This document shows, piece by piece, positions 1 through 64,000 of a DNA stretch of 64,000 nt. Below the pieces are notes generated by a model. It had not been told where the DNA came from and did not search any database. It saw only the letters and a list, made by a program, of their open reading frames with translations. Made by a program: the position numbers and the translations under genes. The DNA is from Flexilinea sp. Lineage in GTDB: Bacteria; Bacillota; Clostridia; Oscillospirales; Oscillospiraceae. The DNA lies in assembly GCA_963615825.1 (NCBI GenBank), contig CAVEIY010000001.1, positions 3,200 to 67,199 on the forward strand. The letters run 5' to 3'. Each line of letters starts with the position of its first letter. The stretch's first letter is position 1.

Positions 1-582
1 CTCAATGCCTCGTGTTACAGACGCGATAGACAGCTCGTCCGCCGCTTTGCTTGCCGCTGTCAAAAGCGGCACATAGATGCAGTTGATGGTCATAGCCGGG
101 GCTTTCAGAAAGCCGGCCAGTGTCGGCGACACATCCCGTAGGCGCATGGCGTCCTTGATAAAATGCCAGTCCTCCCGGATGGTAGGGAGATAGCGGAGCA
201 TGACGGCGATGGGGATGGTCAGCTTTTTCGGCACATGCAGCCGCGCCATGGCGGAGAGAAATTCCCCCACTTTGGTGGTGGAGATCACAAGTCCTGCCAG
301 CATCCCGCAGGCATAGACCTTGTGAATCAAGCCGAGAAATGCCACAAACATGGTCCGCCAGAGATTGGTCATTACGCTCATACACCAGATGGTGAACAAG
401 CAGATTAGTCCATAGACAATCATTCCGTGCAGCGCGTATTTCCATTTTCCACAGAGTGCGGCCAGCAAAGCGATGAGTGCGACCAAAGCAAACTGAACAT
501 ACAGGTTCGGCGCAAACATGGCGGAGAAAACGCAAATCAAAATGAGAAATAGCTTTGTCCGCGGATCGAGATGCAGCTTCAT
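1..582 (-). CDS. ECF transporter T component (EcfT/CbiQ family), 5' part only; the gene runs off the left edge
   Basis: Hand translation of the minus frame from ATG 582-580 gives MKLHLDPRTKLFLILICVFSAMFAPNLYVQFALVALIALL...IPIAVMLRYLPTIREDWHFIKDAMRLRD. It stays open to position 1, is multi-TM, and has an ATGA overlap with the upstream S-component stop. It is absent from the supplied ORF track; track ORF 2..634(-) is a different, Arg/Cys-rich frame. Confidence 0.65.
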   Translation of the reverse strand, partial: MKLHLDPRTKLFLILICVFSAMFAPNLYVQFALVALIALLAALCGKWKYALHGMIVYGLICLFTIWCMSVMTNLWRTMFVAFLGLIHKVYACGMLAGLVISTTKVGEFLSAMARLHVPKKLTIPIAVMLRYLPTIREDWHFIKDAMRLRDVSPTLAGFLKAPAMTINCIYVPLLTAASKAADELSIASVTRGIE

Positions 583-1181
583 TTGGTGATACCGGCTTTT
601 TCAAATTGCTTGCGGAGCATTTTGCAGCCCACAAGGGCGCTGATGGCGGCGGAGAGGACAGTCCCTACCAGCATAATGACCAGGATCCAGACGGTTCCCG
701 TGGAGCGCATTGTATCAATATAGGACTGCTCCGTACCGTTGCCGAGCATGGTTTTTGCCCAGCCGTCCGGGTCAGCGAAGAACACAAGATAAGAAGCGGT
801 GCCGCCGAGGGAAATTAAAATATAGGAAAGCGAGTTGATCTTTTTGCTTTTGTATCCGCCTGCACCTGCAACAAGATCGGCAACGATACCCATGATCAGG
901 TAGCCCAGCGCCATGGCCCAGTGCATCCCCGTGACAAACCAGATGATGCAGAGAATCGCACCGAGAATGGTGGCCGCCCAACGCTTTTGCACCTTGGCCA
1001 GCATCAGCAGGTATATTGGCCCACAGAGCAGGGCGCTGCCCACGGGCATATAGAAGGTCAGCACCGGGTTCGGCGCAAAGAAAATGCCGCCGATCAGGGC
1101 GAATACGAGAAAGAGCGCGGAAAAGATACCGACTGTGACCAGATCCTTTACGGTGAGGCCCTTTTTGTTGATTGTCTGCAT
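579..1181 (-). CDS. ECF transporter S component, MptD/Trep_Strep (TIGR02185-like) family membrane protein
   Basis: About 200 aa with 5-6 TM helices (MQTINKKGLTVKDLVTVGIFSALFLVFALIGG...). Start moved to ATG 1181 behind AAAGGAGAC. Stop overlaps the EcfT start. Confidence 0.6.
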   Translation of the reverse strand: MQTINKKGLTVKDLVTVGIFSALFLVFALIGGIFFAPNPVLTFYMPVGSALLCGPIYLLMLAKVQKRWAATILGAILCIIWFVTGMHWAMALGYLIMGIVADLVAGAGGYKSKKINSLSYILISLGGTASYLVFFADPDGWAKTMLGNGTEQSYIDTMRSTGTVWILVIMLVGTVLSAAISALVGCKMLRKQFEKAGITK

Positions 1182-1357
1182 AATAAGTCTCCTTTGCAAT
1201 GACAGACGGTTTGACATTTGAACCGCCCTTTGTTATAGTGAAATTAGAACAAACTAACTGAAGCTAACGGTATCATATTGCAGAAATTCCGGCAAGCTCA
1301 GGCAGTGCATTTTGCCTGATCGTTGCAAAGAATTGTCTGTTCATTGCAAGGAGGATT

Positions 1358-2329
1358 ATGAAACACGACGTTTTAACAGACTACTACCGCCCACTTTTGG
1401 AACGGAACAACTTTCTTCCAATCCCCTGCCCGGAGAAATTCAGTTCGGCGGGGCGATGCTGGGAGATTTCTTCCGCCGTTGGCGGCGGCTACTATTGGGT
1501 TTACGCCAAACAGGACCTGTTTGACATTAAAATTCACGATTTCTATTTCAACGACGACTGCTGCTTGGATATGGAAATTCCGGAGTGCATCAGTATTCAG
1601 CGCTATGACTCCATCTCCGGCGAGGAACTCAGCCCCTACAGACGGTTATCCGCAGGGGATATTCAGACTATTGTGGGCGGGAAACAGCGATATCGTGCGC
1701 TCATTCACAAGCGCATTCCCATTCATGCGGTTGGCATTGAAATCCTTCCAAACTATTATGAGGATTTTCTAAAGAAGCAGTATCCGGACCTTTATTTTGA
1801 CCTCCCGGCTGCATTTCAGAGCGTAGATCAGGCAACAGATTTCCCGGCCATGTCCAAGCTGCTGTTTGAGATCGAAAATTACCGGGGCGAAGGGGCGGCA
1901 GCGGCGCTTTTCTATGAGGCTAAGGTTACGGAGGCTATTTCGCTGGTGGTGGATGCATGGAAACGGCAGAGCCAAAAGCGAGAGCGCCCACTGTCGGCAG
2001 AGGATACCGAGAGCCTTCAAAATGTGGTCAGCTATATCGCTGACCACTATGCCTTTGACATTCCGCTTGGACGACTTGCGAGTATTGCCTGCATGAGCGA
2101 AACCAAGCTCAAAAGCTGTTTTAAACGGCAGTTTGGGTGCAGTGTCACGCAGTATATTCAGGGGCGAAGAATGAGTCAGGCGGAACACCTGCTTATCAAC
2201 ACCGACTTCACCATGGGACAGATTGCCCAGATGATCGGTTACACCACCTCCAGTCGCTTTGCGGAGCTGTTTAAAAAGAGCACCGGTATTCTGCCAATTG
2301 AGTATCGGCGAATCGCAAGACAGGAGTAA
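1358..2329 (+). CDS. AraC family transcriptional regulator
   Basis: 323 aa. C-terminal double HTH (LGRLASIACMSETKLKSCFKRQFGCSVTQYIQGRRMSQAEHLL...IGYTTSSRFAELFKKSTGILPIEYRR). RBS AAGGAGG before the ATG. Confidence 0.85.
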   Translation: MKHDVLTDYYRPLLERNNFLPIPCPEKFSSAGRCWEISSAVGGGYYWVYAKQDLFDIKIHDFYFNDDCCLDMEIPECISIQRYDSISGEELSPYRRLSAGDIQTIVGGKQRYRALIHKRIPIHAVGIEILPNYYEDFLKKQYPDLYFDLPAAFQSVDQATDFPAMSKLLFEIENYRGEGAAAALFYEAKVTEAISLVVDAWKRQSQKRERPLSAEDTESLQNVVSYIADHYAFDIPLGRLASIACMSETKLKSCFKRQFGCSVTQYIQGRRMSQAEHLLINTDFTMGQIAQMIGYTTSSRFAELFKKSTGILPIEYRRIARQE

Positions 2330-2359
2330 GCTGGATTCGTCAAAAGACCATAAGCCCAT

Positions 2360-2377
2360 GCGGTGGCACCGCTTTTT
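2360..2377 (+). terminator. Short hairpin plus T5 after the AraC gene
   Basis: GCGGT-ggc-ACCGC followed by TTTTT. The stem is only 5 bp. Confidence 0.4.
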
Positions 2378-2412
2378 AGAGGGGAGCTTCCAGAAAATGA
2401 AGCGGTACATTC

Positions 2413-2441
2413 TTGACATTTTCCTGCTTTTGATGCATAAT
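2413..2441 (+). promoter_or_regulatory. Sigma-70-like promoter for the PLP-enzyme operon
   Basis: TTGACA (2413-2418), 17-nt spacer, CATAAT (2436-2441). Confidence 0.5.
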
Positions 2442-2527
2442 GAAAATCACAGCAAAGGGGCTACACCGAATGGTGCGGCCCCTTTGCTGTTTGCAAATAA
2501 GGACAATGGATGGATACGGAGGCAACT

Positions 2528-3634
2528 ATGAAAGCAATGGAACTGGATACCCCGGCGCTGCTGATTGACCGGGAAATTATGATGGATAATCTGCGGTTTA
2601 TGCAGGCATATGCGGATCGCCAGGGGGTAGCGCTGCGGCCTCATACAAAGACCCATAAGATGCCGCGCCTTGCCCGCATCCAGGAGGAACTGGGGGCGCA
2701 TGGTATTACGGTGGCCAAGGTGGGGGAAGCGGAAGTGATGGCCCGGGAGGGACTGAAGGACATCTTTATTGCGAACGAGATCGTAGGTCCACAGAAGCTG
2801 GCTCGAATTCGCAAGCTGGCAGAGTCGGTGGAAATTTCCTTTGGCCTGGATTCTCTGGAGCAAGCAGAGCAGGTGGAAGATGCCTTTGCGGGAGCAATGA
2901 AGCCTGCCTGCGTCCTGATTGAAATCGAAGTGGGGGAGAATCGTTCCGGCGTTATTCGTGACGAGAACTTTATCGCACTGCTGACCTATTTAAAAAGCTG
3001 CCGCAATATTCGGCTAAAAGGCGTTTTTTCCCACGACGGCAGTTCTTATCAGGCGGAGAGTGTAGCGGCATGCCGTGAGATCCACCTGGAGGCCCAGCGT
3101 CGCACCCTGCATTTTGTGGCCCTGGCCCGGGAGGCTGGGATGTCATTGGAGACAGTCAGCATCGGATCTACGCCCTCGCTGATGCACGATTTTCCGGTTT
3201 TAGAGGGAATTACAGAGATACGGCCCGGTACCTATATTTTTATGGATGCCTCTCAGGCAAATGCTTACGGCAGCCTCCAACGCAATGCAGCTACCATACT
3301 GGCAACGGTCATCAGCCGACCAACACCGGAACGTGTGATTCTGGATGTGGGCGCCAAGGGAATCACGGCGCAAACTCGGTCTGTCGGTATCTGCGCCACC
3401 AGGGGATTGGGCCTGATAAAAGGCTGGCCGGATGTGGAGATCTATGATGTTTACGACGAGCACGCCATTATTTATAACGGCGCGTTCCGGGATGCTGTTC
3501 GCGTGGGAGATAAGGTGGAGATTATCCCCAATCATATCTGCCCGGTGGTCAACCTGCATGAGGTGGCCTATCTGGTTTCCAACGGCCAGGTGGTAGAAGA
3601 GATTCCGGTGCTATGCCGGGGCAAGCTTCGTTAG
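2528..3634 (+). CDS. D-TA family PLP-dependent enzyme (alanine-racemase-fold; D-threonine aldolase / D-serine dehydratase-like)
   Basis: MKAMELDTPALLIDREIMMDNLRFMQ...ALRPHTKTHK (PLP-Lys context)...GITVAKVGEAEVM. Start moved to ATG 2528 behind GGAGG. Confidence 0.7.
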   Translation: MKAMELDTPALLIDREIMMDNLRFMQAYADRQGVALRPHTKTHKMPRLARIQEELGAHGITVAKVGEAEVMAREGLKDIFIANEIVGPQKLARIRKLAESVEISFGLDSLEQAEQVEDAFAGAMKPACVLIEIEVGENRSGVIRDENFIALLTYLKSCRNIRLKGVFSHDGSSYQAESVAACREIHLEAQRRTLHFVALAREAGMSLETVSIGSTPSLMHDFPVLEGITEIRPGTYIFMDASQANAYGSLQRNAATILATVISRPTPERVILDVGAKGITAQTRSVGICATRGLGLIKGWPDVEIYDVYDEHAIIYNGAFRDAVRVGDKVEIIPNHICPVVNLHEVAYLVSNGQVVEEIPVLCRGKLR

Positions 3635-3646
3635 GGAGGCGTGACC

Positions 3647-4456
3647 ATGCCAAGAAAAACGGTTGCGATCATCGGATATGGGGCGCTGGGCAATATTCTG
3701 GCGTCGGCCCTTCGTCAAACCCTGCCGGAGAACTATCAGGTCAGTGGAATTTGGACCCGTCATATACAGCGGGATATGGAGCGGATTCGGCAGGACGGGT
3801 TCCGGCCCTATGGGAACTTTGAAGCGCTTTTGGCGGATAAGCCGGATTATGCGGTGGAAATTGCCAGCGTGGAGGCGGTTCGCATGTACGGGGAAACCTT
3901 GCTGCGCGCTGGGATTTCTCTCGTTGTGACCTCTGTGGGGGCTTTGGCAGAGGATGAATTGCGGGAGACGCTGGCCCAATCTGCCCAGGCCAACGGAACT
4001 CGGGTCTATGTGACATCCGGCGCAGTGGGCGGCTTTGATGTATTGCAGACGGTGGCCCTAATGGGAAATGCGCGGGGATGCATTGAAAACGTTAAGGCAC
4101 CGGAGAGCCTCCAAGGCGCGCCCTATTTGGAGGGAAAATCCCTGCCTTTGGATCGGAAGCAGACGGTATTCCGGGGAACGGCCCGGGAGGCAATTGCCGG
4201 TTTTCCAAAGAATGTCAACGTAGCGGTGGCATCTGCCCTTGCCAGCGTTGGAGTGGACGCCATGCAGGTGGTGATTGACAGCCGCCCGGGGAAGCAGGAT
4301 AATTTGCACCGTATTACGGTGGAGAACGATGGCGTCCGGGCTGTAATCGAGGTGGCCTCCCGTCCGGATCCCGGAAACCCTCGCTCCAGCGTTATGACGG
4401 CTTGGAGCGTGGTGGCATTGCTGCGGAATCTTGCCAGCCCCATTGAGTTCTTTTGA
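3647..4456 (+). CDS. Aspartate dehydrogenase domain-containing protein (NadX-like)
   Basis: N-terminal Rossmann motif VAIIGYGALGN and central SGAVGGFDVL motif. AGGGAGG lies 7 nt before ATG 3647; the track start GTG 3641 is the alternative. Confidence 0.6.
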   Translation: MPRKTVAIIGYGALGNILASALRQTLPENYQVSGIWTRHIQRDMERIRQDGFRPYGNFEALLADKPDYAVEIASVEAVRMYGETLLRAGISLVVTSVGALAEDELRETLAQSAQANGTRVYVTSGAVGGFDVLQTVALMGNARGCIENVKAPESLQGAPYLEGKSLPLDRKQTVFRGTAREAIAGFPKNVNVAVASALASVGVDAMQVVIDSRPGKQDNLHRITVENDGVRAVIEVASRPDPGNPRSSVMTAWSVVALLRNLASPIEFF

Positions 4457-4742
4457 TGGAATACGGGATGGGAGAAGCAGCAAATGAATTTGAGCGCCAT
4501 CAATTACTTGGCAAAAATGAATTTTGACGCAATATTTGATTCATTATAAAATTGAAACACAGATCAGTTTTATGCATGGTGCGCAAGAAACTCCTTCGGA
4601 TAAATGGAAATTCTGCCGAATATCCCATATAAAAACTGTACAAATCGCATAATTTATGCGGGAAAATAGAAGATTATATAATGCGACGAAAATGCAATTG
4701 CTGCTGGAGTGATTTTTATCTATTTTTATTATGCAAGTTCGC

Positions 4743-4771
4743 TTGACTTTTCTTGCATAATGACGTAGAAT
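4743..4771 (+). promoter_or_regulatory. Sigma-70-like promoter upstream of ABC operon 1
   Basis: TTGACT (4743-4748), 17-nt spacer, TAGAAT (4766-4771). Confidence 0.5.
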
Positions 4772-4905
4772 GCATCTATAAAATCTAACACAGAAAGCAA
4801 AGGCGCTTCCTACCGGGATCCGGTTTGGAGGCGCCTTCTGTGTTTCATTCTCCGGCATCAACGATGATGATGGAAAATGAAAATCTGAGTTAGGAGGAGA
4901 TTTTT

Positions 4906-5928
4906 ATGAAAACAAAACTATGGAAGCGCGTTCTTTGCGCCGTGACGGCGCTGGCGATGACTGCGGCTATGACAGCCTGCGGATCGAGTACCTCGACAGC
5001 CGAAAGCAGCGCGGCTGCGAAAGCATCCTCTGCGGCACCGACTGCAACGGCTGCGGCAGCTGCGGACTCGGCTGTACCGGGGGCCTCGGCTGCGGAAACA
5101 ACCGGCAGTACAGACCTGAAAGCAAAATGGTCCTCCCTGGCGGGCAAGACGCTTCGAGTTGGTACCTCCGCTGCACAGTCGGGCTGGTCCCAGGATGACG
5201 GCAACGGCGGTGTCGAGGGTATGGATATCGACGTCATGAACTACATGGCAGATTATTATGGCTTTAACATTGAATGGACCATTTCGGAATACGCCTCCCT
5301 TTGGGGCATGGTTCAGAATGGTGTTATTGACACCATTGCAAACCTGACCACGGTAAACGATGATCGGCTTGGCCTTTATTGGTTCACCAATACCTATGCG
5401 TGGGAATCCTATTCGGTGGTTTGCCTGAAGGAAACTGGTGAGCCGGAGGATGGCGATATGGATTTCTGGGCGGACAAAACCATTGCAGGTGAGGCCGGCT
5501 CCAACGCAACGCTGACGCTGGAAAGCATCATCGAAGAGAAGGCGGCAGAGGGCATTACCATCAACGAGCTGACCCTGGATTCCGCAGCTGTTTTGATTCC
5601 CGCTGTTGTGCAGAAGCAGGCCGACGCCGAGTTCCAGTGTACTTCCACCGCAGCCTATGCGGTTGCACAGTCCGGCAATGCCGATAAGCTCTACATTCAG
5701 GATGCCAAGTGGAAGAACATGCCCATTGTCTACGGCTGGGCAAGAAACGACGACAACAAGGATTGGATCCTTGCATTCAACGATCTGATTGAGCAGATGC
5801 ACGAAGATGGCACGCTTGCGGAGCTGTCCATGAAGTGGTTCAACATGGATGTGACTTCCCTGCCCGAGGGCGAGGTCAACACCGTTACCACCACTGGCGA
5901 CAATGCATGGCAGAGCTACGAGAACTGA
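4906..5928 (+). CDS. Amino acid ABC transporter substrate-binding lipoprotein (family 3 SBP)
   Basis: Lipobox MTAAMTACGSS followed by a Ser/Ala-rich linker. SBP_bac_3-like body. First gene of an SBP-permease-ATPase operon. RBS AGGAGGAG. Confidence 0.8.
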   Translation: MKTKLWKRVLCAVTALAMTAAMTACGSSTSTAESSAAAKASSAAPTATAAAAADSAVPGASAAETTGSTDLKAKWSSLAGKTLRVGTSAAQSGWSQDDGNGGVEGMDIDVMNYMADYYGFNIEWTISEYASLWGMVQNGVIDTIANLTTVNDDRLGLYWFTNTYAWESYSVVCLKETGEPEDGDMDFWADKTIAGEAGSNATLTLESIIEEKAAEGITINELTLDSAAVLIPAVVQKQADAEFQCTSTAAYAVAQSGNADKLYIQDAKWKNMPIVYGWARNDDNKDWILAFNDLIEQMHEDGTLAELSMKWFNMDVTSLPEGEVNTVTTTGDNAWQSYEN

Positions 5929-6023
5929 TCGCTGAATAAAGCGCGAGAGACTGAAATGCGTCTGCTGCACAGGCGGCAGGCGCATTTTCCATTTCATCCA
6001 GCGCACAGAAAGGAGCCACTTGT

Positions 6024-6695
6024 ATGTATTATCAATTCTCGATGCAGTATTTCCTGGATGCGTTTCAGCCCATCATGTCCTGCATGAAGGTGACGCTGCT
6101 GATTACCTTTGCATCGTTCATTTTCGCATTTCTCTTTGCGATTATTCTGGCTGTGATCGCCATGAGCAAAAACCGCGTGGTTCAGGCTGTGCTGAAGGTC
6201 TGGCTGAGCTTGTTCCGAGGTACGCCGTTGATTGCCCAGCTGTTCCTGTTCTGCTACGGCATTTTTCCCTACATTCCCGGCATTGCAGACATCGGGCTTA
6301 CTGCACAGGCAATCCTCTGCCTGGCCCTGAGCTTCTCCGCCTATATGTCCGAAACCATTCGCGGTGCAATCTTGTCGGTGGATAAGGGGCAGATGGAGGC
6401 ATGCATCACCTGCGGCATGACGACCATGCAGGGCTATACGCATGTGGTACTGCCTCAGGCCTTCCGGCTGGCAATCCCGTCCCTGATGAACAACTTCATC
6501 GAGTGCTTCAAGGGGTCTGCGCTGTGCTCCATGGTAGGTGTTGTGGATATGATGCTTCGCGCAAAGATGCTGGCCAACAAGACCTACCGGTTTATCGAGG
6601 TTTATCTGTGCGTGCTGATCCTCTATTGGCTGCTGAACATGGTCTTTGTGGCGATTCAGAAGGTAATCGAGCGCAAGGCCAGCGCAAAATACTAA
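6024..6695 (+). CDS. Amino acid ABC transporter permease (His/Glu/Gln/Arg/opine family)
   Basis: 223 aa, 5 TM. Contains an EAA-like loop [25 protein letters not shown]. Confidence 0.85.
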
Positions 6696-6708
6696 GGAGG
6701 TAGCAGAA

Positions 6709-7452
6709 ATGATCCGGTATGACAATATTCACAAGGTATTCGGAGATCTTGAGGTGCTCAAGGGCATCAATTTTGAGATTGGAACCGGCGAAGTGGTTTG
6801 CATCTTGGGTCCTTCCGGCTCCGGTAAGACCACGCTGCTGCGCTGCACCAACTTCCTGGAGACACCCACTAAGGGGAAGATCACGCTGGACGACGTAACC
6901 ATTGATGCCGAGCATCACAATAAAAAAGACATTCTTGCCATTCGACAGCTGAGCACCATGGTATTCCAGAACTACAACCTGTTCCGGAACAAAACCGCGC
7001 TGGAAAACGTCATGGCAGGGCTGACCATTGTACAGAAAAAGGACAAAAAGGAAGCCAGGGAGATTGCCGAACACTATTTAGATGTTGTAGGCATGAGCGA
7101 GCGCATGGATTACTATCCCTCCCAGCTCTCAGGCGGCCAGCAGCAGCGCGTGGGAATCGCACGGGGACTGGCGCTGAAGCCCCATGCCATCTTGTTCGAC
7201 GAGCCGACGGCAGCCCTGGATCCGGAGCTGGTGGGCGAGGTACTGTCTGTTATGAAGAATGTTGCCAAGAGCGGCATCACCATGGCGGTAGTGACCCACG
7301 AGATGGGCTTTGCCAGAGAGGTGGCGGACCGGGTGGTGTTTATGGATGGCGGCGTTGTCGTAGAGCAGGGAAAGCCCCAGGAGGTTTTCGACCATCCTCA
7401 GAATGAACGGACCCGGAAGTTCCTCCGGGCCGTGGCCAATAAGGGCAACTGA
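6709..7452 (+). CDS. Amino acid ABC transporter ATP-binding protein (GlnQ-like)
   Basis: Walker [10 protein letters not shown], signature LSGGQQQRV, Walker B ILFDEPT. Confidence 0.9.
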
Positions 7453-7471
7453 CGGAAAGGAGCGGATCAAA

Positions 7472-8731
7472 ATGGATTTACTTGCAATGGCAAAGGAGCA
7501 GTTCCCCTATACGGTAGGACTTCGCCGCCATTTTCACGAATATCCGGAGTCCGGACCGGAAGAGCAGGTTCAGACCATGGCATATATTATAGAGGAGCTA
7601 AAGAAGCTGGATATTCCCTATGAGCAGGTGCCAGGCGGCGGTATCTTCGCCTTTATCCCCGGACCGCCGGAAGGGAAAACGGTACTGATGCGCGCCGACA
7701 TGGACGCATTGCCCATTCAGGAAAGCAAAACGAATCTGGCAGGACCCAAGGTGTGCGTTTCCAAGATTCCGGGAGTGATGCATGGCTGCGGTCACGACGG
7801 ACATCTTGCCATGCTGCTCACAGAGGCAAGAATCCTCAAGTCGATGCAAAAGGATCTCAAAGGCTCTATTCTCCTGATGTTTGAGGAGGGGGAGGAAGGA
7901 CACGGAAACGGTCAGAACCTCTGCCTGTATCTGCAAAAGCACAAGCTGCATGCCGATATCTGCTATGCTTCTCATGTGCGCTGGGATGTACCGGTGGGAA
8001 AGGTTGCCTGCAACTGGGGCACCGCAATGTCTGGCCTTTATCATTTTGAGCTGGAGCTGTTTGGTCAAGCCGGTCATGGTTCCCGGCCGGATCTTGCCCA
8101 CAGCACCCTGGACTGCTTCCATGAAATCTACAATGCCCTGCAGACGCTCCGGCTGCGCTATGTGCGGCCCAACGCATCCCTCACCTGGTCCATCGGCAGC
8201 ATTCACGCCGGAGAACGGTTTAATGTAGTGCCCGACGATCTTGTTTGCCAGGGCAGCGTTCGCTTCCTGGATAAGGACAGCGGCATGGCCTTTTGGGCGG
8301 AATTCCGTCGGGTGCTGGATAGCGTCTGCCCGCTGAACTACTGCTCCTATCGTCTCCGGGTGCCGGAATTCCTGCTGCCCACCATCAATACGCCTGCTTG
8401 CACCAAGCTATTTCGGGATGCCGCCAAAGAATATTTGGGTCCCGACTCCGTCTATGAATGCGAGCCGTGGATGGCGTCGGAAACGTTTAGCTTTATCTGC
8501 AATATGATCCCTGGAGTCAACAGCTTCACCGGCATTCGGGATGACTGCTATGGCTCCGGTGCAAACCATCATACGCCGGAATTTGATATTGCAGAGGAAG
8601 GATTGATTTACGGTGTTGCCGCAGCGCTGGGATATGTGTTAAACTATTTAGAAAGCCCTCCGGATCTATCGGATTTCCAGCCTGTGTGTGAAAACATGGA
8701 AGATCTGATCGCCATGCTGCGCAATGCATGA
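7472..8731 (+). CDS. M20D family amidohydrolase (N-acyl-amino acid / hippurate hydrolase-like)
   Basis: MHGCGHDGH metal-binding motif. HFHEYPESG N-terminus typical of M20D. Start moved to ATG 7472 behind AAAGGAG. Confidence 0.8.
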   Translation: MDLLAMAKEQFPYTVGLRRHFHEYPESGPEEQVQTMAYIIEELKKLDIPYEQVPGGGIFAFIPGPPEGKTVLMRADMDALPIQESKTNLAGPKVCVSKIPGVMHGCGHDGHLAMLLTEARILKSMQKDLKGSILLMFEEGEEGHGNGQNLCLYLQKHKLHADICYASHVRWDVPVGKVACNWGTAMSGLYHFELELFGQAGHGSRPDLAHSTLDCFHEIYNALQTLRLRYVRPNASLTWSIGSIHAGERFNVVPDDLVCQGSVRFLDKDSGMAFWAEFRRVLDSVCPLNYCSYRLRVPEFLLPTINTPACTKLFRDAAKEYLGPDSVYECEPWMASETFSFICNMIPGVNSFTGIRDDCYGSGANHHTPEFDIAEEGLIYGVAAALGYVLNYLESPPDLSDFQPVCENMEDLIAMLRNA

Positions 8732-8745
8732 GAGAGGAGCGTTTT

Positions 8746-9351
8746 ATGGATCATTATGTTGTAACCGTAGGACGGCAGTTCGGCAGCATGGGGCGTCCCA
8801 TAGCCAAGCGTACGGCAGAACTGCTGGGGATTGAATACTATGACCGCGATATTGTAGAAGAGGTCGCAAAGCGCATGGACATCCCCCTGAAAGTGGCCAG
8901 CAAGGAGGAAGAGGATGCGGCGCATGTGTTCGGCAAGTACGGGAAAATGCTCTTTCCCCTTGGCACTGGAACCACAGAGCTTCAGGATCGTATTTTCTCT
9001 GTTCAGGAGTGCGTGCTCCAGGATTTTGCGGATCGTTCCTCGTGCATTCTGGTGGGACGCTGCGCCGATTACATCATGCGGGATCGGAAGAAGCTGCTGC
9101 GGGTGTTTATCTACGCGCCCATGGCAGCACGAATCCGGAACTGTGTGGAAAACTTTAATATGACGCCGCAGAATGCAAAAAGGATGTGTGCAGATGTGGA
9201 TAAAGCGCGTCGGGCGTATCATAAGCGTTATGCAGGCTATGCCCCTATGGACCCGGAATGGATGGATTTGATGCTGAACAGTGACGCGCTGGGAATTGAA
9301 GGGACTGCGAAAGCGCTGGCATCTTTCATTCAGCAGCGGTTTGAGGGCTAG
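8746..9351 (+). CDS. Cytidylate kinase-like family protein (AAA/P-loop)
   Basis: MDHYVVTVGRQFGSMGRPIAKRTAELLGIEYYDRDIV is the typical N-terminus of this family. Start at ATG 8746 behind GAGAGGAG. Confidence 0.6.
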   Translation: MDHYVVTVGRQFGSMGRPIAKRTAELLGIEYYDRDIVEEVAKRMDIPLKVASKEEEDAAHVFGKYGKMLFPLGTGTTELQDRIFSVQECVLQDFADRSSCILVGRCADYIMRDRKKLLRVFIYAPMAARIRNCVENFNMTPQNAKRMCADVDKARRAYHKRYAGYAPMDPEWMDLMLNSDALGIEGTAKALASFIQQRFEG

Positions 9352-9545
9352 GCTATCATAACCGGGGATTCGTGCAGTCGAACGCTTGTCCAGGCAGGAT
9401 TCCCTGCTTGTGATCCGTCATTTCTTCCAAGAGCAGCATGATATTTGCGCGGATTTGCAAAAGGTCCATTGTGATTGGCAGAGAAAAATCATACCCGATT
9501 CGCGCAAAGAGCGGTTCAATTTAGCTGTGAAATGGAGAGAAAGAC

Positions 9546-10469
9546 ATGGAAGGATCAATTATCGTCTCACAAATGGTTCAGATGTTTTTAATGATGTTTC
9601 TGGGCTATTTTTTGAGAAAGATCGGCTTGATGGATCAGGGGTTTACAGCAAAGCTGACCACGTTCCTGCTCAATGTGGCGATGCCCTGCCTGATTCTTCA
9701 TTCGGTCATTGGACAAGCGGGCGGAAGAAATCTGGAAGAGGCTGGGGTAGTATTTGCGGTGGCCACCGGAATGTATTTGCTGCTTCCGCTGCTGTCACTG
9801 CTGGTGGTGAAGCTGCTGCGGCTGCCAAAACAGCAGCAAGGGGTCTATGCTTTTATGATGACCTTTTCCAATGTGGGCTTTATGGGCTTTCCACTGGTTA
9901 ACGCGGTATATGGCGGTGAGGCAGTGTTCTACACGGCAATCATCAACATTCTGTTTACGATCTCCAGCTATACCATTGGTCTGCTGCTGCTCCACTGCGG
10001 TCAGGAAACCAAGGCGAGAATCGACCCGAAGCTGCTGCTGACACCGGGGGTGGTGCTGTCTGCGCTGGCCATTGTGCTGTATTTGGCGGACCTGTCCTTT
10101 CCTGCCGAGGTGGTTCAGGTGACGGAAACCGTGGGGAACATGACCACGCCGTCGGCAATGCTTTGTATGGGCAGCACCCTGGCTTCTATGGAGCTGAAGG
10201 AGGTCATGAGCGATTGGCGGGTATATCTGTTTAGCGCAATCAAGCAGATTGTCCTGCCGCTGCTGCTATTGCCGCTGCTTTGGACCGTCCTCTCCAGCGA
10301 TTATCTGCGGGGGATTGTCTATCTTCTGCTGCTTACGCCCGTGGCAAACTCGGCGGTGCTGTTTGCCACCGAGTATGGGTTTGACGAAAAGCTGGCTGCC
10401 AAGGGCGTGTTCATCTCCACCATCCTGTCTGTGGGAACCATTCCGCGGCTGGCTCCACTGATAGGGTAG
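9546..10469 (+). CDS. AEC (auxin efflux carrier) family transporter
   Basis: 307 aa, about 10 TM. Its N-terminus resembles AEC/malate-permease-type carriers. Confidence 0.75.
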   Translation: MEGSIIVSQMVQMFLMMFLGYFLRKIGLMDQGFTAKLTTFLLNVAMPCLILHSVIGQAGGRNLEEAGVVFAVATGMYLLLPLLSLLVVKLLRLPKQQQGVYAFMMTFSNVGFMGFPLVNAVYGGEAVFYTAIINILFTISSYTIGLLLLHCGQETKARIDPKLLLTPGVVLSALAIVLYLADLSFPAEVVQVTETVGNMTTPSAMLCMGSTLASMELKEVMSDWRVYLFSAIKQIVLPLLLLPLLWTVLSSDYLRGIVYLLLLTPVANSAVLFATEYGFDEKLAAKGVFISTILSVGTIPRLAPLIG

Positions 10470-10502
10470 GAAGAAACAGAAAATACCCCCAAAGAAACAG
10501 GA

Positions 10503-10547
10503 AAACATCCGCAGAAACCGGAAAGCAATTCGGTTCCTGCGGATGTT
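10503..10547. terminator. Bidirectional hairpin between convergent genes
   Basis: AACATCCGCAG.AACCG...CGGTT.CTGCGGATGTT followed by GTTTTGTT. Confidence 0.6.
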
Positions 10548-10557
10548 GTTTTGTTAT

Positions 10558-11967
10558 TTAGTCTGCCAGCACGTTTGCGTGCGTCATCAGGTCAATCAAC
10601 ACCCGAATACCCTGCATATAGGATCGCACCGATATCCGCTCGTTGGTGCCGTGAACACCGGCCGTGCGTTCCTCTGGCTCTGCCATAAAGGGGCTGCACC
10701 GCAAACAGGTGTCGCAGATTTGCTCATACTGGTGCGCGTCGGTAGCGCCTACCGTCATGGATGGCACAAATACCACACCGCCAAAGTAACGCTCCATACT
10801 CCGGATCAAAGCCTGATATCCATAGCCGTCCTGCTTTGCGGTTGCAGAGGGATTATTGGCTTGCAGATACCGCAGCGTTACGCTGTCGTCGGTAACGACC
10901 TGCTGGCAATGGGCCATGACGCTTTCAACCGTGTCGCCATCTGCCAGACGGAAATTGATGACGGCCTGCATGTCCTGGGGCATTACGTTGCAGGCGTCGC
11001 TGCTGCCTTGAATAATGGTGGGGGCAATGGTGGTGGATACAAAGGGGAATAAGTCGGGATGCGTGTGACAGTAGGCTGCAATGGCATCTTGATTCCCCGG
11101 AATATCCTGCACCAACGTTTTCAGCGGTTCTTCTGTAATATAGGGGGCCAGCGTTTTCAATGCGCCCATCATCACGGGACTGAGCCGAACAGGAAACGGA
11201 TTCCGGCAAATATCCGCAATGGCGCCGGATAGATGGGCCAAAGAGGTGCCACCATAGGGACGGCTGGAATGACCGCCGATGCTGTGAACAGACAGCTCCA
11301 GATCGGCATATCCCTTCTCCATCAAATCCACCTGGGAAATGAAAATCTCCGGTGCGCCGAACAGCGTGCCCGGTTCGATTTTTCCACCGCCCTCGTCCAG
11401 CACAAACTCCAAGGTGATCCCCTGGGCCTTGAGATGGTTGGATATGGCCAGAGCGCCGGTGTTCAGCGTTTCCTCGTCGTCACCGAAGGCCAGATAAGCG
11501 GTCCGGGAAAATGTCTTGCCGTGGGCCAGCAAATACTCTGCCGCCTCCAGAATGCCAAACACCTGCTCTTTGATGTCCAGGGTACCTCTGCCCCAGATAT
11601 AACCATCTTCCACAGCACCGGAGAATGCGGGATAGGTCCAGTCCTGCTCGGTGCCTTCCACCACAGGCACTACGTCCTGATGGGACATATACAGGCAGGG
11701 ACGGAGGGCTGGATCGGAACCGGGAATGGTAATCAGCACGGCATGATGGCCCACTAATTCAAAGGATCCGATAGACATAATAACTGGATAGCTGGCTTTC
11801 ATATGGGCTTGCAGCCGGTCAAACTCCCCGTAGTCGGTCAGGCTGTGGTCGGCATAGTTGATGGTTTTGTACGCAATGGCCTGGGAGAGCCGGTGGACGG
11901 CGCCGCTTTCGTCCAGGTCGGGGTAGTCATTCTCATGAATGAAGAAATCTGTTTGAAGCTGTTTCAT
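10558..11967 (-). CDS. M20/M25/M40 family metallo-hydrolase (M20A-type peptidase/deacylase)
   Basis: 469 aa. Motifs [16 protein letters not shown] and FGDDEE. 4-nt overlap with the upstream ATPase gene. Confidence 0.8.
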
Positions 11968-12716
11968 TCCATTTTGTCCTCCAGATAGCGGCTGAGAAAT
12001 TCACGGGTACGGGCTTGCTTCGGATGACCAAACACCTCGTTGGGACTTCCCTGCTCCAGAATGATGCCCTGATCCATAAAGACTACCCGGTCACTTACTT
12101 CCTTCGCAAAGGCCATTTCGTGGGTAACAACCACCATGGTCATTCCTGCTTTTGCCAGCTGTTTCATTACATCCAGCACTTCCCCCACAATTTCCGGGTC
12201 CAACGCAGAAGTAGGTTCGTCGAACAACATAATGTCCGGCTCCATACACAGCGCACGAGCGATGGCCACCCGCTGCTTTTGACCGCCTGACAAGCGGCGC
12301 GAATCCGCGTAGATAAAATCCTCCAGACCTACGGTTTTTAAGTGCTGGATGGCGGTTTTTTCCGCCTGGGCTTTCGGAATTTTCTTCACCGTCATAGGAG
12401 CCAGCGTGCAGTTATCCAGCACAGATTTGTTGTTGAACAGGTGAAAGCCCTGGAATACCATGCCGATTTTTTGGCGAAGGGCGTTCAGATTTACCTTCAG
12501 ATCCATTAGATCCTGATTTTCAAACCAGATGTGACCGGAATCGGCCTCTTCCAGCAGGTTAATGCAGCGCAGCAATGTGGATTTGCCGGAGCCGGAAGCA
12601 CCGATGATGCACACCACTTCGCCCTTGTGTACTTCCAAATCAATGCCCTTGAGCACATGCAGGGCGCCAAAGGATTTTTCCAGCTGTTCAATCTTGATTA
12701 CTGTTTTGTTATCCAT
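11964..12716 (-). CDS. Amino acid ABC transporter ATP-binding protein
   Basis: Walker [10 protein letters not shown], signature LSGGQKQRV, Walker B MLFDEPT. Confidence 0.9.
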
Positions 12717-12728
12717 AACACCCTCCCC

Positions 12729-13919
12729 TTAGTTGGAGCTGGGAATGCCGTAATCCGGCATGGCGGTTTCGGGCTTCCCGCTTTTTCCCTGCGGCTTGCT
12801 GGTATCGGAATGCTCCATCTTTTTTGCAATCGCCTTGAGCAGCAAAGAGGACAGATAGGTTAGAATCAGATACAGCCCCGCTGCCACAACATACATCTCC
12901 AAGTCCCGGTAATAGATTCCCACCACGCCCTTGGTTTGGAACATCAGATCGGAAACACCCAAAACGCTCAGTACAGAGGAATCTTTGATGTTAATAATAA
13001 ATTCGTTGCCAATGGCAGGAATGGAGTTCTTTACCGCCTGCGGGAACACGACCTTTACCATCGCCTGCCACTGGGTCATCCCCAAGGAGCGTGCGGCTTC
13101 CATTTGACCGGCATCAATGGCTAAAATGCCGCCCCGCAGCACCTCGGCCAGATACGCCGTGGAATTCAGGGAGATGGTAACCAGGCCGGAGATGAAGAAG
13201 CTCCAGATGCGATTGATTTCCGTAACGCTCAGATTGGTGCGCTTGAACAGATTAAAAATCGCATAATAGAAAATCAGGGACTGCACCATCATAGGGGTGC
13301 CGCGGATTACAAAAATATAGAAGCTTGCAAATTTATTTGCAACAATTTTCAGAAATTTGACCAGATCATTATCCCGCTTGTCCGGAGCTTGAATCCGCAG
13401 GAACACCATGAGGATGGACAGCAAAAATGCAATTGCCGTGCCGAACAGTGCCAGGCGAACGGTTGTCCATACGCCGGTCAAAAAAGTGGAACCGTTTCGG
13501 CTGGTCATGTATACCAATCCGCCAAAGAAGTTCTGCGGGTTGCTTTCCGCGTGGGCATAAGACCCGATGAGATAAATCAGGTTCAGAATCCACCGATCCA
13601 GCACAAACAGGAAACAGGCGATACTGACCAGATAGGACAGGTATCGGCTTCCCTTTACAATGGCGGGACGTTTCATAACCGTAGCGTCATAGGTATTCCA
13701 GTGCGTCCATTTTATCAATAAAGCTACAGCGCTGACTGCGAGAAACAACCAGCAAATCGCCGCCATAAGGATTCCGACCGGAGCATGGATGCCAAGAAAG
13801 CTATAGGGATTTGGTGCGGAATGCCACATGCTCAGCCCCAGCAGGGCGACCACACTGCCGCCCAAGTAGACGTACCGATGATCCCGGGTAACGAAGTTTC
13901 CATGGGATGTTGTTTTCAT
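12729..13919 (-). CDS. Amino acid ABC transporter permease with long N-terminal membrane extension
   Basis: C-terminal half is a His/Glu/Gln/Arg-type permease (LAEVLRGGILAIDAGQMEAARSLGM). Start moved to ATG 13919 behind GGAAGGAGG. Confidence 0.8.
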   Translation of the reverse strand: MKTTSHGNFVTRDHRYVYLGGSVVALLGLSMWHSAPNPYSFLGIHAPVGILMAAICWLFLAVSAVALLIKWTHWNTYDATVMKRPAIVKGSRYLSYLVSIACFLFVLDRWILNLIYLIGSYAHAESNPQNFFGGLVYMTSRNGSTFLTGVWTTVRLALFGTAIAFLLSILMVFLRIQAPDKRDNDLVKFLKIVANKFASFYIFVIRGTPMMVQSLIFYYAIFNLFKRTNLSVTEINRIWSFFISGLVTISLNSTAYLAEVLRGGILAIDAGQMEAARSLGMTQWQAMVKVVFPQAVKNSIPAIGNEFIINIKDSSVLSVLGVSDLMFQTKGVVGIYYRDLEMYVVAAGLYLILTYLSSLLLKAIAKKMEHSDTSKPQGKSGKPETAMPDYGIPSSN

Positions 13920-14009
13920 GCGATTGCCTCCTTCCATGCTGCGAAAAGTCGAATGCACCGGCTTTTCGCAGCATTTTTCCCGGATCGTGCCCTGTCCGGG
14001 GATTACACG

Positions 14010-14903
14010 TTACTGGGGCTGATTCGCCACTGCGGTATCCCACATTTCGTCGCGAGTGGCCTGATCTACGGTTGCCAGAACCTCGTTGACCTGTTCCAGC
14101 AGTGCGTCGTCAGACTTCCGAATGCCCACACAGGCGCCCTTGGAGGGAAGCTCAAAGCCGTTCCCATCCTCAAAGGTAATGACCTTGAAGTCGGGGTTGG
14201 CAGCCAGATAGCCGGAGGAGTTTTCTACGTTAATGACCAGCGCGTCGCAGGTGCCCTGCTGAAGCCGGGAAATCATGTCAGGAACGCTGCCCACGGGGGT
14301 CAGGTGGTTTACGTCGGGAATCTGGTCGATTACGGTATCCAGCGCGGTGCCCTGCTGGCCCAGTACAGCGGCACCGGCGAAGTCCTGAATCGAGGCCGCG
14401 TTTGCATACTGGGAATCGTTCATGACCATCATGCCGTAAATCGTTTCGTGGTAGGGATCGCTGAAGTTGATGGATTCCCGGCGCTCGGCGGTGTCCATCA
14501 TGCCGGCAATGATCGCATCAATCTGCCCCTGATTCAGCGCCGAAATCAGACCGTCCCAGCTCATCTTCACGATGACCAATTCCTTGCCCAGGCCTTCTGC
14601 AATTACCTGTGCAAACTGCACGTCATATCCTTCTGCATAAGCGCCTGCTACGTTCTCAATGGGCCAGTTGCTGTCGGTTGCTTCGCTTTCCTGCCAGTTG
14701 TTGGGCGCATAGGCACATTCCATTCCCACGCGGAACTGTTCGGTGGTTCCGGTTTCCGCCTGGCTTGCGGCGGCGACCGCTTCCGTCTGGGCAGTGGATG
14801 CGGCTGATGATGCATTGCTGGTGGTATTGCCGGAGCCACAGGCGGCCAGCGTCAGCGTCATTGCTGCTGCCAGCACGAGAGAGGTGATGTTTCTGAGTTT
14901 CAT
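14010..14903 (-). CDS. Amino acid ABC transporter substrate-binding lipoprotein
   Basis: Lipobox LTLAACGSG. Family-3 SBP body. First gene of the riboswitch-controlled operon. Confidence 0.85.
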   Translation of the reverse strand: MKLRNITSLVLAAAMTLTLAACGSGNTTSNASSAASTAQTEAVAAASQAETGTTEQFRVGMECAYAPNNWQESEATDSNWPIENVAGAYAEGYDVQFAQVIAEGLGKELVIVKMSWDGLISALNQGQIDAIIAGMMDTAERRESINFSDPYHETIYGMMVMNDSQYANAASIQDFAGAAVLGQQGTALDTVIDQIPDVNHLTPVGSVPDMISRLQQGTCDALVINVENSSGYLAANPDFKVITFEDGNGFELPSKGACVGIRKSDDALLEQVNEVLATVDQATRDEMWDTAVANQPQ

Positions 14904-14996
14904 TTGGTTTGCCTTCCTTTCTTTCTGTTCGGTTGCTATGCTTCCAAAACAGGCGCCGCCTGTTTTTTACGGTGTTTCATACATTGCGGCGCATAG

Positions 14997-15033
14997 AAAA
15001 AAGCCGTAAATGTTTTTGTGAAACATTTACGGC
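14997..15033 (-). terminator. Intrinsic terminator of the lysine-riboswitch expression platform
   Basis: Minus strand reads GCCGTAAATGTTT-cacaa-AAACATTTACGGC followed by TTTTTT. It lies between the aptamer and the SBP start codon. Confidence 0.8.
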
Positions 15034-15086
15034 TGCAATTTCTCCAAATATGCTGCACCAATGACCTCTTTGGGCCATTGGGTTCC

Positions 15087-15246
15087 GATAGCGCTCCACA
15101 ATCTGTGACAGTCCGGCGGATCTTATCCGACGACCCAGCAGAAAACAGTTCAGGTGCTGTTTTCAACTTCGGCAACGATCCCTTTCCCAAATCCCGGATT
15201 TCCTGCTCCAATGGAACTTGGTACTGATGAGCATTGCGCCTCTATC
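15087..15246 (-). promoter_or_regulatory. Lysine riboswitch (L-box) aptamer
   Basis: Minus strand reads GATAGAGGCGCaatgctcatcAGTAccaag..GGAGcagg..GGGAAAGGGatcgtTGCCGAAGttg...GCTGGGtcg...ACTGTCACagattGTGGAGCGCTATC. All hallmark L-box blocks appear in the right order, and P1 closes as GATAG/CTATC. Confidence 0.85.
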
Positions 15247-15288
15247 TTTTTGATCTTTCGATCAGTGCATGATTAAATTGTTGAAGAT

Positions 15289-15317
15289 AGAATACTCCTG
15301 TTTTATGCGCTTGTCAA
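15289..15317 (-). promoter_or_regulatory. Sigma-70-like promoter driving the L-box leader
   Basis: Minus strand has TTGACA (15317-15312), 17-nt spacer, TATTCT (15294-15289). Confidence 0.55.
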
Positions 15318-15660
15318 GAGAAAAATGTTATTTTTTTCGTAATTGTCTTTATTACGGTAAATTGCACAAGTTGTCTGCGGATAGAGCGTATGGATCCGGC
15401 GGATTGCCTGGTATGTGAAAAGGACAAAAGGCCGGAACAGGTCTATTGCTAGAGGAATGGCCGCTTCCGGATTTAATGAATTGGAAATTCCTTGCGACAC
15501 CCTAAAAGAAAAGTAACTGGAAACAATGTATTTTAATACATTATTTGATGCCGTTTTGGTGCGTTTTGATATTGGACAATGCAAGCATTCAATCTTATAC
15601 TGTAAATACAGGAAACACATATCTGGTGCAGCCCAGGTGTGGATGAAAGGAGAAAACACC

Positions 15661-17421
15661 ATGAAAAAAATACTTGCGCTCCTCACGGCACTGACTTTGC
15701 TGTGCAGCCTGTTTTCTGGCTGTGGACAGGAAGCGGCATCTGCAACGACAAGCAGAGCATCGGCTTCGTCGATCCAGGCGGAACCGGACGAGGCCCCCGA
15801 GGTTGAGCAGCCCTCGGCCAAGGAAGTGATATCGGCGGAAAGCAGCGAGGCACTCCCGGATGAGGAAACCTACTCCAAGTATGGCATCGACTTTGCCACA
15901 AAGTCCGGAAATCCCACCGAGGCAGCGGACATCCCTGTGGAGCTTCCTGTGACCGAGGATGACATCACAGCGTCCCTGTACATGATTATGTCCCCTGCGG
16001 TGATCGGAAATATCAATCAGCTTGCCGACGAAAACATCGCGTGGAAAACCTTCTGTGAGAGAACGGGTCTGAAATTGGACATCCATCTTGTGCATCCTGG
16101 CAATAAGGCTACAGAGGTTGCACTGATGCTTGCGTCTCAGGAATACTATGACGTTATGCAGGATGTTATCTCGGACTATACAGGTGGCGGCGATCAGGCA
16201 ATTGAGGATGAGTTTGTATATGATTTGACCGACACCATGAGAGAATACGCACCCAATTTCTTTGCCAAGATTACCTACAGTATGGATACCTATAATAAAG
16301 TTTGCACCGAATCCGGCAAGCTTGTTGGTTTTTCCAGAATTTCCAATGATCTGCTTCCTGAGAATGGACTGGCGATTCGCTATGATTGGCTCAGAGACAT
16401 AGGCATGGAGCTTCCCACTACAGTGGATGCGCTGCATGATGTTTTAACGGCCTTCAAGGAACAGGAGCATACCAATGCGGCTATGTGGCTGAATGGTACT
16501 GGTGTGTTTGAAACGGAAACGATTCTGAATGCGTATTATGGTGACGGCTCGTTCTATGTGAATGACGATGGCGTCGTTGGTTACGGCCCCATTGAAGATA
16601 GTTTCAAGGATTATTTAAAGACAATGGAACAGTGGTACAGGGAAGGGCTAATTTACCCGGATTTCTACACCAATGCAGATGATCTCCGAATTGAGGATGT
16701 CTCCCTGGTGGCATCTCAGAATATCGGTCTTGTTTCCACTGAGATCAATAAGCTCCAGACACTTAATGAGGTGGTCGAAGGCTCAGAGTGGGGGGCGCTT
16801 GGAACGGTGGTTCGGAATGAAGGCGATATGCTTCACACTGGCGGTACCTTTGCATACTATGCAGAAATGGTGGACATGGCGATTACAACCGCCTGCACAG
16901 ATCCGGAAACGGTATGCGCGGCATTTGACTATCTGTATACGGAAGAAGGTGCTTTGCTTGCTAACTATGGCGTTGAGGATGTAACGTTTGAATTTGATGC
17001 AGCCGGTACGCCGCAGTTTTCTGAGATGATGACCAATGATCCCAGCTCTGACCTGAAAACCATGATTCTGCTGAACTGCCTGGATATTGGACCCTATGTA
17101 AAGGATGTCTACCGTACACAGTCGACGCTTACGGATGCGCAGATCAAGGCCTATGAGATTTGGAATGATACCAGCATCAATGACCAGGCGTGGGAGATGC
17201 CGGCTAAGGTTTCGCTGACGACAGATGAAAGTGTTAGATACAGCAATCTGTATGCGGAGTTCCATGCATACTACCTTGAGATGGTTGATCAGTTTATCAT
17301 TGGCGCAGTTGACATTGACACAGAATGGGAGAACTATGTGGATACCATGAACAGCCTTGGCGTTCAGGATTCCGTAGAGATTTACCAGGTGGCATATGAT
17401 CGGTATGCTGCTGGGAAATAA
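15661..17421 (+). CDS. Large extracellular solute-binding lipoprotein (family 1, LplA/LipO-like), orphan
   Basis: MKKILALLTALTLLCSLFSGCG lipobox. About 586 aa with an acidic/Ser-rich linker. Start moved to ATG 15661 behind AAAGGAG. No ABC permease or ATPase is adjacent. Confidence 0.75.
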   Translation: MKKILALLTALTLLCSLFSGCGQEAASATTSRASASSIQAEPDEAPEVEQPSAKEVISAESSEALPDEETYSKYGIDFATKSGNPTEAADIPVELPVTEDDITASLYMIMSPAVIGNINQLADENIAWKTFCERTGLKLDIHLVHPGNKATEVALMLASQEYYDVMQDVISDYTGGGDQAIEDEFVYDLTDTMREYAPNFFAKITYSMDTYNKVCTESGKLVGFSRISNDLLPENGLAIRYDWLRDIGMELPTTVDALHDVLTAFKEQEHTNAAMWLNGTGVFETETILNAYYGDGSFYVNDDGVVGYGPIEDSFKDYLKTMEQWYREGLIYPDFYTNADDLRIEDVSLVASQNIGLVSTEINKLQTLNEVVEGSEWGALGTVVRNEGDMLHTGGTFAYYAEMVDMAITTACTDPETVCAAFDYLYTEEGALLANYGVEDVTFEFDAAGTPQFSEMMTNDPSSDLKTMILLNCLDIGPYVKDVYRTQSTLTDAQIKAYEIWNDTSINDQAWEMPAKVSLTTDESVRYSNLYAEFHAYYLEMVDQFIIGAVDIDTEWENYVDTMNSLGVQDSVEIYQVAYDRYAAGK

Positions 17422-17471
17422 AAGTCCAATCGACAATATAATAAAATCCATATTAGAAAGGTGAATGAATT

Positions 17472-18308
17472 ATGGAAAATGTTACAATAGAGGAGCTGCA
17501 AAAGCAAATTGCCGCACTTCAGGACAAGCTTGACCGAGTGGATGATTACCGCAAGATTATGAACGTCTACTCGAAGTTCTGGCACTACTATGAAATGGGA
17601 AAGTATGAAGAGCGCTTTGACCTCATTGCGCATCATACGCCCGGTGTTACGGTGGAAATTGGCGCGCGGGGTGTATTTGAAGGCCGTGAGAGCGCACATC
17701 GGAGCTTGGTTGACACGGAACTCGGCTTTGAGCACAGCCATGCAGTGGGGATGAAGCGGCTGTTCCCTGATGTCGATTTTCCCAGTGAGCATGCCGGTAT
17801 GCTGGAGTCAACTCTGATCGGTTCTCCGATTATTGAAATAGCGGAGGATCGCAAAACGGCCCACGGTGTATTCATTGCGCTGCAGTCTGTAGCAAAAACC
17901 CACGATAATGATCCAAAGCCGCGTTCTATGTGGATTTGGTGGAAAACAGCAATTGACTTTGTAAACGAGGATGGAACCTGGAGAATCTGGCATTTCAACA
18001 ACAACCCCTATTATGCAACAGGCAGCACAGAGGACTGGGTGACCAATGCCGTCCATATGGCTGGACTGAGAATGCCCGATGATCCCGAGGACTATGTTCC
18101 CTCTGGCGGCCCCGGTGGCCCTACTCCGAAGAAGGATGCAGAAAAGGGCAATCAGACCGGCGGCCATAGTCACTACACCACTGCGGATCGTCCCACAACG
18201 AGCTTCTATCGCTCCTATCGGATTACCGCATTGCCGCTGGAAATCCCGCTACCCGAACCGTATAAGACCTTCGATGAAAGCTTCAGCTATGAGCCTGAAA
18301 AGTCCTGA
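17472..18308 (+). CDS. SnoaL_4/NTF2-like (BaiE-like fold) protein with Pro-rich C-terminal tail
   Basis: N-terminal helix EELQKQIAALQDKLDRVDDYRKIMNVYSKFWHYY, then a cone-fold body (...DGTWRIWHFNNNP). Paralog of 24157..24834. Confidence 0.55.
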   Translation: MENVTIEELQKQIAALQDKLDRVDDYRKIMNVYSKFWHYYEMGKYEERFDLIAHHTPGVTVEIGARGVFEGRESAHRSLVDTELGFEHSHAVGMKRLFPDVDFPSEHAGMLESTLIGSPIIEIAEDRKTAHGVFIALQSVAKTHDNDPKPRSMWIWWKTAIDFVNEDGTWRIWHFNNNPYYATGSTEDWVTNAVHMAGLRMPDDPEDYVPSGGPGGPTPKKDAEKGNQTGGHSHYTTADRPTTSFYRSYRITALPLEIPLPEPYKTFDESFSYEPEKS

Positions 18309-18390
18309 ATAAGAAATTTCGGGAGTGCCATAAGCGTTAGCGGCACTCCCGATTTTGTTCGGACACTTAATATGTAAGGAGAAAGGGAAT

Positions 18391-19743
18391 ATGACAAACG
18401 ACGCAAAACGAGAAACTGTAAAATTAGCAGATATGGAGCCGAAGTTTCGTGGGCGTGCGGTGGGAATCATTATTGTGCTATTAATTCTCATGTTTTTAAA
18501 CAGCAGCGCTGCTTCTGATTCTATTAACGTAATCACAAGCTATTTCCCAGAGACGTTTGGCTGGTCAGATACGCAGGTTGCGCTTCCGCAGACCATCGGA
18601 AGCCTGATCTCGATTCCGCTGTTGGCACTGGCGGCGGTCCTTTATCACAAGTTTTCCACCCTTCGGGTGCTGCGCGTTTCTTTTTTGATTCAGGGGATTT
18701 GTGTCATTCTGATTGGCGTTACTTGCGGTCATTATTGGGGATATGCGACGGCTGCAATCGTTGTACGTATGTGCTCCACGGTCAATCAGTTTGGTACATA
18801 TAAGCTCTGTACGGACTGGTTTAACTCCTGGCGCGGCCGGATACTTGGCATTGTAACCATTGCGGGTCCCATTAGTTCTGCGTCTACTGCCGGGGTGTTG
18901 ACCGCAGGCAATGCTGTGTTGGGATTTTCTACAACGTTTGTTGTGTTTGGAATTGTTGTGCTGGTTCTTTGCGTTGCCAGTACGTTTATCAGCAAATCCT
19001 ATCCTGAGGATTACGGTCTGGCGGTGGATGGTGTGGTTCGCACACCGGAGGAACTGGCTGCGCTGGACGGCGATGTGAACAGCCCCAGCATTTGGACCCT
19101 GAAGGCGATGATCCGCACCAAGGAATACTGGATTGTTACCTTTGCCATTGCGTTTTTTGCAATGGCGATGTCGGGAACCATGCAGATGTGGATCCGGATT
19201 ACGGTTATGGGAAAAGGGCTGGATATGGGACTTGCCATTGTGGCACTTTCCATCGGCTCGCTGCTGGGCATTCCGATTTCTATGATTTCCGGTGTAATCG
19301 ACGATAAATTCGGTACCAATAAGGCTGCCTTTTTTGTCTGGATGTTTATGATCGTACTGATGCTCTGTATGATTTTCATTACGCCTGCCTGTGCTTGGCT
19401 GGTCTATGTGGCTACTTTCTGCGTGGGCGCAGTGACGGGGTGCTTCCCGAACATCAACCCTTCTATTAAGGCGTATACCTTTGGCAGAAAAGCATTTGTG
19501 ACGGCCAATAGCGTTTCGGCAATGATTGAAAACCTGTTTATGAGTGGCGCGCTGATTTTCCTGTCGATTATCAGTGATTTGACAGGCTCCTTTACCCCCG
19601 CCTATGTCATCCATGTCATCATTACTGCAATCTTTGCTGTTCTGCTGTTGACCATCAAGCCCATGGCACCAGAGGTGATTGGCGTTGAAGCGGCAAAAGA
19701 AATTGTAAAGAGAGCGACAGAGCCTCGTCATAAAGGCAGCTAA
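18391..19743 (+). CDS. MFS transporter (oxalate/formate-antiporter-like subfamily)
   Basis: About 12 TM. Paralog of 22873..24114 (shared WRGR.LGI.TI motif). Start moved to ATG 18391 behind AAGGAGAAAGGG. Confidence 0.8.
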   Translation: MTNDAKRETVKLADMEPKFRGRAVGIIIVLLILMFLNSSAASDSINVITSYFPETFGWSDTQVALPQTIGSLISIPLLALAAVLYHKFSTLRVLRVSFLIQGICVILIGVTCGHYWGYATAAIVVRMCSTVNQFGTYKLCTDWFNSWRGRILGIVTIAGPISSASTAGVLTAGNAVLGFSTTFVVFGIVVLVLCVASTFISKSYPEDYGLAVDGVVRTPEELAALDGDVNSPSIWTLKAMIRTKEYWIVTFAIAFFAMAMSGTMQMWIRITVMGKGLDMGLAIVALSIGSLLGIPISMISGVIDDKFGTNKAAFFVWMFMIVLMLCMIFITPACAWLVYVATFCVGAVTGCFPNINPSIKAYTFGRKAFVTANSVSAMIENLFMSGALIFLSIISDLTGSFTPAYVIHVIITAIFAVLLLTIKPMAPEVIGVEAAKEIVKRATEPRHKGS

Positions 19744-19752
19744 TTTATCAAA

Positions 19753-19795
19753 AGCGCTGTGTATGGTAGTAAGTTACGATACACAGCGCTTTTCT
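19753..19795. terminator. Bidirectional terminator between the MFS and LysR genes
   Basis: AGCGCTGTGTAT-14 nt-ATACACAGCGCT, flanked by AAA and TTTT. Confidence 0.75.
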
Positions 19796-19798
19796 TGG

Positions 19799-20746
19799 TT
19801 AGATAGGGGGGTGATAATCCTCAGGGTGCATCACAGAGGAAAGGTCTTTACAATAATCCGTCAGAATGGATAAAAACAGATGATCCTGTTTTGATTGATA
19901 GCGATTTCGCAAGACCGCAATTCCAATGTCCATTTTTGCACAGGAGTCCGAAATAATGCGCATTTCGATGCCGGGGATCCTGGGATTATCCAAGCAGTTC
20001 TCCAGCTTGAGATGATTGACCAGATTGTGCTGGGAGATAAATCCGATTCCCACATTATTGCGGACCAGCTTGAAAATGAGAGAAGGATCACTTTCCTCAA
20101 ATACAATATTGGGGGAGGCGCCAACTGTGGAAAAACAGTCCTCCATCAGCGGACGGATGCCATAGCCGTGTGGGGTGCTGACAATCGGTTCGCCCACGAG
20201 CTGAGACAGGGAAAGCACTTCATATTTAGACAAGGGATGCTGCTCTGGAAGAAGTGCCAGAATGCTGTCGTTCAACAGGTGTGTCCACTGAATCCGATCA
20301 CTTTCAATCCGGTCTGCGGAAATGACATAGTCAACAATGCTGTCGTTCAGATATGCCATAGCCTGATTTCGCTGTAGAAAGAGCTGTGACAGCTTAAATT
20401 GATTTTGAAGGATCACATACCGGTCCAAGAAGAATGTCAGAATTCCCGGGATGGTAATTCCAACGTGAATGGTATGGGTTCCGTTGCCCTGAAGGTCCTG
20501 AATTTCCCGCTGGGCCTCCTCTAATTGCAGAAAAACCTGTTTTGCTCTCGCAAGAAAGACACGGCCAAAATCGTTGAGATAGATTTGACGTCCAATGCGA
20601 TCAAACAGCCGCACCCCTAAATCGCTTTCCAGCCGTGCAATGGTTCGACTGAGCGAGGACTGGGAGATAAACAGCTCTTCAGCGGCCTTTGTCATATTGC
20701 CGGATTCAGCAATCTTGATGAAGTAGCGCATTTGCAGAAGCTCCAT
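19799..20746 (-). CDS. LysR family transcriptional regulator
   Basis: MELLQMRYFIKIAESGNMTKAAEELFISQSSLSRTIARLE winged HTH plus a LysR substrate-binding domain. Start moved to ATG 20746 behind AGGAGGA. Divergent from the ene-reductase gene. Confidence 0.9.
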   Translation of the reverse strand: MELLQMRYFIKIAESGNMTKAAEELFISQSSLSRTIARLESDLGVRLFDRIGRQIYLNDFGRVFLARAKQVFLQLEEAQREIQDLQGNGTHTIHVGITIPGILTFFLDRYVILQNQFKLSQLFLQRNQAMAYLNDSIVDYVISADRIESDRIQWTHLLNDSILALLPEQHPLSKYEVLSLSQLVGEPIVSTPHGYGIRPLMEDCFSTVGASPNIVFEESDPSLIFKLVRNNVGIGFISQHNLVNHLKLENCLDNPRIPGIEMRIISDSCAKMDIGIAVLRNRYQSKQDHLFLSILTDYCKDLSSVMHPEDYHPPI

Positions 20747-20931
20747 ATTGCGTGTCCTCCTGAATACTGATTTCATTTATTATATCAAATGCGCTGAGAA
20801 AATCAATCAATTATCAGATGATTAATGCACTAAAATACATAACAAACATAAAAAACGGCACCCGGATATATTGGACTTATGGTAATTTTCAATTTATCAT
20901 AATGATAGAAAAGATAGATAGGAGGGGGAAA

Positions 20932-22860
20932 ATGAACCCATATCCACATTTGTTCTCTCCAATCCGTGTCGGACCGCTCCGGTTTAAAAACCGAATTATT
21001 GCAGCGCCGACACAGATTCGTCAGAAGGACTCAAACGGTCACATTAATGATTACGGAATTGCATATCAGGCCCGTAAAGCACGTGGTGGCGCTGCGCAGG
21101 TGACAATTGGAGATACGCCGGTTGAACCGCGTTATGGTGCAACACAATTTAACTCCTTTCAGCTGGATACCCCTGGTGCGCTGGCCTCCTTGTCGGAAGC
21201 GGCGGCAGCAATCCGGCAGTATGGAGCAATTCCCAGCCTTGAACTGAGCCATGGCGGAAAAATCGCAGTGCCGGCGTTTAATCATGGCAATGAGCCAATT
21301 GGCCCGATGGATGCGGTCAAGCCGGACGGGACAAAAATTCACGCAATGGATCAGACCATGATTGACTACATCGTGGGAAAATATGCAGAGGGTGCAAAAA
21401 CAATTCAGAAGTGCGGCTTTGAAATGTGTACTGTACATGCCGGTCACGGTTGGCTGCTGTCACAGTTCCTTTCACCACGATCTAATCAGCGGAAAGACCA
21501 GTATGGCGGCAGTCTGGAAAACCGAGCAAGACTCTGCGTGGAGGTAGTGGACGCAATTAAAGCAGCCTGTGGAAAGAATTTTGTAATTGAGCTTCGCATC
21601 AGTGGAGATGAATTTGTCGAGGATGGATTCCACCTGGAGGATATGATTGAATTTTGTAAAATGATTGAGACGAAGGTGGATATTTTGCATGTATCAGCCG
21701 GGCTCCACGGTGTCCCATCGGGTCTTATGCGGATGTTCCCGTCTAATTTGCTGCCCCATGGCTGCAATGTCTATCTGGCAGAGGCGATCAAAAAGAATGT
21801 CCATATTCCGGTGGCAACGGTGGGAGGAATTTCCTCCCCGGAAGAAGCCGAAGATATTATTGCTTCAGGGAAGGCAGACTTTGTAAGCCTTGCGCGCGCT
21901 CTGATTGCAGATCCCGATTTTCCAAACAAGGCACGGCATGGCATTCCGGTGCGTCCCTGCCTGCGCTGTCTCAACTGTCTGAAAAGCATGAACGATTGCA
22001 GGCATCTATCCTGTGCGGTAAACCCAACTGTAGGCAGCGAACATCGCCTTGGAAAGAAAGCGATGCCAACTGTGTCCAAGAAGTTGCTGGTCATTGGCGG
22101 AGGACCTGCGGGGATGAGCGCAGCCATAACTGCCCGGCAGCAGGGACATCAGGTAATTCTCTGCGAGAAAGCCGGAAGGCTGGGAGGACTACTGAACCAT
22201 GTGGATACGGATCCACGAAAGGACGATTTGAAGCAATATCGGGATTATCTTGTGGGCCAGACACAGGCCAGCGGTGCGGAGATTCAGCTGAATACCAATG
22301 TGACAAACGAGATGATTGCGTCGTTCCAGCCAGATGCAGTGATTTGCGCCATCGGATCGTCGCCCATTCTGCCGCCGATTCCGGGACTTGAAGCGTCCGG
22401 TGCCATTTCGGCAATGAGCGCGCATGAGAAAGACGCCGAACTTGGCGCACGTGTTGCGATAATCGGTGGCGGTCTTGTGGGCTGTGAAACTGCACTATAT
22501 CTTGCGGATTTGGGCCATACGGTTACTATTTTGGAGATGGCTCCTGCCATTGCGCAGGAGGATGCTCCGCTGCATCGAATGGCGTTGATGCAGGAGCTTG
22601 GAAGCCGTATTCAGATCTATACCGGACACCGCTGTACTGGAATTACAGAAGTCGGCGTACAGGCAGAAGCGGCGGATGGCACGATGGTGACGATTCCGGC
22701 GGATACGATTGTTTACGCGGCCGGAATGCGAGCGAAAACCGAAGAAACGGACACGCTTTATACCGCCGATATAGACTTTTACCCAGTGGGCGATTGCAAC
22801 CGCGCGAGAAAGATTCATGATGCGGTAACAGAAGGCTATTTTGCAGCGCTGGCGCTTTAG
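20932..22860 (+). CDS. NADH:flavin oxidoreductase, OYE-type TIM barrel + 4Fe-4S + FAD/NAD(P) domains (2,4-dienoyl-CoA reductase / enoate reductase / BaiCD-BaiH architecture)
   Basis: VHAGHGWLLSQFLSPRSNQRKDQYGGSLENRARL (OYE core). CLRCLNCLKSMNDCRHLSC (Fe-S Cys cluster). VIGGGPAGMSAA and IIGGGLVGCETA dinucleotide folds. Start at ATG 20932 behind AGGAGGGGG. Confidence 0.85.
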   Translation: MNPYPHLFSPIRVGPLRFKNRIIAAPTQIRQKDSNGHINDYGIAYQARKARGGAAQVTIGDTPVEPRYGATQFNSFQLDTPGALASLSEAAAAIRQYGAIPSLELSHGGKIAVPAFNHGNEPIGPMDAVKPDGTKIHAMDQTMIDYIVGKYAEGAKTIQKCGFEMCTVHAGHGWLLSQFLSPRSNQRKDQYGGSLENRARLCVEVVDAIKAACGKNFVIELRISGDEFVEDGFHLEDMIEFCKMIETKVDILHVSAGLHGVPSGLMRMFPSNLLPHGCNVYLAEAIKKNVHIPVATVGGISSPEEAEDIIASGKADFVSLARALIADPDFPNKARHGIPVRPCLRCLNCLKSMNDCRHLSCAVNPTVGSEHRLGKKAMPTVSKKLLVIGGGPAGMSAAITARQQGHQVILCEKAGRLGGLLNHVDTDPRKDDLKQYRDYLVGQTQASGAEIQLNTNVTNEMIASFQPDAVICAIGSSPILPPIPGLEASGAISAMSAHEKDAELGARVAIIGGGLVGCETALYLADLGHTVTILEMAPAIAQEDAPLHRMALMQELGSRIQIYTGHRCTGITEVGVQAEAADGTMVTIPADTIVYAAGMRAKTEETDTLYTADIDFYPVGDCNRARKIHDAVTEGYFAALAL

Positions 22861-22872
22861 GATGGCGATTTT

Positions 22873-24114
22873 ATGACAAAAACAAAGAATAAAAAATTTC
22901 TCATTCACGGAGCAGGAATCATATTTGTTTGTTTTTTCATGCAATATTTTTATTCCTGTTTACCCGGAGACAATCTGAATGTGCTGCAAACCTATCTGCC
23001 GGAGCTGCGAGGGTGGACAACCCTGCAAATTACAACCCCGGTTACCATTGGCGCGCTGCTGGCGGTACCGGGGACGCTGGTGTTTGGCACTGCCATTGTA
23101 AAGAAGGGGCCAAACTTTGTTATTATTCCATCCATCCTTTTGATGGCGATTTGCCAGGCAGCAATTGCGGTTTCTGATCGTCTGATTGTATATGCAATTG
23201 CCATGTGCCTGATTCGGCTGCTGATTCAGGTTGTAAGCCTTGGCATGACGACCTTGATTGCAAATTGGTTTGTAACCTGGCGCGGAAGAGCACTCGGAAT
23301 CATTACGATTGGATCACAGTTTAACACGGCCACATCTGTCGCACTGCTCACCAAAGGGTGTGATGCATTGGGCTTCCGTACCTCGTATTTGATCCTGAGC
23401 GGAGCAATTGCCGGCCTGGCGGTACTGACAATGCTCTTGTCCAGGGATAACCCACGTGCATTTGGACTGAATCCCGATGGTGCAGAGCAGGAGCAGTTCA
23501 CAACTGCGTCCCAGGTAAACTCGGAGGCAGTCTGGCCGCTGAAACGTATTTTTACATCCTGGGGTACATGGGTATTGATTATCAGCATGGGGTTTTTGAC
23601 CTTTATTATCAAAGCGGTAATGCCCAATTTCATGCCAAGAATGCTTGCTGTAGGCTTCCCGAAAGACTTGACGCTGATGCTCTTGACTTTTGCAACCGTA
23701 TGCGGCATGCCGCTTAGCTATCTGTTTGGCTGGATCAATGACCGATATGGTGCGCCAAAGGCTTGTATTACCCTGGGCATTGCCTATATCATGACAGTGC
23801 TGTCCTTCCGATTTGCACAGCCGGGGATGGAATGGCTGCTGTTCTTTGCTGTGCTCGGGATTGGCTGCATTACTGGCGGTACTGCCAGCCTGTATCCGGC
23901 ACTTGCCATGCACATTTATGGCCAAGCACATTTTGCACATGTCAACCGTTATGTGATGACGATTCAAAATATTATCGTTGCCTTTGCAGTTTCCTTTATG
24001 AGCGCAATTCAGACTGCTACAGGCTCCTTGAATGGTGCCTTTGATGTGCTGCTGATAATGGCTGTGCTTGCGACAGGACTGCTGTTTACCGTTCGGACCC
24101 AAAAGAACGTATGA
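22873..24114 (+). CDS. MFS transporter (paralog of 18391..19743)
   Basis: 413 aa, about 12 TM. 12 nt downstream of the reductase stop. Confidence 0.8.
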   Translation: MTKTKNKKFLIHGAGIIFVCFFMQYFYSCLPGDNLNVLQTYLPELRGWTTLQITTPVTIGALLAVPGTLVFGTAIVKKGPNFVIIPSILLMAICQAAIAVSDRLIVYAIAMCLIRLLIQVVSLGMTTLIANWFVTWRGRALGIITIGSQFNTATSVALLTKGCDALGFRTSYLILSGAIAGLAVLTMLLSRDNPRAFGLNPDGAEQEQFTTASQVNSEAVWPLKRIFTSWGTWVLIISMGFLTFIIKAVMPNFMPRMLAVGFPKDLTLMLLTFATVCGMPLSYLFGWINDRYGAPKACITLGIAYIMTVLSFRFAQPGMEWLLFFAVLGIGCITGGTASLYPALAMHIYGQAHFAHVNRYVMTIQNIIVAFAVSFMSAIQTATGSLNGAFDVLLIMAVLATGLLFTVRTQKNV

Positions 24115-24156
24115 TCGCCGGGGCCTTGTCCACCGGACAGAAAAGGAGAGATACAG

Positions 24157-24834
24157 ATGTCAGTGTTAACTGCAGAACAAAGACTTGCCAGGGTAGAGGC
24201 TTATATTGCGATTTCCAACGTCATGGGGAAATATGTATTCCATCGCATGAATGAAAATCTACCGGCGGTAACGGCGCTTTTTTCCCACCGGGATGACCTG
24301 CGGGTTGAAATGCCGTCGGGGACCTATACCGGCCCGAATGCGGCCTATCGCTGCTTCGAGGTGGACCATGCTGTGGATCTCAGCGCTGACCCGGCGCTTG
24401 TGATCCATGACGTCAATACACCGGTGATTGAGGTTGCTGCGGATTGTAAAACAGCCAGGGGCGTGTGGATTTCTCCCGGCCTGGCTACGGCGTCTATGCC
24501 CACAGGGAAAAAGGGGCTATGGGCCTGGGTGAAATATGATTGTGACTTCTTTCTGGAAGAGGACGGCTGGAAGATATGGCATATGCGCAAGTATGAGGTA
24601 TTTACGGTGCCGACAGATAAATCGTGGGTGGATGAGGACCCGATGGGAATGATGGTGCCGTCAAAATCGGATAATGGCACGGCTGCACCTCCCCCGCCGA
24701 AGCCCTTGCGCAGCAATGACCTGCCTGCTGGCATCAGTACAAAATATAATCCGAAAAAACGCGTTCCTGCCATTCCCGTCCCCCCGGAGCCATTTGAAAC
24801 CTGGCCTGAGCGCACACAGGAGGGAAACGAATGA
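24157..24834 (+). CDS. SnoaL_4/NTF2-like (BaiE-like fold) protein with Pro-rich C-terminal tail
   Basis: RLARVEAYIAISNVMGKYVFH...EEDGWKIWHMRKY. Tail is AAPPPPKPL...PVPPEPFETWPE. ATGA overlap with the next gene. Confidence 0.55.
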   Translation: MSVLTAEQRLARVEAYIAISNVMGKYVFHRMNENLPAVTALFSHRDDLRVEMPSGTYTGPNAAYRCFEVDHAVDLSADPALVIHDVNTPVIEVAADCKTARGVWISPGLATASMPTGKKGLWAWVKYDCDFFLEEDGWKIWHMRKYEVFTVPTDKSWVDEDPMGMMVPSKSDNGTAAPPPPKPLRSNDLPAGISTKYNPKKRVPAIPVPPEPFETWPERTQEGNE

Positions 24835-26582
24835 AGGTTTTTAAAGTTGTGGAAACCGAATGGGTTCTGGAAGATACCACAGAGCTGTTTGGACTTGTGA
24901 TTCGCGAAAATGCAAAGCTCTCTGCTCCACCGGGGAAGCAGCTTACTATGACGCTCAACGGCGAAAATGTGCCAATTGTACCTGGCACCTATGAGGGCGA
25001 TATTGTGCTCTCGGTTACGGATGATATTCCGATTCACGCTGTCTGCGATGCGGTTTTCCGCAGTGCCCTATACGTCGAGGACGGAAAGGTTGTGCCGGAG
25101 AAATCGGTTCTTGCGGCAGTGACTGGTGGAACAGTGGCAGATGGTGAGGCGATGGGCATTGCGATTACTAGCAGCGAAGAGAATTTTAACGGTGTTATTG
25201 TTGCAGGCGATGGCGAATATACCATTCAAAATGCTGAAATCCATTTCCATGGGAACGGAAGCAATGATTTTATTGGCCAGGGTGCAGGAATTATGACCAC
25301 TGGGGCAGGAAAGCTCACCATCAATCGTTCGCACCTAACAACGCATGGCGCAGCTCGCGGTACAATATTTAGCGGTGAACACGGAACGCTTGTTGTAAAC
25401 GACTGCGTGATTGAAGGAAAGCCCGGGGTGCTGCCGCCAGACTATGTGGACAGTATCGAGCCTGGTGGAATGCGCTGTGTGCCCTGGATGTTGGGCCTAC
25501 GGGGAAACTGCCGTGCCACCAATTTGGCGGATTATACCACAGCCTATTTTAATCGCTGTAAATGCACCTCAGAGAGCTGGGGCGTTATGTCTACAGACGG
25601 TGTCAGCCAGGTCCGTTCCTACATAAAGGACTGCGATATTCGTATTACCGGAAATAGCGGATATGGTGCATTTGCGCTGCTGGATACGGTTGTGACACTG
25701 GATCACTCCATGATTACAGTCCCGGACTATGGTATGGTCAGTTCCATGGCAAACGCTACCTTTGTGGTCAAAAATGGCACGGTTGTCCAGGCGGGACGGT
25801 TCGGCGGTATGAGCTATCGTTTGGTAGATGGCCTGTTTGATATTCAGCCGGGTTGTGAGATACATGCCGGAGAGACTGCGTTCCTGACAAAGGGCTGCCC
25901 CTGTACCTATCAGATTGAAGATGCGGTGGTTGAATCCGGGAGAAAGATTTTGCTTCAGATGATGGATACGGATGATCCCTTTAATCCAGCGGGATCCTAC
26001 TCTGATCCCGTTGACAATGAGCAGCCGATTGAAGGACGGGATCTTACAAAGACGGTTCGCAGTGAGGATTGTTTTGTGATTCTGAAGAATACAGAGATTG
26101 AGGGCAGCATTTACAACGCAACCAGTGACTTGAAGTTTGAGTTTATTCCGCTGAAGCCGCTGCCCGGAGAACCCGGCGGTCCTCCCATTGAGCCGCTGCC
26201 TGATGGAACCATTCCCAAATTCTCCAGAATGATGGGAAATGGTCCGATGAATTTGTCTGTCTCGCTGCAGGGCTCGACGCTAACCGGCAGCATTACCTCT
26301 GCTAAAGCCACCCATCGAGTTCCGAAGATTGATAAGACCAACTGCGAAGAACTAGGCGAGGTCAACAATACCCCGCGGCCTGCGATCAATAACGGCGTTG
26401 TGGTGGAATTGGACGGCACTTCTACCTGGACGATTGATGGCACCAACTATTTAAATAAGCTGATCCTTGCGGAAGGTGCCAAGGTTCTTCGGCGCGATGG
26501 CAGCGTGCCGTCGATGACCGTAAACGGCAACCCCGCTGAGTTTGCTGCGGGAAGCTATGTTGGCAGAATTATAATCGCCTAG
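24831..26582 (+). CDS. Hypothetical 583-aa cytoplasmic protein, predicted beta-helix-like repeats (paralog A)
   Basis: No signal peptide or TM. Repeated G-x-G..[IV].N..[IV] units (NGVIVAGDGEYTIQNAEIHFHGNGSNDFIGQGAGIMTTGAGKLTINRSHLTTHG...). I recognise no motif. Translationally coupled to the SnoaL gene. Confidence 0.7.
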   Translation: MKVFKVVETEWVLEDTTELFGLVIRENAKLSAPPGKQLTMTLNGENVPIVPGTYEGDIVLSVTDDIPIHAVCDAVFRSALYVEDGKVVPEKSVLAAVTGGTVADGEAMGIAITSSEENFNGVIVAGDGEYTIQNAEIHFHGNGSNDFIGQGAGIMTTGAGKLTINRSHLTTHGAARGTIFSGEHGTLVVNDCVIEGKPGVLPPDYVDSIEPGGMRCVPWMLGLRGNCRATNLADYTTAYFNRCKCTSESWGVMSTDGVSQVRSYIKDCDIRITGNSGYGAFALLDTVVTLDHSMITVPDYGMVSSMANATFVVKNGTVVQAGRFGGMSYRLVDGLFDIQPGCEIHAGETAFLTKGCPCTYQIEDAVVESGRKILLQMMDTDDPFNPAGSYSDPVDNEQPIEGRDLTKTVRSEDCFVILKNTEIEGSIYNATSDLKFEFIPLKPLPGEPGGPPIEPLPDGTIPKFSRMMGNGPMNLSVSLQGSTLTGSITSAKATHRVPKIDKTNCEELGEVNNTPRPAINNGVVVELDGTSTWTIDGTNYLNKLILAEGAKVLRRDGSVPSMTVNGNPAEFAAGSYVGRIIIA

Positions 26583-26599
26583 GAGAACATTTTATTCCG

Positions 26600-28399
26600 T
26601 TGCCGACGGGGAAGCCAATGGGTTCCCTGTCGGCTGGGAAACCGGCTGAGAAAGGATGCATATACTTGCAGAAATTCCGAGTGATTGAGCAGACCGTTGT
26701 AATTGAAGAAACAACCAGATTGTTTGGATTAAAGCTTGCCCCCGGAGCGGAACTTAAAGCGCCTGACGGAAAGCTTCTTACCATGACCTATAACGGAATA
26801 CAGGTAAACCCGATACCTGGCACCTATGAAGGTGATATTGTGCTCACCGTAACAGAGCCGATTCGGGTGGGAACGATGGCGCAGTCCGACCTTAGAACAG
26901 CCATCTGTATTGGAGAGAATGGACTGGTGCCCGAAAAGTCGGTTCAGGCTGCGGTGCTTTGTGGAACCGTTAGAGAACGAGAGATTTCCAATTTAAAAGT
27001 ATCGAGTCAGGGAGACTGCTTCTCTGCGCTCTACATTGATTCTGCGCAGGATTATGTGATAAATGATGCAGTGATCGAGTGTATCGGAAATGGAGAGAAT
27101 GAATCGGTGGGCGAAGGCGCAGGAATCATTACGGCGGGAACCGGAAAGATCACTATGAATCGGTCTGCAATTACAGTCCGAGGAGCAGCACGAAGTGCTT
27201 TGTTTGGCGGTGGTCATAGCCGGTTGGAAGTGAATGATTCAACCATATATACGTCCGGCGGTGTGTTACCCTACGATTATCAGGATTCCATTGCAGCAGG
27301 AAAAATGAAACGAGTCCCATGGATGCTGGGACTTCGGGGCAATAGTCGTGCAACGAACCTGGCGGAATGCGCAGAAGCGGTGTATAATCGCTGCACCATT
27401 ACGGCCGCAGAGTGGGGAGCCATGTCTACAGATGGTGTGGAGCGTTGTAGACTGTACTTGAAGGATTGCGATATTCGAGTCACTGGCCCCAGCGGCTATG
27501 GCACATTTGCCCTGTTGGATACGGTCAATACCATAGATCACTGCCGGGTGAATGTTCCGGATTATGCGGCGATTGTGGCAAATGGACCGGCCAGTACGGT
27601 AATTACCGGAGGATCTGACGTCCATGCAGGACGATTTGGGGTAATGTGCTTCCGCAATTCTGGAATTGTGATGGTAAACGGAGACAGCCAAATGGAATCG
27701 GGCGAGGCAACCTTTGTGGTAAAAGGCTGTTCGACCCGATTCGAGGTGGAGAATGCTGTATTGAAGCCGGGAAATGGAACGATCCTTCAGGTAATGGATA
27801 CCGATGACCCGAGAAACCCCCAAAAGTACTTTGTGGATAATGATGAGCCGGATAAAAAGAATCCGGAGCGCGATTTGACAGCCGCAGATGAGGAGGCGGT
27901 CCGCGCCATATTCCGGAATATGACCCTGGTGGGCAACTTCTTTAACGGAACGACCAATCGCAAGTATGATACCGGGCCGGAGTTGGGCGATCCGCATGGA
28001 CCAGGAGGCCATGGTGGGCCAGGTATGCCGCCTCCACCTAAACCGGATGAGAAGCCGGCGGAGCAGGCGAAAAATATGCAGATTACGCTGAGCAAGGTTC
28101 AGTTGACTGGCATGATTTCTGCGACTACAGTTCGGCATATCGTGAAAAAAATTTCAAAGGAGAACTGTGAAGAACTGGGAAGGATAATCAATATCCCAGC
28201 AATGGCGGTGAATAATGGCGTTATTGCAGTATTGCAGAATCAGTCGGTTTGGACTCCGCAAGGCACCAGTTATCTTACAAAACTGAGCGTGGATGAAAGC
28301 AGCTCCATCGAACATGCAGCTATGACAGTAGATGGGATTCCCACTAAACTGGAACCCGGGAGCAGCTATGTTGGAAGCATTATCATTACTGCGGTTTAA
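26600..28399 (+). CDS. Hypothetical ~580-599-aa protein, paralog B of 24831..26582
   Basis: Shares blocks with paralog A (PGTYEGDIVL.VT, VPWMLGLRGN.RATNL, WG.MSTDG, KDCDIR.TG.SGYG.FALLDTV, MDTDDP.NP, NCEELG). Start is uncertain: TTG 26600, ATG 26618 or TTG 26666. Alignment with paralog A favours 26666. Confidence 0.7.
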   Translation: MPTGKPMGSLSAGKPAEKGCIYLQKFRVIEQTVVIEETTRLFGLKLAPGAELKAPDGKLLTMTYNGIQVNPIPGTYEGDIVLTVTEPIRVGTMAQSDLRTAICIGENGLVPEKSVQAAVLCGTVREREISNLKVSSQGDCFSALYIDSAQDYVINDAVIECIGNGENESVGEGAGIITAGTGKITMNRSAITVRGAARSALFGGGHSRLEVNDSTIYTSGGVLPYDYQDSIAAGKMKRVPWMLGLRGNSRATNLAECAEAVYNRCTITAAEWGAMSTDGVERCRLYLKDCDIRVTGPSGYGTFALLDTVNTIDHCRVNVPDYAAIVANGPASTVITGGSDVHAGRFGVMCFRNSGIVMVNGDSQMESGEATFVVKGCSTRFEVENAVLKPGNGTILQVMDTDDPRNPQKYFVDNDEPDKKNPERDLTAADEEAVRAIFRNMTLVGNFFNGTTNRKYDTGPELGDPHGPGGHGGPGMPPPPKPDEKPAEQAKNMQITLSKVQLTGMISATTVRHIVKKISKENCEELGRIINIPAMAVNNGVIAVLQNQSVWTPQGTSYLTKLSVDESSSIEHAAMTVDGIPTKLEPGSSYVGSIIITAV

Positions 28400-28578
28400 A
28401 CGTGTTAGCCGACATCGGGAGCGTGAGCGTTGCTGTTATAGCTGAGATCTGGAATATATTTGCGGCGCTATATGATTTGAAATAATCCCCTAGGAAGATT
28501 GACACGGGAATCTGGACATCGCAAGTACAATCGAATGAGGTGCTCGTTAAAATTGGGCGCTGCCCTGTAATAAAATTA

Positions 28579-28610
28579 CCGCTGATTTCATAAGAAATCA
28601 GCGGCTTTTG
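28579..28610 (+). terminator. Intrinsic terminator ending the catabolic island operon
   Basis: CCGCTGATTTC-ataa-GAAATCAGCGG followed by CTTTTG. A near-identical copy lies at 48433-48464. Confidence 0.7.
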
Positions 28611-28961
28611 CATTGCGTTTTCCGCCACGCTTGCCGTGGGGGAAAACGCATGAAATATAAAATTTGAGCGGTTTTAGCAACCATGTTTTAGTATGCTTAT
28701 AAGTATGGTAACTGCCGGAAGTGTGCAAAGTTTTGCACAGCGTAGGGCGGGCTTGCATTTGCGTTATTTTCTAACACAGTGAACTTCCGCCACTGGTATG
28801 CCACATGTCTGAGAACCAATCAGTTTTGTACATGCCTTTTTCTTGTATTTTTTGAGTGCTGTTCATTATGGTTGAAACATCCATGTTGATCACAGTAAAT
28901 GGGGTATCAATGACTTTTTTCATTCGCCTCAATTTAATCTGCTCAAACTTAATGGAGCCTC

Positions 28962-29795
28962 TTACTTTAGACTTCTAACAAAAATCGAAATTTTTCTTTT
29001 AAACGAGTTATCATATGCTAGACTTTTGCTATAAAACCTTTTGTAGCTCTCATTTCCTGCTTTTTTTAGTTCATTGCCGGCATCCTGTAACGCACTAGCC
29101 ATAACATGCATCATTTTAGGATATTTTTTTTGAAAAGACGGATGCTTCTGTAAAATTAAATCGCAGGCTTTATAGAGCTTTTCAGGATTACTACTTATAG
29201 AATCATTGCCAATTTTATAATCAACCAGCCCGTCATCAAGACAGTAAATTCGATACTTTTCTGCAATTCTGACTAGCATTTCAAACTCCTGAAAGCGTGG
29301 CATCGAAATATCAAATGGGCATTTTTCAAATACTTCTTTTTTTGCTAATAGGCTTTGTGTCCCTATTCCAAACAAGTTTTCGACGGGATTCAAAAACCCC
29401 TCACCTATTGAATCCGGTAACAATTGAGTTTTTCCATTCGCATAATATTTGACAAGTTTACAAAAAACAAGATCTGCGCCTGATATTTCCATCGCTTTTA
29501 TCTGTTTTTCTAATTTGTCTTGATGCCAAATATCATCACTATCATGAAAGGCCACCAGTTCTCCATGGGAAAGCGCAACACCTTTATTTCGTGCTACACA
29601 AGCGCCCGCATTTTCTTGATAGAAATATTTTAGCCTTGAATCTTGAATAGACTGAACAACTCGGGATGTTTCGTCGGTAGATCCGTCATCAACCACGATA
29701 ACTTCAATATCTGTGTATGTTTGACACAAAACACTATTAATCGCCTCTTTAATCACATTTTCTCGGTTATAAGCTGGTATCACGACTGAAACCAA
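28962..29795 (-). CDS. Glycosyltransferase family 2
   Basis: VSVVIPAYNRENVIKEAINSVLCQTYTDIEVIVVDDGSTD...FHDSDD (DxD). TTG start behind GAGGTGA. Last gene of the EPS locus. Confidence 0.85.
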   Translation of the reverse strand: MVSVVIPAYNRENVIKEAINSVLCQTYTDIEVIVVDDGSTDETSRVVQSIQDSRLKYFYQENAGACVARNKGVALSHGELVAFHDSDDIWHQDKLEKQIKAMEISGADLVFCKLVKYYANGKTQLLPDSIGEGFLNPVENLFGIGTQSLLAKKEVFEKCPFDISMPRFQEFEMLVRIAEKYRIYCLDDGLVDYKIGNDSISSNPEKLYKACDLILQKHPSFQKKYPKMMHVMASALQDAGNELKKAGNESYKRFYSKSLAYDNSFKRKISIFVRSLK

Positions 29796-29801
29796 AGATA
29801 G

Positions 29802-31334
29802 TCACCTCTTTACAACAGTTTTCGTTACAAATTGAACCGCCTCTTTAAAATAACGTGATTTGGAATAAACCAATATATACAGAATATTTGGGACCACAAT
29901 ACAAATAATTGCAGTTAAAATAAGTCCGCAAATTCCAGAAAACTGAATAAGGCTACAAACTTTATAAGTAATAAAGCAGACTACAACTGTAACTACTGCA
30001 TAAAGTATTTCATTGCGCATATATTGCAAAAAGCTTTTCCCTTTAAAGTAGTTATCGAATACGATTTTTGTGCCCCAAGGGAATCCAATAAACAGGATTG
30101 AGATCGCTGTTGCAATCACAATTCCGAATACTCCCCAGTGCTTGACAAGAATATAATTAAAAGCAACATTTGCAATTGCTTCAACAGATGCACGGATTCG
30201 ATCTTTCCACCAAAGGCCGGCAGCGTCAGCATATTGACTTTTAATGTCACCGATTGTCCATACATAAAAATATATACAAATTGCAATTACAACATCAAAC
30301 GAAAAGAGCGCTTTTTCTCCAACCCATATTCGCATAAAAGGCTGAAAAAGACACAGCAAACAAATAGTGCACCAGCCGCATAACCATTCGTATATGAATG
30401 TAAATAAATTGAGGTTTTTATAATTTTTGTCTACACTTTCTACAGCAACACTATTACCCACGCTAGCGCTCATGGAAATCGTAAGAACGTCCAAAATGCC
30501 TCTTACAGAACTCATAACATAATAGTAATTACTGTATATGCCAACCGGCGTTAATCCCAAAAACATGGATATAAAAATATTGTCGCACGAGTTTCGTGTA
30601 ACGCCACAAATTTTGTGAATAAGTAAGCCCTTGGTTTTTTCGATAATATCATCTTTATACTTCTTATCAAGTTTTCCATAGCATTCAAACTGTGGATAAT
30701 ATTTTTTGGCCAGAAACTCGCAGAGTAAATTATCGAACAAAGACATCAGCGGTAAGACCGCAATAAAGATATAATACTGTTTCAGGAGAAGCAAGCCTGC
30801 AATCTGTATAAAACTACTGACGATTTTATTAACCATTGCAACCTTGCTTATGATATCCTGTCGTTGCAACGCAGAGAGTAAGGATTTTTTATATGCAAAT
30901 AAAAAATAGCTACAAGATGTATTAAGAAGATAAATTATGTAAACAACATATATGTTAATATCGCTTGGACAAGATCCTGAAATCAAGTATTTCAAAAAAG
31001 GAATTAATGCAACTCCAATTATCAGCACAATACCGCCAATGCAACGATATATTTTTTTATAGAACTGTAACAATGCACATACTACGGCTTTGTTGTTTTC
31101 TGCCAAGGGTTTATACATACTATATACAATGGCACCGGAAAACCCTAATTCTGCCAAACTTAAAACTTGAAGGATGGAAGAAAACAATCCATTTATACCA
31201 ACATATTCAACCCCTAAAACGTAGATTAATACTGTTCGGGTAATGAACGGAAGGAGAATCGCAATGAACTTATTTACAATTCCCCATATAGCATTTCTCT
31301 TTGTGTTTTTTATTCGATCACTATTAAGACTCAT
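29802..31334 (-). CDS. Oligosaccharide flippase (Wzx; MOP/polysaccharide biosynthesis protein family)
   Basis: About 510 aa, 12-14 TM. N-terminus KNTKRNAIWGIVNKFIAILLPFITRTVLIYVLG is typical of Wzx. Start moved to ATG 31334 behind AAGGTGA. Confidence 0.8.
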   Translation of the reverse strand: MSLNSDRIKNTKRNAIWGIVNKFIAILLPFITRTVLIYVLGVEYVGINGLFSSILQVLSLAELGFSGAIVYSMYKPLAENNKAVVCALLQFYKKIYRCIGGIVLIIGVALIPFLKYLISGSCPSDINIYVVYIIYLLNTSCSYFLFAYKKSLLSALQRQDIISKVAMVNKIVSSFIQIAGLLLLKQYYIFIAVLPLMSLFDNLLCEFLAKKYYPQFECYGKLDKKYKDDIIEKTKGLLIHKICGVTRNSCDNIFISMFLGLTPVGIYSNYYYVMSSVRGILDVLTISMSASVGNSVAVESVDKNYKNLNLFTFIYEWLCGWCTICLLCLFQPFMRIWVGEKALFSFDVVIAICIYFYVWTIGDIKSQYADAAGLWWKDRIRASVEAIANVAFNYILVKHWGVFGIVIATAISILFIGFPWGTKIVFDNYFKGKSFLQYMRNEILYAVVTVVVCFITYKVCSLIQFSGICGLILTAIICIVVPNILYILVYSKSRYFKEAVQFVTKTVVKR

Positions 31335-31339
31335 GTTCT

Positions 31340-32335
31340 TCACCTTGTACATATATATCCCCAATTGGTCAGGTTCCCTTTTTCATCCACCTTTGTATAG
31401 TTATACTTATACGACTGCTTATGTAGGATTGTGTTTTTAGTCAACTCATTGAATTCTTCCGCGTTATATGGTTCATTCCTATAAATAAAAAGATTAAAAA
31501 TATTCTGATTATTATATGGAATCAAATCAATCTCTCCTCGTATCGCGGGAATGTTTTTGTACGCCACATAGATTGTATAATCAATCAGCCAATAGTCAAT
31601 TAGGGCATTATGCTTCTCCCAATAGAGTTCAAAAGCATCACACATGAATTGAAGCAGCTGATTTCCCGGTTCTGCTTTCATAAAATATGATGTCCATCTT
31701 CCAGATGAAATCATTTTTTTTTGATTCATAGAATCAAGATTTTTCCTGTTACTATAAAAAGGAAACGCTCTGACTTCTTCGGGAAATGATTCAGACATAT
31801 AAATAGTGGCATCCATCCAGATTCCGCCATAATTGGACAACAAATTTGCTCGAATAATATCTGACAAATGGGTTAATGTTATTTGTCCTTTATTATATTT
31901 CGCTTTGATATTATCAGAAAGCGACACATAATTCCAAACGCAATTTTCCGTTAACAAATGATATTCGTATTGATCTGGACTCAAGTTCCTCTGTTGACTT
32001 CTTATACATTCTCTTACAATATCGGGCGCACAATCCGGACCCTGCCACCATAGGACCCACACATGTGTTTTTTTATTTAAATCAACATTTTGCACATTGC
32101 TATTTTGTGTTCTGTATTCATTAATAAGAGATTTGAAATCTTTTTCAATGAAACTCGAAAGCTTCTTTTTGTAAAAGGATGTTCTATATCCAGTAAGCGC
32201 GTCTGCAATATTTAACCATTTAAGAGTTCTGCCAACATATGCACCAAATTCTTTTACAACCTGAGAGTTATTCATAATATTTGGCTCTGTAGAAATCAAA
32301 TCAATTTTTCTTTTAATTTTAGAATATATCGTCAC
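31340..32335 (-). CDS. Capsular polysaccharide synthesis protein (Caps_synth / OCH1-like glycosyltransferase)
   Basis: VWVLWWQGPDCAPDIV...HLSDIIRANLLSNYGGIWMDATIY motif set. GTG start behind GAGGTAAG. Confidence 0.7.
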   Translation of the reverse strand: MTIYSKIKRKIDLISTEPNIMNNSQVVKEFGAYVGRTLKWLNIADALTGYRTSFYKKKLSSFIEKDFKSLINEYRTQNSNVQNVDLNKKTHVWVLWWQGPDCAPDIVRECIRSQQRNLSPDQYEYHLLTENCVWNYVSLSDNIKAKYNKGQITLTHLSDIIRANLLSNYGGIWMDATIYMSESFPEEVRAFPFYSNRKNLDSMNQKKMISSGRWTSYFMKAEPGNQLLQFMCDAFELYWEKHNALIDYWLIDYTIYVAYKNIPAIRGEIDLIPYNNQNIFNLFIYRNEPYNAEEFNELTKNTILHKQSYKYNYTKVDEKGNLTNWGYICTR

Positions 32336-32339
32336 AATC

Positions 32340-33542
32340 TTACCTCATGCGTATTTTTAGATTAACGTTAGAATGCTGACCCAATTCTCGGTTATCTGAC
32401 GGTAGCGCAAAAATATATAATAGCGAAAAATTGCAATAAATCATAAATACATTTTGCTCCATTAACCCGTCCACAACAAATAATGCTGCAATGATCATTA
32501 AAATGTAGTCTTTTTGGTTTCCGATTTTTTTAAACAAATGGATGATTGCAATTACAAACAATCCTGTGGCAATATACCCACGATACAATAATAAGTTTAA
32601 GTACGCCGAATCAAGGATTACAGAAGCTTTTCCTGTCTGTGCGGAAACAACAGAACTTACAAATGTAATATTAGATCCAAAAGGGTGAATACCATATTGC
32701 TGGTAGATATTGTATGCTGATGTAAAACGTGTTGTAAATGTTAGGTCAGCTAAAATCTTATTTGCGCCAGTATGCCCTATGGGATTCATCAAATAGATTG
32801 AAACCACAAAAACAGCAATGATTGCCAGCTTTAATAAATGAATTAACCGTTCAGCATTGACTTTTATCATCATTTTGTAGAGTGAATAAATTACAGAAAA
32901 TGATAAAATTACAATTAAACTTGTCCTAGATGCTGTCAGCGCAAAAACAATGAAACCCACAATGAGGTCAGTACATATTAGCTTTAAAGATGACTTTTTA
33001 CCTTTATTCTTGTATATCCAAAGGAAAAGAACGGTCATTACATACGCTGCAAAATTGTTAGGATGTGAGGTCCCCATTGTATGTCCGTACAATCTCCCCC
33101 ACGCATATGTAAATCGAATCTGATTATCATTGACGCAACCCGTAACGGTAGCTAATATTAAGAGTAAAACCGAAAATAATGCAGTTTTAAATAAAGAATT
33201 TACGATTTTATTGTAATCAATTCCGCGAGCCAGCAAAATAAAGGCTGCGGTATAAACAAGCGCATTATCATGTATTTTGCTTGACGAATATACAGCACAA
33301 GCAATTATCATTAACGATATTAATTGAAACCATGTTCTTTTTTTCAATAAACCCAATAAAAAGCAAATCGCCAATAAACACGGTATAAGGTAAGTCAATA
33401 ATAGTTGAAGGCCGTTTTTCAGTGTAGAAAATAACCCAACCCACTGCACGCCTAAAATTGCATAGCTAAAAAAAACATATAATGATAGCGCATACAAATA
33501 TAATTGTGTTAATGTAACTTTTCCGAATTCTCTGGCATTCAT
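32340..33542 (-). CDS. O-antigen/EPS repeat-unit polymerase (Wzy-like, O-antigen ligase family)
   Basis: 400 aa, about 10-11 TM, AT-rich and poorly conserved. Sits between the flippase and the glycosyltransferases. Confidence 0.65.
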   Translation of the reverse strand: MNAREFGKVTLTQLYLYALSLYVFFSYAILGVQWVGLFSTLKNGLQLLLTYLIPCLLAICFLLGLLKKRTWFQLISLMIIACAVYSSSKIHDNALVYTAAFILLARGIDYNKIVNSLFKTALFSVLLLILATVTGCVNDNQIRFTYAWGRLYGHTMGTSHPNNFAAYVMTVLFLWIYKNKGKKSSLKLICTDLIVGFIVFALTASRTSLIVILSFSVIYSLYKMMIKVNAERLIHLLKLAIIAVFVVSIYLMNPIGHTGANKILADLTFTTRFTSAYNIYQQYGIHPFGSNITFVSSVVSAQTGKASVILDSAYLNLLLYRGYIATGLFVIAIIHLFKKIGNQKDYILMIIAALFVVDGLMEQNVFMIYCNFSLLYIFALPSDNRELGQHSNVNLKIRMR

Positions 33543-33640
33543 AAAATAGCGTTCTCTTTCTTAAATTTTTATCCCTGCACGAATTACATAAATACAATAG
33601 TTGTCCTGTGCATGTTCAGATCATTGGTTAAAGTCAATCA

Positions 33641-34825
33641 TTATCCCCTATTATATTCTGCTATAGCATCTTGTAACTGCTCAAGATATGCATAGCCGTG
33701 CTTTTCGTCAGGCTCTAAATAAGCACCTTCGGCCCATTCATTCCATGCATTAATAAAGACGAGCGGCAGGTCACCCTGTTCTCGCATTTGTTTGAAGAGA
33801 GATTTCGCACAGTTTCCAAATTTCTCTGGATTTCCGCCTCTGAAAACAAAGCCGTTTTTTCTTCTCGCTGTATTATCCCAATCTGTAAACAGCCCCTGTA
33901 CCAATTTTTTTGAATGAGGTCCATTTAGAATATCTCTGCATTCTTTATCATAACTAAAAATCGACAGCGGTTTATCATTTCCGTTCCCAATTGCTTTTTT
34001 TCGACGCTTCACAAATGCATAAACTGGCTTTTCCAATTTAACCTTTTTCAAAATACGGTAGGACGTTTGCAGAAATTTTATTTTTTTTAAATTCTTCTCT
34101 GCGTATTGTTTTGAGAAATAAGGCTCAAATTTAACCTGATAGTCGAAATCTCTATCATCATAAAATGGTGAAAAATACCAGCCGGAATTCTGAATCATCA
34201 AACAGATTCGATTAAATCCATATTTTTTAATCTCAGACTGCCAATATGCAACCATACGATGCAGGTCAGAAATTTCTTCAGGCTTATATATAAGAAAAAC
34301 CGGATCACCATTTAATGTAATATACCGTTCGTCCTTAAAGAACTGAACCATATAAAATAAATGTTGCGCCCAATCATCTTCTGCCCCGTAATCCTGTTCG
34401 GCAATAATCTCCTGGTTACCACCGTCCCAGCGCTTACTCCAGTTTTCATTTGCCCAAGACATGCAAAAGGGAATATCAATATCGCGGTTCTTTAACATTT
34501 GCTCTAGCGGTTTTTCAAGCAGCTTTTTTCCATCTTTAAACCAGTAATGATAATAGCAGAAGCCAAATACATTATACTGTTTTGCTAAATTTGCCTGCCA
34601 GACTTTTACATTGTCGTTTAACAGGTTATAGTAGTTTTCGTTTAGCGGAACCTTAGGCTGGTAGTGGCCCTCAAATAAAGGAATTGCCTTTTTGGTATTT
34701 GTCCATTCCGTAAAACCTTTCCCCCAGAACTTGTCATTCTCTGGAATAGCATGGTATTGAGGTAAGTAAAATGCGATGGTTTTCAGTTTATTATCTGATA
34801 ATAGCTCTGCCATTTTAGTTCTCAC
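33641..34825 (-). CDS. WbsX family glycosyltransferase (GH99-like domain), copy 2
   Basis: IAFYLPQYHAIPENDKFWGKGFTEWTNTKKAIPLFEGHYQPKVPL is the WbsX hallmark N-terminus. Confidence 0.75.
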   Translation of the reverse strand: MRTKMAELLSDNKLKTIAFYLPQYHAIPENDKFWGKGFTEWTNTKKAIPLFEGHYQPKVPLNENYYNLLNDNVKVWQANLAKQYNVFGFCYYHYWFKDGKKLLEKPLEQMLKNRDIDIPFCMSWANENWSKRWDGGNQEIIAEQDYGAEDDWAQHLFYMVQFFKDERYITLNGDPVFLIYKPEEISDLHRMVAYWQSEIKKYGFNRICLMIQNSGWYFSPFYDDRDFDYQVKFEPYFSKQYAEKNLKKIKFLQTSYRILKKVKLEKPVYAFVKRRKKAIGNGNDKPLSIFSYDKECRDILNGPHSKKLVQGLFTDWDNTARRKNGFVFRGGNPEKFGNCAKSLFKQMREQGDLPLVFINAWNEWAEGAYLEPDEKHGYAYLEQLQDAIAEYNRG

Positions 34826-35939
34826 TTTCTAATTCATCAACACACGATTTAATCGCATCCAAGTAGCCAAACTGATTTTTCATATCAGGCTCCAGGTAAC
34901 CGCCTTCTGACCATTCATTCCATGCAAAGACAAAAATATAGTCGGAGTGATATTCGTCTCGCGCTCTTTTTAGCTGCTTTCCGAAATATTCTTTGAATTT
35001 CTGAGGTGTTGCACCAGTCAACACACGACCTTTTTCTTTATATCTTGGCGTGTTATCCCAATCCACAAATGCGCCCGGAATCATCCCAGGTTGTGCCTTC
35101 CTGTTTAAAATGGTATTCCACACGTCATCATACGATAATTTCTGTAAATTCGCCTTTTTTACAGATTTGAAGTGTTTCAAGTGATCTCTGGCCCATGTCT
35201 GAGCATTCTGTTTCATGACGCTCATTTGCTTCTGCATCCAGGAACTCATATCATAAAATGCAAATCCCGGCTGATATTCAATTTGATATTGAAACATGGA
35301 CTTATCAACGCCTTTTTCGGCATAAAAAGATACATGCTGTGCAGCAAACACCAAACCGTCAAAGCCTTCTTCTTGTGCTCGCCTGTTATAGTAAGCCAAC
35401 CGTGCATTCAGCTCTGGAATATATTGCGGACGATAAATCACAAACAGCGGTTTATTTCCTTCTTTGATATACCGCTTGTCCCTGAAAAAAGGAAGCAGAT
35501 ATTGGAAGTGACGTTCCCATTCGTCATGATTGCCATACTCCTGTTTGATCAACGTCTTTCGATCAGATGCTGTTTCTGCGGCCCAGGCATTTGTCCATGT
35601 TTCATTTGCCCAGCAAAAGCAAAATGGCAGATCACAATTTTGGTCCATCAGGTAGATTTCCATTGGCTTTTCAAGAAGCATCTTGCTTCCAAACCAATAA
35701 TGGTAGCAACAGAAACCATATATGCCGTGCGTTTTTGCAATTTTCGTCTGCCACTCCAGCGTTTTTTCATCCAGGAGGTTATAATAATTTTTGTTAAGTG
35801 GAACTCGTGGCTGATTATGCCCGTCAAACAGCGGTTTGGCCGCCTTCATATTATTCCATTCGGTAAACCCCTGTCCCCACCATTCATTATTTTCAGGGGT
35901 TTCATGGAATTGTGGCAGATAAAATGCAATTACTTTCAT
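34815..35939 (-). CDS. WbsX family glycosyltransferase (GH99-like domain), copy 1
   Basis: VIAFYLPQFHETPENNEWWGQGFTEWNNMKAAKPLFDGHNQPRVPL. Overlaps both neighbouring genes. Confidence 0.75.
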   Translation of the reverse strand: MKVIAFYLPQFHETPENNEWWGQGFTEWNNMKAAKPLFDGHNQPRVPLNKNYYNLLDEKTLEWQTKIAKTHGIYGFCCYHYWFGSKMLLEKPMEIYLMDQNCDLPFCFCWANETWTNAWAAETASDRKTLIKQEYGNHDEWERHFQYLLPFFRDKRYIKEGNKPLFVIYRPQYIPELNARLAYYNRRAQEEGFDGLVFAAQHVSFYAEKGVDKSMFQYQIEYQPGFAFYDMSSWMQKQMSVMKQNAQTWARDHLKHFKSVKKANLQKLSYDDVWNTILNRKAQPGMIPGAFVDWDNTPRYKEKGRVLTGATPQKFKEYFGKQLKRARDEYHSDYIFVFAWNEWSEGGYLEPDMKNQFGYLDAIKSCVDELESEN

Positions 35940-37147
35940 GTCTTTTTCCTTTGCTTTTTAATTTTGAACAGGATTTTTTTAATCTTCAAATTTTGGCTTA
36001 AATGTGTCCGAACCATGATTCGTTTAAGAAAGTCCATAGCGGCTTCTTTTTTGGAATATGGAATGTACCGATCAATCAATTCTGTATAGGATAGCTGTCC
36101 ATAATCATGCCAAAATGCCGCACGTGCGTTATTTTTCACTGCGGATTTATAAATCATGTCTCCGTCATTCTTTGTAGTGACCGCAGCTTCCGTTTTCACA
36201 GTAGTAACTTGTGCTGCTACTTTCGTCCATAAATCCAGTGCTTTTTGTGTACGAATATACACATTGGATAATCCAAAATCATCATCCTTAAAGTCGTATT
36301 GTTCTGCGGATTTAAATGAATCAAACAAGGTGAAATCGCTCACTCGATCTTCTTCTTTAAAGCTGCAAGCATAACAGGAAGGGCGTGATGCCAATCCGGC
36401 AAACCATAATCTTGGGTAAGATTTTACTAAGCGTCTGCTATGAATCAACTTCCCGTTTGAAAAGCGAACTGCAATCGTGGATAAATGATGACCGAGCACT
36501 TTACTCCGAAAATATATATTTTGAATTTCACTTCCATATTTTTTTGAAAGTGCAGATTTGTAGTCTTGAAATAGCTTTGGCGATGGGACTCCATGACAGA
36601 CCAGATCCAAAAGAAGCAGATTTGCGTCCTCTCTGCCGATATATGCTTTAAGTCCTGCTACCTGGCATGGCGTGCCAGAAAATAGAACCAGTCTATCTGC
36701 GTTCAAATACTGGTTGACTTGTCTAAATGTATTGCCCAAATCACTTTGAACGTATTTTGACATTTGCAGTTTCACCAGGTCTGTTTCATTTTCTATTGCG
36801 ATATGTTTAACTTTTAGATTTTTGTCGTATGCGGCACCAAAAACCACTCCGTGACAGCCTAGGACATATTGTGCGATGACGCTGAATAGTCCACCAGATG
36901 CACTAGCCACTCGCTGCGCCTTGTTATTATTTATGGCAAGATAGGAAGCTATCACAGAATTTTTCTGCAACGGGTTTGTTATGGGGCATATCCTTGTACA
37001 TTTTCCACATTCTATGCACCGATCTCTATCAATAATTGGGTATTGGAATCCTTCTGCATCAGGGCGTATTGATATGGCATCCTTGGGACAGCCTGCCATA
37101 CAAGCTGTGCAGCCCGAACAGTGCTCTTTCTCAACGAATTCAATCAT
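35936..37147 (-). CDS. Coenzyme F420 hydrogenase/dehydrogenase beta-subunit-like (FrhB family) 4Fe-4S protein
   Basis: N-terminal 2x[4Fe-4S] ferredoxin motif CSGCTACMAGCP...CIECGKCTRICP. Usual partner of polysaccharide pyruvyl transferases. Confidence 0.75.
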   Translation of the reverse strand: MIEFVEKEHCSGCTACMAGCPKDAISIRPDAEGFQYPIIDRDRCIECGKCTRICPITNPLQKNSVIASYLAINNNKAQRVASASGGLFSVIAQYVLGCHGVVFGAAYDKNLKVKHIAIENETDLVKLQMSKYVQSDLGNTFRQVNQYLNADRLVLFSGTPCQVAGLKAYIGREDANLLLLDLVCHGVPSPKLFQDYKSALSKKYGSEIQNIYFRSKVLGHHLSTIAVRFSNGKLIHSRRLVKSYPRLWFAGLASRPSCYACSFKEEDRVSDFTLFDSFKSAEQYDFKDDDFGLSNVYIRTQKALDLWTKVAAQVTTVKTEAAVTTKNDGDMIYKSAVKNNARAAFWHDYGQLSYTELIDRYIPYSKKEAAMDFLKRIMVRTHLSQNLKIKKILFKIKKQRKKT

Positions 37148-38304
37148 GCTTCCTCACCTTTTAAGCACTTTAATGCTCGCTCAAAATAATCCCGTGAACT
37201 GCGTCTAAAATCATTTAGTTTCCCATCGACTTCAAACCAATCCACGGTATGAGTAAGTGCAACTTCCGGAGTTGTCGAGTTTTCAAACAAACGATCACTC
37301 AAACCAACAATCGAAAGAATATTTTTTACGCGTGAATTCATCGAACGCTTCTGGTTATCTGAAAATCTCTTAAATGTAAAGAAAGTTTTATGGTATATGA
37401 TTGAAAAAATCGTTCCGTGAAAAGAGTCCGTGCACACATATGTTGCGTACCGGATAAAGTTAACAAACTCCGTTGGGCCGACTTCCAAATAGTCTATGTT
37501 TCCGAATTCATCATCGCTTTTAATGTATTCATCAATATGCTTAATGGCAAGAATTTTACAGCCTGTTTGATGCGCCAATTTTTTTGCAAATTCGCGCTGA
37601 CTGGGATTGTTTCCAATAAAATAGCAAAAGATATATTTCCCCTTTACAAATGGAATTTCTCCGCTAAGATTATCCCATCTTTTACGATCTGTTAACACAG
37701 TGGGATCACAGCAGACTTCTGCCTCTTTTCCAGTAAGTTCTTTCACGATTTCCGCTCCCTGTTTTTCTCTAACAGAGATCATATGGAATCGCGATAAGTA
37801 TGCTTTCGTCTTTTTGACCTGTCCGGAAGGGATTTTTGATACGCCGAAACTCGAAGCGTATGTTACCTTGGGGCGGGCATTGTCTACCCAATTTAATGTA
37901 TAATAGTCTCCACCGAGCAGCATCGGATTCCAGACTTGATCGCTTCCTAAAATAAAGGCATCAAACTTTTTCGTATAGTCAATCAGATGCTTTCTGCCGC
38001 TTAGGCACGGTGTAAATACAAAGTTATCTTTGAGAAATTCGGAGAATGCTTTGTTCCTTCCAGAAATAATCGGTTTAAGCTTTGGATTGGTCTTTCCTTC
38101 AATTACACGCCGGATATCTTTCATCTTTGCAATGAGGAGCGGCAGATTAAAGATTCTGAGGGCCTGCTTGAAAACGTTCCGTTTTTTGTAATAAATTAGC
38201 TCATTATCAATACCTGCTGTAAATAGCTCCTGCTGTAAGGCATATGCTTGCAATATGCTTCCATAGTTATAGTTTCGCACGGAAACCAGACCAACTTTTC
38301 CCAT
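37144..38304 (-). CDS. Polysaccharide pyruvyl transferase family protein
   Basis: NYGSILQAYALQ...ILGSDQVWNP motifs. 4-nt overlap with the FrhB-like gene. Confidence 0.8.
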   Translation of the reverse strand: MGKVGLVSVRNYNYGSILQAYALQQELFTAGIDNELIYYKKRNVFKQALRIFNLPLLIAKMKDIRRVIEGKTNPKLKPIISGRNKAFSEFLKDNFVFTPCLSGRKHLIDYTKKFDAFILGSDQVWNPMLLGGDYYTLNWVDNARPKVTYASSFGVSKIPSGQVKKTKAYLSRFHMISVREKQGAEIVKELTGKEAEVCCDPTVLTDRKRWDNLSGEIPFVKGKYIFCYFIGNNPSQREFAKKLAHQTGCKILAIKHIDEYIKSDDEFGNIDYLEVGPTEFVNFIRYATYVCTDSFHGTIFSIIYHKTFFTFKRFSDNQKRSMNSRVKNILSIVGLSDRLFENSTTPEVALTHTVDWFEVDGKLNDFRRSSRDYFERALKCLKGEEA

Positions 38305-38315
38305 GTTTTCGCCCT

Positions 38316-39431
38316 CTAGCTTTCTGAATTCTCCAAATATTTTTTGATATAAAAATCTTGCAGATACGCGGCTACAGCCTGTATATCATAGCCTGCGGCT
38401 CGTATTTTCTCGATTTCTGCTTCACGTTTTTGTTTCGTCACATTTATGATCTCTTTAGCCCAGGCCTCTGCGGAATCATTGAGTGACATATAATGGAATT
38501 GGCTTGTAGCTGCTGCCTCTTTGGGGATCATATCGGAGCCAACAACAGGCAAGCCTGAACACTGTGCCTCAATTGCAACAATGCCAAGCCCTTCAAATAG
38601 GGAAGGAAACACAAAGCAATCCATTGCCTGATACAGACTGGAAATATCTTTCCTTACACCCAAGAAAATGACACACTGCTCCAAGTTGTTTTCCCGGACT
38701 TGTTCTTTTATTTTTTCAAATGTTTCTCCAGCGCCAACCAGCAGAAGAACCGCATGATCTTCTAATTCTGAAATCTCCTTAAAAATATCTATTAAAAATG
38801 TGTGGTTTTTCTGCGCACAGAATCTTCCTACATGACCAATGGCGAGCTTGTCCTCAATACCAAGTTCTTTCCGCAGGCGATTTCGCTCCGTTTCGTTGTA
38901 AAGAAAATTATGGATCATAATCGCATTTTTCAGAACAGTAAATTTTCTGCCTGGAAACATGAACTCACCGGCTTTTTGTGAGCAGGCAAAGTAATCTGTT
39001 GCATATACCTGATATCTCTTCAAAAGAAGCCCTTTCATTCTGCCCTTGAGTGTGTTTTCTGTTGCTGAATTATGGCTGTGCGCAATGCGTACTGGAACAT
39101 GATTTTTCTTTGCGGCTTTAAAATAAAACTGGCCCAAGCTCTCCATATGGCCGTGTACAATCTTATATTCTGAATGCTCTTTAAAAAAGGTATCCAGGTC
39201 CTTTAGGTATTTTATGAAGTTGTTATCATCGCGTACGGATAACTTATAAATCTTTCCGCCCAAGCTTCTAATTTCATCATCGTAGAAGTAGGTTCCGGTA
39301 TAATGGACAAGAAAGTCAAATTGAACCTTGGTCCTATCTATATTTCTATAGATATTCATAATCAAGGTTTCTAATCCACCTGCCTGCATATTCGGCACAA
39401 TATGTAAAACTCTTATCGGTTCCTTTTCCAT
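38316..39431 (-). CDS. Glycosyltransferase family 4 (GT-B, Glycos_transf_1)
   Basis: IRVLHIVPNMQAGGLETL N-terminus and C-terminal FVFPSLFEGLGIVAIEAQCSGLPVV (E-x7-E). Start moved to ATG 39431. Confidence 0.85.
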   Translation of the reverse strand: MEKEPIRVLHIVPNMQAGGLETLIMNIYRNIDRTKVQFDFLVHYTGTYFYDDEIRSLGGKIYKLSVRDDNNFIKYLKDLDTFFKEHSEYKIVHGHMESLGQFYFKAAKKNHVPVRIAHSHNSATENTLKGRMKGLLLKRYQVYATDYFACSQKAGEFMFPGRKFTVLKNAIMIHNFLYNETERNRLRKELGIEDKLAIGHVGRFCAQKNHTFLIDIFKEISELEDHAVLLLVGAGETFEKIKEQVRENNLEQCVIFLGVRKDISSLYQAMDCFVFPSLFEGLGIVAIEAQCSGLPVVGSDMIPKEAAATSQFHYMSLNDSAEAWAKEIINVTKQKREAEIEKIRAAGYDIQAVAAYLQDFYIKKYLENSES

Positions 39432-39448
39432 AATAGTCCCCAATCTTT

Positions 39449-40273
39449 TTATCGCAGTAACTTCAGATAGATGACCTTGCGCAGCGTATTGGGTAACACA
39501 CACACAAAGGCCTGCCCCAACCCGCTAATGCAAAAATCCATCAGCGACATATACCCTTTCTTATGCTGGTTCCATTTAAAGTTCAATACAGTTCCGGCAT
39601 ATTTTAAGCCGCCGCGTCTTTTAAAGAAATCCTCGCTTGTTCTGATGTAATACAAACTTTCCTGAATATTATAGCTGCGGACGTGATATTCCAGTACCAT
39701 TCTTGCAAAAAGATCATAGTCCTCGTAAAGTGGGACGGAATGGTAGTTTCCACTTCTGATTACTGCGCTTTTCTTGTACATTACAGTTGGATGCAAAATA
39801 GCACATCTGCGACGCATAAAGCTGGTAATGTCGTCATGGGTTTCAGGAACACGATGGATGGATACGATATTATCTTTTTCGCCAATGAATTCTGCCTCAA
39901 AGGATCCCACCATCTCAAGGCTGGGGTCTTTTTCGAATATGGCCAACTGTTTTTCGCACCGATCTTTTTCCGATATATCATCGGAGTCCATTCTTGCAAT
40001 CAGTTCATTCCTGGATAAGACAATGCCTTTGGCTAAGGCTGGTCCAAGTCCAAGATTCTTTTCATTTGAAATGATATGGAATAAACCTGGATGTTTTTGA
40101 ACGTAATAATCCACAACTGCATCCAGTTCTGTCGTTAGTGGGCCGTCCTTAATCAGGATAAACTCATCAGGCGGGACCGTTTGATCGAGCATACTCTGAA
40201 TGCTTAATTTTAAATACTCGGCCTTTTCTTTTAGATATACAGACATCAGAACTGTATAGGGGGTATTATTCAT
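39449..40273 (-). CDS. Glycosyltransferase family 2
   Basis: YTVLMSVYLKEKAEYLKLSIQSMLDQTVPPDEFILIKDGP...MDSDD. Confidence 0.85.
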   Translation of the reverse strand: MNNTPYTVLMSVYLKEKAEYLKLSIQSMLDQTVPPDEFILIKDGPLTTELDAVVDYYVQKHPGLFHIISNEKNLGLGPALAKGIVLSRNELIARMDSDDISEKDRCEKQLAIFEKDPSLEMVGSFEAEFIGEKDNIVSIHRVPETHDDITSFMRRRCAILHPTVMYKKSAVIRSGNYHSVPLYEDYDLFARMVLEYHVRSYNIQESLYYIRTSEDFFKRRGGLKYAGTVLNFKWNQHKKGYMSLMDFCISGLGQAFVCVLPNTLRKVIYLKLLR

Positions 40274-40313
40274 CGTTTTATCCTACCTTCTGGTTGATTC
40301 TGTTCGCCCAAAC

Positions 40314-40922
40314 TTAAAACTTGAAGGTATCCTTCAGTCCCAGCCACTTCTGATCCTTAATGCTCAGGTTTAGTGCAGTACCGTCCTCCAGCCTATAGCC
40401 TTCTGCGCATGCGCTGCCCTTGTATTCACCCTTCAGCTGCGGCCATTCGATACCGATTTCCGGGTCATTCCAAGCCATGCCGCCCTCATCATTCGGATGC
40501 CAAAAGTCGTTGACCTTATAGCAGAATTCAGCCTCATTGCTCAGCACCAGAAAGCCATGAGCAAAGCCCTCTGGAATGAGAAATTGCTTTTTGTTCTCGG
40601 CAGACAGGATAATGCCATACCACTTGCCATAAGTTTTGGAAGCATTTCGCAGGTCAACAGCAACATCAAACACAGTTCCGCGCACAGCACGAACCAGTTT
40701 GCACTGCGGATACTGCTTCTGGAAATGCAGACCGCGCAGTACCCCCTTTGTGGACATGGACTGGTTGTCCTGCACAAAGTGGATGTCAATGCCAGCTTCC
40801 TTCATATCCTTCTCGTTGTAGGTTTCCATGAAATAACCGCGGGCATCCCCATGAACGGCAGGCTCAATGACACAAAGCCCCTCGATACCGCCGACGTTTT
40901 TCTCAACTTTAATCTGTCCCAT
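40314..40922 (-). CDS. rfbC: dTDP-4-dehydrorhamnose 3,5-epimerase
   Basis: GDARGYFMETYN...RGLHFQ...KLVRAVRGTVFDVAVDLR are canonical RmlC motifs. Confidence 0.92.
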   Translation of the reverse strand: MGQIKVEKNVGGIEGLCVIEPAVHGDARGYFMETYNEKDMKEAGIDIHFVQDNQSMSTKGVLRGLHFQKQYPQCKLVRAVRGTVFDVAVDLRNASKTYGKWYGIILSAENKKQFLIPEGFAHGFLVLSNEAEFCYKVNDFWHPNDEGGMAWNDPEIGIEWPQLKGEYKGSACAEGYRLEDGTALNLSIKDQKWLGLKDTFKF

Positions 40923-40937
40923 TTTCCTGGCTCCTCT

Positions 40938-41852
40938 TTACAGCTCGATTTCCTTCAAATAACGGCTCAGTGCATCCTGCCAAGTCGGGAGCGGGGTAAA
41001 TCCGGCCTCCACCAGCTTGCGTTTATCCAGACGGCTGTTGAACGGACGCGCTGCCTTGCTCAGACCATACTCTGCCGTCGTCACAGGCAGAACTTCCGTC
41101 TGATAACCAGCCTGACGGTAAATTTCTTTCGTGAAATCATACCAGCTGATATAGCCCCCCTCATTGGTGGCATGGTAATAGCCATATTTTTCGGTTTCAT
41201 TCATGTCGATGAGTAGCCGAGCCAAATCGTATGTATAAGTCGGCGTACCAATCTGGTCATTGACCACACGAACGGTGTCGTGGGTCTTGCCGACATTCAA
41301 CATGGTTTTAATGAAATTTTTGCCGTTCAAGCCGAATACCCAAGCAATGCGGACGATGAAATACTTCTCCAGCGCCTGGCTAACTGCCAGCTCGCCTTCC
41401 AGCTTTGTCTGGCCATACACGTTCAGTGGCTTATAATCCTTGCAGTCCGGCTGCCATGGCTCCGTACCTTGACCATCGAACACATAGTCTGTGCTGATGT
41501 AGGTCATCTTGCAGCCCAGGACCTTGCAGATATCAGCAATGTTCTGGGTGCCGTCTGCATTGATGGCGCGGACTTTTGCAACGTTATCATCATCTTCAGC
41601 CATATCCACAGCGGTCCATGCTGCACAGTGAATCACGGCATCCGGCGTTATTTCGGTTATTACTTTTTCAACATCCTCTTTGTCGGTGATATCCAGCGGC
41701 ACATACGGGGCTTTCGTTACAGCAGAGCCGTCTGCTACACCGCTGTAGTGCGCCTGAATGTCGGATCCTACCCCTTTATGACCGCGCTTCAGCAACTCGT
41801 TCATTACATCGTGCCCCAGTTGGCCGCCAACACCTGTTACAAAAAACTTCAT
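40938..41852 (-). CDS. rfbD: dTDP-4-dehydrorhamnose reductase
   Basis: MKFFVTGVGGQLG Rossmann motif. ISTDYVFDG and YGQTKLEGE (YxxxK). Confidence 0.9.
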   Translation of the reverse strand: MKFFVTGVGGQLGHDVMNELLKRGHKGVGSDIQAHYSGVADGSAVTKAPYVPLDITDKEDVEKVITEITPDAVIHCAAWTAVDMAEDDDNVAKVRAINADGTQNIADICKVLGCKMTYISTDYVFDGQGTEPWQPDCKDYKPLNVYGQTKLEGELAVSQALEKYFIVRIAWVFGLNGKNFIKTMLNVGKTHDTVRVVNDQIGTPTYTYDLARLLIDMNETEKYGYYHATNEGGYISWYDFTKEIYRQAGYQTEVLPVTTAEYGLSKAARPFNSRLDKRKLVEAGFTPLPTWQDALSRYLKEIEL

Positions 41853-41873
41853 GGTAATTCCTCCTTGGGGTCC

Positions 41874-42893
41874 TTAGCGATTGCTGTACATTTTCTCGTA
41901 GTAGTTCCGATACTCACCACTGATGATGGTTTCCCACCAATCGCGGTTATCAAGATACCACTGAATGGTTTTCTTGATGCCATCCTCAAACTTAGTCTCC
42001 GGCATCCAGCCCAGTTCGTTGTGGATCTTGGTCGGGTCGATTGCATAGCGCATATCATGGCCCTTACGGTCGGCAACATGGGTAATCAGGCTCTCAGGCT
42101 TGCCCAACTCTCTGCAAATAATCTTCACGATTTCAATGTTCTGCTTTTCGTTATGGCCGCCAACATTGTAGACTTCACCAATTTGGCCCTTGTGGATAAT
42201 TAGGTCGATGGCCTTGCAGTGATCCTCTACATACAACCAATCACGGACATTCAGGCCCTCTCCATAAACGGGAAGCGGCTTGTCGGCTAGTGCATTGGCA
42301 ATCATCAGCGGAATCAGCTTTTCCGGAAAGTGATACGGACCATAGTTGTTGGAGCAACGAGAGATGGTCACAGGCAGACCATATGTACGGTGGTAAGCCA
42401 ACACCAACAGGTCAGCGGCAGCCTTAGAGCTACTGTATGGGGAACTGGCGTGGATTGGAGTCTCCTCTGTGAAGAACAGGTCAGGACGGTCCAGCGGAAG
42501 ATCACCATAAACTTCATCGGTAGAAACCTGATGATAACGCTGAATGCCGTACTTGCGGCAGGCGTCCAGCAGCACGCCGGTACCAATGATATTGGTCTGA
42601 AGGAAGATACCGGGATCCTCAATAGAGCGGTCAACATGGGATTCTGCTGCGAAATTGACAACGATATCAGGATGTTCCTCCTCAAACAACTGATTCACTG
42701 CTGCACGGTCACAGATATCAGCCTTCACAAAGCGGAAATTTGCATTACCCATAACAGGTGCCAGTGTGGAAAGGTTGCCAGCATAGGTCAGCTTGTCCAG
42801 ACAGATGATCCGGTAGTCCGGATACTTCTTTTGCATATGGAATACAAAGTTGCTACCAATAAAACCGGCGCCGCCGGTAACAATAATATTCAT
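41874..42893 (-). CDS. rfbB: dTDP-glucose 4,6-dehydratase
   Basis: IIVTGGAGFIGSNF, HQVSTDEVYG, SPYSSSKAAADLL. Confidence 0.92.
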   Translation of the reverse strand: MNIIVTGGAGFIGSNFVFHMQKKYPDYRIICLDKLTYAGNLSTLAPVMGNANFRFVKADICDRAAVNQLFEEEHPDIVVNFAAESHVDRSIEDPGIFLQTNIIGTGVLLDACRKYGIQRYHQVSTDEVYGDLPLDRPDLFFTEETPIHASSPYSSSKAAADLLVLAYHRTYGLPVTISRCSNNYGPYHFPEKLIPLMIANALADKPLPVYGEGLNVRDWLYVEDHCKAIDLIIHKGQIGEVYNVGGHNEKQNIEIVKIICRELGKPESLITHVADRKGHDMRYAIDPTKIHNELGWMPETKFEDGIKKTIQWYLDNRDWWETIISGEYRNYYEKMYSNR

Positions 42894-42923
42894 GATCTAT
42901 CTCCTCTGAACATATCTCGCAAG

Positions 42924-43820
42924 TTAATACAGATGCTCCTGATACTTGCCGTCCATAACATCTTTCAAATACTGACCGTATTGATTCTTTTTCATTACCT
43001 CATAGACTTCCATCAGTGCATCCTTGCTGATCCAGCCGTTTAGGTATGCGATTTCCTCCAGGCAGGCAATCTTGCGGTGCTGATGCTGCTCCACAGTCTT
43101 TACAAAGTTGGTTGCGTCTACTAAGCTCTCATGTGTGCCAGTGTCCAGCCAGGTAAAGCCCTGCCCCAGCAGTTCTACATTCAAAGAACCGTCCTTTAGA
43201 TAGATGCGGTTCAGGTCCGTAATTTCCAACTCGCCGCGAGCAGACGGTTTCAGTTCCTTTGCAAACTCAACGACACGGTTGTCGTAGAAGTACAGACCAG
43301 TCACGCAGTAATTGCTCTTCGGGTGCTCCGGCTTTTCCTCAATGGAAACTGCCTTACCGTTCTTGTCGAACTCAACAATACCGAATCGTTCTGGATCATC
43401 CACATAATAGCCAAATATGGTTGCGCCCTTGCCGCTTTCTGCGTCCTGAACAGCTGTCTGCAAACGCTTCTTTAGACCGTGGCCCGCAAAAATGTTGTCG
43501 CCCAGTACCATTGCTACGGAATCGTTACCGATAAAGTCAGCTCCAATGATAAAGGCCTGCGCCAGCCCATCCGGAGAAGGCTGAACAGCATACGTCAGAT
43601 TCACACCGAACTGGTGACCATCGCCAAGCAAATTCTCAAAGCGCGGTGTGTCCTGCGGTGTGGAGATAATCAAAATATCACGGATGCCAGCGTTCATCAG
43701 AACAGACATTGGATAGTAAATCATTGGTTTATCATAGATGGGTAAAAGCTGCTTGCTTGTAACCTTCGTTAATGGATATAGACGGGTGCCAGAGCCACCT
43801 GCCAAAATAATACCCTTCAT
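42924..43820 (-). CDS. rfbA: Glucose-1-phosphate thymidylyltransferase
   Basis: [37 protein letters not shown]. Confidence 0.93.
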
Positions 43821-43973
43821 AATATCCCTCCGCTATTTCATTTTTAAAACATCCATGTACACATCATGGAGATCGGTACTTTACTCACAATCGAGCCCTA
43901 TAATTGGCCAAGTGTCGGCCTTTACTGCGGCATTTTACTGATGCAGTTACATGACGTCTCTTTCCTTTTTGGT

Positions 43974-44015
43974 CAACAAAACACCCGCATACAGTGCATT
44001 TCAACTGCATGCGGG
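43974..44015 (-). terminator. Internal hairpin/terminator between the priming transferase and rfbA
   Basis: Minus strand reads CCCGCATGCAGT-tgaaatgc-ACTGTATGCGGG followed by TGTTTTGTTG. Confidence 0.55.
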
Positions 44016-44023
44016 CAACCCCA

Positions 44024-44734
44024 TCACCGTCCGTGCCCCATTAGGCACACTCGAAAAGTTTTGAAAATGATCTTCCAGTCAACAAGGAAGCTGCGTTCCT
44101 GAATGTACTTTATGTCTAGGTCCACCCATTCGTCAAAACTCAGGTCATTCCGGTTCGGCTCGATTTGCCAGTAGCAGCTAAGTCCCGGTGTTATGTACAG
44201 GCGTTGCAGTTCGTAGGCGTTATACTGCTCGACTTCCCGTGGAAGTGGCGGCCGGGGACCTACGATGCTCATATCGCCCTTTAAGATATTCCAGAGCTGC
44301 GGAAGCTCGTCCAGACTTGTTTTCCGAATGAAATGGCCGACTCTGGTAATACGGGGATCTTCTTTCATCTTAAAGGCGGGACCATCCATCTCGTTTTGCG
44401 CAAGTAACGTATCTAATTTTGCTTCTGCATTGGGACACATGGAGCGGAATTTATAGAACGTAAACGGTTTTCCACCCCGTCCTACACGAGTTTGCGAGAA
44501 GATGGGGCCTGCGCTCGGATCATCAATTACAATTGCAAGCGCGATTACAAGCATCACTGGTGACAGGACAATCAACGCCAGAAGGGACAGAACAATGTCT
44601 TGTATACGCCGTCCGATCCAGTATCCTTTGTGTTCACGTAGATTTTGCTTTTCATCCAGCAGGACTGCTGCATTCATGCCAGAATGCAGTTCTGCCCCTG
44701 CGCCATTTGCCACTTTAACTTCCACCTTTACCAC
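44024..44734 (-). CDS. Undecaprenyl-phosphate sugar phosphotransferase (bacterial sugar transferase, short WbaP/CpsE-type priming enzyme)
   Basis: PIFSQTRVGRGGKPFTFYKFRSM...DELPQLWNILKGDMSIVGPRP. One N-terminal TM. Start is uncertain (GTG 44734 or an internal ATG). Confidence 0.85.
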   Translation of the reverse strand: MVKVEVKVANGAGAELHSGMNAAVLLDEKQNLREHKGYWIGRRIQDIVLSLLALIVLSPVMLVIALAIVIDDPSAGPIFSQTRVGRGGKPFTFYKFRSMCPNAEAKLDTLLAQNEMDGPAFKMKEDPRITRVGHFIRKTSLDELPQLWNILKGDMSIVGPRPPLPREVEQYNAYELQRLYITPGLSCYWQIEPNRNDLSFDEWVDLDIKYIQERSFLVDWKIIFKTFRVCLMGHGR

Positions 44735-44761
44735 ACATCCCTCAACTCATTACATGCCAGA

Positions 44762-45469
44762 TCAGGTTTCAAACAGTGCAAGCGCGTTGCCTGCCAACTG
44801 ATCTGCAACATCTCCCATTCCCCAGTCGTCCAATTGCTCATAGGCAAACCCCAGATTCGGCATTCTTGTATCCATGTTGTGGCTGTCTGAACCCAATAAA
44901 TCGACAACCCCCTTTTGTAGTAGCTTCTTTGCCTTTTTTTGTGTCTTAGGATTCAAGATATACTCTGCATTCATCTGGATCATTACGTCCATATCCAGAA
45001 GCTCCTGTATCGTTTTTTTGTCCTCAAATGCAAAAAAACGCTCTAAATGCGCAATTACGGGGATAATACCTCGGGTGTTCCGCAGCATCTGCACGTCCCG
45101 CAGAACGGTTGTGTCCCATTTGGCAAATGGCAGCTCAAGCAGAAGATAGTTTGATTCTCCAATGCAGAGCCGATCCAGCTTCGGCTCGTAGATCAGCCCG
45201 TTATGGTAGGCTACCTCGGCGCCCAGCACCACAGAAGGATGATCCTCCCACTGAGACTGTATCAATGCCGCGGCAAGCCGCTTTGCTGCTTCCACGCGCC
45301 GAACTAAAAAATGATCCACCGTTTCCTTCGGATAGTAGTGTGAAGTCGCTGCGATATGTGTTACACCCTGCCAATAGCTTTCTTCCATCAGATCTAAGGA
45401 CTCTTCGGCAGTCTTACACCCGTCGTCAATCCCTGGAAGCAGGTGACAATGAACATCACATAGGGGCAT
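44762..45469 (-). CDS. Tyrosine-protein phosphatase, PHP family (CpsB/Wzh-type)
   Basis: MPLCDVHCHLLPGIDDG N-terminus. HYY and GSDSH motifs. Confidence 0.88.
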   Translation of the reverse strand: MPLCDVHCHLLPGIDDGCKTAEESLDLMEESYWQGVTHIAATSHYYPKETVDHFLVRRVEAAKRLAAALIQSQWEDHPSVVLGAEVAYHNGLIYEPKLDRLCIGESNYLLLELPFAKWDTTVLRDVQMLRNTRGIIPVIAHLERFFAFEDKKTIQELLDMDVMIQMNAEYILNPKTQKKAKKLLQKGVVDLLGSDSHNMDTRMPNLGFAYEQLDDWGMGDVADQLAGNALALFET

Positions 45470-45486
45470 CTATGATTTCTCCTGAA

Positions 45487-46179
45487 TCAATAGTAGTGTT
45501 TGTAGTAGCTTTTTCCGGTTACCGGCGCATCGTTATACACCATACCTAAGATTTTTGCATTGGCCAGACGGAGCTGACTCAGCATCGCGTTGACCTCGCG
45601 GTATTCTGCAACATTGTGTCGTGCCACCAACAGCAGTCCGTCCAGCCGCTTTGCAAGAATTGCGGCATCTGTAACTGAATTGACCGGCGGCAGATCCACG
45701 ATGATATATTCATAGTATTTTTTGAGGATTTCCAATAGCTTGGCCATCCGGTTGGATTCCAGCAGATAGGTAGGATCGGGCGGAATGGTTCCAGAGGGAA
45801 GTACGGTGATATCCATCCCGTTAATTCGGCGCAAAGCGGACTCGATATTTCCGTTTTGCACAAGAATATTACTGAGGCCCGGTACGCCGGTAATCCCCAG
45901 TTTTGACGCAATGGTAGGAAGGCGCATATCGCAATCAATCAACAATACTTTTTTCCCAATCTGGGAAAAGGAGATTGCGAGATTTAATGCAGTGGAACTT
46001 TTTCCCTCGCCTTTGGTAGCGGATGTTACGCCGATGCACTTGGAGGGGCTGTCGGGCAGCGAGAAAATCACGTTGGTTCTCAGCGCTTTATAGGCCTCTA
46101 CAACGGAAAAAGGGGAATCTGCGCTCAATACATGCCATTCTCCGTTGGATTCGGCACCGTGTTGATTTTTTTTAGACAT
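45487..46179 (-). CDS. CpsD/CapB family tyrosine-protein kinase (Wze)
   Basis: Walker A VTSATKGEGKSST. C-terminal Tyr cluster GKSYYKHYY. Confidence 0.88.
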   Translation of the reverse strand: MSKKNQHGAESNGEWHVLSADSPFSVVEAYKALRTNVIFSLPDSPSKCIGVTSATKGEGKSSTALNLAISFSQIGKKVLLIDCDMRLPTIASKLGITGVPGLSNILVQNGNIESALRRINGMDITVLPSGTIPPDPTYLLESNRMAKLLEILKKYYEYIIVDLPPVNSVTDAAILAKRLDGLLLVARHNVAEYREVNAMLSQLRLANAKILGMVYNDAPVTGKSYYKHYY

Positions 46180-46955
46180 CAGCGTTTTCCTCCACTTTCC
46201 TTCTTGGAATAGGCATAGCTGTCACCGATCTTTGCAGCGGCCTCCATGTTGGGAATCGAACCAATCACCGGAATTCCGCAGCGCTCTTCCAGTGTGCTGA
46301 CATCTTTAATCCGGTCGTCCAACAGTTCCTTCACGATTACAATACCGGCGGAAAGAAAGATACCGAGAATCACACCCAATAAAGCATTTTTGGTGTAGCT
46401 GGGGGAATAGATGTCGACGGGAATGACCGGCTGGTCTACGATCTGCATAGAGCTTCCTTCAACAATTTTTGCAATATAATCTCCAGCAACCTCCGATATT
46501 GCCCGTGCAACTGCGGCAGCCATTTGGGCATCCGGCATTGTCACGGATACCTGGATGATTTCAGTGCTATCTACGGAAGCTGTGGATACCATTTGTTTTA
46601 GCTGTAAATAATCATAAGGAGCGCCGGCCTGCGCGGCTGCACTCTCCAATACGGAACGACTGGTAATTACGGCAGAATAGGTCTTTACCAGAGCCTGGGA
46701 GGCGGCTAAGTCTGAATTGGTCAGCGTTCCGGAACCGCTATCCTGATTGCTGCGGTTGTTGACATACGCGGAAAAGGTAGACTGATACTGCGGTGTAATG
46801 AACACATGCGTTCCAACAAATGCCAATACACCGCAGAGTATACCAACCAGCAGGATGATACCTGCACGCTTCCTGAGTGCTTTGGCAAGCACCCGAAGAT
46901 CTATCGTCACTTCATCCTCATTGTTCCCAATTCCAACATGATTGGCAGCTGCCAT
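46179..46955 (-). CDS. Wzz/CpsC-type chain-length determinant (Wzd), kinase modulator
   Basis: Two TM helices flank a periplasm-like loop. 1-nt overlap with the kinase gene. First gene after the invertible promoter. Confidence 0.8.
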   Translation of the reverse strand: MAAANHVGIGNNEDEVTIDLRVLAKALRKRAGIILLVGILCGVLAFVGTHVFITPQYQSTFSAYVNNRSNQDSGSGTLTNSDLAASQALVKTYSAVITSRSVLESAAAQAGAPYDYLQLKQMVSTASVDSTEIIQVSVTMPDAQMAAAVARAISEVAGDYIAKIVEGSSMQIVDQPVIPVDIYSPSYTKNALLGVILGIFLSAGIVIVKELLDDRIKDVSTLEERCGIPVIGSIPNMEAAAKIGDSYAYSKKESGGKR

Positions 46956-47131
46956 AAACCTTCTATCCCCTCAGCAATGTATATTTGATCGTGTTACTTC
47001 CTCGTGTGCCCTAAAATGTATCGACATGTGAAAGCCCGCGTTGCGATGCGTTCCAGGAGCTCTGATACTACTGGAATATTCTTCGGATTGTTACGCAGCT
47101 GTTGTTTTGAGATCTATGGATTCACCTGATA

Positions 47132-47156
47132 ATTACATAATCAGCATTATGTGATA
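47132..47156. repeat. Inverted repeat, left arm (IR-L) of putative inverton
   Basis: ATTACATAATCAGCATTATGTGATA. The exact reverse complement lies at 47403-47427. Confidence 0.9.
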
Positions 47157-47188
47157 CGAATGCACAACAATGATATTTTTCTTTTTGA

Positions 47189-47217
47189 ATTTTATCATCA
47201 TCATTTCCGAAAGTCAA
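47189..47217 (-). promoter_or_regulatory. Near-consensus sigma-70 promoter inside the invertible segment, currently aimed at the capsule operon
   Basis: Minus strand has TTGACT (47217-47212), 17-nt spacer, TAAAAT (47194-47189). Confidence 0.6.
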
Positions 47218-47402
47218 CCTAAACCGCCTAGATTTGTCAATTCATAAGGGATGGTTGATCCATATCAATTATACTCAAAGCAACAGAGCTTGGATTCCAC
47301 AGACTTTGCGGGACAAGCTCTCGTCTTTTATCGCCTTTGCATACATTTAAATACATTTTAGTATATATATGTATTTTCGATGCTGATAATAGCTGCTAAT
47401 AC

Positions 47403-47427
47403 TATCACATAATGCTGATTATGTAAT
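47403..47427. repeat. Inverted repeat, right arm (IR-R)
   Basis: TATCACATAATGCTGATTATGTAAT is the reverse complement of IR-L, 25/25. Confidence 0.9.
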
Positions 47428-47444
47428 GGTCTGGATTATTGCGA

Positions 47445-48284
47445 TTATAGCAGTAGACCAAGGCCATCAATTTTTTTCTGGTGCTCCATACCGGTAGACA
47501 TAATATAGATCCGCGTTGTGTTGATGCTGCTGTGTCCCAGCAAATCTGCCAGCTTTGCAATGTCCTTTTCCAGTTCATAAAATGTCTTTGCAAAGAGCTT
47601 TCGCAGATTATGCGGAAAAACCTTTTCCCGTAATACATGGGCTTGGGTACAGAGTTGCTTCATTTCAGCCCATATATTACAGCGGTTGACTGCTTTTCCG
47701 CTTTTGGTTCGGAATATTATCCCGCTTTTAATATGATTCTGCTGTGCATAGGCCAGCAGAATTTTTTTCAATTTATGAGGAATTAAAATTGGCCGTGTTT
47801 TTCCCTTGCAAGAGACGATGACTTCCCCTTTACGCACCATCTCCACGGTAAAAAAGCGCAGTTCTGATACTCGGATTCCGGTGCTGCATATTGTCTCCAA
47901 GATAAGCTTGAGGCGTGGCTGATGCTCTGCTGCACGGAGAAGCCGCATATATTCCTTTTTGGTAAGCTCCTTATTTTCTGTTAAATAGGTCTGGCGCTGC
48001 AGTTTTATGCTTTTTACCTTACAATCTCCGCATTCCATGTAGTCGAGTAAGCAATTGACAGCGGCAAGCATGGAGTTTACAGAACGAACGGCATACCCTT
48101 TTTCTATTAGCGCCTGTTTATATTGAACAACCAATTCCTTTGTTAGGGTCTGGCTTCCAATGAACTTTAAAAAGCAGCCAGTATCATGACGATATTTTTG
48201 GATTGTAGCGGAGCTTCGTTCTTCATGGACCAAATAAGTGAAAAAACCATTCATTACTTCATCCGTTATTTTATCCTGTCTCAT
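47445..48284 (-). CDS. Tyrosine-type site-specific recombinase (phage integrase/Xer family), candidate invertase
   Basis: N-terminal SAM-like core-binding domain. Catalytic set GIRVSELR (R), CKGKTR (K), PHNLRKLF (HxxR), LGHSSINTTRIY (H, Y). Start moved to ATG 48284 behind GGGAGGA. Confidence 0.85.
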   Translation of the reverse strand: MRQDKITDEVMNGFFTYLVHEERSSATIQKYRHDTGCFLKFIGSQTLTKELVVQYKQALIEKGYAVRSVNSMLAAVNCLLDYMECGDCKVKSIKLQRQTYLTENKELTKKEYMRLLRAAEHQPRLKLILETICSTGIRVSELRFFTVEMVRKGEVIVSCKGKTRPILIPHKLKKILLAYAQQNHIKSGIIFRTKSGKAVNRCNIWAEMKQLCTQAHVLREKVFPHNLRKLFAKTFYELEKDIAKLADLLGHSSINTTRIYIMSTGMEHQKKIDGLGLLL

Positions 48285-48470
48285 TGTGTTTCCTCCCAAA
48301 TTCAATAGATACCTATAATATAGCATTTCTCATTCAAAAGAATAAAGAAGCGTGAGACAGAATTTGCTCCGGGCCTGCAAGTGAATGGGTTGCGCTGCCG
48401 TGAAAATTGTGATCCTTTCGTCCGCAGAGAAAAGCCGCTGATTTCCAAAGAAATCGGCGGCTTTTTCAAA

Positions 48471-48503
48471 ATAAAAATGGGCAGCCACAGTGTGTGGCTG
48501 CCC
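48471..48503 (-). terminator. Terminator of the Dlt-like operon
   Basis: Minus strand reads GGGCAGCCACA-cac-TGTGGCTGCCC followed by ATTTTTATTTTG. A second hairpin follows at 48431-48464. Confidence 0.75.
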
Positions 48504-48577
48504 ATGATGGCGATGCAGGGATAGATAGTTAAAGCACAGCGGCGATAGCACAAGACTGTCCGTTCACAAGTAGCGGC

Positions 48578-48712
48578 TTAAAATCCCTCATAGATAAATT
48601 CGCCGTTTCCGGTGAAAAACAGGAAAATGGCCAGCAGCATCAGGGCGTAAAGCAGAACCTGAACAGGGAGGCTTCCTAAAAAACGAGAAAACTTTGATGT
48701 TCGCTTTTTCAT
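48578..48712 (-). CDS. DltX-like small membrane protein (44 aa), not in the ORF track
   Basis: Hand translation gives MKKRTSKFSRFLGSLPVQVLLYALMLLAIFLFFTGNGEFIYEGF. One TM plus a C-terminal FIYxxF-type motif, as in DltX. ATGA overlap with the upstream gene's stop. Confidence 0.65.
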   Translation of the reverse strand: MKKRTSKFSRFLGSLPVQVLLYALMLLAIFLFFTGNGEFIYEGF

Positions 48713-49605
48713 TGGCACAACCACTCCTCAATTGCATTTGTGAACTGAACCGCGCCGACCTCACGGTTCAGGTGACCCAGATCATAAAATCCCTCACGGT
48801 CAATGGAATTCCGCATGTCCAAAACGTCGATTCCCGACTCCTGAAACATCGTAATTGCCTCGTCCATCACCTCGGCGGGGTAACCGTCAAAGGTATAATA
48901 GGGATTGAGCGGGGCGCAGAGAACGCGAAGGCGTATGCCGTGCTGCTGACAATAGTTGATGATCCGGCGGGTTGCAGCAAAGTTCTTCTTGTAATAGCTC
49001 AGATCCTTGTTGTAGTATTGCTCGGCTTGGGCGGAGATGATTTGATCCAGCTCATCATCGCTTAAACTGCCGTGGCACTCGGAACGGCTGAGATCGGTAT
49101 AACGGGTGATGCCGGAAAGGCTGTGTGTCTCCAGAAGGCTTTTGGCGGTATTTTCGGCAGCGGTCATCAGACGGTCCCGCTGGAAGTATACATACGGCTC
49201 CAGGGGAAGCCTGTGCCAGGGATAGGAGGGGTCCGTGCTGATGATGTCGGAGAAGGTCAGGTAATTGACCATAACCACCAGATCGGTTCCGGGGGAGAGA
49301 TAACCCTTTGTCAGCTCGGCCTCCAGGTCCAGCATTGTGCCATAGACAATGCCAAAATTGACATAGCCGGATTGACTGCGATCCTCCAGATACCCGGCGC
49401 CAACGACAGAGTTTCCCCACAGTACCTTGTCAAAGGCGGTCTTTCCGTCGTGGGAGATGACGGCACGTTCATAGTCGTTTTTGGGGAAGAGCGTGCTTTG
49501 CTCTACCGGGGCCAAAGCGGTCAAAATAAGGTCGATTCCAACCAGTACAGCCAACAGGAGCAGGATAAAGCGAAGCTCCAATAACAGATGTTTCAGTTGT
49601 TTCAT
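48709..49605 (-). CDS. DltD-like / SGNH-type membrane-anchored acyl-transfer protein
   Basis: N-terminal TM anchor. LWGNSVV (GxS block) and DLGHL (DxxH block). Position matches DltD after the MBOAT. Shorter than canonical DltD. Start at ATG 49605 behind GAGGTG. Confidence 0.55.
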   Translation of the reverse strand: MKQLKHLLLELRFILLLLAVLVGIDLILTALAPVEQSTLFPKNDYERAVISHDGKTAFDKVLWGNSVVGAGYLEDRSQSGYVNFGIVYGTMLDLEAELTKGYLSPGTDLVVMVNYLTFSDIISTDPSYPWHRLPLEPYVYFQRDRLMTAAENTAKSLLETHSLSGITRYTDLSRSECHGSLSDDELDQIISAQAEQYYNKDLSYYKKNFAATRRIINYCQQHGIRLRVLCAPLNPYYTFDGYPAEVMDEAITMFQESGIDVLDMRNSIDREGFYDLGHLNREVGAVQFTNAIEEWLCQ

Positions 49606-49613
49606 TGCGCACC

Positions 49614-50753
49614 TCACAGTTTGAAAAAGCCATGCAAAACTTGAAGCAGCTGGTCATACTGAAGGGTAAAGACCAGCGTGTTCAGGGCAAATGCGGCGTT
49701 TACAAACAGGCATCGGGCGAGATAAACGGAGCGCTTCACCTTCCGCTTGTTGACGGAGGTTTGCTCAAGCAGGTTTTCAATGGCCAAAAGCGCACCATTA
49801 TATACGCCAGCAATGAGGTACAGCCAGGAAAATCCATGCCAAAGACTCATGACGACCATGGTGAGCAGGGCGATCAGGGCAGAGATGCTGCGTTTGAGCT
49901 TCTTCTTGTTGAGCAGAATAAAAATGTGCTCCCGAATCCAATCGGACAGAGTGGAATGCCAGTTTCTCCAAAACTGAGTAAAGGATGGAGAGGCCCAGGG
50001 ACGCTTGAAGTTCTCGGGAACGGCATAGCCTGCCATACGGCCCATGCCGATGGCAATGTCACTGTAGCCGGAAAGATCAAAATACAGTTCCAGATAGCTC
50101 AGCAGCAGGGCCAGTATGCTCAGGTACCAATGAGCGCCAAAGGTCAAAAGCAAATTCATTCCGCGAATGACCAGAGAAACCAGCACCACTTTTTTGAAAA
50201 AGCCCCGTACAATTCGCTTGAAGTCCAGCGTGAACTCCTGGCAGGTCATAGGAACGGGGGCATTGTAGGTTCGTAAGAAAGCGCTGTAGCGGAAGATCGG
50301 CCCTGCGGTAAAGACCGGCAAAAACAGCATGTAGTTGAGATACGGGAGAACAGCAATCTTTTCTCGGGTATAGTACACATAGTAAAGGGTGTCTATTTGC
50401 TTGAGCATCTGAAAGGCGATGCCGATACAAACCAGAGGGAAAGGCAGAGAAAGGCCAAACGCCTCGAATCGGGTCAGGAAAAACGGAACAAGCGCCACAA
50501 GGGAGAAGCCCAGAAATAGAATCCAATGGTGGAACCGATACAGAAGCCAATTGCATAGCATGCTGAGTCCCAGGTAGATCAGATAAAACGCTGCCAGACG
50601 TAGACCAATGAGGGCTAAAATCCCCAGCTCTGCGATGGGGAGCAGGGTGCGGAACCAGAGCGGCTTCTTTCGCTCCAGCGTTACCCGCAGCAGTGCAGTG
50701 ACCGCAACATACAAAACCAAAATCCCAAGGGTTTGGGTTTCAAGATACCACAT
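49614..50753 (-). CDS. MBOAT family O-acyltransferase (DltB-like)
   Basis: 379 aa, about 10 TM. Conserved His context MVVMSLWHGFSW. Confidence 0.8.
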   Translation of the reverse strand: MWYLETQTLGILVLYVAVTALLRVTLERKKPLWFRTLLPIAELGILALIGLRLAAFYLIYLGLSMLCNWLLYRFHHWILFLGFSLVALVPFFLTRFEAFGLSLPFPLVCIGIAFQMLKQIDTLYYVYYTREKIAVLPYLNYMLFLPVFTAGPIFRYSAFLRTYNAPVPMTCQEFTLDFKRIVRGFFKKVVLVSLVIRGMNLLLTFGAHWYLSILALLLSYLELYFDLSGYSDIAIGMGRMAGYAVPENFKRPWASPSFTQFWRNWHSTLSDWIREHIFILLNKKKLKRSISALIALLTMVVMSLWHGFSWLYLIAGVYNGALLAIENLLEQTSVNKRKVKRSVYLARCLFVNAAFALNTLVFTLQYDQLLQVLHGFFKL

Positions 50754-50756
50754 GGT

Positions 50757-51236
50757 TTACCCTCCAAGCTTCTTGTATGTCAGCTGGCAAAATGGAAGAT
50801 AGCCATGCTTTTGAAACCAGCGCAGGCTATGCTGGTTTTCACAAATGACCTCGCTCTCCACAATCGGGACGCCCAACTCCGTCAGCCAAGCTTCGACATA
50901 TTCCAGAAGCTTGTCCGCCACGCCGCTGCCCCGATATGCGGGGGAAACACAGATATCATTGATTTTTCCCATCAGGCGAAGGCCGTCGCAGCTCAGCTTC
51001 CGATCCATGCGATTGACAGATGCGGAGAGAAAGCCGCAGATGGCTCCATCTGCTTCTGCAACTGCAAGACAGCACATCTTTGAGCGCAGAAGAATGTTCA
51101 GAATATCGTCCAGTTCGTCCTGTGCGAAGGTGAACGGAAAGGTCATGGTGCACAGCAGCCCATAAAGGTCCCCGTAGAGCGCGGAAACTGCGTCCAAATC
51201 CTCGGGGACCGCTCTGCGAATGATGACGTCGCTCAT
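50757..51236 (-). CDS. GNAT family N-acetyltransferase embedded in the Dlt-like operon
   Basis: 159 aa. Acetyl-CoA motif VSPAYRGSGVADKLLEYV. ATGA overlap with the carrier-protein gene. 3 nt from the MBOAT start. Confidence 0.8.
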   Translation of the reverse strand: MSDVIIRRAVPEDLDAVSALYGDLYGLLCTMTFPFTFAQDELDDILNILLRSKMCCLAVAEADGAICGFLSASVNRMDRKLSCDGLRLMGKINDICVSPAYRGSGVADKLLEYVEAWLTELGVPIVESEVICENQHSLRWFQKHGYLPFCQLTYKKLGG

Positions 51237-51481
51237 GACAGCTTCTTGCCAATGACCTCGGCAATTTCGCGGATGCTGTTCATGGGATACAGAATCAGGT
51301 CCTTCTGCGTGATTTCCACGTTCCAGGTATCCTCAATGAATTCAATGATTTCAAAGGAACCCAGAGAGTCCAGATAACCGTATTCAAACATGTCGATCTC
51401 GGGGGAAAAATCCGGGTCGTCGGCGTCAATGTCAAAGTGCTCCAGGATAAAGTCATACAGCTTTTGTTCAATTTCGTTCAT
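51233..51481 (-). CDS. Acyl/peptidyl carrier protein (DltC-like)
   Basis: 82 aa and acidic. Phosphopantetheine site YLDSLGSFE. Confidence 0.8.
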   Translation of the reverse strand: MNEIEQKLYDFILEHFDIDADDPDFSPEIDMFEYGYLDSLGSFEIIEFIEDTWNVEITQKDLILYPMNSIREIAEVIGKKLS

Positions 51482-51499
51482 ATGAAAGGCTCCTTGTGG

Positions 51500-53020
51500 T
51501 TAAAAGGTGGATTTTAATGTAACGCGGTCAATTTTGCCGTTGGGGGTTTGGGGAAGCTCCTGCATGCACACCAGACGGGTGGGGAGCATATAGCTGGGCA
51601 GAATCTTCCGCAGCTCCATGTTCAGCTTCCGGAGAATGAGCTTCTCGTCGGTTTCTGCAAAAAGGACAATGTCCTCCTTTGCCGCGTCGAACAGGGCAGC
51701 GGCGTTTCCAATGGCGGGAATGCACTTGGCGGCGGTTTCAATTTCGCCAAGCTCAATGCGGTTGCCACGGTGCTTGATTTGGGAATCTGCCCGACCAACG
51801 AACATCAGGTTGCCGTCTGCGGCCCAATAGGCCAAATCGCCGGTTCGATACATACGATCGTCGTAATAGTGCTGCATTGGGTTCTGGACAAATGCTTTTC
51901 GGGTAATCTCCTGGGCATTCCAGTAACCGCGGGCCAGGGCGCTGCCCTGAATGCACAGATCGCCGGTTTCTCCCACATCACAGAGGGTGTTGTCCGGGCG
52001 AAGCACCAGCGCACGCATATTTCTGCACGCTTTTCCGATGGGCAGCGTATCGCCGTCGGAGAATTCGCGGTCCACGATATAATAGGTGCAGACGTCGGTG
52101 ATTTCCGTTGGACCGTACAGGTTGGCATACATGGCATCCGGCAGGGCTTTACGCCAAATGTTTAACTGACGGTTTGGCATAACCTCGCCGCAGAATAGAA
52201 TTTTTTTCAAATCCGGCAGCTCCAGATCCGCCAGGGCGTTGTGATTGGCAACGCTAATCATTACGGTTGGAACCCAGAAGATGGTGTTGATCCGGTTGTC
52301 ACGGACATATTCCATCAGCTGGGAGGGAAAACGGAACAGCACGGCGGGAATCAGATAAACGGTGGCGCCGGTTCGGCACATGGTGTAGAGATCGAATGTA
52401 GAGTTATCGAAGTAGAATGCAGACTGATTCCCCAATACGGTATGTTCATCAAATTGGAAGGTGTCCCTGAGCCAGTCGGCGTAGTCCAGAATGCCACGAT
52501 GCGGGATGGTAACGCCCTTGGGAACGCCGGTGGAACCGGAGGTAAACATAATATAGATGGGATCGGAATCAATGACGGCAGAGACGGCCTGTTCAATGGC
52601 AGAATGGTTGATTTCGGCTTCCAGTGCGTCCTCCAGCAAGAGCACCTTTACTGCGCTGAGGTTCACGTTTTCAAGCCGGGAAACCATGTCTCGGCTGGTA
52701 ATCAGAAAGCCTTCTCCCAAACTTGCAGCAATGGATTCCAGACGCACCATTGGAATGTCGTCGGCAACAGGGACGTAAGGATTTCCGCTGTATTGCGCGC
52801 CGAGATAGCAGCTAACGGCAGCAATCGACTTTGGAAGATAGACGATCAGCGGAGTGAGTCCCCTGGCAGCGCCGCGGGCGGCCAATAGTGCGGAACCGAT
52901 GGCCTTGGCCTGCTGCGCAAGCTGCGCAAAGGTAACAGAGCCATTGGCATCCACAACAGCGGTTTTATCGGAAAACTTTTGAGCGGTTTGTTCAAACATT
53001 CGGACGGCTGTATTCAACAT
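51500..53020 (-). CDS. Amino acid adenylation enzyme, stand-alone A domain (DltA-like carrier-protein ligase)
   Basis: 506 aa. Motifs FTSGSTGVPKGV, YGPTE, YRTGD, GRADSQIKHRGNRIELGEIE and PNGKIDR. Confidence 0.85.
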   Translation of the reverse strand: MLNTAVRMFEQTAQKFSDKTAVVDANGSVTFAQLAQQAKAIGSALLAARGAARGLTPLIVYLPKSIAAVSCYLGAQYSGNPYVPVADDIPMVRLESIAASLGEGFLITSRDMVSRLENVNLSAVKVLLLEDALEAEINHSAIEQAVSAVIDSDPIYIMFTSGSTGVPKGVTIPHRGILDYADWLRDTFQFDEHTVLGNQSAFYFDNSTFDLYTMCRTGATVYLIPAVLFRFPSQLMEYVRDNRINTIFWVPTVMISVANHNALADLELPDLKKILFCGEVMPNRQLNIWRKALPDAMYANLYGPTEITDVCTYYIVDREFSDGDTLPIGKACRNMRALVLRPDNTLCDVGETGDLCIQGSALARGYWNAQEITRKAFVQNPMQHYYDDRMYRTGDLAYWAADGNLMFVGRADSQIKHRGNRIELGEIETAAKCIPAIGNAAALFDAAKEDIVLFAETDEKLILRKLNMELRKILPSYMLPTRLVCMQELPQTPNGKIDRVTLKSTF

Positions 53021-53071
53021 AGTTACGCCTCCATAAGATTTGTGCGGTGTTGCATTAGGTTATACAGAAAA

Positions 53072-53100
53072 AGTATAGCATAATCCAACAGGCTTCGCAA
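53072..53100 (-). promoter_or_regulatory. Sigma-70-like promoter of the Dlt-like operon
   Basis: Minus strand has TTGCGA (53100-53095), 17-nt spacer, TATACT (53077-53072). Confidence 0.5.
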
Positions 53101-53175
53101 TCATTATGTGGTAATTTCAAGGCTTCCAGAGCGCAAGCGTTGGCATGGCAGCCTGGATTTTTCCCGATCTATCAG

Positions 53176-53214
53176 CAGAAAACCAGGCTTTCCGAAAATG
53201 GAAAACCTGGTTTT
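53176..53214 (-). terminator. Terminator after the SDR pair
   Basis: AACCAGG.TTTCC-loop-GGAAA.CCTGGTT with flanking A/T tracts on both strands. Confidence 0.7.
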
Positions 53215-53246
53215 GCACGGTGTCGATACAGAACGGAAAGGTACCG

Positions 53247-54029
53247 TTATCCTCCGGTGGTTGCACCGCCGTCTACAATCAGCGTGGTACCGGTGATAAA
53301 GGCGGCGGCATCGGTGGCAAGATACAGCATGGCAGAGGCGATTTCCTCGGGCTGTGCCATACGGTGCATGGGGATTTTGTCCAGCAGGGTTTCTGCAAGG
53401 GCTTGATTCTCCAGCAGCTCCTGATTGATGGCAGTTGCGGTAAGACCGGGGCAAACCGCATTGACCGTAATGCCGTATTCTGCCCACTCCCGGCCCATGG
53501 TGCGGACCAGGGTTACCAGCGCACCCTTGGAGGCGCCGTAGGGGCCGTGGTGTCCGCCGCCCTCAAAGGCGCCAATGGAGGCGGTGATGACGATGCGTCC
53601 GCCACGGCCCTGATGAATCATTTGCTTTGCCGCTGCCTTTGCACAGAGAAAGGTCCCCTTGAGATTGACGGAAACGACGTTCATAAACTCTTCTTCTGTC
53701 TGCTCCAGAAGCGGGAGAACGGCGCCTCCGATGCCGGCATTGGCGACGAAAATGTCGACACCGCCAAAATGGTCCACGGCTTCGGCAATGAGATGCTCCA
53801 CCTGGGGACTCTGGGAGATGTCCACGGGGATGACGTGAACACGTCCGCCATTTCTCCGAATGATCTCTGCGGTCTTTTCCGCGGCAGGCTCGGAAATATC
53901 CGCCGCAATTACGTTCGCTCCATAGGCGGCAAACAGCATGGCGGCAGCCTGACCGATGCCGCTTCCGGCTCCGGTGACAATGGCGGTTTTTCCTGCGCAG
54001 TCAAAGGTGGGAATCGGGACAGGATACAT
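53247..54029 (-). CDS. SDR family NAD(P)-dependent oxidoreductase
   Basis: TGAGSGIGQAAA cofactor motif. YGASKGAL (YxxxK). Confidence 0.88.
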   Translation of the reverse strand: MYPVPIPTFDCAGKTAIVTGAGSGIGQAAAMLFAAYGANVIAADISEPAAEKTAEIIRRNGGRVHVIPVDISQSPQVEHLIAEAVDHFGGVDIFVANAGIGGAVLPLLEQTEEEFMNVVSVNLKGTFLCAKAAAKQMIHQGRGGRIVITASIGAFEGGGHHGPYGASKGALVTLVRTMGREWAEYGITVNAVCPGLTATAINQELLENQALAETLLDKIPMHRMAQPEEIASAMLYLATDAAAFITGTTLIVDGGATTGG

Positions 54030-54046
54030 AGCGCTTTCTCCTTTCC

Positions 54047-54808
54047 TTATAGGCAGCGGCCATTATCGGTGACAATGGCCTGGCCGGTGATACAGCGGGA
54101 CAAGTCGCTGGCAAGGAATGCAATGACATTGGCCTGGTCCTCTGCGGAAGCAAAGGGAATGGAGGAATCCATATGCCGGTCGGTAATGGCGAAGAACTCC
54201 TGGTCAATGAAGGTATCCTCCCGGCCGTCCATCCGATCTACCGCAGTTGGACCGGGGCAGACGGCGTTGCAGCGAATATCGGTGCCGGTATACTGAAGGG
54301 CAATGTTCTTGGTCATGGCAATCACGGCCGCTTTGGCTGCGGAATAGCTGACTCCGGCATTGCCATACACGCCTGCAATGGCTGAGAGATTCACAATAGA
54401 GCCGCTTCCCTGAGCGCGCATATAGGGGAGCGCAGCCCGACAGCAATAGAGCACCGCAGACTGATTTAGCGCAATCATCTGATCCCAGAATTGGTCGCTG
54501 CATTTTTCGGTGGTGGTGTGGAAATCTCCTGCCCCGGCATTGTTGATGAGAACGTCAATACGCCCAAAGGTCTTGACCACCTGCGCGACTGCGTTGGTAC
54601 AATCCTCGGAATGGGTTACGTCCCCTGCGATGGTCAGGCATTCTGCGCCCAGGGCCTTTAATTCGGCGGCAACCTGGTCCATTTTCTCCTGTCCACGGGC
54701 AAAAATAGCGACTTTAGCCCCCTGCTTTGCGAATACCCGGGCGGTTTCTGCGCCGATGCCGGAGCTTCCGCCGGTAATCAGCGCAACCTTATCTGTTAGC
54801 ATTTCCAT
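54047..54808 (-). CDS. SDR family NAD(P)-dependent oxidoreductase
   Basis: TGGSSGIGAETA, NNAG and YSAAKAAV. Confidence 0.88.
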   Translation of the reverse strand: MEMLTDKVALITGGSSGIGAETARVFAKQGAKVAIFARGQEKMDQVAAELKALGAECLTIAGDVTHSEDCTNAVAQVVKTFGRIDVLINNAGAGDFHTTTEKCSDQFWDQMIALNQSAVLYCCRAALPYMRAQGSGSIVNLSAIAGVYGNAGVSYSAAKAAVIAMTKNIALQYTGTDIRCNAVCPGPTAVDRMDGREDTFIDQEFFAITDRHMDSSIPFASAEDQANVIAFLASDLSRCITGQAIVTDNGRCL

Positions 54809-55103
54809 GTTGTTCCCTCCTGTCGTTCTGTTATTTCTACTATAAACGGCTTTGGGAGGAATGTAAAATAACTCTTTTGCCGCCCATTATAACCTGGAGA
54901 GAATAACGGGCGCGACGCGGCCCTGGCAAGAGCCGGAAAATTCCTGTGGGGATGACACTGGAAGGATGGGCTGGAATGCCTCGGGGGGAGAGGCGGGAAA
55001 TACGCTGTCTCTGCAAGAAACCGTGTCGTTCAGACGGGGGAGTAGAATATGGGTGATCCTTTTATACAATAGGAAAAATAACATAAATATTCTCATTTGA
55101 CGC

Positions 55104-55152
55104 TTGACAAGTAACCGAACGGTCACTATAATAAAAGTTACCGAACGGTTAC
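55104..55152 (+). promoter_or_regulatory. Promoter with two overlapping TetR-type operator palindromes
   Basis: TTGACA (55104-09), 17-nt spacer, TATAAT (55127-32). GTAACCGAACGGTCAC (55111-26) fills the spacer. GTTACCGAACGGTTAC (55137-52) lies just downstream. Confidence 0.6.
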
Positions 55153-55172
55153 TTCTGCGAAGGAGGGCGAGT

Positions 55173-55802
55173 ATGGCCGGAGATACAAAAGAACGAATTT
55201 TGGAAACTGCGCTGGAGCTGTTTGCACAGAGTGGATATCTTGGAACCTCCATGAATGACATTGCAAAACAGCTGGGGATTACCAAGGCTGCCCTGTATAA
55301 GCACTATGCCAGCAAGCAGGAAATTTTGGATCGAATTGTGGAGCGGATGAACAAGATGGATTATGAACGCGCCGAAGCATATGAAATGCCGGAAACGGAG
55401 CCGGACGGGTTCGCAGAGGCCTATCTGCATACGCCAATTGCGAAGATTCGTGCATACAGTATGGCGCAGTTCGACCACTGGACCAAAGAGCCGTTTTCCT
55501 CAAATTTTCGGAAAATGCTGACGCTGGAGCAGTATCGTGATCCCAAGCTTGCAGGGCTTTATCAGGATTATCTTGCAGCCGGACCCACGGAATATATGGC
55601 TGCAATTTTCCGAAAGCTGACGGACTCCGATGCAACCGCCATGCAGCTGGCACTGGAGTTTTATGGACCGATGTATCTGCTTTACAGCGTTTACGATGGA
55701 GCAAAGGAAAAAGAAAGCGTGGCGCCGCTGCTCAGTGCGCATATTGACCGCTTTATTGCCAAAACTGAATCCGGCTATAAAATGTCGGAAACTTCACAAT
55801 AG
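55173..55802 (+). CDS. TetR/AcrR family transcriptional regulator
   Basis: KERILETALELFAQSGYLGTSMNDIAKQLGITKAALYKHYASKQEI HTH. Start moved to ATG 55173 behind AAGGAGGG. Confidence 0.88.
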   Translation: MAGDTKERILETALELFAQSGYLGTSMNDIAKQLGITKAALYKHYASKQEILDRIVERMNKMDYERAEAYEMPETEPDGFAEAYLHTPIAKIRAYSMAQFDHWTKEPFSSNFRKMLTLEQYRDPKLAGLYQDYLAAGPTEYMAAIFRKLTDSDATAMQLALEFYGPMYLLYSVYDGAKEKESVAPLLSAHIDRFIAKTESGYKMSETSQ

Positions 55803-55812
55803 AAACCCCGGG

Positions 55813-55838
55813 AGCCAGACGCTAAGACGCAGTGCTGA
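55813..55838 (+). repeat. 26-nt exact repeat, copy 1 (matches the 3' end of the KTR gene)
   Basis: AGCCAGACGCTAAGACGCAGTGCTGA is identical to 57453-57478. It runs into terminator hairpin 55826-55867. Confidence 0.85.
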
Positions 55839-55867
55839 TCGAAATGCCGATCATACTGCGTCTTTTT
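55826..55867 (+). terminator. Intrinsic terminator after TetR gene 1
   Basis: GACGCAGTGCTGATCG-aaatgc-CGATCATACTGCGTC followed by TTTTT. Confidence 0.7.
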
Positions 55868-55918
55868 GGCGCTGTATGCAAGCAGTACAGTGCACCCAAA
55901 TAACAATAGGAGGAATGT

Positions 55919-56137
55919 ATGATGATGTGTCCGAAATGCGAAAAAGAAATGAGAAAGGGCTACCTGTTTGGCAGCAAAGACGGGGCGTTCAGCTTTGCAA
56001 ATGAGGTGCCCTCTGCCCTGGAGCCTGCGAAAAATGCAGACGGCTTTGTGAAGATCACGGGGCTGAAATCGGGAGGCCGGACTAGTGTGAAAGCCTGCTG
56101 CTGCGATGTGTGCAGAATGATCCTGATCCAGTATTGA
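55919..56137 (+). CDS. Small Cys-rich zinc-ribbon-like protein (DUF6487-like)
   Basis: 72 aa. CPKC...CCCDVC pairs. RBS AGGAGG. Confidence 0.55.
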   Translation: MMMCPKCEKEMRKGYLFGSKDGAFSFANEVPSALEPAKNADGFVKITGLKSGGRTSVKACCCDVCRMILIQY

Positions 56138-56151
56138 GGAGGGGCAGTGAG

Positions 56152-56565
56152 ATGACAAAACTCTATTTTGGAAATATAGTGACTGCAATTACAACGCTGA
56201 TGATCCTCACCATGCTGGGCTTTATCGGGTATTCCGCGTATCACCACGCCGCAATTTCCTGTTGGGGACGCAGAAGCGCCTTTCTGCTGGTGTTCGGTCT
56301 TGTTGTCTGCTGCTTGGCGGCGGCACGGGACGGTCTGGACAAAACCATTCAGCACACCATTGACGGCAGCTGCGCACCAGGGCTGTTTCCGCTGATTAGC
56401 GTTCCAACCATCGTCGGCTGCATTGGTGCACTGCTGATCGTGGTGGCTGCCATTGCAACGCCGATTGCCAAAACACAGCGGGTGCGGGAGATCTGGTTTT
56501 ACATCATGTCTGGCGGTGCGGTTTTAAAAATCGTGACCATGGAGATTGCAAGAGTGATAATCTAA
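56152..56565 (+). CDS. Hypothetical membrane protein (4 TM)
   Basis: Start at ATG 56152 behind GAGGAGGGG. Hydrophobic. I recognise no motif. Confidence 0.55.
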   Translation: MTKLYFGNIVTAITTLMILTMLGFIGYSAYHHAAISCWGRRSAFLLVFGLVVCCLAAARDGLDKTIQHTIDGSCAPGLFPLISVPTIVGCIGALLIVVAAIATPIAKTQRVREIWFYIMSGGAVLKIVTMEIARVII

Positions 56566-56590
56566 ATCAGCTTTCGACAGTATCTTCCCC

Positions 56591-56639
56591 TTGACTTTTG
56601 TAAAAAAGCAAATTACAATATAACTAACGAACGTTAGTT
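56591..56639 (+). promoter_or_regulatory. Promoter plus perfect 18-bp TetR-type operator palindrome
   Basis: TTGACT (56591-96), 17-nt spacer, TACAAT (56614-19). AACTAACG-AA-CGTTAGTT lies at 56622-39. Confidence 0.6.
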
Positions 56640-56653
56640 AGTGAGGGGCGGCT

Positions 56654-57283
56654 ATGAAACAAGAGGACACCAAGCAAAAAATTCTGGATCAGGCGCTGGA
56701 GCTGTTTTCCACATATGGCTACGATTCTGTCAGTGTAGGGGAAATTGCCAAGGCGGTGGGAATCAAGGCCCCCTCCCTTTATAACCATTTTCCCAGCAAG
56801 CAGGCCATTTTTGATGCAATTGTGGCATCCACGGCGGCACAGTATGAGGCCGACACCGGGAAGATTGACATTCATGTGCAGAATGTGGCGCAGGATATTC
56901 CGGTATTTACGGAGATCACGGCGGAAGCCCTGTTTGAAAAGGTCCGACAGATTTTTGAGTATTCCCTCCACAATGAGCCGGTCAGCCGCTTTCGGCATAT
57001 GATGACCATGGAGCAGTTTCGCTCGACGGAGCTGGCGGCCTTGTATTCACGGCGTTATGTGGAGCGCATTCTTGACTATCATGCCGGTATTTTCCGTGCA
57101 TTGATTGCTTCCGGTGAGATTTGCGCAGAGGACCCGGATGCATTGGCAATGATGTATGTGGCACCGGTCCTGACACTGATTGGAATTTGTGACCGTCAAC
57201 CGGAGCGAGAGGCGGAGTGCGTCGAAAAGCTTCGCCAGCATGTGGATCTCTTTTTCCGTATGGTACACGTAAAGGAGTCATGA
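56654..57283 (+). CDS. TetR/AcrR family transcriptional regulator
   Basis: KQKILDQALELFSTYGYDSVSVGEIAKAVGIKAPSLYNHFPSKQAI. Confidence 0.88.
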   Translation: MKQEDTKQKILDQALELFSTYGYDSVSVGEIAKAVGIKAPSLYNHFPSKQAIFDAIVASTAAQYEADTGKIDIHVQNVAQDIPVFTEITAEALFEKVRQIFEYSLHNEPVSRFRHMMTMEQFRSTELAALYSRRYVERILDYHAGIFRALIASGEICAEDPDALAMMYVAPVLTLIGICDRQPEREAECVEKLRQHVDLFFRMVHVKES

Positions 57284-57286
57284 CAG

Positions 57287-57478
57287 ATGAACACAACCGA
57301 TGAACAATGGGTGCGATGCCCAATTTGCGGTGCAAAGACGCGGCTCCGTCTGCTGCAAAGAACGGTGTTGATGGAGTTTCCTCTGTTTTGTCCAAAGTGC
57401 AGGCGGGAGAGCATTATCAACGCGAGAAACTTTCAAATTGAACAGGTCAATCAGCCAGACGCTAAGACGCAGTGCTGA
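57287..57478 (+). CDS. Cysteine-rich KTR domain-containing protein
   Basis: 63 aa. CPICGAKTRLRL...FPLFCPKCRRE is the Cys_rich_KTR signature. RBS AAGGAG. Confidence 0.7.
   Translation: MNTTDEQWVRCPICGAKTRLRLLQRTVLMEFPLFCPKCRRESIINARNFQIEQVNQPDAKTQC
57453..57478 (+). repeat. 26-nt exact repeat, copy 2 (3' end of the KTR gene)
   Basis: AGCCAGACGCTAAGACGCAGTGCTGA. Encodes ...QPDAKTQC-stop. Confidence 0.85.
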
Positions 57479-57513
57479 CCACGGATTCGGTGGTCATGCA
57501 CTGCGCCTTTTTT
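57468..57513 (+). terminator. Intrinsic terminator after the KTR gene
   Basis: CGCAGTGCTGACCAC-loop-GTGGTCATGCACTGCG followed by CCTTTTTT. Confidence 0.65.
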
Positions 57514-57528
57514 GAAAAGAGGGAGCCA

Positions 57529-58182
57529 ATGAAAAAAACATTTCTACAGAAGCTGGGCCTGCTGGGCGTGCTCAGTTTCCTCTCCTATACGGCAGCTGTG
57601 GTATTCTCGCCGCTGGCCTATCCCGGATACCGCTGGATGGCGCAGGCAGTCAGCGATTTGAGTGCAGCCAATGCACCGTCCCTGGCACTGTGGAATCAGT
57701 TGAGTGCAATTTATAACACCTGCGAGGTTCTCTGTGCAACCGTTGTGTGCATTGGCATCCAGGGAAAGAAAACCAGACTGCTGCGCATCGGCATTTCCTT
57801 ATTTGCGGGGATGGAGTGGATCTCGGCGGTAGGTTATCGAATGTTTCCTCTCAGCGACAGCGGTTATGCGGGGGCATTTCAGGATGTAATGCACATGGTG
57901 GTGACTGCGATTGTGGTGCTGCTGTCCATTGTGTCGCTGACCATGATCCTGATTGCCGGTGTGAAAAATAAGGGCTGCCGTTCCTATGGCATATGTGCGG
58001 CAGTGGCGCTGGGGATGATGCTTGTGGGGGCACTTGGGATGAAGTTGGTGCCTGCTGAATATTTTGGAGTTGTGGAGCGATTCAGTGTGTTTGCGGCAAC
58101 GGGCTTCAACGCGGCACTGGGCATCCATCTGTTTTGCATGAAGCCTGAAAATAATTATTGTATAAGGGAGAATGAATTATGA
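57529..58182 (+). CDS. DUF998-like integral membrane protein
   Basis: About 217 aa, 6 TM. Start at ATG 57529 behind AGAGGGAG. Confidence 0.55.
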   Translation: MKKTFLQKLGLLGVLSFLSYTAAVVFSPLAYPGYRWMAQAVSDLSAANAPSLALWNQLSAIYNTCEVLCATVVCIGIQGKKTRLLRIGISLFAGMEWISAVGYRMFPLSDSGYAGAFQDVMHMVVTAIVVLLSIVSLTMILIAGVKNKGCRSYGICAAVALGMMLVGALGMKLVPAEYFGVVERFSVFAATGFNAALGIHLFCMKPENNYCIRENEL

Positions 58183-58805
58183 CAGAGAACAACGTGATCA
58201 TCCGTCTTGAGACAAAAGCCGATTATCGAAATACTGAAAACCTGGTCCGGGAAGCGTTCTGGAATGTTTACCGTCCCGGCTGCATGGAGCATTATGTGCT
58301 GCACTGCTATCGGAATGATCCGGCATTTGTGCCGGAGCTGGATTTTGTGATGGAGCGGGACGGAGAACTGATTGGGCAGATTATGTATGTACGCTCGGAA
58401 ATCCAGTGCGATGACGGGCGAAAGCTGCCGATTATGACTTTTGGCCCCATAGGCATTGCACCTTCGTATCAGCGGCAGGGCTATGGAAAGCGGCTGCTGG
58501 ATGCTTCCATGGAGAAAGCCAAGGAGATGGGCGCTGGTGCGCTGGCGATCACCGGAAATATTCAATTTTACGGCCAATCCGGCTTTGTCCTGGGCAAGAC
58601 AAAGAAAATTCGCTATGCTGACGATCCGGAGGCAGACTATTTCCTTGTGAAGGAACTGGAACCCGGTTTCCTGAGCGGAATTTCCGGCGCCTATCGTGAC
58701 CCGGATGGGTATTTTGTCTGTGAGAAAAATCCGGAGACATTTACAGCGTATGAGGCTACGTTCCCGGAAAAGGAGAAGTGCAAGCTTCCAGGGCAGCTTT
58801 TTTAA
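58179..58805 (+). CDS. GNAT family N-acetyltransferase
   Basis: GIAPSYQRQGYGKRLLDASMEKAKEMG acetyl-CoA motif. ATGA overlap with the upstream gene. Confidence 0.8.
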   Translation: MTENNVIIRLETKADYRNTENLVREAFWNVYRPGCMEHYVLHCYRNDPAFVPELDFVMERDGELIGQIMYVRSEIQCDDGRKLPIMTFGPIGIAPSYQRQGYGKRLLDASMEKAKEMGAGALAITGNIQFYGQSGFVLGKTKKIRYADDPEADYFLVKELEPGFLSGISGAYRDPDGYFVCEKNPETFTAYEATFPEKEKCKLPGQLF

Positions 58806-58900
58806 ATCAGAATGTGCCGCAGCATTGTAGACGGGACGATTCAGCCAAGGACGGCGCATGGGTTACTGCAAACGAATCCATAACAAAGGAAAGAGGAAAC

Positions 58901-59572
58901 ATGAAAAAGCAAAACCGAAAACTCATTTTTGCAGCACTGGGCTGTTTTGCAGCGTTTATCCTATGGACGGTGCTGGTTGGCTATGTAGATGTGCAGCCGA
59001 TTGGACCGGAGCGCTCCGCTGTGGGATTTGCTGCCCTCAACGGCGCATTCCATAGCCTGACCGGTGTACATTGGCTGCTCTATACCCTTACAGACTGGCT
59101 GGGACTGGTTCCAATTGTAATTGCACTGAGCTTTGCGGGGCTGGGACTGCATCAACTCATTCAGAGAAGGCGCATTCTCCGCGTAGACCGCAGCATCCTT
59201 GCGCTTGGCGTGTTTTACATTGTGGTGCTGGCTGTTTATTTTCTGTTTGAAAAGGTCATCATCAATTACCGTCCGGTGCTGATCGAAGGTCGGCTGGAGG
59301 CATCTTATCCGTCCTCTACGACTATGCTTGCGCTGTGTATCCTTCCAACAGCTATGATGCAGCTGAGCAGCAGAATCCGGGCAGGGGTCATCCGTAAAAC
59401 GGTTCTCCTGATGCTTGGAATATTTTCTGCCTTTCTGGTGATTGGAAGGCTCCTCTCGGGCGTACATTGGCTAAGCGATATTTTCGGCGGCGTGCTGTTG
59501 AGTGCAGGACTTGTTCTGTTCTATGCCTGGGTGTTTCAGAAATGCAGAGCTGCAAATCCGGAAGAGAAATAA
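58901..59572 (+). CDS. PAP2 family phosphatase (membrane)
   Basis: YPSST... and RLLSGVHWLSDIFGG (SRx5Hx3D-type motif). Several TM. Start at ATG 58901 behind AAGAGGAAAC. Confidence 0.7.
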   Translation: MKKQNRKLIFAALGCFAAFILWTVLVGYVDVQPIGPERSAVGFAALNGAFHSLTGVHWLLYTLTDWLGLVPIVIALSFAGLGLHQLIQRRRILRVDRSILALGVFYIVVLAVYFLFEKVIINYRPVLIEGRLEASYPSSTTMLALCILPTAMMQLSSRIRAGVIRKTVLLMLGIFSAFLVIGRLLSGVHWLSDIFGGVLLSAGLVLFYAWVFQKCRAANPEEK

Positions 59573-59757
59573 AGAGAGATACAAGGTAGCCGCCTGACGG
59601 TATGCTGGTCAGACGGCTACCTGAATATGGGGAAGAGCAGGTAAATATATCGCCGCAGAAGTGCAATCAGCGCTTCTGCGGCGAGCTTTTTATCTGTAAG
59701 GCTCCACAGCCTGATTCGCTGGGGCGTTTTGACGATGTACCGGAAAACAATTCTGGC

Positions 59758-60486
59758 CTACAAATAATTGGACAGCCAGTGATGATAATTCTCGCGGAAG
59801 CTGTCACAGCAGCTTCGACCGACAGGCAGCGTTTTCCCCGTGGAGAGGGTGATTTCCGAGCGTTTAGTTGCCGAGATGTAGTGGTGATTTACAATATAGC
59901 CCCGATGGCAGATGGAAAACTGCCGTTTGGGGAGCAGATCATAGATCTCCTTGATGCTCATCGAGGACTTAATCTCCTGTCCATCGTTTAAATTGAGCTG
60001 AACGATTCGGCCAAAGCGCTCGCAGTAGATGAGCTGCTTTAATGGGACAATGACCTGTGAACCGCAGGACAGAATGGAAATGTACTGCGCCTGCTCACTG
60101 CGATACTGGAAAAAGCGCTTCATGGCCTGCGGAATCCGGTCTGCATATTCCTCTTTTAGAATGTAGTAGATGGGGCCTGTTTCGTAGATGTCCGTTGCGT
60201 AGGAGAGATACGCGGTCAAGTAGATGACGGCGCAGTCCGGCCATAATTTTAGCAGCTCTGCAACGCCGTCGATACCAGAAGGCGTATTTTCCCCCAGATC
60301 AATGTCGGAAATCACCAGGTCAACAGGCGTTGTTTTGGCCGCTTGCAGCATAGATGGTACATCCGAAAAGCAGGTTATGGTGAAATCATCTGCTGCATTC
60401 TGTTTCAGATATTCGTTTAAATGCTGCTGGAATCCATGAAGGAACACAGCATTGTCGTCCAGAAGAAAGATGGAAAGCGATTTCAT
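59758..60486 (-). CDS. LytTR-family response regulator (AgrA/LytR-type)
   Basis: Receiver domain (IFLLDDN...VISDIDLG) plus a C-terminal LytTR DNA-binding domain (ICHRGYIVN). ATGA overlap with the kinase gene. Confidence 0.85.
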   Translation of the reverse strand: MKSLSIFLLDDNAVFLHGFQQHLNEYLKQNAADDFTITCFSDVPSMLQAAKTTPVDLVISDIDLGENTPSGIDGVAELLKLWPDCAVIYLTAYLSYATDIYETGPIYYILKEEYADRIPQAMKRFFQYRSEQAQYISILSCGSQVIVPLKQLIYCERFGRIVQLNLNDGQEIKSSMSIKEIYDLLPKRQFSICHRGYIVNHHYISATKRSEITLSTGKTLPVGRSCCDSFRENYHHWLSNYL

Positions 60487-61796
60487 GGGTTTTGCTCCTT
60501 TTTAGCATCCAGTGGAATCCACAGCGAAGCCTGAAACTGGGCGTTTTCATTGTGAAGCTCAAGCCGGCCGGAGGTGCGATCCGCTAAACGCTGCAAAATT
60601 GTCAGCCCCCATCCGTGCTCGCTGGACAGGTCCGGCGCCTTGGGAACGGCCTGCGTTGACGTATTCGAGGGGTTCCTGCAGGAGATCAGCAGATCACTGC
60701 CGTGGAGAAGTACGGAAAAGTCGATGGAACGCTGCTCCGGCGGAAGCTTGGCGCAGGCGTTAATGGCGTTGTCTAGGAGATTGGAGATGACGCTGCTGAG
60801 GGAAACGGAATCAAAGTTGATATGAGCAGGAAGCGGACCGCTGTAATGAAAGCGAATCTCGTGCTCCTGAATCAGGTAATATTTTGCGTTGATGACAGCA
60901 TCAACGACGGCGTTCCCTGAGAACGCGGCATTGCCCCACTGCTTCACCTCGGTGAAATAGGAATCAAGCTGTGATACAGCGGTACCGGTATGTCCGGTGC
61001 TGAGCAGCATGCGGACGGCCTGAAGCTGATTGATCATATCATGACGCAGCCGACGGATAATCTGTGCCTGCTCCTGTAGTCTGGAGTAGTTTTCCGCTTC
61101 GCTTTTCAGGAGTAGTTCGGCCTGCTGCTTGTCCAGCTCCAGCTGATGCACGTTGTTGAGCTGTTCAAAGGTGCGCATGAGCATGTAGTCCATTACAATG
61201 ATAAACGCAACAATGATGCTGGAGCAAATGGCAAACGGAACGATGTTTGCACCGGCTGCAAGGGCAAGTGCGTCCATAAAAATCAGGGCCAGCAGGATGA
61301 ACGTCTGGAAAATGAAAAGAGGCAGATAGCGCTTTACACTTTGCGCTGTGTATTGGTGAAACAGCTTATCGCAAATCAGCCAGTCTATATAATAGCAAAA
61401 AACGAAATAGGGTGTTCCAATGAGCCGGAATACTACAATAAACGACAGCGGCAGCTGCTGCATGGACACAAAATCCGGATACGCAAGGAATGTGGCCATG
61501 TCCATTGGAAACTCGGCGATAAACATCATAAAGATGCTTAATACGGAATAAATAGCGGCGTTGATTTTGGGGATTCTCGTTCCGATGAGCGTAAGAAGCA
61601 ATTGCGCGATACAGGTAAAAATGGGACGAACGAGCAGCATGCCAGTTGTTAGGGTGTATACGCCCAGCATGATGGCGGAGGAAATTGCGGTCCGAAGCCA
61701 GCGATGCGTGGCCTGCGTGTAGCGATATGTCATGTAGAATGCGGCGACGACCTGTAAAAGGGTCGATAGCGTGTCAATCCAAAATCGTGCGTCCAT
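60483..61796 (-). CDS. AgrC-like (HPK10, GHKL) sensor histidine kinase
   Basis: N-terminal 6-7 TM sensor. H-box RRLRHDMINQL, N-box ISNLLDNAINA, G-box EHGWGLTIL. Confidence 0.85.
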   Translation of the reverse strand: MDARFWIDTLSTLLQVVAAFYMTYRYTQATHRWLRTAISSAIMLGVYTLTTGMLLVRPIFTCIAQLLLTLIGTRIPKINAAIYSVLSIFMMFIAEFPMDMATFLAYPDFVSMQQLPLSFIVVFRLIGTPYFVFCYYIDWLICDKLFHQYTAQSVKRYLPLFIFQTFILLALIFMDALALAAGANIVPFAICSSIIVAFIIVMDYMLMRTFEQLNNVHQLELDKQQAELLLKSEAENYSRLQEQAQIIRRLRHDMINQLQAVRMLLSTGHTGTAVSQLDSYFTEVKQWGNAAFSGNAVVDAVINAKYYLIQEHEIRFHYSGPLPAHINFDSVSLSSVISNLLDNAINACAKLPPEQRSIDFSVLLHGSDLLISCRNPSNTSTQAVPKAPDLSSEHGWGLTILQRLADRTSGRLELHNENAQFQASLWIPLDAKKEQNP

Positions 61797-61897
61797 ATTA
61801 TTCCCTCCTTTGCGGGAGTAATCATATCATATCCAGTTGACCAGAATCAAGAAAAATAGGTTTTTCTGTAAGAAAACAGATCGTTTGGACGGTATGG

Positions 61898-61926
61898 TTG
61901 AATGTGGGAAATTGTTTTGATATAAT
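61898..61926 (+). promoter_or_regulatory. Sigma-70-like promoter for the O-antigen-ligase-family gene
   Basis: TTGAAT (61898-903), 17-nt spacer, TATAAT (61921-26). Confidence 0.55.
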
Positions 61927-62007
61927 ATTTAAGTTAGAGGGATTATAGAGAAAGGAACCCTGGGAGAGATCACCCATAGCGGGATTACAGGGATAATGGA
62001 GGAGAGA

Positions 62008-63789
62008 ATGTCTACAGCTCAGATGCTTTGGCTGGTGCGCGGTGGTGTTTTTCTGGCGGCAGCCATTTTCGGTGGGATACTCGTACATCGGGAAAGGGAT
62101 GACCCGGAGGTCCGGAGAATGCGATGGCTTTTGTTCGTCATGCCCTTTTCCACAGGCGGTTTTTTCAGCGCCTCCTCTGTGGTGCTGGGTGGAGCGTCTA
62201 TTTGGATTTTGGGAAAGAAATATCAGGAAAGCCGCACGCTGCGTTTTAAGCTGAGCGTATCCTCTGCGGCGCTGGGCCTTGTGGTGCTGGGATATTGGGC
62301 GACACTGTTCTGGGCAAAGAACAAGGGCGCAGCCTGGATTGGTGCGGCGAAGTTTTCCTCCCTGGGACTATATGGCCTTGCCCTAATGCAGCAGGCACCG
62401 GAAAAGCGGGAGAAAATTCTTGCGGTTTTGCCGCTGGCCGGGATGATTATGGTAGTAACAAGCTTTCCGCTTCAATACATCTCGGCACTTTCCGATACCA
62501 TTGCGCCCAAGGGCCGACTGGCGGGATTTTTTGAATATCCCAATACATTTGCGCTGTTTTTGCTGATGGGCCTGATCCTTCAGTATACAAAATCGCAGCG
62601 GAAAAAAGTAGATTATGTCATAGACCTTGTGCTGATTCTGGGCATATTCCTCAGCGGCAGCCGGACGAATTTTGCGTTTATGGCGCTGGTCATTTTGGTG
62701 GGCCTTGTGTGCCGAAAGGACTGGAAGTTCCGGCTGGTTACTGCTTGCGGCTTTGTCCTGTGCGTTGCGGCATCCCTGGTGGGCGCCAAGCTGCTGGGCG
62801 GATTTTCCGCAGCGAGATATCTCACTGCCAGCGCATCGGATACATCGTTCCTGTCCCGGGTGCTCTATGATGTGGATGCATTGCCGGTGATTTTGCGGCA
62901 TCCCTTTGGCCTGGGCTACATGGGCTATAAGGCGGTACAGGGGAGCATCCAGACCGGCGTTTATTCGGTGGCCTATGTTCACAATGAACTGCTTCAGCTG
63001 CTTCTGGACATTGGCTGGATTCCAACCGTAGCGCTTTGTGCCGCAATCCTACTGGCGTTTTTCAAACGCGGCGCTGGGGTTCAGCGGAGACTGATCCTGC
63101 TGGTGATTGCAGGCCATTGCATGCTGGACTTTGACCTGCAATATTTGTCGATTTGGATGGTGCTGCTGGCGTGCCTGAACCTGGAGTGCGGAAAAACGGC
63201 GACGCTCCAGCGCGGCATACCGGCAATGCTTGGCGGATTTGTGACCCTGCTGGCCGTGTGCCTGTGGCTGGTAACCGGGGATACACTCTACTACCTGGGA
63301 AAAACCCAGCAGTGCCTGGAGCTGACACCGTTCCATGGAGCGGCATTGGAGCGGCAGCTTTCGGAGCTGGACGATGCCGAGGTGCTGGATGAGACAGCCC
63401 AGAAGGTTTTGAAGCTCAACCGCTATTCTACCATTGCATGGAGCGCAAGGACCAATGCGGCCTATGCAACAGGCAATATTACGGCGATGATGCAGTATAA
63501 GGAGCGGGCGATTGCAACAGCCCCATACTCGTTGGACGAGTACCTGGACTATTTTGATAAGCTATACGGCGCCATGGAACGCTATATCGCAGTTGGCGAT
63601 CAAAGCAGTGCGGCGGTCTGCGCACAGAAGCTGCTGACCATTCCGGATCAGATGAACGCTGTGATGGAAGGGTCCTCCGCACTGGCATGGCACGTGCAGC
63701 ATATACCACAACTGACGCTTCCGGCGGAGTACCAGGAAATACTGGATCAGATTCCGGGAAACTTGAGAGGGGGTGCCGCGAACAATTAA
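62008..63789 (+). CDS. O-antigen ligase/polymerase family (Wzy_C) membrane protein with C-terminal TPR-like soluble domain
   Basis: About 10-12 TM with an ...FLSGSRTNFAFMALV... loop. The last ~180 aa are helical and soluble. Start likely ATG 62008 behind GGAGGAG; the track start is 61996. Confidence 0.7.
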   Translation: MSTAQMLWLVRGGVFLAAAIFGGILVHRERDDPEVRRMRWLLFVMPFSTGGFFSASSVVLGGASIWILGKKYQESRTLRFKLSVSSAALGLVVLGYWATLFWAKNKGAAWIGAAKFSSLGLYGLALMQQAPEKREKILAVLPLAGMIMVVTSFPLQYISALSDTIAPKGRLAGFFEYPNTFALFLLMGLILQYTKSQRKKVDYVIDLVLILGIFLSGSRTNFAFMALVILVGLVCRKDWKFRLVTACGFVLCVAASLVGAKLLGGFSAARYLTASASDTSFLSRVLYDVDALPVILRHPFGLGYMGYKAVQGSIQTGVYSVAYVHNELLQLLLDIGWIPTVALCAAILLAFFKRGAGVQRRLILLVIAGHCMLDFDLQYLSIWMVLLACLNLECGKTATLQRGIPAMLGGFVTLLAVCLWLVTGDTLYYLGKTQQCLELTPFHGAALERQLSELDDAEVLDETAQKVLKLNRYSTIAWSARTNAAYATGNITAMMQYKERAIATAPYSLDEYLDYFDKLYGAMERYIAVGDQSSAAVCAQKLLTIPDQMNAVMEGSSALAWHVQHIPQLTLPAEYQEILDQIPGNLRGGAANN

Positions 63790-63821
63790 AACCAAATCAA
63801 GTGATATAAGGAGGCACAAAC

Positions 63822-64000
63822 ATGAATCAAGTAAAGAAGAAGCTTAGACGAGGACTGGCACTGCTTCTGGCAGTGCTGCAGGCCATGCTGGTGTTTGCCG
63901 TGGTTCCGGTCAGTGCGGCGGATGACGTAACCAGCGGCACCTGCGGAGAGAATCTGACGTGGACGCTGGATGACGAGGGGACACTGACGATCTCCGGAAG
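63822..64000 (+). CDS. Secreted surface protein, probable BspA-type leucine-rich-repeat protein (N-terminal fragment; continues past the window)
   Basis: Hand translation gives MNQVKKKLRRGLALLLAVLQAMLVFAVVPVSAADDVTSGTCGENLTWTLDDEGTLTISG. That is a signal peptide plus the typical 'GTCGxNLxWxLDxxGxLTISG' opening. RBS AAGGAGG. Confidence 0.6.
   Translation, partial: MNQVKKKLRRGLALLLAVLQAMLVFAVVPVSAADDVTSGTCGENLTWTLDDEGTLTISG

What the first reader, a model, noticed from the sequence alone, without database searches (positions are those of the whole stretch)
48578..53020. Dlt-like esterification operon with rearranged gene order and an inserted GNAT acetyltransferase
All five functional types of the D-alanylation machinery are present: a stand-alone adenylation enzyme, a carrier protein with a DSL Ser, an MBOAT, an SGNH/DltD-like anchored protein and a DltX-like peptide. 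The order is A-C-GNAT-B-D-X rather than the canonical X-A-B-C-D. The DltD-like protein is ~100 aa shorter than typical DltD. A GNAT is translationally coupled between the carrier protein and the MBOAT. The operon lies immediately upstream of the recombinase, inverton and capsule locus on the same strand. One possibility is that the exported aminoacyl group is N-acetylated, or that the amino acid is not D-alanine. The acceptor could be the neighbouring polysaccharide rather than teichoic acid.
Basis: partly seen in the sequence, partly recalled or inferred. Interest (0 to 1): 0.62.

Follow-up and report, generated by a model that had tools for sequence, protein, structure and literature searches.

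The report
Dlt-like amino-acid esterification operon, not Dlt
This gut Clostridia genome carries a six-gene operon built like the machine that puts D-alanine on teichoic acids, but it belongs to a separate, apparently undescribed sister family that probably attaches a different, possibly N-acetylated, amino acid to a cell-surface polymer.

Summary
Six tightly packed minus-strand genes (53020-48578) encode an adenylation enzyme, a carrier protein, a GNAT, a short MBOAT, an anchored SGNH protein and a 44-aa microprotein ending FIYEGF. They have their own promoter-like site and terminator.

It is not a canonical Dlt operon. A, B, C and D all score below NCBI's Dlt cut-offs. The A-domain code DNFFLCLDVK differs at 7 of 10 positions from a validated DltA (DVCVVCAVLK) of the same bacterial class. 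That DltA lies in a genome that also carries this paralogous cluster.

The cluster defines a compact family in at least 80 Clostridia species, with an invariant C-B-D-X core. The GNAT is a dedicated orthologue found at three positions. It occurs only where the A enzyme keeps Cys301. Many loci carry a second A with another code, and nearly all carry a ~1000-aa FG-GAP lipoprotein whose best fold match is PelA. The window's subclade lacks that lipoprotein.

The operon is absent from 40 related genomes. Its adjacency to the capsule locus is not conserved.

Best reading: a Dlt-type acyl-shuttle pathway moving a non-D-Ala, possibly N-acetylated, aminoacyl group. The amino acid and the acceptor are unknown.

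The parts
53072..53100 (-). promoter-like site (TTGCGA-17-TATACT with TG) about 50 nt upstream of the A start codon
   Evidence: the upstream SDR gene ends in its own hairpin (sequence)
51500..53020 (-). stand-alone amino-acid adenylation enzyme (A), 506 aa; specificity code DNFFLCLDVK
   Evidence: TIGR01733 331.6 > 317.4; DltA models 284-294 bits, below cut-offs 476/560; code; PDB
51233..51481 (-). 82-aa carrier protein (C), phosphopantetheine Ser in YLDSLG
   Evidence: PP-binding 26 bits; DltC models 17.7-20.4 bits, below cut-offs 52/68
50757..51236 (-). 159-aa cytoplasmic GNAT N-acyltransferase; start overlaps the C stop (ATGA)
   Evidence: orthologous family specific to the cluster
49614..50753 (-). 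379-aa short MBOAT (B), DltB-type architecture without a C-terminal shuttle motif
   Evidence: TIGR04091 150.8 < 375; the only PDB sequence hits are DltB, E 1.6e-26; the WHstLS and LWHG His motifs are kept
48709..49605 (-). 298-aa N-terminally anchored SGNH-fold transferase (D); alternative GTG start at 49617 gives 302 aa. Conserved Ser70, Asp279 and His282 (302-aa numbering)
   Evidence: family, invariant columns; model pLDDT 93.4; SGNH esterases and DltD, E about 1e-4; hhalign on the C-terminal DxxH module
48578..48712 (-). 44-aa DltX-like microprotein (X): basic N-terminus, one TM helix, C-terminal FIYEGF (= FXYXXF)
   Evidence: motif definition from PMC12148441
48477..48505 (-). intrinsic terminator (13-bp stem plus T-run) ending the operon; second hairpin at 48430-48465

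Best explanation
This is an autonomous six-gene operon for a carrier-protein-dependent MBOAT/SGNH 'acyl-shuttle' pathway. It works like Dlt but belongs to a separate paralogous family.

Proposed mechanism:
1. The A enzyme activates an alpha-amino acid with ATP. Asp235 and Lys517 are present, and the pocket code DNFFLCLDVK is not that of DltA. A loads the amino acid as a thioester on the phosphopantetheine arm of the 82-aa carrier protein.
2. The cytoplasmic GNAT uses acetyl-CoA to N-acetylate the tethered aminoacyl group. This step is inferred and is the weakest one.
3. The short MBOAT passes the acyl group across the membrane to the Tyr of the C-terminal FIYEGF motif of the 44-aa microprotein.
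4. The anchored SGNH protein (Ser70/Asp279/His282) takes the acyl group and esterifies an extracytoplasmic glycopolymer.

What is shown here is gene content, motifs, folds, conservation and non-identity with Dlt. The chemistry of every step, the identity of the amino acid and the acceptor are inferred.

In most family members the acceptor is probably a polysaccharide handled by an adjacent FG-GAP lipoprotein whose best fold match is PelA. This window's subclade has lost that gene, so its acceptor is open.
For: Components and motifs:
- All six proteins and their family assignments.
- DltB is the only PDB sequence match of the MBOAT, and both His motifs are kept.
- The D model (pLDDT 93.4) matches SGNH esterases and DltD.
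- Ser70, Asp279 and His282 are invariant in 17 homologues.
- The C-terminal DxxH module aligns with canonical DltD.
- X ends in FXYXXF, the acyl-shuttle motif described in PMC12148441.
- A natural MBOAT-SGNH fusion of this family exists.

Not Dlt:
- Every Dlt equivalog cut-off is missed. The same models pass on the canonical operon of genome G007 (DltA 483.7 > 476, DltB 409.9 > 375, DltC 55.3 > 52.35, DltD 269.4 > 150).
- G007 also carries this paralogous cluster (L031).
- The A code DNFFLCLDVK compares with DVCVVCAVLK for that DltA. The GrsA ruler reproduces DAWTIAAICK.

Family:
- 98 matching stretches were found; 80 loci from Clostridia were analysed, and the C-B-D-X core is present in every complete locus.
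- Additional A paralogues have other codes: DNFFVALVDK and DNFFLAMDIK.

GNAT:
- It is present at three positions.
- Its presence needs at least 5 gains or losses on the B+D tree, 3 of them forced by well-supported branches.
- The only strong GNAT hit in carrier genomes is the in-cluster copy.
- GNAT-less carriers have no orthologue elsewhere in the genome.
- It has conserved GNAT motifs.
Against: - No biochemical datum exists.
- The A code does not match any specificity I can name, so 'not D-Ala' rests on pocket differences only. Cys301, the residue linked to D-Ala selection in DltA (my own knowledge), is kept.
- 9 of 10 carrier genomes tested have no canonical DltB, so the family could be their only Dlt-type system.
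- The GNAT's substrate is unknown, and a generic GNAT fold says nothing about it.
- The window's D protein itself has no Pfam or NCBIfam hit and no BLASTP similarity to canonical DltD.
- The window's B+D branch is long (0.8) and the FG-GAP partner is missing, so function here could be altered or decaying.
- The MAG is only 63% complete.
Confidence: 0.6

Rival explanations
1. It is simply this lineage's divergent D-alanylation (Dlt) system. It puts D-Ala on lipoteichoic or wall teichoic acid, and the GNAT is peripheral.
For: - The logic and motifs are the same as in Dlt.
- Cys301 in LFCGE is kept, as in DltA.
- 9 of 10 carrier genomes lack a canonical DltB.
- LtaS-like sulfatase genes follow X in about 8 loci.
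Against: - 7 of 10 pocket positions differ from a validated Clostridia DltA, including Val330 to Asp.
- All Dlt equivalog cut-offs are missed, while the control operon passes them.
- It coexists with a complete canonical dlt operon in G007.
- Second and third A paralogues have different codes.
- It is absent from all 40 genus, family and order relatives, which is unlike a housekeeping envelope function.
- The own MAG shows no clear LtaS.
Confidence: 0.2
2. The GNAT is a loader rather than a modifier. It transfers acetyl from acetyl-CoA onto the carrier's thiol, as the GNAT loading domains of some polyketide synthases do. The machine then installs O-acetyl groups as well as aminoacyl groups. 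Extra A enzymes and the GNAT would be interchangeable 'loader' modules for one carrier.
For: - The GNAT and the second A occupy the same slot between the first A and C/B.
- Every locus with a Cys301-type A has either a GNAT or a second A (51 loci), and none of the 10 others does.
- Precedent from my own knowledge: the CurA-type GNAT loading domain.
Against: - It is a small RimI/AAC(6')-like GNAT with no similarity to PKS loading domains in the searches run.
- Other MBOAT systems take acetyl-CoA directly (PMC12148441), so a carrier detour is unnecessary.
- Only 2 phylogenetically independent contrasts support the association.
Confidence: 0.1
3. The acceptor is not a polymer but a membrane lipid, glycolipid or small molecule, i.e. 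an aminoacyl-lipid or natural-product tailoring pathway.
For: - The A enzyme scores as a generic NRPS-type adenylation domain, about as close to NRPS A domains as to DltA.
- The carrier's best NCBIfam hit is a lipid-pathway ACP (OlsHI), although far below its cut-off.
- The acceptor is entirely untested.
Against: - All characterised MBOAT + SGNH + FXYXXF systems modify envelope polymers (PMC12148441).
- The near-universal neighbour is a secreted lipoprotein whose best fold match is PelA, with an FG-GAP propeller.
- In some loci X is fused to a large multi-TM protein with only a weak, sub-threshold glycosyltransferase (PMT_2) hit, and LtaS-like genes follow.
- No condensation or thioesterase domains are present in any locus.
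Confidence: 0.08

Closest known systems
Dlt pathway (DltX-DltA-DltB-DltC-DltD) for D-alanylation of teichoic acids in Firmicutes
   Same: - Stand-alone A enzyme, small carrier protein and short MBOAT without its own shuttle motif.
- Separate single-TM microprotein ending in FXYXXF.
- N-terminally anchored SGNH-type transferase with a Ser and a C-terminal DxxH.
- Tightly coupled operon.
   Different: - Identity to a same-class canonical operon is 26-30% for A, B and C and undetectable for D.
- All equivalog cut-offs are missed.
- The pocket code is different.
- D is about 100 aa shorter.
- The family carries a dedicated GNAT, frequent extra A paralogues and an FG-GAP lipoprotein.
- It coexists with true Dlt in one genome.
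AlmE-AlmF-AlmG of Vibrio cholerae (glycine modification of lipid A; from my own knowledge, not tested here)
   Same: This is a precedent for a DltA/DltC-like pair retuned to another amino acid and used to decorate an envelope molecule.
   Different: AlmG is a cytoplasmic-face lipid A acyltransferase. That system has no MBOAT, SGNH protein or microprotein, and the bacterium is Gram-negative.
PatA/PatB, AlgI/AlgJ/AlgX and WssH/WssI MBOAT-SGNH O-acetylation systems
   Same: MBOAT plus SGNH partner, with an acyl-Tyr shuttle motif FXYXXF (PMC12148441).
   Different: Those systems use acetyl-CoA directly. They carry the motif on two extra TM helices of a longer MBOAT, and they have no adenylation enzyme or carrier protein. 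The other two MBOATs in this genome (472 and 517 aa ORFs) are longer and may be of that type (not examined).
PelA (Pel exopolysaccharide hydrolase/deacetylase). This applies only to the family's FG-GAP lipoprotein, which the window lacks.
   Same: It is the best Foldseek PDB match of the 1002-aa lipoprotein model (9cgy, E 1.6e-8, 378 aligned columns).
   Different: TM-score is low (0.24-0.29). The match covers only part of the protein, and which PelA domain it matches was not resolved. The rest is an FG-GAP beta-propeller plus other domains.

Membership tests
Dlt D-alanylation system | DltA equivalog (TIGR01734 / NF003417) at or above the curated cut-off | tested here: not met
   The window A scores 284.0 and 294.1 bits against cut-offs of 559.85 and 476. 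The control canonical DltA of G007 scores 483.7 > 476.
Dlt D-alanylation system | D-Ala-type substrate pocket (Stachelhaus positions) | tested here: not met
   Window DNFFLCLDVK against canonical DVCVVCAVLK: 7 of 10 positions differ. Only Asp235, Cys301 and Lys517 are shared.
Dlt D-alanylation system | DltB equivalog (TIGR04091) at or above the cut-off | tested here: not met
   150.8 bits against a cut-off of 375. The genome's other MBOATs score similarly. The canonical DltB of G007 scores 409.9.
Dlt D-alanylation system | DltC equivalog (TIGR01688 / NF003464) | tested here: not met
   17.7 and 20.4 bits against cut-offs of 52.35 and 68. The control DltC scores 55.3.
Dlt D-alanylation system | DltD (PF04914 / TIGR04092) | tested here: not met
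   - The window protein has no Pfam or NCBIfam hit.
- 6 of 17 homologues hit PF04914 weakly (best E 2e-6).
- BLASTP against canonical DltD finds nothing.
- Similarity exists only at fold level and in the C-terminal module.
Dlt D-alanylation system | DltX-type microprotein: single TM helix and C-terminal FXYXXF | tested here: met
   The 44-aa protein ends FIYEGF. The motif is conserved in most of the X ORFs found across the related loci; a few end differently. Motif definition from PMC12148441.
Dlt D-alanylation system | D-alanine esters on teichoic acid depend on the genes | not testable with these tools
   This needs biochemistry or genetics.
MBOAT-SGNH acyl-shuttle envelope acyltransferases | MBOAT with conserved catalytic His motifs | tested here: met
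   PF03062, E 2.1e-20. WHstLS and LWHG align with the corresponding DltB motifs.
MBOAT-SGNH acyl-shuttle envelope acyltransferases | Extracytoplasmic SGNH-fold partner with Ser and Asp/His | tested here: met
   - The model has pLDDT 93.4 and an N-terminal helix at residues 2-35.
- Top Foldseek hits are SGNH esterases and DltD.
- Ser70, Asp279 and His282 are invariant.
- Triad geometry was not measured because no coordinates were available.
MBOAT-SGNH acyl-shuttle envelope acyltransferases | Acyl-Tyr shuttle hexapeptide FXYXXF | tested here: met
NRPS-type amino-acid adenylation domains | TIGR01733 at or above the cut-off; Asp235 and Lys517 present | tested here: met
   331.6 > 317.4. The code starts with D and ends with K.
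GNAT N-acyltransferases | PF00583 at or above the cut-off; acyl-CoA-binding R/Q-x-x-G-x-G/A motif | tested here: met
   57.4 > 20.7. The motif RGSGVA is present, with G105 and A107 conserved in 35 of 38 orthologues.

The most novel reading that the evidence does not exclude
The operon belongs to an undescribed, modular family of Dlt-type machines in gut Clostridia. In this family one carrier protein is fed by interchangeable loader or modifier modules: a Cys301-type A enzyme plus either a dedicated GNAT or a second A enzyme. N-acetyl-aminoacyl or mixed aminoacyl esters, not D-Ala, are then exported through an MBOAT / Tyr-microprotein / SGNH relay onto an exopolysaccharide, rather than onto teichoic acid. 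If so, this would be the first Dlt-like pathway with on-carrier N-acetylation and a non-teichoic acceptor.
Probability: 0.3. Interest if true: 0.78.

Novelty: new variant of a known kind. Interest (0 to 1): 0.64.

Why it matters
Dlt is the only characterised carrier-protein-dependent MBOAT/SGNH pathway, and it is treated as a dedicated D-alanine machine. A sister family would show that the acyl-Tyr shuttle chemistry has been reused for other aminoacyl decorations of the Gram-positive surface. The relevant features of this family are a different substrate pocket, swappable loader enzymes, a dedicated GNAT and a lipoprotein whose best fold match is PelA.

The family sits in abundant but poorly studied gut Oscillospiraceae and Lachnospiraceae. 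There, surface charge and ester decorations are likely to affect resistance to host peptides, phage adsorption and immune recognition.

Cultured carriers exist: Vermiculatibacterium agrestimuris DSM 112226, Flavonifractor sp. An306 and Lachnospiraceae bacterium MD329. The cytoplasmic steps can be reconstituted with three small soluble proteins.

Tried and rejected
- **Capsule as acceptor by synteny.** Rejected as unsupported. The flanks are not conserved in the closest loci. No capsule gene recurs among 339 flanking ORFs. The operon has its own promoter-like site and terminator.
- **GNAT as an accidental insertion.** Rejected.
- **X-last order as a distinguishing feature.** Rejected. A canonical dlt operon in G007 is followed by an X-like ORF ending FVYSEF.
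- **Naming the amino acid from the code.** From memory, positions 239, 278 and 299 (F, F, L) resemble Ile/Val-type codes, but Asn236 and Asp330 fit no textbook code. No call was made.
- **Cys301 versus partner association.** The table is 51/0/0/10, but there are only 2 independent contrasts, so it is not testable statistically.
- **FG-GAP lipoprotein in the own genome.** Not found. It is also absent from the genomes of L004 and L005.
- **LtaS in the own MAG.** Only a weak sulfatase-family hit was found. This is uninformative at 63% completeness.
- **Literature.** Five searches found no paper on this paralogous family.
- **Earlier scan notes by sequence.** Only this genome was returned.

Full report
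**Observation**

Six minus-strand ORFs fill 53020-48578.
- A: 506 aa, 51500-53020.
- C: 82 aa, 51233-51481.
- GNAT: 159 aa, 50757-51236.
- B: 379 aa, 49614-50753.
- D: 302 aa from the GTG at 49617; more likely 298 aa from the ATG at 49605, which has a GAGGTG Shine-Dalgarno sequence and matches homologue lengths.
- X: 44 aa, 48578-48712.

The junctions are ATGA overlaps (C/GNAT and D/X), a 3-nt gap (GNAT to B) and a GTGA overlap or 12-nt offset (B/D). A promoter-like site (TTGCGA-17-TATACT with TG) lies at 53100-53072. A 13-bp-stem terminator with a T-run lies at 48505-48477, followed by a second hairpin at 48465-48430. The operon is therefore an autonomous transcription unit. It is separated by terminators from the recombinase (47445-48326), the inverted repeats (47125-47156 / 47403-47434) and the capsule genes downstream.

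**What the proteins are**

- **A** passes the amino-acid adenylation model (TIGR01733, 331.6 > 317.4) but not the DltA models (284-294 bits against cut-offs of 476 and 560). In the PDB it is about as close to NRPS A domains (197-230 bits per domain) as to DltA (212 bits).
- **C** is a PP-binding carrier with the Ser in YLDSLG. It is far below the DltC cut-offs.
- **The GNAT** is a small RimI/AAC(6')-like acetyltransferase with the RGSGVA acyl-CoA motif.
- **B** is an MBOAT whose only PDB sequence matches are DltB (E 1.6e-26). Both His motifs are kept. It scores 150.8 against a cut-off of 375 on the DltB equivalog. It has DltB's short architecture without a C-terminal shuttle motif.
- **D** has no Pfam or NCBIfam hit and no BLASTP similarity to a canonical DltD. 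Its AlphaFold model (pLDDT 93.4, N-terminal helix at residues 2-35) matches SGNH esterases and DltD structures at E about 1e-4. Ser70, Asp279 and His282 are invariant among 17 homologues. hhalign aligns its C-terminal DxxH module with DltD.
- **X** has one TM helix and ends FIYEGF. This is the FXYXXF acyl-shuttle motif whose Tyr carries D-Ala between DltB and DltD (PMC12148441).

**Not Dlt**

I used a within-class control. Genome G007 carries both this kind of cluster (L031) and, on another contig, a canonical operon. That operon's proteins pass the curated cut-offs: DltA 483.7 > 476, DltB 409.9 > 375, DltC 55.3 > 52.35, DltD 269.4 > 150.

The window's A, B and C are 28-30%, 28% and 26% identical to those proteins.

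I read the Stachelhaus positions using a GrsA fragment as ruler; it reproduces the known DAWTIAAICK. The window A reads DNFFLCLDVK and the canonical DltA reads DVCVVCAVLK. Only Asp235, Cys301 and Lys517 are shared, and Val330 is replaced by Asp. The canonical operon is also followed by an X-like ORF (…FVYSEF), so X-last is not special to this cluster.

**A conserved family**

A pattern and tblastn scan with the D alignment found 98 matching stretches in the one-genome-per-species collection. I analysed the best 80 loci. They are all Clostridia: Oscillospiraceae, Lachnospiraceae, Flavonifractor, Tissierellales and others.

In the 1.84-billion-protein representative library the D family is compact. 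It has 48 representatives at E <= 1e-30, followed by a sharp drop. One representative is a natural MBOAT-D fusion.

In every complete locus the core is C-B-D-X. The variable parts are:
- A-C-GNAT-B-D-X, a monophyletic clade of 17 that includes the window;
- A-GNAT-C-B-D-X;
- A-A-GNAT-C-B-D-X;
- A-A-C-B-D-X;
- A-C-B-D-X;
- A-C-B-D-X-GNAT;
- one A-A-C-A-B-D-X.

On a B+D tree, GNAT presence needs at least 5 changes, 3 of them forced by well-supported branches. The GNATs are orthologous. They are the only strong GNAT match in carrier genomes. Genomes with GNAT-less clusters have no orthologue elsewhere. The GNAT is thus a dedicated, optional module and not an accidental insertion.

**A-domain types**

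- The 'primary' A has DN[FL]F[LAVS]CLD[VA]K.
- Second A enzymes have DNFFVALVDK or DNFFLAMDIK.
- Single-A, GNAT-less clusters have DNFFAALDVK or DVMYAALDVK.

All 51 loci with a Cys301-type A also have a GNAT or a second A. All 10 loci without such a partner have Ala301. However, this reduces to 2 independent contrasts on the tree, so it is a lead only.

All family A enzymes are 43-58% identical to each other and 27-31% identical to canonical DltA. The extra A enzymes are therefore duplications within the family.

**A seventh gene that the window lacks**

In nearly all loci with enough flank, a ~1000-aa lipoprotein directly precedes A or follows X. It has FG-GAP repeats. Its model (pLDDT 89.8) matches PelA best (9cgy, E 1.6e-8), then GH42 enzymes and beta-propellers.

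The window, L004 and L005 form a well-supported subclade (99*) that lacks this gene. It was not found elsewhere in their genomes.

Other recurrent neighbours are LtaS-like sulfatase genes after X in about 8 loci. In Flavonifractor-type loci, the X motif is the C-terminus of a 411-521-aa multi-TM protein with a weak PMT_2 hit. These point to a membrane-proximal glycopolymer as acceptor for the family, but they do not identify it.

**Context in this genome**

The flanks (two SDR genes, recombinase, inverton, capsule) are not syntenic with the closest loci. The operon is absent from all 20 same-genus genomes and all 20 same-family or same-order genomes searched. It is therefore an accessory, probably horizontally acquired, trait of this species. 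That agrees with the long branch of the window's B+D (0.8).

The own MAG (63% complete) has no canonical DltB or DltD and no clear LtaS. The capsule-as-acceptor idea rests on adjacency alone.

**Mechanism and confidence**

The relay A -> C -> B -> Tyr of X -> Ser of D -> acceptor follows from the one-to-one correspondence with the characterised Dlt mechanism (PMC12148441) and from the retained catalytic motifs. I rate it about 0.85.

That the amino acid is not D-Ala rests on the pocket code, the coexistence with true Dlt and the paralogue diversity. I rate it about 0.65.

That the GNAT N-acetylates the carrier-bound aminoacyl group is inference from its cytoplasmic location, its acetyl-CoA motif, its dedicated conservation next to A and C, and the retained Asp235, which implies a free alpha-amine at activation. 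I rate it about 0.4.

The rivals are a divergent true Dlt, the GNAT as an acetyl loader, and a lipid or small-molecule acceptor.

**Novelty**

Five full-text searches found no description of this paralogous family. It is a new variant of a known kind of system, namely the MBOAT/SGNH acyl shuttle of the Dlt type.

Noticed in passing
L007:587-3592 (+); also L013, L015, L016, L020, L022, L033:8005-10869 and about 55 other loci: A ~1000-aa lipoprotein with FG-GAP repeats directly precedes A or follows X in nearly every family locus. It is missing from the window, L004 and L005. Its best fold match is PelA (9cgy, E 1.6e-8). It may define the acceptor polymer of the family.
   Followed up: partly
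L083:7731-9293, L066:7776-9293, L025:7716-9257, L047:7773-9005, L082:4333-5907: In Flavonifractor-type loci the FFTGNG-FIYE-F shuttle motif is the C-terminus of a 411-521-aa multi-TM protein (weak PMT_2 hit) instead of a microprotein. This is a third way of carrying the acyl-shuttle motif, besides the free microprotein and fusion to the MBOAT.
   Followed up: partly
P0028 (717 aa, metagenome protein): A natural fusion of this family's MBOAT (42% identical to the window's B) with the SGNH D domain (residues 417-708).
   Followed up: partly
L084:3493-3720 (-), genome G007: A canonical dltA-B-C-D operon (all four over NCBI cut-offs) is followed, not preceded, by a DltX-like ORF ending FVYSEF. The same genome also carries the paralogous cluster (L031).
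   Followed up: yes
L022:8030-9964, L031:8021-10510 and about 6 further loci: LtaS-like sulfatase-domain membrane proteins lie immediately downstream of X. One of them has an SLH domain.
   Followed up: partly
80 family loci (A-domain position 301): Cys301 in the A pocket occurs only when the cluster also has a GNAT or a second A (51 loci). All 10 single-A, GNAT-less loci have Ala301. Only two independent evolutionary contrasts support this.
   Followed up: partly
window 47125-47156 and 47403-47434: 32-nt inverted repeats (91% complementary) flank a 246-nt segment between the tyrosine recombinase gene and the Wzz/kinase/CpsB/sugar-transferase capsule genes. This is an invertible-promoter layout.
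   Followed up: partly
window 48578-53020 against genomes G034-G073: The whole operon is absent from 20 same-genus genomes and 20 same-family or same-order genomes. It is a species-specific accessory trait whose nearest relatives (B+D at most 53% identical) are in other Clostridia lineages.
   Followed up: yes
L006:5798-6942: The MBOAT gene is split into two overlapping ORFs in this MAG. This is a possible frameshift or assembly error.
   Followed up: no
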